Shown piece after piece: positions 1-64,000 of a stretch of 64,000 nucleotides of DNA. The DNA comes from Octopus vulgaris (lineage: Eukaryota). How positions within the stretch are numbered: position 1 is the stretch's first letter; the number at the start of each line of letters is the position of its first letter. The translations under genes were made by a program, and so were the position numbers. The notes below the pieces were generated by a model. It saw only the letters and a list, made by a program, of their open reading frames with translations. It did no database searches and was not told the DNA's origin. Location of the stretch: contig OX597817.1 of NCBI GenBank assembly GCA_951406725.2, positions 37,324,001 to 37,388,000 of the forward strand, given 5' to 3'.

Positions 1-250
1 GTGTGTATTCTCGACGTTCCAACGATTATCTTGTATGACCATAAGTACCGTAGATCATTGAATGTTATGATGAGGTTTTTAATATTTATTCTTTCTTTCG
101 TGGAATATGGTTAAGATTGAGGACAATTATTGATTAAGATGTCAAAATTGAGGACACTTTCATATTTGTAAAGTTTGTGTGTATGTGTATGTGTCTACAC
201 TCACACACACACTCGCATATATATTATGATCATACACGCACACTCATTTA

Positions 251-315
<65 letters not shown>

Positions 316-387
316 TATACTTACTTATATATATTCGGTTACATATAAATATGTACATAACTATATATATTTGTGTATGTACATATG

Positions 388-459
<72 letters not shown>

Positions 460-746
460 AACGGGCGGTTTCACATTTCATTCTGCCGTTATGCATGAAT
501 GGCACCTTAATGATTAAGTTGAGAGGAAATGAGATTACTGATGCTTAAGATGTCCTGAAGAAACATTAGTGACGTCGCAAGTGAAGTGAAACGTTTTCAT
601 ACTGGAATCAAAACCGAATCCTAAATTGAGCTCACCATGAACTTACTGCTGACTCATAAATAGTTTTCGCTGTTTTCTGTCATGTTGTAGTTTATGTACA
701 TGTCTCTCTGTGTGTGTGCAAGTATGTGTGCGAGTGTGTGTGTGTG

Positions 747-781
<35 letters not shown>

Positions 782-1135
782 ATTGCTGTAAGATGTTTAT
801 CGGATCATATACTATAATAGAAAATGGTGCAAAATAAAGAGAAACACAGCGAACGTAGTATGTAGGTGAAGGAGGGGGAGGAAAAAAGGAAGAAGAAGAA
901 AAAGAACAACAACAACATCATTCGCAGCAGCAGCATCAACAGACAGCACAAGTGAGGAGAGGTGCGAGTTGGATCAAGCGTGAAGAAGAAAACAAGAGTG
1001 TGAAAAATCTAAAATGGTACTAATTGATAAAGAAAACATGACTTGTTTTATCTTGATATGTAACAGAATACTCCGCATATATTTGGCAGGCATGTTCTTT
1101 GAGATCGTACGAGGTTTAAATAGTACTGATTCTTA

Positions 1136-1270
1136 TCATTATTATCATCAATATCATCGTCATCATCATCATCATCATCGTTGTCTTCGTCATCATCATT
1201 GCCCTCAACATCATCATCATCATCATCATCATCATCGTCATTGTCGTCGTCATCTCCACCTCATCATTAT
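1136..1270. repeat. (CAT)n/(CGT)n trinucleotide microsatellite
   Basis: Imperfect run of cat/cgt units; explains the poly-His and poly-Ser ORFs. Confidence 0.9.
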
Positions 1271-1988
1271 ACTATGTTCGCCGAATCTCTTTCACAGAAT
1301 GACAAAGAAAAATTTAGAAAAGGAATTTTGCTGAAATCGACCTCACATCTCATTTGTAAGAAGAATTCTACGTAACAATTTACTTACAGCAGCATTCCAG
1401 GATACCCACCTATTAGGTATCGAACTCCACACGATCATTAACGAAAAACCATTCATTTTACTATTACTCAGAGTATAAATATATCCTTCATCAGTTACGT
1501 AACATAACAAGCACTCAGCAGGACTTCCACTAACGTAAACATACCACTTTGTTCCTTGGTAATATTGGGATATCGATTTCCAGACGTATATATCAGATTT
1601 GAGATATCACTTCACATATTGCCACAATAGTGTGTGAAACTTACTGAACCATGGGGGAGCCATAGGGTGGGGGCCAGATAATCTTACCTTTATATAACAC
1701 AGTCTATACCATAAATAGATATTGCTCCATAGCCATAAATACACAATGTCAGTTTCTATTTCTCTCGGTATTGCACAATGTCTAAAAATACGGTGTGCTT
1801 TTCACGAGTAAAGTGTATGAATGTGTACATGCATACGTACGAACCGATATGCACGCAAACACACATATGTAAAAATATATATGTATATGTACATATCTAT
1901 ATCCATATCTCTTTCTTTCTCTCCCTCTCTTTCATTTTTTCTCTCTCTTACACTCTTGATATATATATGAGTGTGTGTGTATATATAT

Positions 1989-2071
<83 letters not shown>

Positions 2072-2163
2072 TAAGGAAAAATTTTTTTAAAAATGCAGAA
2101 TGCTCAAATGAAAGAAAATTTTAATAAAATGAGAAAATGATAAAATATATAAATATATATATT

Positions 2164-2204
2164 TATTCAACCGGTTTTCGTCAATGTATGACTTGTCAAG
2201 AATA
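2164..2204 (-). ncRNA. Minimal type-I hammerhead-like motif, U3-A8 core variant
   Basis: Minus strand reads TATTC-TTGACAA-GTCA(tacat)TGAC-GAAAACCGGTT-GAATA: 5-bp stem I, 4-bp stem II, palindromic AACCGGTT stem III region. Confidence 0.55.
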
Positions 2205-2224
2205 TTTATGTTTTAAGAAGTTTT

Positions 2225-2312
<88 letters not shown>

Positions 2313-3564
2313 TATATACACACATATCACATATATATACACACACGTTTATATATACTTATATATATATATATATACATACACACATACATACATACTT
2401 GTATAATGTAAGTATATTTTTATATATGCTATCTCTTAGTTACTTCTGTCCATTTTTGCTGGGATTTTTTTATTTCCGAAGGAACAAAAAATATACACGT
2501 GATATTGAGAGAAATGAATATCAGTCAAATACAGAATGCTGTACATTGACAGTTGAAATGCTAAAATATAAAACATGTATTACTAGCCATTAGCAATAGG
2601 TGAAAGGCCTCTACTCCTAATGTATATTCTGTTCATCGTCAGGAGAATGATGAAAAACAAAAAACAAAGGGACAGGAATATTGATTACTAAGTATGATGA
2701 ATAGAGATCTTAAAAGGGACTCTGGTTGTATATTTATGTAATAAAACATGAGAGCTTGATTATTTTAAAGTTTTGCTTTTAAAAACCGTTAGAAAATTAC
2801 GTGATTAAATACGGTTATTATCAAAATATATACTGAAAATAATTGTATATATATTGGCATAAAAGACGCACTGGTATATTAGTCGTACCTTAATTACAAC
2901 ACTGCATGTTCAAGAAGGCATAAAACCATGTAATATAGGTCCAACGTCGCATATAGGCCCCAGAGGTGATGAATTTTAAGGCATTTTTATGCTGAGAAAT
3001 GTTGACATAATTGGGGTTTTCTGGAGATTTTAATATTTTGTAAGGTCAAGCAGTGTGGCGGTTATAATAAACATCGTATTTTCAAGTTGTTTATAATCCT
3101 TAGAAGGTTTGAAGCAAGAGAAAAAATGAAGAAAACAATTTGAAATAACAGAAAATACGGTGAATTTAGCTTCAGGAAATGCCAGTTATTGTTCTGATTG
3201 ATATGATTCTTTTCTCTATCAACGAAGTGACAAAATTTGCGGCGTAAGGATTTGTATGTTTTTTTTTTGCGTTAAAAGAAGACTTAACTGTCCAAATTAT
3301 TCAAAACTCTGCGTAATGCACCGTGGATTAATGAATGAATAAATCTATCTTGTCATCTCATGCACTATTGTGCAAATTAGACAGAACACTTTAGCTATGA
3401 TGTAAGTCGTATCATATATATAAATGTAAATAATTATAATTAACAAATTTCTCCGTAAAAAGGAGATGGATTTTATTTTTTTTTCTGACGATTGTTTAAT
3501 AAAACTAGACGCAAGTCGAATCGATCTTTCTTTTACTGACCACCGGAAGACGAAACCTATGGTT

Positions 3565-3620
<56 letters not shown>

Positions 3621-3645
3621 CCAAGCTGTTAGATATATGTCCGGT

Positions 3646-3713
3646 CATAGATTGACCAATGGTTTTGCATTCATAAAGTGCTAGGCCTTATAGACGGCTC
3701 GTCAGACTCAATG
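3646..3713 (-). ncRNA. Decayed hammerhead motif in a dispersed repeat (paralog of 47170-47228)
   Basis: Minus strand cattgagt-CTGACGA-GC...GC-AAAA-CCATTGG-TC-aatctatg; G12 is replaced by A. The flank tatgaccggacata is shared with the copy at ~47170-47255. Confidence 0.45.
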
Positions 3714-3738
3714 GCCAATGCACTTATCAATATACATA

Positions 3739-4965
3739 CAGGGTGCGTAAGGTATTTGAGGACATACCGCTTTTGGGTCATTGCTGCATTTTTTGCTAAC
3801 TCTGTATAATCTTTGTTTCAGAAAATAATAATGACAAACCCTCAGCTTACTCAAGAAATGAAGAGGCATGCTGTTATTGTGGTTATAAAGGCTGAGCATA
3901 GCAATTTAGAAATATCTCGATTTTTAAAAGTTGCCAGATCTTTCGTCTAAAAAGTTTGTAAGGAGCTAGAGACTGAAGATGGAAACGTACCACCACTATC
4001 AAAGCATAAAAAGCATTCTAAACGCTCTAAAATCATCAGAATACCTGAATTTATCCAGAAAGTTCAACAGACCATTGATTACAATTCAAGAAGGCCCTTG
4101 AGGTCAATTGCAAAAGATCTCAATGTGTCAGAAGAAACAGTCAGAAATGTTGTCCACGAAGACATCAGACATAAATCTTATATGATGAGGAATGGTCAAT
4201 TTATCAGAAAAAGCAAAAGAAAATCACTACATCTGATCTAAAATGCTCTTAAACAAATTGAAAAATCCAGCAGAAAATTTGATTTGGTTTTTCTCAAACA
4301 AGAAAAACTCCGACCGAGATCAAAAAGTAAACAGAAGAAATGACAGATGGTTATGTGCAGACCCTTCTAAAGTTCCAAATGTTATGCATACAATATTTCC
4401 TGCAACTGTCATGGTATTAGGGGTTGTCAGCAATGAAGGACGCGTGATGTCTCCTTACCTCTTCACACAAGGCCTTAGAGTTAACTATGCCACCTACATT
4501 GAGGTCCTGGAAATAATTGTTAAGCCCTAGATAGATATTGTATGCAATGAAAAGGCATGTGTTTCAGTAAGACTGAACTGTCACACAGTGGCTGAAAATT
4601 TTTATGATCACATAACCCCTAAACGTTGGTCTCCTAATTCCACGGATTTCAATCCTTGGACTATTACACGTGAAGCGTTGACGAGAGAGATCAAAGAACA
4701 CGCCCTCATTACCTAAGATTCTTTCAAAGCTGCCATAGTCAGAGTAATGTCCAAAATGAACCAGGACCACTTGATTCGAGCAAGTAGATGATTTAGATCG
4801 CATATAGAAGTAGGTGTTGAAGCTGAAGGGGACTTTATTGAATAACATTATAGACAGAAGGCTTATTTTTATCGTCTTAGCTTTTTTTTGATGAAGTTAT
4901 TATCTGTTATTATATATCTGTTTTTTATAAACATAAATCTCCCCTCGAATATCTTACACAGCCTG
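3739..4965 (+). mobile_element. Tc1/mariner-superfamily DNA transposon (DD37D/maT-like), full-length but inactivated
   Basis: Imperfect TIRs CAGGGTGCGTAAGGTATTTGAGG / CCTCGAATATCTTACACAGCCTG, with TA at the left end; ~1.23 kb; contains a transposase remnant. Confidence 0.88.
3831..4845 (+). pseudogene. Transposase pseudogene (stops and frameshifts)
   Basis: MTNPQLTQEMKRHAVIVVIKAEHSNLEISRFLKVARSFV* (HTH-like); WFFSNKKN (decayed WFSDEK); QKVNRRNDRW; PATVMVLGVVSNEG; WSPNSTDFNP (decayed WPPNSPDLNPLDY); ends EAEGDFIE*. Confidence 0.85.
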
Positions 4966-4995
4966 AATATGTATGTATGTGTATGTGTGTGTGTG

Positions 4996-5020
<25 letters not shown>

Positions 5021-5034
<14 letters not shown>

Positions 5035-5404
5035 GGCAGTTTGTCTGTGCGTGTTTCTGTGTGTCTGTTTTCTCGTACCCTCACCCTGACCACAGCTTTC
5101 AACCGATTCTGATGAAACTTGACACACACATAGCCCAATGTCATAATTCAAAACTAACGCAGCGAAAATTTTGAAAAGTTCCCCCAGTTCTGAAAAAAAT
5201 CGATAAATTCGACATGGGGTCGAGAATAAAAAAAAACAAACCACAGACTGTCTAGGGGACGCAACTCAACCTTTTATTACTCTCAAAAAAAAATTTACCA
5301 TCATTTTTTTCCCATTTTTTTGCTATTTTTTGGCTATAACTCTCTAAAAATGCTTTATAGTTATTTCCCTTACAAACCTGAGCAACGCCGGGCGATACTG
5401 CTAG
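5021..5404 (+). mobile_element. Non-autonomous Helitron
   Basis: 3' end has a short GC-rich hairpin (cctgagcaacgccggg, 5377-5392), then CTAG at 5401-5404 followed by T. The 5' part has tatataaa...(gtct/gtgt) repeats and aaccgattctgatgaaactt, typical of animal Lep1-like Helitrons. The 5' boundary is blurred by (TA)n. Confidence 0.75.
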
Positions 5405-5597
5405 TATATATATATATATACATAAAGTACCAGCACACGAAACTCACGGCCTTTTAGTCACTCTGTTGCTGCTGCTAATTATCAATAAAAATATACTTAT
5501 ACTCATATTCTGAGTTCTATTTTCCTGTTTGCATCACCATACATAAACACACACACACACACACCCATACATACATATATATATATATACATATATA

Positions 5598-5662
<65 letters not shown>

Positions 5663-7421
5663 TATGAGTGGGTGTCTGTAAATGGTCATCTGATTGTAGA
5701 GCGTAAATAACTGCAAAGACATATTATTATAGTGTAAGAGCTAACTAAAACCATACTGGTAAAAGAATAAACGAAATGTTATTTGATATTTCAGCTACTA
5801 AGTATGAACTAAATTACAGGGAAAGCTACTGTAATAACAAGCAGTAAAAAAAAGTAATATTTAAACAAATAGAAGAAAGCTTTTATGAGACCATACATCG
5901 ATAGGTTCTACTGATACCACCAAAGCCTTTTTCCTTGTATTATTAGAACGGAGGTTACAGGGAAGAACATCAAATAATGTTTCTACTTTAAACTTGTCCT
6001 TAAGAATTTATTTCTCCAGTTTAACATTGCCTGTAAAGGTTTTAATCACGTGGGGCGCCTTTGTAAACCCTCTACTTGCTCGAAAAAGCAGCTAAATCAG
6101 TCCTAAATTTTACTTTAACATTTTCAAAATACAACATAACTAGTAATATATACCAGGAATGGTATTAATTATATAATTAAGGGTTAGTAATCGCATTAAT
6201 ACCTTTAATCTTATATTTATTTGGTGAGAGACGATTTGGGACCTAAAGAACACTGACAACAAAAATATCGTAGAAGAATTGTTTTCACAGAAAGAGGGTT
6301 CAAATATAGAACTATTCCACTCTTGAAGTAGCGTGAGGTAATGGTTATTGTACAAGCAAACATTTGATTTCCAAAAGTAATTATTGTGCAAACTGGCTCA
6401 CTGTCCACTCAGCAAAGTGGACATGTGCTTACAATTTTCTAAAGTTAATCATAATACGTTTCCTTATATGATGATAATTATCGTCTCAATTTTCAGGCAA
6501 ATGCTTAACAAATTTGGGCGAGGCTGGTCATTCTATTATATCTTATATTAAATTTTATTGACCCCAAATGGATGAAAGTAAAGTTAGAACTCATACTCGT
6601 GTAAATACGGGACACAAGTATAAATACATGTATTCGCACACATGCATACACACATGTATGTACATGTAAGAAAAGAGTTAACAGTGACTTCGAAGTTTAT
6701 GGCTTGCCTGCCTTCGTCAGGCTGCCTTACGAAGGCTAGCATCCATTTCCTTCCAAACAGTTTAGTAAATATATACTCTCCTAAAAAGTATTGAATAATT
6801 CTGTTTAATCTAAAATGGTTCTGCATAACTTGATATAAAACAAGCTAATATATATTTAATATAATGGGAAAGAGAGAGACAAACAGACAGATAGACAAAC
6901 AGGTGGGCACGCAGGCAGGAACTAAGAGAAAATTCAGCAATTCAGTTATGAATCAGATTAAGGCATCAAATATACAGAAGCGGTACATGAAGTTGTGTGA
7001 CTTTCGTACATTTCTCAAGGACATTAGCGGCATTACTGAAAATATGTTTGCCTCTAATGGGAATTAAAACTTGAGTTGCGGATTTCTCTCAGGACTGCGT
7101 TTCTTATTGTTTTATCATATTGGCTCTGTAATTCCTTATCATTTCTCTGAAATATTTTAGTTATAAAACTGACTCCATTTTTTTTTTTTTTGCTGTTTTG
7201 CTTTTCTATCTTTTCTCATAAATTATTCTATTTGAATTTATATAAACTTCAGCATTATCCTTCATCGTCAATCTAATTTCCATCACAGCTAATAATCATA
7301 GCAGCAGCATCAACAACTTCACCACGGCCATCAACATCCTTCTGAACAACAGATTCAATATTACTATTATCATCACTTTTGTTATCACTGATGTCCTTCA
7401 CCTAATTCCTTCCACGTGGAC

Positions 7422-7422
<1 letters not shown>

Positions 7423-7482
<60 letters not shown>

Positions 7483-7500
7483 TAATAAAAATAATAATAA
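7423..7500. repeat. (AAT)n microsatellite
   Basis: Direct reading. Confidence 0.95.
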
Positions 7501-7865
7501 TCTTTATTATTACCATCACTATCTTCAATTACTTTCTTCTTCCATCCCTCCTGCTATTACGGATTACAAAACGGTTTCTCTCCATTCTAAATCCATTATA
7601 AGCTCTACGTATTATTATGTTTACTCTGTATCGTTCCGTGCCGATAATAAGCAGAATATAGCGTAATATGCATTTTGGATATTGCAGATACAAGCTCCTT
7701 ATCTAAGATCCACAGATATTATATTATTCTTCATTTGTTTTGCTTGGGTTTTGTTTCGGATCAAATTTTTTTCCCTTCTGCTATATTAATATCAAGTATT
7801 TGTTTCCTGAACGAAATATGTCTTATCCAAACCAGAAGTAGCAGCAAAATTTTTTTATGTACATG

Positions 7866-7866
<1 letters not shown>

Positions 7867-7936
<70 letters not shown>
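7867..7936. repeat. (GT)n microsatellite
   Basis: Direct reading. Confidence 0.95.
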
Positions 7937-7939
<3 letters not shown>

Positions 7940-8043
7940 TGAGTTCCGCATCAGGTTATTTGTATGACAATCGCAATATGTAGGTGAAATATTACTATAT
8001 ATATATATGTTGTTATTATTATTATTATTATTATTTCGTTTGT

Positions 8044-8187
8044 GGAGGCGCGTGGCTTAGTGGTTAGGGTGTCAGCATCATGATCGTAAGATTGTAGTTT
8101 CGATTCCTGGACCGAGCGACGCGTTGTGTTCTTGAGCAAAATACTTCATTTCACGTTGATCCAGTCCAATCAGCTGGCAAAAATGAG
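8044..8187 (+). mobile_element. tRNA-derived SINE, family C (5' part)
   Basis: A box tggcttagtgg and B box gtttcgattcc, then gttcttgagcaaaatacttcatttcac. Related copies at 41800-41915 (-) and 40270-40580 (-). Confidence 0.8.
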
Positions 8188-8257
8188 ACTGCTGCAAGGT
8201 CCGATTTTAATTTTACACCGTGGGGTGACCATAGCTGTTAATTTTACACTGTGGGGT

Positions 8258-8328
<71 letters not shown>

Positions 8329-8335
8329 GACAGAC

Positions 8336-8396
<61 letters not shown>

Positions 8397-8857
8397 CCTT
8401 CATATTGTATGTACACTTATATATAAAAGTATGCAAACATTATTTGAAGGATTAACCAACGTATTTATGAAGAAAATCACACCATACTTTACAAGTCAAA
8501 CTTTGATTTTGAAGTTTCAGTCCAGATTCAATCGTCAGACTCTTAAATTTTGTATTTATTATATTTCATCTATTTATTTGATTTTCCAGACCGTTTACGT
8601 ATGTTTGGGCTTACTACGTGGGTGGGGCTTACGCGTTGTTAAATAGGTGTGGTTTGATAATGTACTTTTATAGTTTTTGGCCTGTACTGGCATACAAGTC
8701 TGACATCGATGTTTTGATACGGGACTAAACGATCCCAAACCAATTAATAATCTTAGACATTAAATGTAACCAATTAAAGCAGATGTCACTTGCTGAACAA
8801 AACATTGATACTAATTGAATTAGTATGATGTTTTCCTTAGCTCTACCTCATTAAACT

Positions 8858-9162
8858 GTGGAGGCACATGGCCTAGTGGTTAGAGCAGCGGACTCACAGT
8901 CCAGGGATCGCCGGTTTGAATCTCAGATCGGACAATGTGTGTGTTTATGAGCGAAACACCTAAGCTCCACGCGGTTCCGGCAGACGGTAATGGCGAACTT
9001 CTGCTGACTCTTTCACAACAACTTTCTCTCACTCTTTCCTCCTGCATCTAGCAGCTCACCTGCGACGGACCGGCGTCCCGTCCAGGTGGGGAACCTATAC
9101 ACCAAGGAAACCGGGAAACCGGCCCTATGAGCCAGGCGTGGCTCGAGAAGGAACAAACAACA
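8858..9162 (+). mobile_element. Full-length tRNA-derived SINE, family D, with (AAC)-type tail and target-site duplication
   Basis: A box tggcctagtgg and B box ggtttgaatc. Near-perfect 13-bp TSD acctcattaRact (8845-8857 / 9163-9175). Close paralog at 12085-12389. Confidence 0.9.
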
Positions 9163-10872
9163 ACCTCATTAGACTAACGTGAAATGTTCCTTTGCACTAC
9201 CTCGTTTGCACTACTAACGTTCTCAAAGAGAAGACGTGCCATTCGATTCAGGAATTTAACCACCGACCTTATAACCTTATAATCTTAAGACAAATACCGT
9301 AACCACCAAGCCATGTGCTTATACTGCTTTACGCTTACCTGTCAAAGATTGATGGTTCCATTTGAATTTGAATCTCTGTATTTATTATTGTTACAAATAT
9401 GTTTCCGTAAAGTATATTAAGATAAAATTTTGAGCAATTTTCTGAATTATATATGTATGCATGCACACGTGTATGTATGTACGTGTGAATGTAGGTAGGT
9501 AGGTAGGTAGGTAATCTGTGTGAGTCTGTGCTCTTATGCTATATTTACGTGTAAGTGGCACTGCAAATATTTGTGCATATCATTATATCAATTTGAAGAA
9601 ATGTATATCACATGTATGTATCTAGCTTCGTATTCATATGTGTATCTGTGTATTTATATTATATATATATATATATATAAGCAGACAACAGAGAGAGAGC
9701 GAGGAGACCATATGTACGTACATGTTTGTGTGTGTGTATATCTGTGTGAGCAGATGTTTGTATGTGTGTGAGAGAGTAATATGTAAGTTAGTGCATATAT
9801 ATATATATATAAATATTCATCCTGGATATTGATGCAGTACATTAACGGTCACTGAATAACAAACAGTATTCTCTTGTTAATATAAAAACAGTTATCCATT
9901 CTGAAAATCTTGCATTTATCAAACTCGCCACATATAACGTGAATTTGAAGAATTTGAGTTGGCAATATCTTTCGTCTATTCAAATATTTTGTTACATAAA
10001 TAACTGATTTGCAACTAGTTCTTATCTATGTAGCTCTATTTCTTATAATTAGATATTTCAAATCTGTGTACCTATGTAGGGCAGAAGATTGGTAGAAGAG
10101 TTTCAAGGTCAGGCAAGATGCGTTTCGTTATCCGTTTTGGCACTTTGTATTCTAACAGCAATGCTGGTGACGAAACTGACACGCTAGACTTATATGTGTG
10201 GGTACCTTATTATCTTACTCAAAATATCATTACGATAATATTTCTTATGATAACATGTTCCAGTAACTCTTGTACTTTTATTTATATTTGGTAACTTAAT
10301 GACTAAGCACACTCTGGTCAATCATTTCTGTTTGCATATCTCAGAATCTGGCCAATATGGTAATGCTGTTCGAAGCTTAATTTTGTAGTTTGGAAGAATG
10401 TCTTGCTTCGGACAGAGAGAGGAAGAGTGAGAGAGAAGCAAAGGGAAATGACCTAAAATTGGTCGTTGCGCATGCGCAGATTAGAGATAATAAGAAAGAT
10501 AACAGCGATAGAAAAGAGATAGGAAAATATTAGATGATAAAGCGGAGAGAGAACGAAAGTAAGGAGAAGTTTAATAGGCCAAGATACTGATCCCAACAAG
10601 ATGCTCGTCGAGCATCACATCACACAGGTAGAGAGAGGGAGAAAGAAACACAGAGAAACGCTCACACGTATAGCAGTAGCATAAACACACCTATGTATAG
10701 TATAGAAGATACACAAGGACATAGAAAGATGTACTTACATCTTAGATGTTCTCATTTGCCCTCACATACACCCGCACGTAAAAATCAAAATAATACAACT
10801 GAAAGCTTTCAGCGTAGTGCATATCCATAGAAAACAAATGAGGTGAAATTTGAAAGAGAAGAAAGAGAAATG

Positions 10873-11255
10873 CTTATTCTTTACAACTCTAGGCACAAGG
10901 CCTGAAATTTTGGGAAGGGGGCCAGTCGATTAGATCGACCCCAGTACACAACTGGTGCTTAATTTATCGACCCCGAAAGGATGAAAGGCAAAGTTGACGT
11001 CAGCGGAATTTGAACTCTGAACGTAAAGAGAGACGAAATGCTTATTTCTTTACTACCCACAAGGGGCTAAACACAGAGAGGACAAACAAGGACAGACAAA
11101 CGGATTAAGTCGATTATATCGAACCCAATACGTAACTAGTACTTATTTAATCGACCCCGAAAGGATGAAAGGCAAAGTCGACCTCGGCGGAATTTGAACT
11201 CAGAACGTAACGGCAGACGAAATTCCGCTAAGCATTTCTGCCAGCTCGCCGCCTT
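10873..11255 (-). mobile_element. SINE family A dimer (core gcctttcatcctttcggggtcgataaa)
   Basis: Head aaggcggcgagctggcagaa, B box gagttcaaattcc; two tandem bodies with different tails. From memory the core resembles the Meta/MESC-type central domain; not verified. Confidence 0.88.
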
Positions 11256-12048
11256 AAGCGAAATTCTTATTTAAGGCCTAATGTGAGTTTCCATTTTGTG
11301 CCTAACAATAAAAAAAAATAGACCTTTCCACAGAGAAGGACTTTGTGCAAAATATTGGAAATTTCTCTCCCATCGGCATAGGAAATTAGGAAACTTTAAA
11401 TATTGCTAAATACTACAATTATCACAATACATACAATATATATATATATATATATATAACACATATGCAGCTAGACTGAAGACTGATGCTGATATATACA
11501 CATTTATATATGCATATTATGTGTGTGTTTGGGTGTATGTGAGTGAGGGAGGGAGTGAGTGAGTGAGTGATTGTATGCATCTGTGTCTTCATGTATGTAA
11601 CTGCATTTGTGCGTTTGTGAATCGTATTTATTTGCTATTGCAAATGTATGTTTTTATATGTCTATGAATGTATGAATACTAAATATGTTCTTCTTGGAAG
11701 ATAAACGGAGATATATTCAATTCACACACAAATACCATATTTCTCTCTACAATCACACAAAGCGTCCAACTCCGACATTTTCTAATTCGTTTTTATTCAA
11801 AAGCAAAGTCTACAAGAATTCGGTTTCATTTACCTACCTAGAAGTAATTCATAGAACTCCATTTCGGACGGCAAAACTACACATAAAACTGGTGTCATCA
11901 ACAACTATAATAGCTACAGTCTGATGAAGCCTTACGTCGTAAAAAGACATTTGAAGTTATTGACGACGTCTCATTTGTAAAAAAAAAAATTTTTTCTACA
12001 TGTATTATTAAGAGTTATCTTCAATTAAGGCTCAACTGTCGTTATATA

Positions 12049-12602
12049 CAGAGTGGCCCAAAAGTAGGTTTACAGTTATCACGTTGTTTGTTCCTTCTCG
12101 AGCCACGCCTGGCTCATTAGGGCCGTTTTCCCGGTTTCCTTGGTGTATAGGTTCCCCACCTGAACGGGACGCCCGTCCGTCACAGGTGAGCTGCAAGATG
12201 CAGGAGGAAAGAGTGAGAGAAAGTTGTGGCGAAAGAGTCAGCAGAAGTTCGCCATTACCTTCTGCAGGAGCCGCGTGGACCTTAGGTGTTTCGCTCATAA
12301 ACACACATATCGCCCGGTCTGATATTCGAACCGGCGATCCCACGACTGTGAGTCCGCTGCTCTTACAACTAGGCCATATGCCTCCATGTAGTTATCACGT
12401 AGGCACTTTAAATTTCTTTTAAAACATTTTATTACATTTAAATTTCTTTCTGACAAACTGAAAAGGGAGGTTGACAAAATTAACTAAACTAGCATAGAAT
12501 AATGGTTTCATATTTTTTTTATATAATTAAGATCTAAACCGTTAATAAATGAATGAGAAAGTGATAGTTGAATAACTGTAAACCTACTTTTGGGCCGCCC
12601 TG
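12049..12602. mobile_element. Tc1/mariner-type MITE interrupted by a SINE
   Basis: ~31-bp TIRs CAGAGTGGCCCAAAAGTAGGTTTACAGTTAT / ATAACTGTAAACCTACTTTTGGGCCGCCCTG, with TA on both flanks. Confidence 0.9.
12085..12389 (-). mobile_element. SINE family D nested in the MITE
   Basis: Reverse-complement paralog of 8858-9162; perfect 11-bp TSD agttatcacgt (12074-12084 / 12390-12400). Confidence 0.92.
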
Positions 12603-12985
12603 TATAATTATGCCTGAAACACAAATGTGTGTGTGTGCGTGTGCCTGTGTGTGTGTGTATGTGCGTGTGTGCATGCGTGCGTGTTGGATATATGAGAGGG
12701 AGAAAGAGAGAGTAAGGGAGTAAATATTAGATGTTATTCATTGACAGAATACAGCAAACATTTGTTCTCTATTTCTTTCTCTCCCTCGGTCTCCCTCTCT
12801 CTCTCCCTCCGTCACTCTCGCTCTCCCTCACTCTCTTTCCGTCACTCTCTTTCCCCCACTCTCTTTCCCTTATTCTCTCTACCTCATTCTCTCTTTCTCT
12901 CTCACAAATACATGCCCACACACACACACAAACACAGAAACACACACATACACACACAAACACAAACACACACACAAACACAAAA

Positions 12986-13016
<31 letters not shown>

Positions 13017-14339
13017 TAGCGGACACTTTCAGTGAAAGTAGATATAATTGATTAGATTAATTATCAAATATTCTTTTCATTTACTTTACTGACCGTATAA
13101 GGTGAAATGTATAATATGGTGAACAAATACCAAATCGAATATAAGAACGCTGAGAAGCTGACCTGTTTACATAGCAACATCCCATCTTGTATTCTGCTTT
13201 CTCTCATATCTACATTAATATTTGGAAAGCAATTCGTAACTGATGTTTCCACAGTTTTAGACATTATTAATTGAGTTGTCTTTCCTTGTCTCTCTCTGCA
13301 ATTTGTTCATTTTTTATTCCATTTTTGGGATTTTTTTTTTTTACCTTTATTTTTTTTTTTCTTATGAAGCCAGTTTTCCCTTTTGGAAAGAATCTTTCAA
13401 CGTCACAATTGATTTAGAAATTGCTATGAACTGTCATTAATGGAGTTTTTTCGGTTCTCTCTCTTTATCTCTCCCTTTCTCTCTCTTTTCTTTCTTTCTC
13501 TATCCTTCGCCCATTTTTTGTCGCTAGAACGCATTTTTTTGTGCATTCAATCAACTAGCAAAAATTTTTTTGATGAACTGACAATATGGCCAGTTTTGAT
13601 TCCCAGATGACATCTCTTTATTTTACATAGTTAATATTCTTGGACAAAAAATAACATCATGGCCGACAAATATTTCATTCTTCGAGCCAATGAAAGACTC
13701 TCTATATTATCGTTCGACTAACTAGAAACAGCAGTCACATTTCCCTTCAATCGCATTTTGCCTTGAAATATAATATAAAAAGTACATTATATGATGTAGC
13801 TCTAGATACATTGTGTCTGAATGAAAGACGAGATGGGCATGGCTGGAACACCTTTGGTAATATATGTACATTATCTGCGTTGATTCCGAGTTTCATAGAC
13901 CTTTCATAAATTTCCTTCTCTTTAATCTCAAATTTCATGAATACATAAAATTTCAAACGTCTCTCTTCTGTGAAATCCGCGAATCTATGGCCTAAAGCAA
14001 ACATATATACTTCGGCCATAAAGCAATCAATTATCTCGCATATTGGTTACCAGTATTAATTACTTCATAACTTTCATTATACTTTTCAAAAGAAGGGTTG
14101 TTATATAAGCCCTTGGTTTCAGGTTTATAGAGCTGAGGTTTAGTAAATTAATATTTTAAATCCACAATAAAGTTTGGAGTAAAGTCTAACATGTCATATT
14201 AGCTCTGTAAACTGTAAAGTTGTCAGTCTCAACTGTTTTCGTTATTTACTTAATGTGGGCTAAAGGAAAAAATTTCTCTATCAGCTGTTGTTGTTGGTGG
14301 TGGTGGTGGTGGTGGCGGCGGCGCCAGCAGCAGCAGCAG

Positions 14340-14495
14340 TGTTGTTGTTGTTTAACCTCAAGACGGCCCTCATGGCCCGGTCGTATGATCGACAGTATTT
14401 CACCCGTTGCCATTCAGTCAATATTTCAAACATTGTATTAGAATATGATTTGAGAGAGATTTTGCTGCTATTTCTAACAGATCGAGCAACCACAT
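14340..14495. repeat. Old dispersed repeat (ttgttgtttaacc...tatgatc...gctgctatttcta...cgagc)
   Basis: Degenerate relatives seen near 25200-25380, 26640-27060, 28735-28870, 34915-34980, 44050-44290, 51160-51370, 59070-59210 and 63590-63650. Class unknown. Confidence 0.5.
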
Positions 14496-14930
14496 TCAAG
14501 GTTCTCGTCGACACATTAGTATCGTTTCCTTATTATATATTTCAGTTATTTCACTATTTCCATAGTCTAATCTGAGATTAAAGTGTTATATAAATGTTTT
14601 ACAAGCTTGAGTTCGGTTAAAAATACACAGCACTCTTGCAAAGTGACCTCAGGAAATCGCTATAACTCTTATCATTTTTTATCCAGTCTAAGACGTATGA
14701 AGAATTTTCTTTTAAGCGTTTTAACCAGATTTTGATTTTATGCATAAATTTTTTTCCATCTATAAGATAATTTGTTTTATTTGTTTTATATTTTGTCGGA
14801 TTTTTTTTTACTGGTTGAAATTTTGAGACGGTTCTATAACACATAGACAGACAGATACAGACACAGAGAGAGAGAAGAAAAGGGAGAAAGTGAGAGAGGG
14901 TATAAATGTTTTTCAATGATTACACTATCC

Positions 14931-15368
14931 GGCATAGGAGTGGCTATGTGGTAAGTAGCTGGCTTACAAACCACATGGTTCCGGGTTCATTCCCACTGCA
15001 TGGCAACTTGGGCAAGTGTCTTCTACTATATCCTCGGGCCGACCAAAGCCTTGTGAGTGGATTTGGTAGACGGAAACTGAAAGAAGACTGTCGTATATAT
15101 GTATATATATATATATGTGTGTGTGTGTATGTGTGTGTGTGTGTGTGTGCGTATATGTTTGTGTGTCTGTGTTTGCCCCCCCCCCCCAACATCGCTTGAC
15201 AACCGATGCTGGTGTGTTTACGTCCCGGTAACTTAGCAGTTCGGTAAAGAGACCGATAGAATAAGTACTAGGCTTACAAAGAATAAGGCCTGGGGTCGAT
15301 TTGCTCGACTGAAGGCGGTGCTCCAGCATGGCCACAATCAAATGATTGAAACAAAAGAGTAAAGAGTA
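14931..15368 (+). mobile_element. Full-length tRNA-derived SINE, family B, with internal (TA)/(TG) microsatellite
   Basis: Head ggcataggagtggctatgtggtaag, B box gggttcattcc, then cttgggcaagtgtcttctactata; internal microsatellite; 3' end aaagagt repeats; multiple paralogs in the window. Confidence 0.9.
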
Positions 15369-15724
15369 TCCAGAAACTTCCTCAATCCGACTTCTAGAAA
15401 TATGGTTCTAATTACTGTGTTAGGAATTTTCTAACTCTTTGTTTTCTAATATCTGATAGTCAATTCGTTGCATGAATTCAGAACAGATCTCCGATCTAAG
15501 AATAACTATCTCCCTTTCTCCCACCAACTTTGTAAGTCTTGAAAAGTATCATGGACGCTACTCCTTTTTCTCTGGTAAAGCTACTAAGAAATCTTGAAAT
15601 AATAAAAATAATTCATAACGTAAATTCTACTTCATATAACCATACCTTTCTATAGGTTTCATATATTCAATCCATTTTATACATAAATAATTTAATTATC
15701 TAGGTCAAGGGTGAAAGGTACAAG

Positions 15725-15955
15725 CCACCCGTGCCGATGTTACGTAAAAGGCACCCGTGCCGGTGAGACATGAAAGTACCAACTACACTCTTGGAGTGGT
15801 TGGCGTTAAGAAGGGCTCCCTGTCGTAGAAATCAAGCCAAAATCAGACAAGGGCCTGGTACAGTTCTCCAGCTTACCATTTCCTGTGAAACGTCTAACCT
15901 ATGCCAGCATGGAAAACGGACGCTAAATGACGATGATGATGAAGACGATGATGAT
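15725..15955 (+). mobile_element. 3' part of an RTE-type retroposon with (GAT)n tail
   Basis: ggttggcgttaagaagggc...gtagaaa...aacctatgccagcatggaaaacggacg followed by atgacgatgatgatg; the RTE assignment rests on recalled similarity. Confidence 0.55.
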
Positions 15956-16161
15956 ATGGTGTATGGACTTCGTCAATATGGCCTGTATTGTTCGTAAAAA
16001 CCAAGTCAAGTATGTCATGTCCTTATATCTCGGTATATTTATGATGAACTTATTTTATTATATCTTAGATATTTTGGAAGAGTTCGGAGAGATCATGAAT
16101 GCCTTTATCGAGAGTCACTTGAGAAAATCTTACAAGAGAACAACTAAATACTGAACTAGTA

Positions 16162-16394
16162 TACTCTTTCTTTTACTCTTTTACTTGTTTCAGGCATGTG
16201 AATGTGGCCATGCTGGAGCACCGCCTTTAGTCGAGTAAATCGTCCCCAGAACTTATCCTTTGTAAGCCTAGTACTTATTCTATCGGTCACTTTTGCCGAA
16301 CCGCTCAGTTACGAGGACGTAAACACACCACCATCGGTTGTCAAGCAATGTTAGTGGGAACAAACACTGACACACAAACATATACACACATACT

Positions 16395-16426
<32 letters not shown>

Positions 16427-16586
16427 CGACGGGCTTCTTTCAGTTTCCGTCTACCAAATCCACTCAAGGCTTTAGTCGGCTAGAGGCTATAGTAGAAGAT
16501 ACTTGCCCAAGGTGCCACACAATGGGAATGAACCCGGAACCATGTGATTCGTAAGTAAGCTAATTACCACACATCCACTCCTACGC
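16162..16586 (-). mobile_element. SINE family B, full-length
   Basis: Reverse-complement paralog of 14931-15368. Confidence 0.9.
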
Positions 16587-16684
16587 TTTATATGTTCATA
16601 GAAACATATTTGATTACATAGTTACACATATACAATGCCTAAACCAATGACGGTGTTCATAAATGGAGTCCATTTAATGATATA

Positions 16685-16814
16685 CAGGGTGTCCCAAAAA
16701 AATGTATACACATAGTGGTTCGGCAAAAGAGAACGATAGAATAAGTACTAGGCTTACAAAGAATAACAAATTTACAATTATTTAAGGTGTGTATACATTT
16801 TTTGGGACACCCTG
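16685..16814. mobile_element. 130-bp Tc1/mariner MITE carrying a SINE fragment
   Basis: TIRs CAGGGTGTCCCAAAAAAATGTATACACA / TGTGTATACATTTTTTGGGACACCCTG with TA flanks; 16714-16766 matches the family B 3' region. Confidence 0.88.
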
Positions 16815-17156
16815 TATATACGAAACCAGGGTTGGTCATCAGTTAAACAAATTCAAATACATATTAGGGAATATGATACGTATTGTACCATTGCCGGGGT
16901 AGTATATCTATATATATATATTTGCAGGATAAAATATGTATGACTACGATAACTTTGTAACTATACACACACACGCATGTGTGTGTATATGTACTTAAAT
17001 AAATGTGTATATGTGCATATATAAACATATATATATGAAATATATATGCGTCTGTAGGATGCAAATAGTTACATCCATGATAAATATAGCCACACACATA
17101 TACGCACGCACACATACACACACATGTACGCTCGTGTGTATGTATATGAATGTATG

Positions 17157-17226
<70 letters not shown>

Positions 17227-17480
17227 CACGCATAAAGGAATGTATTCGGCAACTCAGTAAACCAACGTGGAACATTCATGGACGACGAGGTTGTCTGTTA
17301 TTGTTTGATGTAGAAGAAGAATTCAAATGTAATTACATGGAACTACAGCTGCATTGTTATTTACTTATGCACAGATTACTGTGTCTGCAGTGCACATGTA
17401 AGCTGGGGGAATTCTATAGAATAATTTAATCTATTCGCTTGTGGAGCCGACATTCATGCATACAAACACACACACATATA

Positions 17481-17533
<53 letters not shown>

Positions 17534-19329
17534 GTGTACACAAGTTTTGAATCAGCATACGCACTTGCTTTTATAGCTCTTCGTATTTATCTTGGTAAAT
17601 TGCGCACGCATTTGTGTATGCGTCAGAGATATGTAAAGCTCCATCTGCATCTTTCCAAAAATCATTTCTCTGTGCTCTGACTTTTGTTAACGATTTCGTG
17701 AGTAAGCATTTAGATATTCATATGCATCAGTATTTCTTACCCATTCTTACAAATGTATACATGTAGTCATTAAAGGATGCAGTCGTATATACACACGCAT
17801 ATATACAATACATGCGTGCACAAAAAATAATAATATACATATATGTGTGTGTGTATGTGTGCGTATATATATATATTTAAAGAGACGAACAGACACATAA
17901 CTAGACACAGAGAGAGAGCAAGCGGAGAGGAGGATGGCTCTGGGTGTCAATTTCTGCAATGCTGTTACCTTATTCAATTCTGCCAATGAAAGGAAAGCTT
18001 CTTTAAAGGAAATATCAATAGCTAACTTTAAAATAACTCCGATTAATACATGGTTATAAATGTGTTCTAAAAACATCTACTTACATCCTTAATGTTTTTA
18101 TCTAACACTTTGACAAAAGAAAAAAGACAGAGTTCAAAATCCTTTTCAGTCTTCCTGAGAGTGATAAATTTTATTTTCAGACCATAGACTTGTCCTGAAG
18201 GGCTGCAACTGAGTGGACCCCCCACCAAATGCTCCTAAGGACAGAGCGGTAACGTCAAATAGGCTGAATGATTTATATTCATACGTTGAATCTTCCAAGT
18301 TTACTGTTCATATCACACATAAAAAGACGCAGTAAGTTAGACTTACCATGACCGGTTGTTATAAAAACAAAACTTATATTAAACTGAAGCTCTTAGCTAT
18401 TATTTCCTCAAAAGAGAATTTTATATATTATATTAAAAATGCAATCTACTATATGAAACAGTAATTATCCAAGAGTAGAAATTTATATATCTATGTTGCT
18501 GACAGTATTCCCAAAATTGCGACCTCGTCTCAACTAATATTCGCTTTATTTGTTCAACACCATTTCCGCAAGGGTATTGGTATCCATATCTATAATTTAA
18601 AACAATACTAACCCGTGTAACTTTCAATTGGTCTATTTCTCTAAACAATTGAACGCCTACTGTTACAGTCATTCGGTTTCTCCCTCAGTCGACTATTCAA
18701 TATTTAAATGAGCCACAGAAATTAATTAATCAGGTGGGTAATAAAAATTAAATGACTGACATTCATTAATTTGAGGTTAACTGAATCATATCTGAAGTTG
18801 CGGAGATTTATATGACTGCTTAACATTAGAAGTACATAAATACACACACACAAACACGTGTGTGTGTGTGTGTGTACAGATGTATTTACATGTATATGTA
18901 GATATCCTTCAGTGATTTTTACATGTGTATACTTGTATACATTTTTCATATATGAATGTATCTATGTGCGTATATATATATACGCATACAAAAACACACA
19001 CATACGCAAGCTAGCGCGCATATTCATGTACATATATATGCATGTGTATATATAGGTCGGATGGGGGCTACGCAAGTCATTATTATTAATGAATAATTTC
19101 AACAGGCTATTCTCGCTAATTACTACAAGTGGATTAACAGTTGATTGGTGTTAGATTTACACTTTGGTATTGTACTTCGCTTTTGATCTTTTGCTTCAAG
19201 CCGCTCAAAGAATTAATTGCCATAAAGGAGAGAAACGTCAGCACTACTTTACATTTGTTGAAGTGGTGCGTTTCCAACTATGTATGTATCTATATATATG
19301 TGTCTGTGTGTGTTTGTATAAATATGTAG

Positions 19330-19369
19330 ACACACACACACATATATATATAAATATGTATATGTATAT

Positions 19370-19409
<40 letters not shown>

Positions 19410-19467
19410 AAATAAGTATATATATATATGTATAAATATGTATATAGATATATATATGTATAAATAT

Positions 19468-19507
<40 letters not shown>

Positions 19508-19594
19508 GTGTATATATATATATATATATGTGTATGTATATATGTGTATATGTATATATATATATATGTATATATATATGTATATATATATATT

Positions 19595-19649
<55 letters not shown>

Positions 19650-19760
19650 ATATATATATATGTGTGTATAAATAAATATATATATGTGTGTGTATATGTA
19701 TATATATATGTGTGTATATATATGTGTGTGTGTGTATATGTGTGTGTGTGTATGTGTATA

Positions 19761-19849
<89 letters not shown>

Positions 19850-19888
19850 GTGTGTATATATATATGTGTATATATATATATGTGTATA

Positions 19889-19963
<75 letters not shown>

Positions 19964-20040
19964 GTGTGTGTGTGTATATATATATATGTATATATATATG
20001 TATATATATATGTATATGTATATATATGTATATGTATATA
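19330..20040. repeat. ~700-bp compound (TA)n/(TG)n microsatellite
   Basis: Direct reading; source of several YI/CV-rich pseudo-ORFs. Confidence 0.95.
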
Positions 20041-21140
20041 GAAAGAGGAGGGATAAAGGAAAGAATACCTAAAGAAATGAGAAGTATATAACTATATGTA
20101 TATTAAATAAAACCATATAGACTTGGAAAAAGATATATCTAGTGAATGTGTAATGTAACAAAACAATTAATGTTTAAATTATATATAATGATGGATATCA
20201 CTTATATGAACTAAAACTGTGTTTCTGCTAATGTTTACATCGGCATGCACGCTCTGTAACCGTGTTTACAAGGGGGGTTTTAGAAAAAAAGTATTAAAAA
20301 ATAGATCAGAATCACAGAGCAGACAGAATTCCTTGCCTTTGTCATAAGGTATCGAGATTGAGAGAATTAACACCTGCGTTTAACTCCATTTATTTATTTA
20401 TATATATTATAGAAAATGTTTCACGTAAATCCGAAGTTTCTACGTTTAAATACAAGGAGTTACAACCTTTTTACTTGTGTGATTTTTTGCTACCCTGGTA
20501 ACTATATATATTTTTTTCCGTGTTAATTGTTAACAAGGGGAAATACACACATCAATTTATATATGTATATATATATATATATGTGTACGATTATGTGTGT
20601 GTGTATGTATATATATATATATATATACACACCACTTCAACAAATGTAAAGTAGTACAGAGACAGACTGATAGATATTTGCCCACAACGTAATTTGTAAA
20701 TACTGTGATTGTCCATGTGAAAATTAAGCATTCAAGATTTAAATCGGGTCAAAGCATGGAATGTTGACTGGGGAGGCGGGATGAAGGGTAAAATATGTAA
20801 AGGGATAAAGCAACAATATATCATTAGAGAAAGTAACAAGGCGTACGCAAAGAAAAAGAGAGGAAGTGAAAAAGAAAGCTAAAGAAACATAACGGAATGA
20901 CAGAGACGAAATATAGAATGAAGTGGAACTCTCTCTGTATAACATAATTTCAACTAGCTTTATAGAAAAAGGTAGTGTTTATTAGAGAGAATTGCGAGAG
21001 GAATAAGAAAGTAGGCAGCTGACATTATTCAAGTTCTATTCTTCCTCGGTTCTGACTACATCTAGTCAGGTTTAGGCTTTTTATTCGTTTGTTGCATACA
21101 ATTTTTGCATTGTTATCCTTCCCGTTTTCTGTTTTTTTCA

Positions 21141-21183
<43 letters not shown>

Positions 21184-21214
21184 TTCTTTTTCTTCTCTTT
21201 TATCTTCTCTCTAC

Positions 21215-21245
<31 letters not shown>

Positions 21246-21386
21246 CCTTTCTGTGTCAGCCTTTTTATCTGTACAATTCCTTCTCACACCCGCTGCATAC
21301 CTCATTTTCACACATCGTCCATTTCCTTCCCCTGTTTATGTAGAGGAGATACACACACACACACACACACACACATACACACACAC

Positions 21387-21427
<41 letters not shown>

Positions 21428-21479
21428 CATACATAAATATATATGTGTGTGTGTGTGTGTGTGTTTGTGTGTGTGTATG

Positions 21480-22367
21480 CGTGGTCTGATCAATAGGTAT
21501 CTGGACTGTTGCCATAGTAACAACGCTAAAGCACGCAGAGTGAAGCTGCTTGGCACGGATTGACCATCAACCCTGCTGTGCATGTACTCTAAATTTTAGC
21601 ATTCTAGTTCACTCCTCCACTGTTTATAGCACTGGTTAGAAGGAAGGTGTGTCGCGTGTGATCGTCACATTGACAATGACAGAGAACGTTGAGCAGAGAA
21701 TTTGCATCAAATGTTGCCAAAAAGCCTTGCGATACCAGCTCAGAAGCCTACACACAGTTTTCAAAAAGTTTTCATCGTTCTCGACACAACCAAGATCTTG
21801 TGCAACTGAAACCCGGGCGTCTTTTAGGTCAGTTGAAAGCAGTTTTGACACAAACTTGGTAGATATGAGCGTCATACACAAATTTTCGGTGATAATGGAC
21901 TGAACTGAATCGTGATTAATTTGTACATCCTCTGATAACTCACAGATGGTGATTCAATGATTTCCCCGCACAGCTAAGCTCACATCTGCAATGTTTTTCT
22001 GTTTTGCTAGTTGCGGGTCTCCCAGAATGTTCGTCAATAACAACATTTTTTTCGGCCGACTTGGAAACGCCAGAACCACTCGTACACTTGTGTGTGGTTC
22101 ATACACTCCACTCCATACTTTCTGCAACTTTACGCAGGCCTCTGAGAAGGTATCGGCATGACAACTTTCTCTGTCATGGTCAATGCGACGAATACACGCT
22201 GTGCACCTTCCTTCCATGCACTGCTGAAAACAGCAGAAGTGAGCTAGAACGTTAAAATTTAGTGCGCATGCACAGTGGAGTGCACGGTCAATCTGTGCCA
22301 TGCGGCTTCACTCTGAGTACTTTAGCTTCGTTATTATGCCAACAGACCGGATACTTATTGATCAGAC

Positions 22368-22371
<4 letters not shown>
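21480..22371. mobile_element. Mariner derivative with two inverted 5' ends
   Basis: Both ends begin cg(a/t)ggtctgatcaata(a/g)gtatc and stay alignable for roughly 200-270 bp. The left arm encodes MTENVEQRICIKCC. The right arm (-) continues through decayed HTH and linker sequence (VYEWF..F; ISTKFVSKLLSTDLKDARVSVAQ...ENDENFLKT). Confidence 0.85.
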
Positions 22372-22414
<43 letters not shown>

Positions 22415-22781
22415 TTAGCTATGTGGGAGCTATAGTAAAAAGAATTATCTATATTTTACATTCAAATATATATATATCTATTTAATCAACTTAACAATAT
22501 ATGCGTATGTGCGCATGCGTACGTGAGTCAAAGATGTGTACGAGGAAGAGTGGCAATAAAAATAGTGTTTAATAAGTACTGCAAAGTTTTTCTTAAATGT
22601 ATAATTTGGGATATTAAAATCAGAATGTTTACGACCCCTGCAATATGAAACTAGGAGTAATGGTGGTGAAATTAAGTTTCAGTTGCTGTTATGTGTGTAG
22701 GCGCGTGGGGAGTGTGCATGAGTGTGTATGAATCGTTTCAGGGCATTCTCTTTATCTTTTGTGTACAAAGAGAATAGCAAG

Positions 22782-23540
22782 TTTTGAGTAATTGTGGACA
22801 ACAACATAAGCTGGGCCACTCATATAAACACCAAAGTTGACATGGCCCGCAGAATGTGTTCCTGGATTCTCAGAACTTTCCAGTCGAGAGATATCCACAC
22901 CATTATCCTTCTCTTCTCCACTTTTGCCCGACCCCACCTTGAATACTGTTGTCCACTGTGGTCTCCCCACACAATACAAGGTATCATAAAAGTTGAAGCA
23001 CCTCAAAGGGCAATCACAAAAAAGATAGATGGCATGACAGGCCTCGACTATTGGGGTCGACTAGAAAAGCTAAAACTTTATTCTCTCCAACGTCGTCGTG
23101 AGCGCTACATCATCTGCATGATGTGGAAAATATTCCATCAGCATTGCCCAAATGATGTTGGCATCACCTTTAAGGTACATCCAAGGCTTGGGCCCCGTGC
23201 CATCCGCCCAAAACAAAAATCGCACTCTCATCTCATAACAACAATACGGCACAATTATTTCACCTCAATTGGCCCCGCTCTCTTTAACATTACACCAAAA
23301 CACATTAAAACAGAAACTGACCCTATAGGGTTCAAGAAGTCTTTGGACAGATTCCTTCAAGAAATCCCGGATAAGCCCCCTACACCCGGATATGTCTCTG
23401 TAAACAATAACTCTCTACTTGAGTGGGCCATAGTGCCCAAATTCTGACTTGAAAGACTTCACCAGGTGGTGCTATTAAGTTAGACATGGCCTGGGCCAAT
23501 AATGGCCGAAACCTATCAAAGTATCAAAGTATCAAAGTAT
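22782..23540 (+). mobile_element. 5'-truncated CR1-group LINE (C-terminal ORF2, 3' UTR, 8-bp repeat tail)
   Basis: ORF 22794-23447: VDNNISWATHI...ILRTF..RD...LFSTFARPHLEYCCPLWSP...QRAITKKI.GM..LDYWGRLEKLKLYSLQRRRER, typical of the post-RT region of CR1-group elements; ends in (TATCAAAG)3. Confidence 0.88.
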
Positions 23541-23693
23541 ATATATATATATATATATACAATCATACATACATACATACATATACCACGGTGTACGCAC
23601 AACTTGTCGTCTAACTACATTAAATTTCTTACACTCTTTGTCCATTATATATATATCATAATACCCCCACACATACATACTCACACTTATATT

Positions 23694-23733
<40 letters not shown>

Positions 23734-23874
23734 TGGTAGGATTAGAATAATTCTCCATACAGTTCAAAATGTTTGACTATGCAAAAAACACAAAACAGCT
23801 CTGTGGAAGCTCTAATAAAAAGAATTAACAACATTAGACCCATAGATACGTATATATATATAATACGTAAAAAA

Positions 23875-24123
23875 GGGACAAACAAGGGCAGACAAAGGGA
23901 TTAAGTCGATTACATCGACCCCAGTGCGTAACTGTTACTTAATTTATCGACCCCGAAAGGATGAAAGGCAAAGTCGAATTCCCCCAAGGTCGACTTTGCC
24001 TTTCATCCTTTCGGGGTCGATAAATTGAGTACCAGTTACGCACTGGGGTCGATGTAATCGACTTAATCCCTTTGCCTGTCCTTGTTTGTCCCCTCTATGT
24101 TTAGCCCCTTGTGGGTAGTAAAG

Positions 24124-24127
<4 letters not shown>
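23875..24127. mobile_element. Two SINE family A bodies in head-to-head inverted orientation
   Basis: ~100-bp arms (23875-23977 and 23989-24092) around a ~11-nt spacer. Confidence 0.88.
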
Positions 24128-24167
<40 letters not shown>

Positions 24168-27100
24168 GCTTAAAATCACATGCATGTTTGTGCGCATGTG
24201 CTCGTGAACCAAAGATATGCACGAGCAATAACGATAAAAAAGAACAAAGTATTTAATAAGTAATGCATAGTTTTAACATATTTATTGTCTACTGAAAATT
24301 TCATTAGCTAATACTTTGACATCCCACATAATTTCTCTCGACTACTTTCAGATACATGAATGGTACGAGACATTTGTAATTAGTGCCGTACAGGTTATAC
24401 GATACTAGAAACGTGTGCTTTATGGAACTAATTGTAAGCTTCTAGGCCATGCGGTTATGACAAAGGTTAGGAAATTCTAAAGTAGAATCAAAGTACATAT
24501 ATAGATGTATATGTATACATAGAAATGTACATGTGTCTGTGTCTGTGCGCGCGCATGTGCTATCTGTAAGCATACATGTATATAAGGCCATTAAGAAATA
24601 CAAAAGCAATCACGAAATTTCTATTAAGACTGACATACATAATGTATTGTATATTAAGTAAACATTGCATGCTGTAGATATGGAGAAAAATGGAGGCAAA
24701 ACATTCATTATAAAGTAATGTAGCAATTTGTTAGACGACTTTTTATAAAATGCGCGCGTGCACACATACAGATACGTGTCACTTATGCATCAACGCACTC
24801 ACAGGTATACATGTGTGTCATATATATATATATATATATGGAACTCATGCACATATGTGTGTATATGTATGTATATAAAAATATATATATATATGAGATT
24901 TGCATTTTTGTGATGAGAAAATTAGGATAATATGATTTAAATAGTCTTCTCACTGATGTTCTTAGTATCGGTTTTGCTAGGGTTTTTCAGTCATGGAACT
25001 AAATTATCCAGGTCATTCCCATTCTTAAGATAGTGTGATATGATTTGTAGGAGTAGATTTTACTGTTGTTTCGAGAAAGTCGCGTAACGTTGAAGCTCCT
25101 TTGTTAAATGGTATTGTGAAAATAAATGTGACATGAGAGCTAAATTGGAATGCTGCTGTGTAATTGCCCTTATTTCACGAGTTAATTAAAATATATCTAA
25201 GTATACTATAAACAGCAGCTATATGCCCCTCAAATAACAGCCTAGGATATTGCAAAAGGAAGCACATGGTGGATACATCAAGCCTGAATAAAAGATGGAC
25301 ACTCATGAGAGGAGTATCTTCATAATAAGCTTGTATTGCTAGGGGGGTGCGGAGCTAAACAATAACAACAACAAAAACAACCGCTACATTGAATATTAGC
25401 ACTGAAGTAGGTACGTGTTCGATCCTACAAACTAATTCTATGTTATTTCACTTTGAAGTTTGCTTTAATAAACTATTTTAACAGATGTAAACATGCATAC
25501 GTAATTTTATATGAAAATATCAAAGAAATACAAGCAAATAATGTAAATATTATTAGAAATTTAATACAATGATTATTAAAGAATCGTTTTTATTAAATAA
25601 CTTACCCATAGCAATTACTGGTACACTGAAATACACTGGAATGAATAATCAAATGCACAGTTTTTCAGAAAAGGAGTATTTCACTGTATGCGAGTGAGAG
25701 AAAGAAAATAGTTCAAAGGAGTGTAAGGACGGGACGTGCTTTTGTGGGAAATACAGATTTTGAAGTCTATCTTAATAAATACTCAGAGAAACCTATGGCA
25801 CCAGACTAAATGATTAACGTTATTTCGTGTTATCCTTCCATATTTTGCTTTTATACTCTGCACTAAATTAGCATCACTATTATTCGCTAATACATTCTAG
25901 ATCGAGAAAATAAATACATACCAGCGATATATTGAGGTTCATAACAGAATTGTTTGAGTATCGGATAAAATGCTTTGCAATATTTAGTTACGGCTTTTTG
26001 TCTTGAGTTCGATTCACGCCAAGTTAACATTGCCTTTCATCCATCAAAGGCCGATAAAATAATGCCCCACTCAAGTACAGGAGTCGATTTATATTGCCAT
26101 ACCACATCCTAGATGTGAATGGAATTATAATTAAAGACAACATAAGACACTATTTCTCTCTACAAGCATAAGAAAGAAAACCAAAGTCAACAATACCAAA
26201 GTAATATGATAATAAACGGCGAATTAGCTTGGCCAATGCATATAACATTCATCATTTGCTCATTTTCTTTATATTTTCTTTGTTATGCTATCTTGTATGT
26301 CAGTCGATCTGTGTTTTATTCTTTTCTTTACTGTTCTATCTGTATATTTTCACCAAATCATTTCTGAATATATATTGATTTTAACAAAAGAAAATTCGAA
26401 AATACTGTGAGGCCATTATCAGCAGGGATTCTTTAGACCTCATAACTCTGCTTTGTTCATAATAATCAAAGACACGAACCAACCGTGAGGAAATAGACTT
26501 CAACATAATACAAGCAAAATCTAAAAATTTTACACAGACATGATCTAAAGTGTAAGACATCTTTAATATAAGTTAAAGGCAACATAGTTAATATTATAGT
26601 ATCACATGACCTCTTCCACTACCACTAACTATCGTTATACGAGCCAACTAGAGAAACCTCTATGTCGTGGCATTGCGCCTTTGATCATAAGTCTGCTTAA
26701 TCAAGACTGACCTATGAATAAATAACAACAAATACCAATGCATGCAGAAATGTTTACGGATAAGAGTGAAAATTTATGAACAAAAAAAATATATATTTCT
26801 GAAAATAATAAAACCAGCGATGAATTCTGATTTTTAATTTCTAACAGGGTAAATGATAAATTTACTCACCACAGAGCCTCTACGTCATCGTTTGAACGTT
26901 TAGAAATAATAGCTAATTCTTCATCAAATCACATACAACTCTCTTAAAAAGAAGATACATTGTCCTATGGTGTTCATACACAAATATATATGATGCTCAC
27001 GGTTGGAATGCGTCTTTGATCATAAGGAAGTCAAAATCGCTCTTGGTCTAAAAACAACAACAATTATAGATTAGTAGATTGACAAAACCGTTGGAGCGTT

Positions 27101-27929
27101 GAACAAAATGTCTTACGGTATTTCTTCTTGATCTTTTCCTTCTGACTTCAAACCAGACCGAAGTCAACTTTACCGTCTGTCATATACTGGGGTGAAGTCA
27201 ATTACCCATACTCCTACAAGCCCCATATACACAGGCGTTGTGCCAGAATTTCTGTTTTACATTTCAACGTGACGCCTTATCTATAGGCGTTATTAACTAT
27301 AGTTGATGTAGCATGATATTAACGTATAACTTTGATGTCTTGAACACAACTACATTATATATTTAATACTTTCGTGTTTAGACCCTAATTCCTAATACAT
27401 TTAGTGGTTACGAGGATTCTCTCTATATTTTATTTCATTATCGTAATCTCTTGTACCCTGGATTGTGACAGCTTAACATTGAAATAATGCAATAATTACT
27501 GTTTCAAGAGATACTACTTAACCTGTCAACGCTACTTTCATTTTCCAACATTTACATTGTTACATACCCATGCATAATAATAGAATTTTGTCAGCAGCTT
27601 GAATATTTCTACTCTCGGTCTCTATTTTAGAAAAAGATCTGTCAAAATTCTTACATAATCTTATATTATAGATTCTAAGGAATTCCTGTTATGCATATAA
27701 TGTACTGAACAACTGAACTTCACTTAAAAGATAGTGAAAGCAAACGGCATACTTTGTGATAAAGCTTAAGAAAGAGACACTCTAACAATAGTAATAAAAT
27801 AAGACCTGTAAACTGAGGAAACTGGTGAAGGTGGACAATAGTAAGCCAAAAATGAAGCTGATGCTTGAATGAGATACGTTTAGTTGCTGTATGAGTTTGG
27901 AGAAGCTAATATTTTACCAAGATGAGCCC

Positions 27930-28640
27930 CTTACGTTCTGAGTTAAAATCCTGCTTGAGGTTAACTTTGTTTTTCATCTTTCTGGGGTCGATAAAATAAA
28001 GTTTCAATCAAGTACTGGTGTTAAAATTAAGTTTCAGTCAAGTATTAGAGCTTCGGACGAAATACCTTGCAGTATTTCTTTCAGCACTTTACGTTTTGAA
28101 TTTGAATCCGGCCAAAGTGAAATTTGCCGTTCATCTATTCGGAGAGAATAAAGTAAAGTATTGGCTGCAAGTAACGGGTGTCGATCGTATCGACCACTTC
28201 ACTCCCTTCATAATCGTTGCCTTTGTGCTTAGAAGGCACCAAGCTGGCAGAAACGTTAGCACGCCGTGCGAAATGCTTAGTAGTATTTCATCTGCCGTTA
28301 CGTTCTGAGTTCAAATTCCGCCAAGGTTGACTTTGCCTTTCATACTTTCGGAAACGATAAATTAAGTACCAGTTACGCACTGGGTCGATGTAATCGACTT
28401 AATCCCTTTGTCTGTCCTTGTTTGTCTCTTCTATGTTTATCCCATTGAGGGCAATAAAGAAATAAGAACCGTTGGTGCGTTGCACAAAAAGATTAGCGGC
28501 ATTTCTTCCGGCTCTATTGTTCTGAGTTCAAATCTAGCCATAGGCTAAATTTACCTTTCATCCTCTCGTGGTCAAACACTGGGGTTGATGTAACCGTCTG
28601 ATCATTGAAATTGCTGACTTAATGTCAAATTTTGAAACCA
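27930..28640 (+). mobile_element. Cluster of SINE family A copies (younger copy 28233-28466 among older fragments)
   Basis: Repeated ttctgagttcaaat...ctttcatc...ggtcgataaa motifs at different divergence levels. Confidence 0.8.
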
Positions 28641-28883
28641 TTATTATTATCATAAGTTGATTCCCCAGTATCATCTCATTGAAAATAATATGTTTGAAAT
28701 TACGCTGAACCTCACAGTTGTATTCGTTAGTGTTACTGTTGCTTTTTAACCCCAGCTCAGCTCTGACTCAGCAAGCATATGATCAAATATATACCACTCC
28801 TGATCATTCCATACTTTCCGAAATAGTATCTCAGTCTACATTCTCTAACGTACTTTTTTATCATTTTAAAGGCGGTATAGTAC

Positions 28884-29117
28884 AAGGCGGCGAGCTGGCA
28901 GAAACGTTAGCACGCCGGGCGATATGCATGGCCGTATTTCGTCTGCCGTTATGTTCTGAGTTCAAATTCAGCCGAGGTTGACTTTGCCTTTCATCCTTTC
29001 GGGGTCGATAAATTAAGTACCAGTTACGCACTGGGGTCGATGTAATCTACTTAATCCGTTTGTCTGTCCTTGTTTGTCTCCCTCTGTGTTTATCCCCTTG
29101 TGGGTAGTAAAGAAATA
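28884..29117 (+). mobile_element. SINE family A, full-length monomer
   Basis: Runs from aaggcggcgagctggcagaaacgttagc to gggtagtaaagaaata; possible degenerate TSD ggtRYagtac. Confidence 0.9.
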
Positions 29118-30079
29118 GGTGCAGTACGAGTTGAGGGAATTTAGTTCTTATTTCTAGTATCCCTAACAACTACACCCGAGTTTCTCCCCCATATATTTAT
29201 TAATGCAATGTTATTACATTAACACATCGCAAATGAAAGGTGTCGACTGTCTCAACTCATCGATATTGCTAGATTAGGTCAATAAGTCATGTAACGCACA
29301 TACACCATCACCTCGCAACCCCACTCTACCTACCTACCCCCACCCTCAACCACTGGCATACAATCAACCCTGACCCCATTTATTGATCAGTAAAGAGGTC
29401 TTGATGAACAGCCAGCTGGAAGTAAGTCAGTCAGCAGAATAACCTACTCAAGATATAATCTGATAATGATTACGTTTGGCTTTTGCTCCTTCCTCCACTA
29501 ATCTCATTCCTAATGCGTAGCTCATTGCTTTGCACCCTATTCTTTTCCTTTTTCCCCCTTTTCTTCTTCTTCCTTCTCTTCTTCATCATCTTCTTCTTCT
29601 TCGTCTGTTTCCTTGTTTATTTTCTTTTCCGTTCATCTTGTTTACTTCTATATATTTTCCTCCCAACCTCCCCGTTCTCTTCCCACCCCATCTCGTTGCA
29701 CTTCCGTGTTTCCCTCTCACAACCCATTTATTTTCTAGATGCCACCACCAACACCAGCACCACCAACACCAGCACCACCAACACAACTACTACTAAAGGA
29801 AATTTACACGTTATAATTTGAATTTAGAGATGTATGTAAATATTTTACATCTATATGTACAAATACATATATATATATATACACCCATACTCAACTTACA
29901 TACATACACCCATATATGTCCTGCACACACACACACACACATATATAAATACATACATATATATATACGCACACACATACTCAACGTACATACATACATA
30001 CACCCATATATATCCTGTACTCATATATGTCCTGCAGACTCACACTCACTCGTATATATATAAATACATACATACATAC

Positions 30080-30144
<65 letters not shown>

Positions 30145-30291
30145 TGTGTATGTGTGCGTGTCTTATACATTTTACTTTGTGAATGTATTTTTATACATTA
30201 ATGAATTTAGAATACCTGGTTCTCTCAGTTTCTTTTTGTTTATAAATAGGAACATACATCAAGTACAAATACGTATACCCCTCTCTCTCTA

Positions 30292-30345
<54 letters not shown>

Positions 30346-30359
30346 TATAAAAATTATAT

Positions 30360-30560
30360 ATAAAGAAACAAGAACGTGAAATGCACAAAGGGACGAACAC
30401 AGAAAACAGACGGGTCATTCGAAGCCTTTAATCTTCAGTCAGAAACCGGATCATCATAGCAAATTTCGGCTGATTAATTCTGATATTTGCTCCAACGCGG
30501 CCAGCCCCAAGGAAAAACTAAGCTGTGAGCATTAGATTTCTTGGAAAAAGGAACGAATGT
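30360..30560. repeat. Dispersed repeat, inverse paralog of 53929-54057
   Basis: ttcgaagcctttaatcttcagtcagaaaccggatcatcatagcaaatttcggctga aligns in reverse with tcagccgaaattactacgatgatccggttcttgactgaagactgagggtttcgaa; both copies abut (TA)n. Confidence 0.7.
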
Positions 30561-31613
30561 AAACACAACAATGACAGAAAAAGCCACACGAATATAAATA
30601 CAAAAAACGAAAACAAAAATAAAAATAAAAACAAGAATGGTAATAACAAGATAACAGCAGGTGTCTTACGACTTTAGACAAATTGAGACAAATTTAACTT
30701 ATCTAGCAGGCGTGTTTGGAAAAAAATTGCCTTTTCGGCAGAGGGGGAACGATGTTGAGCGGGCTGCGGTCACCAACGAAATGGCTTGTTAAGCAGCGGG
30801 TCACAAGAGGGTAGAGAAAGAGAAAGAGAGAGAAGGAATTAAAGAGGGTGGAAGACAGAGGGCCCCAATGATTGACCAGGTCACGTGAGAGTAAGAGAGA
30901 GAGAGAAAGAAGGAATTAAAGAGGATGGAAGGAAGAGGGGGGAAGAGGCAGAGAGCGCCCAAATGGCTTAGCAAAGAAGCAATGGCGCATGGCGAAGGCG
31001 AGAAAGAGAAAGACAGAAGTGAGATATAGAGAAAGGTTTTTAGATGTCGTACAAATGGATAAAATGTAAACATACATAAGGGAACGAGATATATAGTGGG
31101 AGAGAGAGTATGATGCAAATAAACAGATAAAATTCCTTGGGTTTAATGTACAGAATATATATATATATATATACATGTATAAAGAGGAGACAAAGACTCA
31201 AACTTTTCAGATAATTAACATTCAAGTATATAAATATATAGGGAGAGAGAGACAGACAGACACAGACAGGAGGGAAAGCAAACACTCAGATTACATTAAC
31301 TCAAAGAATGAGCAGGGAGAAAGTATGGTGTTATAAGTCCAACTGCTGTTTCAGGGATCTCGGAATTACTTAATAATGCTGGCAAGTGAAATTCACCAAA
31401 CGTTTGTAACCAGTAATGGAAGCAAACGAACATTGGAAAAAGCTAGCCTCCTTTATCAGGGTGGAGAATTAAGAGTCTGACCTATTAGATCATAATGCAG
31501 AGAAATTTAAAGGTGGAATGAATATAGTGGAGTGTACGTTCAAATCACTTCAGCTCTGTTAACTGTTTTCCACATTGAGATTCTCTCTATCTCATCTGTT
31601 GAATCTGTGTGTG

Positions 31614-31740
<127 letters not shown>

Positions 31741-32009
31741 CTATATGTGTATGCATGTGTGTGTATGTGTGTGTGTATGCTTTGTGTGTGTCATTGTTCA
31801 TAATAACAGTGTGACCTTCCCCTCAACCCCATCCTCACCTTCCGTTATCGCTGCTGCTGTCCTAGGACCCGAAAATTTGGTACAGTTCGTGTATCTCTCT
31901 GTGTTTGTGTGTCTACCCACGGTTCACCAAATAATGCGTCATAAGAATTTAAATCTTTTAGAGATGTAAAATTGTTCGTTTTTAATGGTGAGATTCGAAG
32001 TAGATAAAG

Positions 32010-32071
<62 letters not shown>

Positions 32072-32199
32072 CGGGAAGCTTTATGAAAATAGACAAAAGA
32101 CGAAGGCAGGTTTACGGAAATAAACAAAAGACGAAGGCAGGTGGAATACAAACAAACAATTGTATTAGTATGGCGCTCAGGAAATATAAATAAAACAAG

Positions 32200-32237
32200 T
32201 CTTTAACGTTTCGAGCCTACGCTCTTCAACAGAAAGA
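32200..32237 (-). ncRNA. Degenerate minimal hammerhead motif
   Basis: Minus strand TCTTT-CTGTTGA-A-GAGC(gtag)GCTC-GAAACGTT-AAAGA; all stems intact but conserved A6 is replaced by U. Confidence 0.5.
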
Positions 32238-32282
32238 TATACAGAGAAGAAACACAGAAAGAAGGAGAGAAAAAATGCGTGC

Positions 32283-32322
<40 letters not shown>

Positions 32323-33549
32323 GCGTGTAAACATTGGGTTAAAATATCCAGTGAATATAAAAAGTCGCAGACATGACAGACGTCTTACTATTGGGCAAAA
32401 ACTCTTATTTATAGTTTCGTCTACTTCGCGTTCTATCATTAAAACGTTATATATTCATGTATGTGTGAGTGAGTGCGTGGGTATGTGTATGTCAGGAATA
32501 TTCTAAACAAATTTGATGTGTGCGTCTTTCTGATATTTCTTTGCTTTGGCACAGAAACAGATTATATAAGATATGGATGTCATCGATTAAATTGACTCTC
32601 CTGTATACTTCGTTTTTTTATATATTTTTATTAATTAGTCGAGGGAAGATAAAAGTGATGGTGGTGGTGGTGGTGGTGGTGATGAGGGTGATGATGACAG
32701 TGCAGTGGAGGGGGTAGAGGAGGAGTGTTCGTGACCTTTATAACCTCCTTCCGGACTAGTAAGATCGATGTCGTCGATGTTCAGTTTTGACTTCTAGAGA
32801 TCGATAACCTGTAGACAAACAAAAAGGCACCGGGAAAGAAATATTAAAGACATTTTTTAATACGGAGTCTGTGGAGGAGTTACATTCTGGATAATGAAAG
32901 GAAAAACAAAAACAGAAATGAAAGAGGCAGGTGATGGTACATGCGGATGTGAAACGCTGCTTACTAGTTCAGAAGTTCCTCAGCCACCGCCGCAGCAGCA
33001 GCAGCAGAAGCAGCGGTAGGAGTAGCTGTAGTGGTGGGGTGGAGGAGGAGGAGGAGGAAGAAGAAGAAGAAGTCTTAGCCTCTGAGTGTTTGCCAATAAG
33101 TTAAATTCGATTTTCGTTTTCTTGTTTTGTTTCCTCCGGATTTCATTGACCACGTGATTGATGAAAAAATATGAAATTCTGTGTATTTGCTACGATAAAG
33201 AAAATTTACTACTTCGGAGAAAAGCTATTGGGAGATTTAGTGATCATTTTCAATTCTTGGTTAATAGTTACTTCCCCTACATTTCACGTGCCCTTAGGTA
33301 AAAACTACGAATATCACAATATCTAACTGACCTCGCCATTTCACACACAAAAAGAAGGAAAATATTCATCGTGACACTAAATAATCCCCTGACACATGGT
33401 TTCGTTTTCTAGCTGATCTCTGTTTCAATTCACAAGACCGGTTACCCGGTTTCCAGGGCGTACAAGTGATCCAGACCATAATATTTCCCTCAACAGGACG
33501 CCATTGCAGGATACAAAGCCAGCAATTTTTGAGGTGAAGGTGAGGACAA

Positions 33550-33718
33550 GTTGATTAACTGACTCCAGTACTTGACTGGTACTTTATTTTATCGACTCCG
33601 AAGTAACGAAAGACAAAGTTGTTGTCGGCGAGATTTGAACTCGGAACCAAAGAATCGTAAGAAATGCTGTTATGCATTTTTATCTGATGCTCTAATGATT
33701 CTGCTAGCTCGTTGCCTT
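33550..33718 (-). mobile_element. Old SINE family A copy
   Basis: Degenerate tactttattttatcgactccgaa...aaagtt...atttgaactc...ctgctagctcgttgcctt. Similar old copies near 25960-26090, 59270-59400 and 62320-62480. Confidence 0.7.
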
Positions 33719-33885
33719 AGTTTCAATATACTGATTCATTATTAAAGATATTATCGACCCATTTTCTTATCCCTATCTCTTCTCGATAAAATTCAGCTTT
33801 CGAAGTATCTATCTATCTATCTATCTACCTATTTATCTATATATATATATATATTTATATCTATCTATCTATCTGTCTGTCTCTT

Positions 33886-33917
<32 letters not shown>

Positions 33918-34707
33918 CGTATATATATATATATATATATATATCACACGAAACCTACATTCATTAATCTATTTACATGTGGCGTTTCACCATGGAATCA
34001 GTTACGGAATATGGCAACGTATTATTTTTTTTTTTTAACATATGGAATTAACTTCTTTACGCAGACTAATCCAAGCAATTTGAGAAAGTCAGATCTAAAA
34101 AAAAAACTGTATTTATCTTTAGAATTAACATTTGGCACCAATCGGCAGTGACTGGAATCAAGAGACATTAGATGAGACAATTCTCATAAAGAAATTAAAT
34201 AAAAATTAAAAGATAACAAAAGCAACTGAACTCTAAGATGTTTTAGTAATTTCTTTATATATTTTAGAATTTGCTTTTTGTTCTGCAATGGTGTAATATT
34301 GTCTTCTAATTGGTCTAGTATATGTTCTTGTTGTTGTTGTTGTTTTTTAATGTGGTTATATGCGTAAATAGAAAGAAGAGTAACGAGAATCCTTTGTTTA
34401 GTAGAATCTGACACAGAAGCTGATAATTACTTGACTTTTTTAATTAGAATTATACTGATTCTGGTTTTGATTACAATTTCAGTATAAATCTCTTTTGTTA
34501 ATCTACTTTATCAGATATCTTTTACAAGGTGGCGTTGGCGGAAGTGTATGTGTGTCGGTGGGGCTAGGGGAGTAAGAATTCAAGATGGCATAGGATAAAA
34601 TGAAGAGAAAGTTGTTCATGATAATGATACTGATGATCTATAAGGAGGTGGGGAGAGAGAGGAAGAGGAGGAGCAGGAGGAGAAAAAGAAATTAGAGAAA
34701 GAAGAAG

Positions 34708-35254
34708 GAAAAATCGATATTATTTCAAGTAGTTCAGTAAAACATTATTACATTCTTTAAAGGTTACTGAAGTGAGTATTGTTGTGTTTCGTAGGTCAAC
34801 TCCGAGTGAGTCAATACTGAGATCCTGTTTCCATTCCTGGCTGAAAGCTTTTGAATTATTTAAATCCGTGAGTTTGAATTGAAAGCCAAAAGCACAGAAA
34901 TAAAAAAAAAGGACCCGCTTTGTTGCAGCTCGACCTGCTAGAAACAACAGCTAAATTTCCCTGAAATAATTTCCCTAACATCTTTAAAATATGTAAAAGA
35001 AAATTTGATTGTATTGCATTAGTAAAAGAAAAACAAATTGGTATTAAAACAAAATAATAAGAAAAGTAGAATGAAAAACAAAACAAAATGGAAGTGATAT
35101 TAAAAAATGAATCTAAAAGAGATAGAATTAGAACACTTTCGTTGCATTAAATTTCGTGGCCTAACCCTGAAAAATCGATATTATTTCAAGTAGTTCAGTA
35201 AAACATTATTACATTCTTTAAAGGTTACTGAAGTGAGTATTGTTGTGTTTCGTA
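34708..35254. repeat. Exact 86-bp direct repeat (34708-34793 and 35169-35254)
   Basis: gaaaaatcgatattatttcaagtagttcag...gttgtgtttcgta occurs twice, with no differences seen. Confidence 0.92.
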
Positions 35255-36095
35255 TTTTTCCACGTAATACTGACGTTTTTTCCAAGGCTATACTATTATG
35301 CTATTTGATAATGTGTCAATTAGCGGTGTCGTTGATAATTTTTTCCTTAACTCAATGACGCCAGAACTATATTATCACCCTCAAATTTGAGAAACAAACA
35401 CTCATAACTTTTTTCTTTTAAAACTTTATTGCATAAAATTGATACCATGAAATTCCTTCAGTTGAGCTCTAGATTTAAGCTTAATTGAAATACAGTTTGT
35501 TTTTAAAATATATACTTAAGTTCAATTTTTTGCCTTATATTTTACCTCCCAACATTTTTATACAAATTTTTGTTGCAAGGGAACGAAACTTTGAAATTAC
35601 TCCTGCTTTCGTCTATCATTGAAGCTAAGATATATATATTTTTTGTTGTTAAAATTAAAAAAGTTATTTAGATCTAAACTTGTATCAACGTCTCCTATGA
35701 CGTTGATACAAATTTTGATGTAAATTTTTTCTACTGGATCAAATCTCAATTTTATATGCCAAAATGTACCTAGGGACCAGTCTTCTTAAAAAATGTTAAT
35801 AGTTAATAGACAATTTGGATAAGGGCTGAGTTGGCGACAAGCTCTGAAAGATGCTACGTGTGAGTGAAGTGCGCCCTTAAAAATATTATTCAACTACTAC
35901 CGTAGTTGAATGATATTAAAGAATGTATTAAATAAGGTGAGATGGCAACGCCTGGCATAGAACGTGAATAACGGTTAAACAACAGTAGCAACAATTTTGA
36001 AAAGTCGATTAAAATACCAACCGTGTTTTTCTTCTACTAAAATATAGAGGACACTCTCGAGCTTTGAATGTGGTCATCGATTACGAGTGAAGTGA

Positions 36096-36330
36096 AGGTA
36101 GCGAGCTGGCATAAAGGCGGCGAGCTGGCAGAAACGTTAGCACACCGGGCAAAATGCGTAGCCGTATTTCTCCTGCTTTCGTCTATCATTGAAGCTAAGA
36201 TATATATATTTCATCCTTTCGGGGTCGATTAAACAATTACCAAAGTTACGCACTGGGGTCGATATAATCGACTTGTAATCAACTTTGTCTGTCCTATGAC
36301 GTTGATACAAATCTTGATGTAAATTTTTTA
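36096..36330 (+). mobile_element. Mosaic SINE family A copy with locally templated patches
   Basis: Flanked by the 17-bp direct repeat gattacgagtgaagtga (36079-36095 / 36331-36347); internal segments copy 35600-35641 and 35693-35730. Confidence 0.8.
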
Positions 36331-36641
36331 GATTACGAGTGAAGTGACATGATGTGTTAGCGTGTATATATGTTTGATATATCTATCGTATTTAAAAATA
36401 TGCCATGTACTTGAATATATGCCGTTTGCTTAGATATATGTTAAGATTTTCAGTACGCTTTGTTTGTTTCCATATAAGTTGTATGTTTGGATAGGCAATG
36501 TGGGTTTAGATACCTTAGGTGATTGAAAAGTCGTAGTGTGTTTGGATATCTTTTGTAGGTTTAGATACATGTGTGCATATAAAGATATGTTCCATATGAT
36601 GTATACGGTGGTTAGATATACATATTAGATAAACAGTATAG

Positions 36642-36704
36642 GTTCCAGTCATACTGTTCCAGTCATACTGTTCCAGTCATACTGTTCCAGTCATACTGTT
36701 CCAG
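36642..36704. repeat. 14-bp minisatellite (gttccagtcatact) x4.5
   Basis: Perfect tandem units. Confidence 0.95.
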
Positions 36705-37244
36705 AAATATTTTTGTATGATACTTATTTTATCGAAGTCTGATAATCGAATTTGACTGAAAGAGGCAAATATAACCTGAGCCAGCACTGTCCGAAATATG
36801 TCAAAATTATATAAGTTATATATATATAATTATGAAGGCAATGCACACAGAAAAATTGACACGAGAAGGGCAAGTTTTAACAAATCTTGAATCAATTTAG
36901 CACTTAAAAAGAACGAACATAGATTTGACGTTTTGGGTGGTAGTGCTTCATCAGAAGGAGAAATAAAATAAAGGAAGAGAATGAAGAAAAACTGGCTTAC
37001 TCCTTAGAATGTTGGATAAAATACTTCCTGGTATTTATTGCTTTTGTGGTCTGACACCAACACTTGCGTAATCTTTGGTGCCATGCTGATTCGGTAATAA
37101 AGCTGCGACTTCCCATTTAATAACATCGATGGCATAGGGATGTATGGACAGCAAATATTCTTCCACAAAAATGACCTTGTTGAGAGCTGCACATACAGTG
37201 TATGTGAGCGTACGCGTATATGAACATATCTTACATCTAGTTCT

Positions 37245-37296
<52 letters not shown>

Positions 37297-38276
37297 GTGT
37301 GTGTGTGTATTTACACGCATTTAAGTTACACAGAAATTACTCTTGTATTCACTTTTTTAGAATTTTATGATTTTCGTTTTTCATATTTTCCTTCGGAAAG
37401 AATAAGTTCATTAAGCTTAACACCTTAGCAACGTGTGTAAATCATCATTGTAGTTTCATCTACACAAACCGACCTGCCACATCGGCCTGCCTGTTATGAC
37501 AACTCAGTGAGCACTCCAACATCACTTCATCTTGAAGATAAGACTAAGAAAATCTTGAAACGTTGATGACGGATTTGTGAACTACAGTGTTGTAACAAAA
37601 CGACAAGAAACTTAAACGGAAATATAAAAAAAAGAAGAGAATTTTATTTTCTGTAGAATATCTCTACAGGAAAAATTGATCTAAATCTATGCATATTTAT
37701 ATACGTATGTAAGAGTGCATAAATACATATGTATATATATATATAAATATAAATATATGTGTGTATATGTGTGTGTGCGTATATATTTGTGTATGTATAT
37801 CAGTGCTTGTGTACATGTAAGCGTGTGAACCTGTATACGGTTGTCATTAGTTTTGTAGCCTTGGAGAGAGGCCAGCTGTGACTGTCAGTTTATTTAATTC
37901 AATAGTCAGGTTGGTATAAGTTTCCTAGCGTCTGGAGCCAAAAGTCATAGAATCATTTATCGCGGCGGTTGCATAGTTATCGAGGAAATGTTATTAAATA
38001 TAGCATTTATTCATTAAAATAATTTAGCAAATTGTGTATGTGTCTGTGTGAGCGTATGCGTTCGTGCGTGCTTGTATAGATAAATTATGTATGTATATAT
38101 ATATTTGAGTGTGTATGTACATGCACACACACATTCATACTTATAAACATCCATTTTTAGAATCCTCATTATTTGTATTTATGTGTTCCTTGTAAAAGTC
38201 TATTTGTCACTCTCTCTCTGTCTCCCTCTCTTTTCCACATTCTTTGTCTCTCCCAATTACATTCCCTATGTATGTG

Positions 38277-38343
<67 letters not shown>

Positions 38344-39327
38344 ATTATGTATCGTGGGGATTGTGTATGTGTGTGAAGCGTAGTTGTATTATTCTATACG
38401 TATGACTCCCATTTTATATTTCTATATTCACACAACGAAACGTGCGTGAATAATTTTTGCCTTAAGTACAAAGCTGAAAGAGCAAAATAGTGGAAATATC
38501 TTTTCTAATACAATTTTTCCGTTCCTTTCCTATAGATTTCCGTATATCTATTTCACACAATATCAATTTACAGACAGGTTTAACTATGTATCTAGTTAAA
38601 CCTAAGAATAATCAAGAATTCCGAAAATCCCTATCCTTAAGAGGTTATTTCTGTAGTTTTTCCGCGTTACATAATGTGTATATATATGCGTCTGTGTGTG
38701 TGCATATTTACCTAAATCCCCATTTATCTACCGAGCAAACTACTTAGGTTATGCCTTCAAATTTTACATATCTAAACGGCTTACCTGCCTGAGTCGATGC
38801 GAAGTTCGAATCTTGCAAGTACAGGTTTCGCCCGTCTTCTACATTAATTCATGCATACATATATACATTTATATATCTATCTATCTATCTATATTTACAT
38901 CAATATCTTTCTATCCCTCAACCCATCTATCTATCTATCTGGGTGAATGGGGGAGATGCATATGTATATGCGCTCTCTCCATCCTCCCCATTTTTGCAGT
39001 CTCTTTGTCCCTGCTTGCATCTACATTTCTCAGAGCTATTCACTGCCTTAACGTATAGTTATACCATATAAAATTTAAAACATTCGATATATATATATAT
39101 TATATATAAGGCATGTCTGTACCATTTATTTCGTTTCAGAAATGTTCGCAAATACCGCAGTTTGTAGCTCTTCCTGTTGTTATATAAATGCAATGGCTTT
39201 TAGTTCCATATTTCGCACAGTTTTGTTTTTGCTTATTCTTTGTATTCTTTGTAGAAGCCATAAAGCTTGTTTAAATATAGTTATGCTAGTAAGTGCCTTT
39301 TCCCTAATAGTGTCTTTTCTCAATGGC

Positions 39328-39374
<47 letters not shown>

Positions 39375-39685
39375 TAATAATAATAATAATAATAATAACG
39401 AAAAGAAGAAAGAGAAGAAAAAGGTAAAAGAAAGGAGGAGGTGGAATAGTTACAGAAATTTCCTTGTTTGGCCACAAGGGCCTATTCATACAATACAATT
39501 AAAATGTCTTAAATAAAATGGTTTACAAACCTTCTCGGTACGTACACACCCACACACACGTACGTATATATATATACGTACACACGCGCATACACACACG
39601 TTGTTCATACACTTGTCTTCGTCTCTTGTTTTTCTATAAATTTTAACTATATATATGGATATACATATAAATGTATATATATATA

Positions 39686-39716
<31 letters not shown>

Positions 39717-39806
39717 GCATGTATGTATATAAGAAAATTGTAGTGACCATCGAAGTCTCACACACACAGAAAACATGTTATATAAATATACCTATTATAT
39801 GTATGT

Positions 39807-39876
<70 letters not shown>

Positions 39877-40171
39877 AAAGGCAGAAGAAAATGGAGATTA
39901 TGAAGTTAATGTATGTATGAAATGCCGGGCCGAAACCTCGATGTCACTCTTATCCCTCTTCTAAGAGTTTGATTAACACATTCTACTAACATGCGTTCAG
40001 TAATTCTTCAGATTAATGTTAAAATGTCTTTATATATAACTTGCCACAAAAAATGGGAGAGAGCGCTAATACATGATCTAAGTTATATGATGTATAAAAA
40101 ATGTAATATACAAATAAATATCTGTAAAAATATAAACCATCCGATTTTCTGAGTACCTCATTTCTTCTAAC

Positions 40172-40261
<90 letters not shown>

Positions 40262-40269
40262 GTGTGTGT

Positions 40270-40580
40270 GTAAAGGGTAAAAACATGCTTCGGTCAAGAA
40301 TGACCATGGGATTGCACCGAGAAAGTAATCCTCCGAATCACAAGTTAGTTTATGGAAGACCAGGAGTCGGCCATGTATACCACCCTCCCCTCTCCATGCT
40401 ACTGATGCTATCCAATGGAAACGTAAAGGTCTATACAGTTTGGCACCAGTATCGTTGCAATTCATTTCGTGAAATAAAGAGTCTTGCTCAAGAACATGAC
40501 GCACAACCCAGCCCGAAAAGCGAACTCACTATCACATGATTGTGAGCCCAACACTCTAACAACTGAACCATGCGCTTTCA
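40270..40580 (-). mobile_element. Diverged tRNA-derived SINE related to family C
   Basis: Minus strand gcgcatggttcagttgttagagtgttgggctcacaatc...gagttcg...gttcttgagcaagactctttatttcac. Confidence 0.65.
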
Positions 40581-41247
40581 AGGAAGAGAGGGTGGGCGGG
40601 GAAGGATTTTAAAGTGTAGTACAATATTTAAAACAGGTTAATATCTTAGCACGCATAACTAAATATAAGATAATTATAAGGATAGTCACTTAGACAGGGG
40701 TGAAAAACCAACACCTTCATAAGGAGAGAACGCCCATTAGTTAAGCTTTCTGAAAGGCTATCCTTCAGCAGTGTCAGTTTTCACAGGGCTGCGAAGGGCG
40801 CTACATCTTCTAGTTTTCGCGCATGCGAGGAATGAACGGCACCAAGTAGGCTACTTTTAATAAGCAAAACTGGTGATGTAGGATCGTGTGTGTGTGTGTT
40901 TTTTTTTCTATATGCATGTGAGTGCCTGTATGTGTGACCTTGTCTTGACATTACATGATAGTTGTTAATGCGCCTCGCGGTTAAGTTTTTGTATTAGTAA
41001 TATCTCTCTTTTGTGAAAAATAAAAACTGGAGGAAATTCTGTTTTAATTCTCCCATTATCAAAAATCTATTTTGGAATTCTCTATTTTGAACCGAGAAGC
41101 AGAATCTGTGGTCATAACCTTCTTTAGTCTTTCCCATCTACTGGATGACATCGAACATCGGTAGAGGAGGAGTTCTATAAAGTTGACTCTCCGTGGATTA
41201 ACGTTTGCGGGAAAACGTTTAGTACGGGATTTTTAAGTACGGGATAT

Positions 41248-41308
41248 TTCAGTGGTAGAATGCTCACCTGCCACACGGGCGCCCCGGGTTCGATTCCCGG
41301 CCGATGCA
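41248..41308 (+). pseudogene. 5'-truncated tRNA-Gly(GCC) pseudogene
   Basis: ttcagtggtagaatgctcacctGCCacacgggcgccccgggttcgattcccggccgatgca matches metazoan tRNA-Gly(GCC) from about position 11 to the discriminator base. The 5' acceptor strand (gcatcggtgg) is absent; anticodon at 41270-41272. Confidence 0.88.
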
Positions 41309-41323
41309 TTATGAAATTCTATA

Positions 41324-41767
41324 GGCGCAGGAGTGGTAAGTAGCTTACCACACAGCCACTCCTCGGTCGGCGGGCACCGGTGCTCCTCCCATTTTTATTC
41401 ATTTTTATCGTTATCATCCTCATCACATTACTGTCCTTGCCCAGCGCGCAGCTACTCTGTGTACTGCCTTTGTGGCAAACTATGTGAATAAAAGTAGCTT
41501 GCTTACCAACCACATGGTTCCGGGTTCAGTCCCACTGCGTGGAACCTGGGGCAAGTGTTTTCTACTATAGCCTCGGGCTGACCAAAGCCTTGCGAGTGGA
41601 TTTGGCAGACGGAAACTGAAAGCTCGTCGTATATATGTATGTATATATGTGTGTGTTTGTGTGTCTGTGCCCACCCCCAAACATCGCTTGACAACCGATG
41701 CTGGTGTGTTTACGTCCCCGTAACTTAGCGGTTCGGCAAAAGTGACCGATAGAATAAGTACTAGGCC
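41324..41767 (+). mobile_element. SINE family B, rearranged head, 3'-truncated
   Basis: Head ggcgcaggagtgg is followed by an inverted head copy and a ~130-bp unrelated segment; the body resumes at ~41492. Confidence 0.8.
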
Positions 41768-41799
41768 TTCACTACGGGTCGACAGTTAGGTGGGTATGA

Positions 41800-41915
41800 G
41801 CAAAGTCAAATGAAGTATTTTGCCCAAGAAAACAACGCACCGCCTGATCCAGAAATCGAAACTACGACCTTTCAATCGTGAGTGCAACACCCTAACAAAT
41901 AGGCCACGCGCCTTC
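41800..41915 (-). mobile_element. SINE family C (5' part)
   Basis: Reverse paralog of 8044-8160. Confidence 0.75.
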
Positions 41916-42285
41916 AATTTTGTCTCCCTTCACCGCCAAGACTCAGCATATACTGATTACATTGGTGTCTGTACTTTATGACTTGCAGCAGTGTAATCTA
42001 GAGATAAACAAACTTACATTCCCTAATCTTGCATTCGTTCTTCATTTACCCTGCGGCTATTAGCACCTTTCTTTGTGATAACGCTCTTGTGAGTATGGAT
42101 ATATATCCATTTGTGTATGTATTTGTAATTGTTGGAGTCTGTTTATTATGAAAGTGCGAAGTCTATAAAATGTCTTTGCTATTGTACATACGCTAACAAA
42201 TGTGTAGAGTGTAGCTAATGAGATTCAATGAGGTTAATTCTCAGTATCTGTATGGTTGTATTCGAATTTTACAGTTTTTCACGTG

Positions 42286-42676
42286 TATATATTTATGTAT
42301 ATATAATACAATGTACATTTAAACACATAATAGATGGCCATCACAAGACATCTGACCCGCTAGAAGGAGTAGTTAAACTCCAAACCACTATTCGGGGTAA
42401 TTTCGAAAGGGAATGAAAAATAAAAGCATTTATCCTCTGTCTTAGCTTTCCTACTGACGAGAGCTTCGCCAAGTAAATTTATTTATTTGCTGAAGAAGGC
42501 TTGAAACCATGGTATAGGAAATAGATGGTAAATATTTTTAGTTTTCATTCCCTTTCGAAAATAACCCCTAATAGTGGTTTGGAGTTTAACTTCTCCTTCT
42601 AGCGGGTAAGATGTCCTGTTATGGTTATCACTTATGTATTTAAATGTACACTGTATTTTTATATGAATAATATATA
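42286..42676. mobile_element. Fold-back element: ~155-bp imperfect inverted arms enclosing a hammerhead
   Basis: 42286-42440 aligns with the reverse complement of 42521-42676 (e.g. acccgctagaaggag.agttaaactccaaaccactatt / aatagtggtttggagtttaact.ctccttctagcgggt). Confidence 0.85.
42447..42521 (+). ncRNA. Minimal type-I hammerhead ribozyme motif (intact core)
   Basis: Stem I TTTCCTA/TAGGAAA; core CTGACGA (42454-42460); stem II GAGC.../...GCTT with an inner CAAGTAAAT/ATTTATTTG hairpin; GAAA (42503-42506); C-CATG-G; GUA site with predicted cut after 42514. Confidence 0.85.
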
Positions 42677-42751
42677 GTCTATTGATTAATATTTCGTCTC
42701 GCTAGACCACTGGTAGTAAAGAAATTTTCTAAATGTTTTTGCTACCCTGGA

Positions 42752-42814
<63 letters not shown>

Positions 42815-43589
42815 TGTTTCTGACTTCCTGTGACTAAAATTATATACATATAATTTTACTTTATGTATGTATAGAGGGAAAGAGGGAGAAAGAGAGAGAG
42901 AGGTGGAGGAACAAAGAGGGTACATATATATATATATATATATATAACTGTACTGTACTGATATACTTTGTTTTAGATATGTAGTGTGCGTGCATATATG
43001 TATGCATGACGTATATGTAATGCACATTTATATATGATCTAATGTGTTTATGCATCATGTCGTGTATATTAGCTCTCGTTTCTCTGTCTAAATTTCAAAA
43101 TGGCGTATTGACATATATTGTTACATTTTCATCTTTGTAGTTGATTCTATTTGTTACTATTCGTATGTGAATATATTGACAGCATGTATGAGCCTCTTCC
43201 AAAAATGTCTTTAAATATATTTTGTTTTCTTGTTTATTTGTTTATTTATTCGTGTTTCTGTTTCTGTTGGGTCTTCTTTCCTTATCTTATCGAGTTCAAT
43301 TATCCATTTTACTAACTAAAAATATACTACCGCACGCCTAGTCAATTCAAAAGGTAAAAACAAAATAGAAACCACCAGGGTCTCTTAAAACATTTGTTCG
43401 TGTAAACTGACAAGCCTTTCGTTATCTTGAAACATTGAGTAAAACTGCTCCAGAGAGAATTACTTGGAAATAGCCGGGTTATAGAAACTGATTTTACCAT
43501 AAATAGACATTCATCAATATGAAGTTTTCAGCAGTGACCCAGTTACCAAATGCCTTTTGGGATTCGGCATCTTGTAAGATACTTGTATT

Positions 43590-43928
43590 TTCACGAAATG
43601 AGTGATAAGATGTGCAAGCTTGGAGATCAGAGTTGCTAATTCTCCGAAGTGAGAGATCACAAATCCGATACTAAGGATGTGTGGTAAGAATGTCTTGGGA
43701 AGACTCGCTGGACAGATTTTACGGTCAAAACCAACTGGCAGAAGATCCAGGGGTAGACAACAAGGAGCATGATTGGATAACATTCATGGCCTCGGTTAGT
43801 CTCGCTTAGACATTCAGTCGGATCAATTTTAGAGAGCTGCCTCTGATAGGACCCGATGAAATGTGTGCGCGAGGACTCTGACCTCACAATCCTCCCAGGA
43901 TTAAGTGGTCGAAGATGATATGAGATGA
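43590..43928 (+). mobile_element. Decayed RTE-clade LINE 3' end
   Basis: Translates GRLAGQILRSKPTGRRSRGRQQGA*LDNIHGLG*SRLDI...AASDRTR*, matching the RTE C-terminal G.R.RGRP..RW.D...A.DR..W pattern; short atgag-type tail. Confidence 0.7.
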
Positions 43929-45323
43929 GTGATAAAATGCGCCTATCACATTTTTAGTTAGCACAAGTTCAGTTCTGTGTTAATTACAACCCACATTTAC
44001 AAAAACAATGTAAAACACTTTGAACTGTATTGCCGCTGATATATAAAAAGATGGGATGGTTATAACTGGAACCGCCTTTCTTTATGCATTTCCTCAATTC
44101 CAGCGGTGTTGGGGGTCAAACAACAATAGTAATGACAATAACAATAATAAATAACAAAACAATTACTCCACCAAAAAGAATTCACATTGAATAATGCAGT
44201 CTTGAAATCCCCAAGAAGAGAATATTGGGCTCACGGCTGGACCACCTTTGAACATAGATCAGGTTTTATCCAAGGGTTAAACAACAATAGCAACGTTGTC
44301 TCAAAGTGGTCAGCATTTATCGTCTGTTCTTTAATAGACATCAACAACTCGTGACTAAAGGCATCATTAGTGAGAGAAGGAAATGGAGTAGCGTCCATAA
44401 AAGGCTTTGTTACTTATAGCTATTTAGACTTCCTAGTTGACAGAATGAAATAGCCACCTCTAATTTAGCAACAACTGAATAACGCAATTGAAACTAACAC
44501 AAAACGGCGAACTCCGAATGAATAAACGAACAGAAAAAAATCATTCGCCACCGATTTGTTTTCGATTCTTTCAATTTCTCTTTTTACCTCTCTCACACGC
44601 GCGCGCACCCATAAATACACACACTTTATTACGTTTCCTCCTGTTTATCAAATCTTTCTCCTTGTCTCCATTTTCAAGATATATTTCGTTTTCTTTTCCT
44701 CTCTCCACTTAGTTTTTCTCTTTTTCTCTCTCAGAATCTTTCACGCCTCTCTCGCTCTTTGTCTTTCTCTGTCTCTCTCCCTCTCTCTCTATGTACTTTT
44801 GTTCTATACAAGCGTTATTCAGTTTTTCCTCTTTCAGTAAATACTTCAGTTCATCAATATTTTCTTTAAATTCATATTATCTTATCCAGTACTTTCTCTC
44901 CTGCACTCTCTCAATATATTTGTGTCTGTCTCATGTTAATTATCTGAAAATTACTTGTTTCAATATCTGTCTCTCTATCTATTTATCTATCTATCCACCC
45001 ATCCACCCATCCATCCGTCTACCTATTTCACTCTCTTTCCGTATATTTCTCTCTCTAATTCTCAATTACTATCTCCTATTAACACCACCGTACACATTAA
45101 CACTACCGTACACATTATCTACTACTTACTTCATTTTTCTTTTCAGAACTTTCCTTAAAATTCAGTTTCTCTCTTTCTCTCTCTCTCCTTCCCTCTCTCT
45201 CTCTCTCTCTTTAAAAGCGCATCTACTACTCTCTCCCGTACCTTTTCTATGACTTCCTCAAAATCTCTAAATCGCTGCTATCCATATTATGCATAGGCAT
45301 ACATACAAACATACATACATACA

Positions 45324-45354
<31 letters not shown>

Positions 45355-46396
45355 GTGAGGGAGGAGGGTGAATACATTACAACTCCAAAAGAAAATATTT
45401 GCTTTGAATAAATATATAAAATATATATAAAATCTATATATCTATACAGTACTTTTTTCTGACATTTGTAAATTCAATATATATATATATATATGGTTTG
45501 TCGAACGTTTGTGCTAACAAAGAAAAAGTATGCAATCCTTGAAGTATTAATAAACAAATTTTCATCTACCCTTCACCAGTCACTGAAAGCGTAAAAAGCT
45601 TAGATAATAATATAAGGAAACGCATATCCAGGTTTACTTCCAACTAGAAATCCTGTAACCGTTCATTTCTTTGATAAATGATGCGATGAAAGATATTTGC
45701 TTCAAAGATAGAATTCAGAACAACTTTAATGCTCACAAACACAAAAATAGAAGACGAAATACTATAGTGTATAATCCCCTATGTTGTTTAAATCTTATAA
45801 ATGAGCATTTTCCCATATTCCCGATCATAGATATCATAAGATCATTAACAGCAATAACGTCAAGGTAAACTACAGTTGCACTAAAAATTGTTGCTTCCAT
45901 AGCTTCTATAGCCAGCGTGTACAGAAGAAAATTTTCCTCTCTGGCGAAGCAAAACTCTTATCTTCTACGTAATTGCAATAACCCTGATATTTGTATTTTT
46001 AATGGTATCATTCTAAAGCATTAATTTATCAACCTCAACCTTGAAAATGATAGTAACAGAAAAATATATTGGGAGCTAACTGATAATCTCATCGAGAAGA
46101 TTCTCTCACCAAGTTGTAAATATTCGAACACTCAGAAACACGCCTCACCACTACACTCTCGGAATATATCAGAAGTTTAAATAGTAGTTGCAATTTAATA
46201 ATGGCTTCATAAACTATAATTTTTGCATTTCGTAACAAATATACCTTGGTATTAACTTTGGCAATGTTGATTAAAATATCGAAATTCTCGCAAACACTTC
46301 AATCGGTATGGGTTGCTTCAATTGATATTTCTTGAAGAATTTCCAAATTCCAGCTAGATAAAATAGTGTATTTTTCACAGAACGGAAAAATTATTA

Positions 46397-46657
46397 CGTA
46401 AAGTATACTAGCCATCTCAATATGGCTAACCACTAAGGGTGGGTGTTACTGTAGCTTTTAGCCCCAGGAGATCATCGTCTCCAGCTGGCTTTAGGCACAC
46501 TTTCTGTGCCCCTAAGAAGAGAGTAGCAGATGATCTCCTGGGACTAAAAGCTACAGTAACACCCACCCTTAGTGGTTAGCCATATTGAGATGGCTAGTAT
46601 ACTTTACGTTGTCGAGCAGTTACTGTTTACATCTCGTTCAGAGATTTATTATTGCTT
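46397..46657. mobile_element. Insertion with 81-bp internal inverted repeat and 13-bp TSD
   Basis: Arms 46396-46476 / 46529-46609 (one mismatch seen); flanking direct repeat ggaaaaattatta (46384-46396 / 46658-46670); diverged relative at ~49635-49690. Confidence 0.8.
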
Positions 46658-46690
46658 GGAAAAATTATTATATAATGATTAAAACAAAGC

Positions 46691-47088
46691 ACAATCAGTG
46701 TCGATGAGGACGGGTCACCTCCTTTAGACCATTCCATACGGGTCAAAAAAGAGAAGAAAAGGGAACTTCGCCCTTAAGTTGCTCATAGAGCGGCCGGAAT
46801 TCTATATTAACGGGATCGGACGCTGCAAGTTTTGCATAGCTGAGCGAGCAAGGATCCTCAAAGACTCCTAGTAATCAAGATTATTGAATTCACGGCAAGA
46901 AATTTACAGACCCTGCATATGTTACAAACGCTACCTGCTGCAAGCATGGGTTTACCCATTCATTGATTAGATAAAAAAAAAGTCCTTACGAGCTAAAGCA
47001 AGGTAAGGGTAAAAACCTCTATTCCCTTCTTTTTGACCCACATGAACTGGTCTAAGGGAGATAACCCGTCCTCGCCGACCCGGATTGT
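46691..47088. mobile_element. Fold-back/MITE-like element with long imperfect TIRs
   Basis: acaatc..gtcga.gaggacgggt...tagacca...gggtcaaaaa pairs with tttttgaccc...tggtcta...acccgtcctc..cgac..gattgt; superfamily not determined. Confidence 0.7.
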
Positions 47089-47169
47089 TTATTTCCTGGT
47101 TACTTACTGACTAACTGACCATAACGGATCCCTACCTTCCAGAATTGAAGAATTATATACCTTCGGCTC

Positions 47170-47228
47170 TAGAGTCTGACAAGTCGTCGGCTAAGTTCTT
47201 TATGCATGCGAGATCATTGGTTACTCTA
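47170..47228 (+). ncRNA. Decayed hammerhead motif (paralog of 3646-3713)
   Basis: TAGAGT-CTGACAA-G...C-GAGA-TCATTGG-TT-ACTCTA; perfect 6-bp stem I, mutated core. Confidence 0.45.
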
Positions 47229-47486
47229 TGACCGGACATAGACTTAACTGCTTATAAATATACATTACTACTGTATGCTTTAGAGTGTGCATCCTTTTCG
47301 GATATATGATACACTGATTATATATAATTAAAAAAGGATCAAGAGACATTTTTACCGGGTTTTAAGAGTATATATTCCCCACCACTGGATGGATGCAAGT
47401 CGTCGTAGGAGCGTTTATTTTTGCCAGTTGACTGGACTGGAGCAACATATCTCCATGTCCAGGAAACGAAACCATCAAGCCACGTA

Positions 47487-47519
<33 letters not shown>

Positions 47520-47543
47520 CGTCCAAACCCCATATATATATAT

Positions 47544-47826
47544 CACATGACCGACCAGGTTATCAGATGTTGCTACACATCGCTGGTCACAATGCGCTTC
47601 GCATTGTTTTAGCCTTCAAATGACGCCACCCCGCTGGCTAAGCAAACAGTGAGAGAAAGTTGTGGCGAAAGAGTACAGCAGGGATCGCCACCACTCCCTG
47701 CCGGAATCTAGTAGAGCTTTGGGTGTTTTCGCTCAATAAACACTCACAACGCCCGGTCTGGGAATCGAAACCGCGATCCTACGACCGCGAGTCCGCTGCC
47801 CTAACCACTGGGCCATTGCGCCTCCA
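47544..47826 (-). mobile_element. tRNA-derived SINE with family D-like head and a different tail
   Basis: Minus strand tggaggcgcaatggcccagtggttagggcagcggactcgcgg...ggtttcgattccc; aligns with family D up to caactttctctcact, then diverges. Flanking repeat ccatatatatatat (47530-47543 / 47827-47840). Confidence 0.88.
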
Positions 47827-48194
47827 CCATATATATATATATTAATTTTTGGTGTTATATAACCTTTGAAAAGTTGTAATTTTGTGTAGGTAGAAGTATG
47901 TGAAGTCCTAAATAGTTCAGGTGTAGTTAGACATGGAATGGAGAGGTGTTATAAGAGTTGATAAATGAGGATAGAGGAAGAGCGTGCATTTTTAGGGTTT
48001 TAGTTGATTGAAAGTTGTGGTGAAAAGATTTATTCGGTTTGCAGTGTGATTTCTGTTATTCTTTAGGGTTCAATCAAGCGTAGAAGTGTGTAAATATGTT
48101 TGTCAAATTCAGGTCACGATATTCTTGGTAAAGTTTATTATATTGTGCTTTAGAGTTCCTAAAATATTGATTTCAAATTTTGGAAGAAGGTCAA

Positions 48195-48732
48195 AAATTT
48201 AGGGAGGAGGGGTAATCGATTGTATCGATCCCAGCGCTCAATTGGTACTTATTTTATCGACCCCGAAAGGATGGAAAGTAAATTTGTACTCAAAACACGA
48301 AGACAGACGAAATACCTATTTCTTTACTACCCACAAGGGGCTAAACACAGAGAGGACAAACAAGGACAGACAAACGGATTAAGTCGATTATATCGATCCC
48401 AGTGCGTAACTGGTACTTAATTAATCGACCCCGAAAGGATGAAAGGCAAAGTCGACCTCGGCGGAATTTGAACTCAGAACGTAACAGCAGACGAAATACC
48501 TATTTGTTTACTACCCACAAGGGACTAAACACAGAGAGGACAAACAAGGACAGACAAAGGATTAAGTAGATTGCATCGATCCCAGTGCGTAACTGGAACT
48601 TAATTTATCGACCCCGAAAGGATGAAAGGCAAAGTCGACCTCGGCGGAATTTGAACTCAGAGCGTAACGGCAGACGAAATATGGCTACGCATTTCGCCCG
48701 GCGTGCTAACGTTTCTGCCAACTCGCCGCCTT
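48195..48732 (-). mobile_element. SINE family A trimer (one head, three tandem bodies)
   Basis: Head at 48732; bodies are joined at ataggtatttcgtctg (~48497 and ~48313). Confidence 0.88.
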
Positions 48733-48951
48733 ATACGTTCATAAAATATCATTTCTAGATAAATGAGTTGATAACACAACAGAGGTTGGACTGAGGCTGA
48801 ACTACTTTCGGTGTTATTAAATTTTTGTTATGAAATTTTGAACTCCATGTTTTTAGAAGTTTAGGATTGAGAGATTATGTTAGTGTAAATATTTACCGGG
48901 GCTTTTTAATGTTACTGGTGTGGCTATTTGTATTCATATTATAATATTGTA

Positions 48952-49116
48952 GGCGTAGGAGCGGGTGTGTGGTAAGAACCGTGCTTCCCAAGCACATGGT
49001 TCCGGGTTCAATCCCACTGCATGAAACCTTGGGCAAGTACCTTCTACTATAGCCTCGGGCCGACCAAAGCCTTGAGTGGATTTGGTGGACGGAACCTGGA
49101 AGAAGCCCGTCGTATA

Positions 49117-49165
<49 letters not shown>

Positions 49166-49206
49166 TTGTGTGTCTGTGTTCGTCCCTCACCATCGCCTGA
49201 TAACCA
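48952..49206 (+). mobile_element. SINE family B, 3'-truncated
   Basis: Paralog of 14931-15205. Confidence 0.85.
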
Positions 49207-49423
49207 ATATTTCCTATGGAGGATGTATTTTTGCATGAGCATACCTATCCACGAGAGAATATACCTTATGAACAATATATAGATCAATAATGTGTAAGTA
49301 TGGCAAATTTGATCGTATGGCTTTTTGTATCAAAAATCGCCTGGAGACCTGTTCCGTTGTGCCCAAATGTTTTCATTCCAGAAGTCAAGCTCTGGAAGCA
49401 TGTTTGACCCGATTTTGCCGGTC

Positions 49424-49480
<57 letters not shown>

Positions 49481-49706
49481 GCTTAACCGTCACTCGCAAG
49501 CGAGCATGACCTTCTGTCGCTGTTCATGTGTGTGTGTGTGTGTACATACGATAATAAACTTCTGAACCCGAGAAGTAAACAGTAGCAGCACGGAATCGTG
49601 AAGTATATTTGCCACCTAAATGTGGCAGACCCATAGGGGCCGATGCTACTGTTGTTTATAGTCCCAGGAAGATATCTACTCCAGCTGGCTATATATATAT
49701 ATATAT

Positions 49707-49751
<45 letters not shown>

Positions 49752-50595
49752 CATACATATGTATATATATATTCAAGTTGGTATGTGTATATGTATTTAC
49801 GTAAACTCGCCATCTGTGTTCTTCAGGTTCCCCTCTTATATCTTGTACGCGATGCCTTTGTTCCTCTAACGCTAATGATAAAAATATGATAAAGTATATG
49901 AGTTATGTGAAGTGTCATGACTAGTGCCTCTCATATATCTCTTCACAGATTATTTGTTATGTTGTAATATCTGAAAGATTTCTGTGATGATTGCTCATTC
50001 TTCGTAGGTTTATCAGTGTTTTTATTTTTCGTTTGCAAAGCGCAAATGCTTTTTGATATTAATATCAAACATACCTCGAATGAACTAGACCAAAACCAAA
50101 TTAAATTATTATTCGTGGAAACACCAAGAAAACTAAACATGTGATGGGGAAGGAGAGGAAATGCAAGAATTTCGCGAAGAAGAAATTATAGGAGAAATAG
50201 AAAGATGGCAAATAATTATACACGAAGATAAAAGAGGGAAAAACGTATGGCGAGAGAAAAAAAGAAAGTTAATCCGGAAATTAATATCAACCGAAGAATT
50301 TATTTCGACTTTAAAAACATCTCCTAACTGAAAAGCATCAAACATCGATGAAATACCGAAGCACTAGTTAAAATCTCTTGTTGATACTGCGAGGTTTATA
50401 TAACATAGGTACATACAGCGCTCTATTCTTTTGTTAATTATTTGTCGGCTTTAATTATTTTCACATTGCCCTGCTCTGTTGAGAATCTTCATATATCTAA
50501 AGGTAAATGTATGTACGTTTGTTTTACAACATATTTCATAGGTTTGCTTAAAGCTTCACTTCATTGCACGCTGAAATACCTATAAGGCATATATG

Positions 50596-50651
<56 letters not shown>

Positions 50652-50672
50652 CATATATACATACATATATAT

Positions 50673-50750
<78 letters not shown>

Positions 50751-51369
50751 GCACACACATATGTATATATAATCTAAGAATCCATAAGTCAGAAATGATA
50801 TGCACTTGTATATTTGTCAATAGAATGGGTGTATTAGTCAAAGTATGAAGTATTATAGATCCATTTCAGCCGATCTAACCAATCAGTTTTGCACTGGGTG
50901 TTTGACAACCAGATATTAGATAACAGCACGGTTAAGTAATATAACGTGCTCTTCAGAGATGGCAGGTGTGGAAAAATATAGTGATCCCTCTGTTATTAAA
51001 GGAGAAAAATGTCACATCTGGTTTATGGGGGCTGTGAAAAGAAGTCGAAACGAATATACACAGTGGAAATCGATTGTCAAAAATGGATGAAATTGCTGTA
51101 TAATACTATATACATCATCAGAATTATATTTTCCTCCTCTGGAACATCATTTCATGTTATTGCTACTTAGGTCTAGGTTAGTTCCGATCGAATAATTTAT
51201 AATCAAGAGCGTTATAATCGTAATTAGAACTGCGTTTCTACTATATCAAACATAATGGTTCAAAGACTAGTACAGCCAATGTATTGTTTTTGTTTGTTTG
51301 TTTGTTTGTTTTTAATTGAGAAACATGTAATTTGATGAATATTCGGTTGCTTTGTCTACCTCGTCAAAG

Positions 51370-52400
51370 ATCTCTAAAAGGACAGTTCCTTGTCTGGATT
51401 TTCTGAAATGGAAGTATTGGTTTTAGTGCCAAGAGTCGAAGTCGGAGGTTGGTACGTAACATGTTGAAGACAGGTAGGGATGGGAACTGTCGGTGGTGCC
51501 TGATTGGTGGACATACTCGACCAGCCAGACACGAGGAACAAAGGCTATTACAGCAGTGAAAATAAAGAATGAGCAAGGAGACACTATGCTAGTGGACCAG
51601 AAGCCGAAATATTTGTTAGTAACTGAATGCCGATCTATCGAGCACCCCTCTTCTTGATTCGGGTCTATGACGTCTGTATGCGTAGCAGCAGCACTATCCC
51701 AGTTCTTTATTGTGGGCTTCCCTTCAGCTTTATGAATATCAACAATTGCTGGAGCTGACATAAATTCTGGTTCTGAAGAAAAGGACCAGTCTCTGTGATA
51801 CGATCCTACCTAAGCTAAGGATATACTTTCAGCAGGAGAAATCCTTGTTGATAGTGAGGGCCAGAATTTGAAGCGACTGTAAAGCTTTTAGCTGACTGTC
51901 ATTCATGTATAGTGTGGTGGTATTTTCTTGGTATAAGTGATGTGTGTTTCAGGCTTTTTTTTTCCTGTTCAAAGAAAGGAAGTTGGTATTGCCCCTCTGA
52001 AGTGTGCTCCTTTTATGGAATCTCAATTTATGGAATCGAGATATTCACATTGATACTTCTCGTCTTTTTTATCTTCTGCAGGACACATTCGAAGAGATTT
52101 GAAATCTGTATTTGCAAGTTCCTTCGACCGAAATTCCCTCGATGGTTGAATTACATTTTGTCATGGTAGTTCGACATCCGTTTAGGCTGCCATTTTGCAA
52201 TCAGTGACTTACATTTAACTTTTCTTGTCAGCATTTATTAGAGTAGCGTAGTTTACATTTAGTATGTGATGTTGGACAACTGCCAAAAAGGTCTCCATTT
52301 CTCTTTCACAGTCTCTTCATAAAGTGAACTCATTCATCTTAACATTCTTCATCTTAAGATGCTTCATGTCTTTCAAATACTTCATGAAATAGTTTGTTTT
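51370..52400 (-). mobile_element. Possible highly decayed LINE fragment (RTE-like?)
   Basis: Higher-complexity, coding-like composition with only faint motif resemblance; no diagnostic motif recognised. Confidence 0.25.
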
Positions 52401-52503
52401 CTTTCATCTCTAATTTTCGCTTTCTAATTGTATTTTCCTGCCATTTATTACATATTCTTATCTAAATTCGCAAAAGCCATTACATGCTATGATAATATCT
52501 CTA

Positions 52504-52665
52504 CGCAGGTGTGGCTGTGTGGTAAGATCTTTGCTTCCCAACCACATGATTCTGGGTTCAATCCTACTGTATGGCACCTTGGGCAAGTGTCTTCTACCAT
52601 AGCCTCACGCCGACCAAAGCCTTTGAGTGGATTTGATAGACGGAAACTTGAAGAAGCCCATCGTG
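52504..52665 (+). mobile_element. SINE family B, 5' half
   Basis: gtggctgtgtggtaag...gggttcaatcc...accttgggcaagtgtcttctac...gacggaaact. Confidence 0.85.
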
Positions 52666-52811
52666 TGTATTTATCAATAAGGGCAAAAGAAAACATTTTC
52701 TATGCCAAATATGCTGAGAATAGACTTTGAATCGTCATAGAATTCATCACTATACGCAACTATATGCTGGCCACTGATAATATTTTTATGAAAATTTTAT
52801 CCTATATTAGA

Positions 52812-52860
<49 letters not shown>

Positions 52861-52888
52861 CGAGAATGAAGCAACAAGAATGGATAGG

Positions 52889-52981
52889 TTTTTAGTACAA
52901 TCGTTTCATACAAGGACAGGTTTTATTAAAAGTTGCAAAAATTACAGCATATAAACGTGTCCCGTACTCATCAGCTAAAAA
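52889..52981 (-). ncRNA. Minimal type-I hammerhead motif (left arm copy)
   Basis: Mirror of 53593-53686, lacking one A in stem II. Confidence 0.8.
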
Positions 52982-53592
52982 TACATGTGAGTTCTCTAGA
53001 CATCCTAGTGGTTGAGGCTATACTCATGAAGTAATGTAGATAATTAAGTAACATAAACAGATTTCAAAAGTTCATTAAAGTTCTTTAAAGATGATGTACA
53101 GTCTTATCACAGAATTTTAAAAAAGTCCTAATAGCATCACAGAGAAAGTGACCTAATCCATAGTGCACATATGAATTTCCAGAGATATGATGAGGGATTA
53201 CATACTCACAGAAGACAAATTTATCCATTGTTAATTACAACGAGGTGGGTTTCAATTCCTGCTTATTAGCATTACAGAGAGGGTGAATTAATCCTCTCTG
53301 TAATGCTAATAAGCAGGAATTGAAACCCACCTCGTTGTAATTAACAATGGATAAATTTGTCTTCTGTGAGTATGTAATCCCTCATCATATCTCTGGAAAT
53401 TCATATGTGCACTATGGATTAGGTCACTTTCTCTGTGATGCTATTAAGACTTTTTAAAATTCTGTGATAAGACTGTACATCATCTTTAAAGAACTTTAAT
53501 GAACTTTTGAAATCTGTTTATGTTACTTAATTATCTACATTACTTCATGAGTATAGCCTCAACCACTAGGATGTCTAGAGAACTCACATGTA

Positions 53593-53686
53593 TTTTTAGC
53601 TGATGAGTACAGGGACACGTTTATATGCTGTAATTTTTGCAACTTTTAATAAAACCTGTCCTTGTATGAAACGATTGTACTAAAAA
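53593..53686 (+). ncRNA. Minimal type-I hammerhead ribozyme motif with extended stem II
   Basis: Stem I TTTTTAG/CTAAAAA; core CTGATGA (53600-53606); 11-bp stem II GTACAGGGACA/TGTCCTTGTAT; GAAA (53668-53671); C-GATT-G; GUA site with predicted cut after 53679. Confidence 0.85.
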
Positions 53687-53828
53687 CCTATCCATTCTTG
53701 TTGCTTCATTCTCGCTTATAATCACCCCACATTACTGTATTGTTAAATCAGTATAGTTTTTTTTGGTGCATCTAAGTTAGGTACCATATTCAAGTAAATT
53801 CATTTAAATTAACTTGAATCTTTATTGC

Positions 53829-53928
53829 NNNNNNNNNNNNNNNNNNNNNNNNNNNNNNNNNNNNNNNNNNNNNNNNNNNNNNNNNNNNNNNNNNNNNNNN
53901 NNNNNNNNNNNNNNNNNNNNNNNNNNNN
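53829..53928. other. Assembly gap (100 N)
   Basis: Run of n characters. Confidence 1.
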
Positions 53929-54057
53929 TCAGCCGAAATTACTACGATGATCCGGTTCTTGACTGAAGACTGAGGGTTTCGAATGTCCTGTCCGTGTTTA
54001 TTGTATCGTCTTCTAAGAGTTATACGTTCTTGTCCATGTTGTATTTTTCTACATACC

Positions 54058-54097
<40 letters not shown>

Positions 54098-55051
54098 ATA
54101 TGTATATGCATCTATCTATATATATATGTGTATAAGTGTGTCACATAATATGTAGTTTGTAAGTATGTGTGCGCGTATGAGTATATGTGTACACACACAC
54201 ACGTGTATATATATGGGCAGTAGTAGTATAGGTATATATATGGATGCGCGTGCGTGTGTGCACGTGTATGGGTACGCATAATATCATGTGCTGTTGTATT
54301 TGCGTATACGTGTATCAGTGTGTGTGTATGTGTGAGTGTGTATGTATATATATTCATATATATATATATATGTATACATACATATAGAGTGTCACAGTAT
54401 AACTGCAATAGGGTAAGTATGGATGTACATGTATGTATGTAGGGGTCACGATGTCATGTGTGTAATAATGTGTGGAAGACTAGATATATATGGTTGCTGT
54501 GAATATATGTTTGTGTATGTATATATATGTGTAGTGTGTGGGTATATGTATAAAAAGTATGTGTATGTATGTGTGAATGTGTGTGATATATAGAAACATA
54601 TATAATAGGTGCAACATGTGAAAGGAGTTGGATGTGTAAAATGGAAAACGTTATGCACGAAATATATAAAAGTAAATAAATACATGTATACAGTTTGCTT
54701 ACTCTAAAGTGTAGGCTCCAATCTGTGAAATCCAGTACGTATGTGTATATAAATGTGTGTCCAGTATGTGTGTGTGTGAATATAACGCGGGAACAGTATG
54801 TGGGTGAATGTTTGTGCTAATGAGTGTGTTGCGGTCTGTAGTATGTATCTAGTAGACAGACAAATGGACATGCAGCCATTGCCAGGATTCTATATATAAC
54901 AAATATGTATATATATGATATATATATATATATATATATAATATATATATATGATATATATATATAATATATATATAAATATATATATGATATATATATA
55001 ATATATATATATGATATATATATATGATATATATATATAATATATATATGA

Positions 55052-55097
<46 letters not shown>

Positions 55098-55118
55098 TTT
55101 ATATATATGTATATATCT

Positions 55119-55291
55119 ATGTCTGTGTTTGTCCCCACACCCGCCATTACTTGACAACCGATGCCGGTGTGTTTATGTCCCCCGTAACTTAGCGGTTCGG
55201 CAAAAGACACCAATAGAATAAGTACTAGGCTTGCAAACAATAAATCCTGGGGTCAATTTCTCCGACTAACCCCCTTTAAATCGGTGCTCCA
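55119..55291 (+). mobile_element. SINE family B, 3' half
   Basis: cttgacaaccgatgccggtgtgttta...cgtaacttagcggttcggcaaaaga...aataagtactaggctt. Confidence 0.85.
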
Positions 55292-55316
55292 ACTTCCACA
55301 AATTTTCAGCAGTCTT

Positions 55317-56700
55317 TCAAGTGCTTAGAACCTTCCTGGTAATCATTGCTGTCCCTAAGAGACAAACTTTATGTAGGAGCTCTACCGAGCATTCTATTTC
55401 AGTCTCTTTCAGCCATTTGTCTATATCTTTGCTTTCTGTCCCACATGCACCAATTATATATGCACTTCCTATTTCAAATTTTAAGGGAATGTACTTTTTT
55501 CTTCCTCTTTCTTTACAATCCAACACTCAAACGTGCATGATGGGTCGATTAGTAAACAACTTCGCTTTTCCTTATGTATAATCGTTAAGTCTGGTGTATT
55601 ATTTTCTAACTTTTTCTCCGTTTGAATTGGAAAGTCCCAGAAAATCTTACATTTCTCCGACTCCAATACTCTTTCGACTCGATGATTGTACCATGTGTTT
55701 CCAGCTTCAAATCCCCATTTTTGGCACAGTTTCCAGTGTAAAACTTTTACAACCTGGATTACTTCCATTTCTTATATTCTTTCTGTGCCAACTTGGGGCA
55801 TTCTATCACAAGGCGTGCCACTGACTCGTTCCAAGTTCCACAGGCTCTACATTTTTCTGATACATTTTCACCATATATATATCTTCTCAAGTTGTTTGTT
55901 TCTTTTCTTTTTCAACCAAGCCCAGGATTTTGTTCCACATATGTCTTCAGTGGCTCTCCAAAATTGGCCATGCAGCGCTTTCTCTTCGATCTGTCTGACA
56001 TGATCTCTTTGTATTTTATTTTTGTCCTTTTTTCCTTTTACGCATTTCATCACCTGTTCTTTATTAACTATCTTTAGTAGTTTTCCTGTGCTGCTCTGCA
56101 AATACTCTACTAGACTTTTTCTTTCTATTTGTACACATTATCCTACTGTTATTAAGCCTCTTCCAACTACAGCCTGTTGATATCAGCTTTCGGATGGTGC
56201 GTCCATACATCGTCAACAACTTTCTAGTTTTTCTGACAAGTTTCTTTATATCGTTTTTGGTCCAGTCTATAATTCCAACTCCATATTTGATTAAGGGTAC
56301 TACACATGAATTTATTGCTCCAATAAGACTTTTGGAATTCAGTTTTGACTGCAATAACTTTCTTACTCTCCTTGTGTATTCCCCACTGGTAATTTGTTTC
56401 ATTTCTTCATTTTTTTATCTCGTCTGATTCCAGATTTCCCAAGTACCTATATTACTGTCCTTTCTCAACCGCTCCCATTTGGCATTTCAATTCCCTGGCT
56501 TCTTTCAAATCTTCCTCGTTTCATTTTCAATATAGGGCACTTTTCTATCCTAAATTCCATACCTTCGTCATTTGTGAAATTGCGGATAGTATGTATTGTA
56601 CAAGGCTTCCAAGCTGTTTCTCATTTTTCTCATAAACTTCTATACCATCCATGAAAAGGAAATAATTTATCTGACCATTTCCTTTTCCCAAAATTAATAA
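55317..56700 (-). mobile_element. Decayed R4/Dong-type non-LTR retrotransposon (RT plus restriction-like endonuclease)
   Basis: Frameshifted pieces: INYFLFMDG (decayed LFMDD RT motif, ~56650); YTRRVRKLLQSKLNSKSLIGAINSCVVPLIKYGVGIIDWT; KALHGQFWR; LHWKLC..WY.H...VLESEKCKIFWDFPIQT..LENNTPDL...LLID (PD..D nuclease); IIGACGT...CLLGTAMITRKVLST*. Confidence 0.88.
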
Positions 56701-57134
56701 AACTCCTGAAGTTTATAAAATGGATGAGAATATTCTAAGAATACTGTGTATTATCAGTGAGTAACTATCTCGCTTAGGTGGACTAACATTGGATTGTCAC
56801 GGTTCACGTGCGTCTCACCTGCTAATATAAGTGTATGATTATGTATGCGCGTGAACGTGTGCGTTATAAGTATGCAATGTAAAACCATTTAAATTAATGA
56901 TTTAGAAAGTCATAAAGAGATTTCTCAAGAGAAGTGATGAGACTTGTGGTATATCAAGTATGACAATAATCACCTTGCATTCTGAGTAAATGCTTTCTCT
57001 CACGCCTTTCTTCTTTCTCACTCTCTTTCATGAATACGCCCACGTTTGATCAATCACTCACACTTATGTTTCGTACCATATACCTGAGAGTTGAACTTCT
57101 CTCCACTCTCTCTCTATCTTTCTCTATCTCTATC

Positions 57135-57165
<31 letters not shown>

Positions 57166-58196
57166 CTATTTATCTATCTATCTCGTCCACTCCTTGTGCC
57201 ATTTATTACCTTCCAACTTGAAAGAATACTGAAAGAAAGTGATGAATGCTTTTAGTCTTTCTTTTTTTCTTCTTTAGCACAGTCATAGACGAATGTACAT
57301 CAAAATAATTTATATTTTTACTTTCAATCACATAAATCAGAATTACAAGAATAACTATTCAGAAATAATTTATCAAGTTGATAAATAATCCAAAGGATGC
57401 TAACAATCAGAATACAATATGCTTTCATATTTCTCATTGCCTATTGGGTATTTAAATCCTGATAAATCACTTCGTATATCGTCAATAGTATTAGAATAGT
57501 TATTCACCAAACACTTGGGAAGTTTTCGACTGTATGTTTTATTGGTGTTCTAAACAATTCAGATAACCAAATCTCTCTCCTTTGTCACTTCTCTCTATTC
57601 TCCTTTATTTCGTTTTATCTCCTCGTATTTCGAGGATAATATTTCAGCATGTTACAATGATTTATCAAAGCTATTTCACTTTTTCTTTATATATTAATCT
57701 ATCATCCAGTTTACTCTTCACTGCATTTCATCCGACAATCTATTCCTTTCACTTCTTTCGTTTGCTTCATTCTCACTCGACTGTCATTTTCTTTTGCAAT
57801 AAGGATTCCATTTTATTTCTTTTCCCTATCATTTTATCTTTCTTTTCCTTATTTCTTTTGATATTTGTATCCTATATATAGAAACAGTTCAAAGTTTTCT
57901 GGGCTAATCCACAGCAGCTGGTGAAATAACAGGATTTATAAGTATCCATTTTTTAATCCTTTTGCTCAATATTCTATGATGTTTGTTACTTTGTTATACG
58001 TTTAGAATTTGATTTTGGCTAAATACTTTCCCTCTCTACGGATTATAAGCGAGTAAATACATTAGGAATAACTTAGCATAAATCTTTTACGAGGAAGCAA
58101 GTTTATGAAAATTACACCTTCGATATTTACGTTCTCTTTGTCACCTGAATATATATCAAGGTCACATAACATTTTAAAGATTATACTTACGCACAT

Positions 58197-58252
<56 letters not shown>

Positions 58253-58315
58253 CATATATATATATGTCCATATATATATATATATATGTATGTATGTGTG
58301 TGGGTGTGTGTGTGA

Positions 58316-58670
58316 GGAAAAAAAAGTCAAGATAGAAAATGCTAAAATAATTTTATAAAAAACATTTCAGTATCGGTTTCAGTCATTGAGACTTTTTCAA
58401 CTTTAAGTATGGAAAACAACTAAATTGTTTTCTCTCATATTTACTCTTGTAAACACAAGAGTAAACAAGAGAGACAGAGACAGGCAGAAACAAGGAAAAT
58501 GCCCCTTGTAGTTGAACACTATACAAATATTCTTTTAAAAAAAATGCTTTTTAATTTTTCTAAAATTTGATTGTTTTCCATACTTAAACTTGAAAATTTC
58601 AATGACTGAATCCGGTACTGAAATGCCTTTTATAAAATTATTTTAGCATTTTCTATCTTGACTTTTTTCC
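58316..58670. mobile_element. Fold-back element with ~110-bp inverted arms, each with a hammerhead-like remnant
   Basis: 58316-58426 pairs with 58564-58670; arm consensus TTGAAAA-AGTC(tcaat)GACT-GAAACCGGTA. Confidence 0.75.
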
Positions 58671-58708
58671 ATATTATATCATCTCGTGTGTTTCTTTCCA
58701 ACCTTCAA

Positions 58709-58817
<109 letters not shown>

Positions 58818-59499
58818 CGAGAGAGAGACAGACCGTAAAACAAGTAAGGAATTGTTGTGATACCAAAACCCCATTTTTTACTTATTTTATACTCAGTTTC
58901 TATTGAAGAAATTTTTCTTCCAATATCTGACACCCTGAGGTAAAGGGCTTAGATTTCTGGATTCCTTGTGTGCGTGTGTGAGCGCGTGTGTGTACATTTA
59001 TATTCCTTTCCTCCACAATATCATACACACACACAAACACATACCAGGCAGAGAACTTCGGTATGGGTAACACTGGAAACAAACAGCAGTTAAATCTCCA
59101 TCAGATCATACACTATCATTTTAGAAATGGGAACAATACACAGCATAATGTAGTCCTACGCAGCCTTTAAAGGAATGTTTAGTCATTGCTACAAGGGCTT
59201 GATCATAGATGTACACAGAATAAACCTCGCACCAACGCTTTCTATTACAGGGACGAAACCTGAAATTTTGCTGGTCGATTACATTGACCCCCGTGTTCAA
59301 TTGGTAACTTATTTATTTGACCTCGAAAGGATGAAAGGCAAAATCGACATCGGCAGAATTTGATCTCAGAAGGTAAAAAAAAACGGAAGAAATGCTCCTA
59401 TGTATATTTCCCTACAGGCTAAACGCAATCCTGCCACATTTATCAACCACACACCTTACCTTGCTCTTCATAACTATATCTTCTAATGACCATCTTGTC

Positions 59500-59830
59500 C
59501 TACAAGGCTAGTGCTGTCATCACCACGATCACCACATCGCCAACTACTACCATCACCGCTACCACCAACGCTTCCATCATCACCACCTCTACAACCACCA
59601 GCATATCTCGCCACCGCCACCACCACAACTATCACTAGGACTACTATGTCCACCGTCATCGTACTCACTACTACAACCACCACACTACCACTATTACCAC
59701 CACTACCATTACTAACACTATCACGATAACAACCGACGATCAGCAGCAGAACTAACAACGACAACATCACCACCAAGAGCACTACCACCACAAACAACAA
59801 CAACAACAGCAACACCAAAAACACTTTGCA
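59500..59830. repeat. Degenerate (CAC/CAA/CTA)n low-complexity tract
   Basis: Trinucleotide-derived sequence; explains the Thr/Pro/Val-rich ORFs. Confidence 0.8.
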
Positions 59831-61274
59831 TCATCACGATTAGTAAAAGAAGGATGATGATTGTCAACGGTGCATACCCCTTGTGGCTTCGTCGAAATAA
59901 CCACCACCATCAACATAATTATCATCATCGTCAACATCGTTACTTCAAACATTATCATTAATCGTTACCATACGGCTCTGACTACCACGATCATCAGTTT
60001 GCTTCCTCACCGTTGAGATACAACCTTCGCCAACACCAGTAGCAGTCATAAAATTCTATCGCCATCACTACCCGGCCTGTCTTCCATTATCATCATCCTT
60101 GCTTTTAATTTGCTTAAATTCCTCTCTCGTCGTCGTCTCCTCTTCCTCATTTCATACCATTCGATGCTCCACGCCTCCTGCTGCTACATTAAACCCTCTT
60201 ACGGCTGCTTGTCTTTCAAGTACCATTTCGGAAGTTCATTCGCTTCGGTGAATATTTTTTTTCCAATTGTGTACTCATTAACTGAAGCCTGGTAAATTGA
60301 ATTTCATCAATTCTAATTAAAGAGCTATTCTTTCATAACACTTGTTGCCTCATTCTTCATCTATAAAATGACATCCCATTAAACTCTTCCTTCATAACAT
60401 GACATTTCTTCCTCTTAGTTGCAGAACTTCTCCTCGCTCTAAACCTAATATTACCTTCGTTTGATTAGTTACAGAGCAAGCAATTCCATCAAAGAATAAA
60501 ACTAAACAAAACAAAATAAAACAAAACAAAATATACGTAAACGAAAACGGGTATAATTTAATTTTAATCCTTTTGAGAATCGAAACCGGGTTGTCTCACA
60601 CCAACCCTTTGTTGCTTGCGTTTGACCCAACGATCGAGCAATCCCACAAAAGCTCCCGCATTGGCTCGAGAGAAGCTGTAGCAATAAGAGGGGCAACTGA
60701 AGGAGATGCTGAAAATGGTGGTTGTGGTGTTTTGTTGGTGGTGATGGTTGCGGTGACGGCAGCAATGGCGATGGGGATGGCATTGGCGGTGGTGATGGTG
60801 GTGGTATCAATTGTTGTAATGTGATGTGGTAGCGATAGCGGTGATGATACAGACAACTAACATCCGGTTTGCTAAAATGACCACTTGGTCAATTATTTTA
60901 CGTAATATTCTTATTGCATTCAAATCTATATAATATGTGCGTGTGCGTGTTTGTGTGTGTGTGCGTGTGTAATAGCATCCCATTCTATTTAAGGTGATAT
61001 GCGAAATCCCACCGACCACAAGATTATCAATATCAAAATATTCTCTGTTCAACCATTTCTTTATTTCTTAGTTTCGATTTATGTACAAAAATCATTAAGA
61101 GCCAATCGAAAACAATAACGCTGATGTCTGGGCTTTTATGGTGTTTATATAAATTCTAGCGTCAGCCAAATTCAACCTCCGTAAGTACATCTAGTTACAC
61201 GACATTAAAATTGAAGCACACGTGTTGAAGTGTATGCCAGCTACAATTTTCTTTTTACCGACCTACCTATCCAA

Positions 61275-61309
<35 letters not shown>

Positions 61310-61613
61310 ATCACGATAAAATTGTAGTTGGCATGTTGTTAGGCTTGCGTGTTCCGACGTCGGTGTCATGTTGTTCGGAGTGTGATTTGTTCTAATTTTG
61401 CTATTAAATCTCATTCGTCAGGACAGAACATAAATCCCGTGGTTACTAATTTGCTGCTGATATTGCGTCTCTGCAAATATTATATACTTTTTCACATCCT
61501 CATTTCTGAGTTGCTGCGTGTATAGAAACAAGAATTTCTACATGCCATATATATACATACATACATACATACATACATACATACATACATACATACATAC
61601 ATACATACATACG

Positions 61614-61661
<48 letters not shown>

Positions 61662-64000
61662 AATATATATAAGTATATATATAATTATTTAGAGATACAG
61701 ATAGACAGACAAGCATATATATATATATGTATATGTATGTACATGTATGTATATGTATGTATATATATATGTATATGTATGTATATATGTGTATGTATAT
61801 AAAAATATGTATATGTATGTATATATGTGTATGTATATAAAAATACATATATGTATGTATATATATATGTATACGTATATATATATGTGTGTGTGTTTAT
61901 GTGCGTGTAACTAAATTAAATTAAATCGAATATATATTTCAATTTATTATTTCTTTTTTCGTTGATAACAATTTCACTTTTATCAGTTTTTGCTCAATAT
62001 AAACTAACAAATCTGATAGATGTTCGTCGGTTAATATACCTTTTTATCTCACCCGTTAGACCAGTTTTTATAGAAAAATAATGACTGGCATGAATTATCT
62101 AGTAGCGCCATATTCATCAGAGAGCGTTAAGTTTGTTAATTTAGTTAGTAAAAAAAAAAAATTTATTATTTGAAATTACTGTAGCAATCAGCATATATAA
62201 AGATTAGGTTCAATGATTAATGTTAATTAAATCTTGTCATGATAAAATAAAGGTGACTCCGAAATTTTAATTTATAGATTTTTTTTTTATTTTTTCTAAT
62301 TTTGAGGCTAGGAAGCTTGTCGATTATATCGCTCGCAATATTTAAGTGGTACTTATTTTATCGACCTTGAAAAGATGAAAATCAAAGACAACTTTGGCGG
62401 AATTTGAACAGAAAACGTAAAGAATCGGAGGAAATGCCGATAAGCATTTTTTTTTGACTCGGTAACGATTCTGCCACCTCACCATCTTTGAAATTTAAAT
62501 TTTCAAATTAGGTATGCATTGAGATGATGGAAAACATTAGCTCGTGGACTAATTTTAATTTAACGAATATTTGCAGGTGCTATGGTTACTGAGGAAATGC
62601 ATCACTTTTATTAGGCTTAACTCAATAAAGCATATCTTTATCCTTTTCCAGTACTTGCTAAACTTCATGACAGATGTCACTGTGTATATGTACAAGTCAT
62701 GCACACAGGTTGTCAAGACAACTATGATTTCCAAAAGTACCTCGAGACTCCCTCAGCATGTGACATTAGTAATGTAATTACATTTTAAAAGATATTTTCC
62801 CATTGCATCAAGTGTGATAGCAATCATTAAATTATTGAAAAATGGATCAACGATTTTTTAATGCTTTAGATTTTATATAAATATTTATTTTGTCATATAG
62901 TTGTGTTTACAATGTAAACTAACAGTTCAAATATGTCCGGACGCTATTTGAACTTTTAAAAGCTTTTCACTGCTGTTTCTCCTGCATAAATCAAAAAGGT
63001 TGTTAAAGCACTGTAATCAGCTCAGAGTATTCTCTATTGGTTTGATGAATGTATTTCGAAAGAGTTTCTTCTCTTCGGTGTTAGACACCAAGAGAGAAAA
63101 CTCTTCGCTGATTAGGAGGCCAAACTTTCTTTGTCTTAAGTGGGTATACTTTCCTTCACTGTTTCGCGCAGCTTCTTACGTACTTGTCTTTGCTACATTT
63201 TTAGAGGACTAGTCTACACATTAAAGTAAAAAGTAAACGGATCTTCCATCGATTTTTACTACGGGTATTCCAGGCTTTCGATCGTTTGAAATCCTTTGCA
63301 TTATCATATATGTGGCTGAGTATTCAACAGTCATATATAGTCTTAACGTAATCCGCGGCCAAGATCATCGTAACACAAGATCATCGTACATGACGAAGCT
63401 GGTCTTTGAATTACTGTCTATATGATAGCCTTCCACATGGTTTTTGTCTGCCCAATTTTATTCACAAAGCTCTGAGTGACTTCGGTCTAAGGTAGACGAC
63501 ACTTGTCCAAGATACTACACAGTAGAATCAAATCGTGTTGAGATATTCCAAAGTTATAGACAATATATTATGCACTAATAATTTACATAACTGTTTAACC
63601 GGTAGCCAGCTCTGATCGAACAGATCTACGATCAAAGCCATTCTGGCCTAAGCAAGTAGGTGCTTGCTCATCTTGAATAACACAGAATAGTGTAGAGACT
63701 AATGGGGAAAGCTATACAAAGTAATACGAAAAAGTAATCACCTTTCTTTTACAATGTCTTGTCCAGATTCTGTCATTACATGAAAAGAAAACCGCTTTTT
63801 ATTTTGCATCGCGGTCAAAGAATCATCTTTGAGTAAATGTTTATTGTTGAAAACTGAATCAAACGGCTAAATCTTCAATAATAATAATGACGATGGTGTT
63901 GATATAATTTTTAAGCAAGGGTTGACTAAAAGATCAAGGACAGTACAGCCGGATACAATGTGTAAATACATGAAAAGCGTGTAAAAAAAGGGAAATGGCA

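Follow-up and report, generated by a model that had tools for sequence, protein, structure and literature searches.

The long hairpin with a hammerhead ribozyme near its apex that lies in the window (the whole stretch of DNA analysed, 64,000 nucleotides of the Octopus vulgaris genome, from whose first letter all window positions are counted) is very probably a pair of 5'-truncated copies of an ORF-less repeat, set head to head in (TA)n DNA and likely written there in trans by the RT and endonuclease of a Penelope-like element (PLE). The repeat family as a whole behaves as a PLE-mobilised non-autonomous element, and the locus belongs to a known kind of insertion rather than to a new viroid-like RNA. 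Its features are as follows.

42286-42306, no strand: AT flank, (TA)n-like target DNA, from the sequence; the short ends of the family mostly enter (TA)n-like DNA.
42307-42438, minus strand: left arm, an inverted 5'-truncated unit copy (unit 242-373), 93% to the family consensus.
42439-42440, no strand: head-to-head junction at the distal edge of the stem I bulge, with a 1-nt gap between the arms.
42440-42655, plus strand: body of the right arm, a sense unit copy (unit 159-373) with the hammerhead, from alignment to the consensus.
42447-42521, plus strand: type I hammerhead, predicted cleavage after A42514, from the motif and covariation in 52 copies.
42656-42757, plus strand: one-sided tail of ~100 nt to the 'long' 3' end (unit 374 to ~480-490), from family comparison.
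42758-42812, no strand: right (TA)n target flank, from the sequence.

The insertion spans 42307 to about 42757. The outer limit of the left arm is the 'short' 3' end of the family and its 5' limit lies 8 nt 3' of the cleavage site; the right arm with its tail agrees with the consensus at 294 of 317 aligned bases. Both arms are 92-93% identical to the unit consensus, they differ from one another in 17 of 131 compared columns, and they carry 7 and 10 private changes, none of them shared. We infer that the locus is an old insertion under neutral decay, and it is ordinary, one decayed copy among probably a few thousand family members. The long imperfect arms described in an earlier note on this DNA are real, in that 42286-42438 aligns with 42523-42676 over about 153 bp. 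The outer limits then given, 42286 and 42676, were misplaced, since over the outermost ~20 bp the left flank pairs with the beginning of the tail only through the AT-richness of both. The one-sided tail of about 100 nt at 42656-42757, through which the element reaches ~42757, had been left out. Elsewhere in the window, positions 41500-41780 hold a common interspersed repeat which we take to resemble an octopus SINE, and two 269-nt inverted repeats (8859-9127 and 12118-12386), 92% complementary, lie 2990 nt apart.

The type I hammerhead is genuine, and every claim that had been made about its motif holds, from the presence of all core bases (CUGACGA, GAAA, GUA) to the predicted cut after 42514, N17 being A42514. 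Stem I consists of 7 bp between 42447-42453 and 42515-42521; the CUGACGA box occupies 42454-42460; stem II is formed by five pairs, G-U, A-U, G-C, C-G and U-G, between 42461-42465 and 42498-42502, with a distal stem-loop beyond; GAAA lies at 42503-42506; and stem III contains the perfect palindrome ACCAUGGU at 42506-42513. The label 'minimal hammerhead' does not fit, stem II being complete and greatly extended. Within the 64-kb window, Rfam gave no match at the gathering score, and none of the 18 matches at E<=10 belonged to a hammerhead family, so that the identification rests on motif and covariation; matches to Rfam miRNA families were rejected, being only low-score hairpin and AT-repeat matches.

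The predicted fold of 42286-42676 is very stable (-190.3 kcal/mol on the plus strand, z = -23.5, with 0 of 100 shuffles as stable), and that of the minus strand is equally so (-189.8 kcal/mol). Within the rod the active fold is less favourable than the minimum by 4.2 kcal/mol, and the pair probability of helix III is 0.01. The lone hammerhead of the locus is predicted to cleave poorly by itself, because short palindromic helices III impede cleavage of the monomer and work as a dimer, as described in PMC4209133. Of four sets of assembled contigs compared with the locus, those from two runs presumed to be RNA contain related copies, without cover over 42448-42519; such contigs show neither ends, strand nor level, and the gap in cover speaks neither for nor against transcription here.

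A search of the octopus's own genome (2.8 Gb) returned 2522 first-look candidates, the best 40 of which were scored, most of them matching the hammerhead and right arm only. The unit derived from the family is 477 nt long, with 34% GC, one hammerhead and a cut site after unit position 233. No long ORF common to the unit copies was found, which bears out the earlier description of the element as non-coding. One hundred distinct loci (149 fetched, minus overlaps) were obtained by three similarity queries and three exact motifs; they are the best-scoring or exact-motif copies and hence a non-random sample, the first query having favoured centred palindromes. In 20 of these 100 loci the unit end runs seamlessly into the unit start, the longest copy reaching ~1.5 units. 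The 5' ends of copies are variable. There are two fixed 3' ends, short at unit 373 and long ~100-115 nt further, both entering (TA)n-like DNA, a bias that was judged by eye from flank listings, without a null score. A sister subfamily of ~70-80% identity, with 510 matches to one motif, is built likewise in the 30 loci retrieved.

Arrays with two intact hammerheads were found neither among the loci nor by a search with a pair of exact motifs, which gave a single match unrelated to the unit and which divergent arrays could escape; locus L038 covers two hammerhead positions, the first core being mutated. One hammerhead on one strand alone cannot release a unit-length RNA. The GAAA-plus-palindrome word also occurs in an unrelated ~480-nt duplication at L250:1480-2100, which shows no similarity to the unit. 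On the sense strand, G>A exceeds C>T among differences of family copies from the consensus (85 against 62 per 1000, subfamily variants pooled), and no footprint of A-to-I editing was seen in the copies (sense-strand A>G 23.1, A>T 23.5 and T>C 18.5 per 1000). No published description of the 477-nt family was found in the literature; Repbase/Dfam or supplements (Craig 2021, preprint) may list the unit or the Hydra-clade family described below.

What is conserved across these copies is the hammerhead, as a feature of the unit; the rod is not the conserved object. The ribozyme alignment comprises 52 copies, three segments from L004 and L005 (palindromes, not ribozymes) having been dropped from 55, and both core boxes are intact in 46 of the 52. 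Pairing is kept in 90.2% of cells, against 27-48% in slid controls, with 92.7% of cells paired in stem I, 82.2% in stem II and 96.1% in helix III. Double changes number 38, vs 10.8 in shuffles, and affect 8 of 20 pairs; since the shuffles take no account of relatedness, they are to be read as few events. The covarying events comprise G-C/A-U exchanges at the base of stem I and, in stem II, swaps that distinguish the subfamilies. In the repeat's source RNA, the hammerhead is likely under selection.

The pair 10.1-11.1 at the studied locus is G-U, as had been stated; its attribution to CpG decay of this copy is rejected. Among the 52 copies the pair is G-U in 33, A-U in 2 and unpaired in 17, the canonical G10.1-C11.1 occurring in none, and G-U is therefore a family trait. 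An ancient change in the source element is possible. Axolotl HHR_Amex2 has a non-Watson-Crick U-U at the base of helix II, as described in the retrozyme literature (PMC7229834 / bioRxiv 10.64898/2026.07.22.740005). Helix III is a perfect 12-nt palindrome in 8 of 52 copies, in three different sequences, and on its sequence such a palindrome would permit a 4-bp stem and hence cleavage of the monomer. The 4-nt extension of helix III to a 12-nt palindrome is seen in the subfamilies of L042, L046, L052, L054, L055, L058, L059, L081, L088 and L209.

The head-to-head arrangement is common in the family (56 of 100 loci) and asymmetric. Among these 56, 45 combine one long with one short 3' end, none combines two long or two short ends, and in 11 one or both ends are degraded or otherwise different. 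In a sample selected by the tail only, 40 of 60 loci are head to head, 29 of those 40 without a complete hammerhead; among the 56, complete hammerheads number none in 33, one in 19 and two in 4. The 45 tail-plus-short loci occupy 42 distinct junction bins. These counts bear directly on the reading put forward in the earlier note, of a ~390-nt rod-folding, single-ribozyme element of MITE-, viroid- or retrozyme-like kind in which the whole palindrome, with its one apical hammerhead, spreads or works as an RNA. The stability of the fold and the intact core speak for such a rod, as do two further loci with a single apical hammerhead (L002 and L003, beside the studied locus, L001) and the recurrence of one junction, 197/212, in L004 and L005 on different contigs. 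Against it, these three similar loci are all that were found among the 56 and have three different junctions, the hammerhead of L002 sitting on the short arm; paralogs keep the arms and lose the core, the outcome that the note itself had named as refuting, the complete hammerhead being absent from 33 of the 56; neither strand folds better than the other; with a tail at one end only, the insertion is asymmetric; and the arms of the studied locus share none of their private changes. We consider a conserved rod very improbable, and a MITE- or viroid-like rod is rejected on the ground that copies share neither junction nor centre.

The arms give the same answer at the level of single mismatches. 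It had been noted that some changes in the arms are G-U-compatible, and indeed 4 G-U pairs occur among the 17 mismatches of the studied locus; 4 A-C mismatches occur as well, so that the G-U bias is absent and selection for G-U on the arms is rejected there. Over 36 loci, G-U and A-C mismatches number 113 and 121, the strand being arbitrary relative to transcription. As in hammerhead viroids and plant LTR retrozymes, the hammerhead lies within highly paired RNA; unlike theirs, the pairing here is a DNA inverted duplication with a variable centre, and no LTR/PBS/PPT layout was seen at the unit.

The form of the insertions is that of EN+ PLEs, which, as described by Craig et al. (2021, PMC8557442) and Arkhipova et al. 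(2013, PMC3846280), leave an inverted 5'-truncated copy, a tail at one end, partial tandems and (TA)n targets; all four of these insertion marks, each of which was tested, are found in the unit family, which also resembles EN+ PLEs in its type I hammerhead near the 3' end. The unit differs in having no ORF, an RT + GIY-YIG ORF inside it being absent, so that it is no autonomous PLE, and its autonomous parent was not found. Its tail, ~100-115 nt, is longer than the 30-40 nt published for EN+ PLEs and similar to that of a Hydra-clade PLE family of this genome. The link to Penelope-like elements and retrozymes drawn in the earlier note is upheld.

A purified PLE protein has been described in vitro as nicking and extending both target strands; it begins at two sites on the RNA, and these delimit the tail (PMC11167929). 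In the mechanism that we propose, the PLE protein would nick both (TA)n strands, and each 3'-OH would prime an antisense cDNA; the two cDNAs would begin at different start sites, one long and one short, both would stop early at correlated positions, and their 3' ends would be joined, with microhomology or a few extra bases at the seam, to give a head-to-head pair with one tail. At the studied locus the short-end cDNA would have ended 8 nt to the 3' side of the cleavage site and the tailed cDNA would have passed through the ribozyme, and this combination would leave one hammerhead as a single-copy spacer. In the source RNA the hammerhead would process multimers, probably as a dimer. Target-site duplications are unreadable inside (TA)n.

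The truncation points of the two arms correlate (rho 0.57, p = 0.0004, n = 35) and lie within 30 nt of each other in 16 loci, vs 8.4 in permutations, which points to synthesis of both arms in a coupled manner from a single template, or to fold-back. The junctions overlap in 34 of 56 loci (9 by >=5 nt) vs an exact-match null of 46% (0.6%), the observed overlaps being inflated, as they are taken from BLAST ends. The arm pairs hold 63 shared non-consensus bases vs 20.6 expected, with only 17 of 36 loci above their own expectation and the studied locus at 0. With the same family and the same PLE machinery, the inversion could have arisen by fold-back self-priming of one strand, or by later central deletion of a longer palindrome, an alternative that we regard as tenable and rather unlikely. 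The correlated truncations would fit either form. For fold-back there are, in addition, the variants shared between arms above expectation, the junctions that lie in small palindromes or hairpins (L074 at 231/231, L117, and a cluster in loop II comprising L004, L005, L010 and L012), the stem I complementarity, which could at the studied locus have returned the cDNA end onto itself, and the argument of Arkhipova et al. 2013 for self-priming, on an antisense template (PMC3846280). A snap-back of the cDNA, however, needs the tailed arm to be the longer, and it is the short arm that extends further 5', in 23 vs 10 informative tail-selected loci (p = 0.035) and in 28 vs 15 of all loci (p = 0.066), a pattern not expected of a tail-first cDNA that simply snaps back. 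It is possible that self-priming on antisense RNA, or later central deletion, is compatible with the count of 23 in 33.

Two observations on the junctions themselves may be added. Those of L004, L005, L010, L012, L200 and L207 fall close together within the ribozyme's loop II hairpin, which may be a hotspot for joining, L004 and L005 having the same junction. At L074:1730-1760 the fold-back is perfect, and its centre is formed by the four bases that surround the cleavage site.

Two PLE families of the same genome come into question as helpers. The window itself contains, at 52855-53830, a head-to-head 3' end of a Hydra-clade PLE, a palindrome whose arms (52855-53720) are identical at 422 of 423 aligned bases and carry one hammerhead each (52974 on the minus strand, 53600 on the plus strand), its right-hand tail being interrupted by an N gap. 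The family is young (1332 candidates, 99% identity among copies), and its long copies encode a 980-aa protein with RWK, DKT and CxCX5C, motifs given as defining for the Hydra clade in PMC8557442. An intact 980-aa ORF is found at L244:2504-5443 (minus strand); long Asn-rich inserts separate its RT from its endonuclease, and a 3' UTR of ~1.6 kb follows. Searched against Pfam, this ORF gave no match at E<=0.1. A search with the Hydra endonuclease domain yielded 18,399 candidates, of which the best 150 were scored and were dominated by one young family; from its sequences, the L244 family may be very large, active and invisible to Pfam. The second is a 781-aa RT-GIY-YIG family (L150-L161), with many intact copies and a CX4CX2C linker, whose sequence reads as Neptune-type. 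In 4 of 12 loci of this family the ORF is preceded, at some distance, by direct repeats of 300-500 bp, and near the 3' end lies a motif that resembles a hammerhead with the first box altered.

The unit shares with the Hydra-clade family a type I hammerhead with extended stem II, G10.1-U11.1 and the GUA triplet, together with tail-plus-short pairs (in 11 of 11 other Hydra-clade loci with both arms seen) and (TA)n flanks, the Hydra-clade tail measuring ~110 nt. The Hydra-clade family differs in being autonomous, young and without DNA similarity to the unit, and its hammerhead lies 35 nt from the short end vs ~130 nt in the unit. We lean, with some reserve, towards the Hydra-clade PLE as the helper; as neither PLE family shares DNA with the unit, it is from geometry and ribozyme style that the helper is inferred. 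No autonomous partner of the unit was found by the GIY-YIG family search, by DNA comparison or by tblastn of the Neptune-type and Hydra proteins against the family loci. Unit DNA compared with 30 GIY-YIG loci, 12 full Neptune-type loci and the Hydra 3' UTR gave similarity only in AT-rich ends, and no PLE ORF fragment contiguous with a family copy was found in the Neptune-type matches L118, L049 and L023 or in the Hydra match L202; the Hydra match L060 was checked by position only, and L106, L168 and L215 lay outside this reading.

That the short palindromes of the Hydra-clade family are 3' ends of a longer element raises the further possibility that the unit is no more than a pseudo-LTR, belonging as its 3' end to an autonomous PLE that is not represented by long copies in the sample, only the best 40 candidates per search having been scored. 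We think this improbable: in 20 of 100 loci what lies 5' of unit position 1 is the unit's own tail, not unique or coding DNA, and no upstream sequence in common is present among the loci of the main family or the 30 sister-family loci.

The unit also resembles the metazoan non-LTR retrozymes as described by Cervera and de la Pena (2020, PMC7229834) and by Li, Clavereau and Pollet (bioRxiv 10.64898/2026.07.22.740005), with which it has in common the lack of an ORF, a low GC content, a single type I hammerhead whose helix III is palindromic, a seamless junction from unit to unit and coexistence with PLEs. It differs from them in size, 477 nt being slightly above the published range of 150-450 bp, in being dispersed, with partial tandems to ~1.5 units and no array of two intact hammerheads found, and in that its copies, unlike retrozymes as described in these two sources, are mostly head to head with a tail. 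Because it exceeds the size range and the searches found no two-ribozyme tandem, the unit, known here from DNA only, is called retrozyme-like and is not filed as a non-LTR retrozyme.

A more specific and decidedly tentative reading is that the 477-nt unit is a retrozyme-type RNA which cuts itself in the germ line and which a Hydra-clade PLE retrotransposes by two-ended target priming, the cleavage being recorded in the genome. One cDNA would then run off the cleaved end of the RNA and the other read an uncleaved ribozyme, leaving an apical hammerhead; stem I complementarity would join the two cDNAs; and 5' ends would accumulate just 3' of the cut site. There is a hint of such an excess. Of 101 5' ends within unit positions 150-350, 15 fall at 231-242, the left arm of the studied locus being among them, with a single one at 221-230 (a priori p = 0.001, P = 0.07 after a scan of all windows); in the tail-selected sample 10 of 78 do so (p = 0.018, P = 0.67 after scan), the window 279-290 there holding 12. 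Five of the 20 junction-crossing loci start at unit 237-255. Stalling of the RT at stem I explains the excess equally.

PLEs are the proposed, unproven mobilisers of animal retrozymes, as put forward in PMC7229834, and a 2026 preprint argues for a PLE-retrozyme tie from co-occurrence and phylogeny (bioRxiv 10.64898/2026.07.22.740005). The octopus unit carries the marks of PLE integration directly and so bears on the mobilisation of animal retrozymes. The formation of PLE inverted ends and the cutting of their hammerheads in vivo are treated as unsettled questions in PMC8557442 and PMC11167929, and the tail-plus-short asymmetry, together with the correlation between truncation points and the slight surplus of 5' ends near the cleavage position, bears on these questions. 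If the unit is indeed a self-cleaving, retrozyme-type RNA moved by a Hydra-clade PLE, the family would provide genomic evidence that PLEs mobilise animal retrozymes, and its self-cleavage, if true, would be genomic evidence that cleavage in vivo shapes PLE-type insertions.
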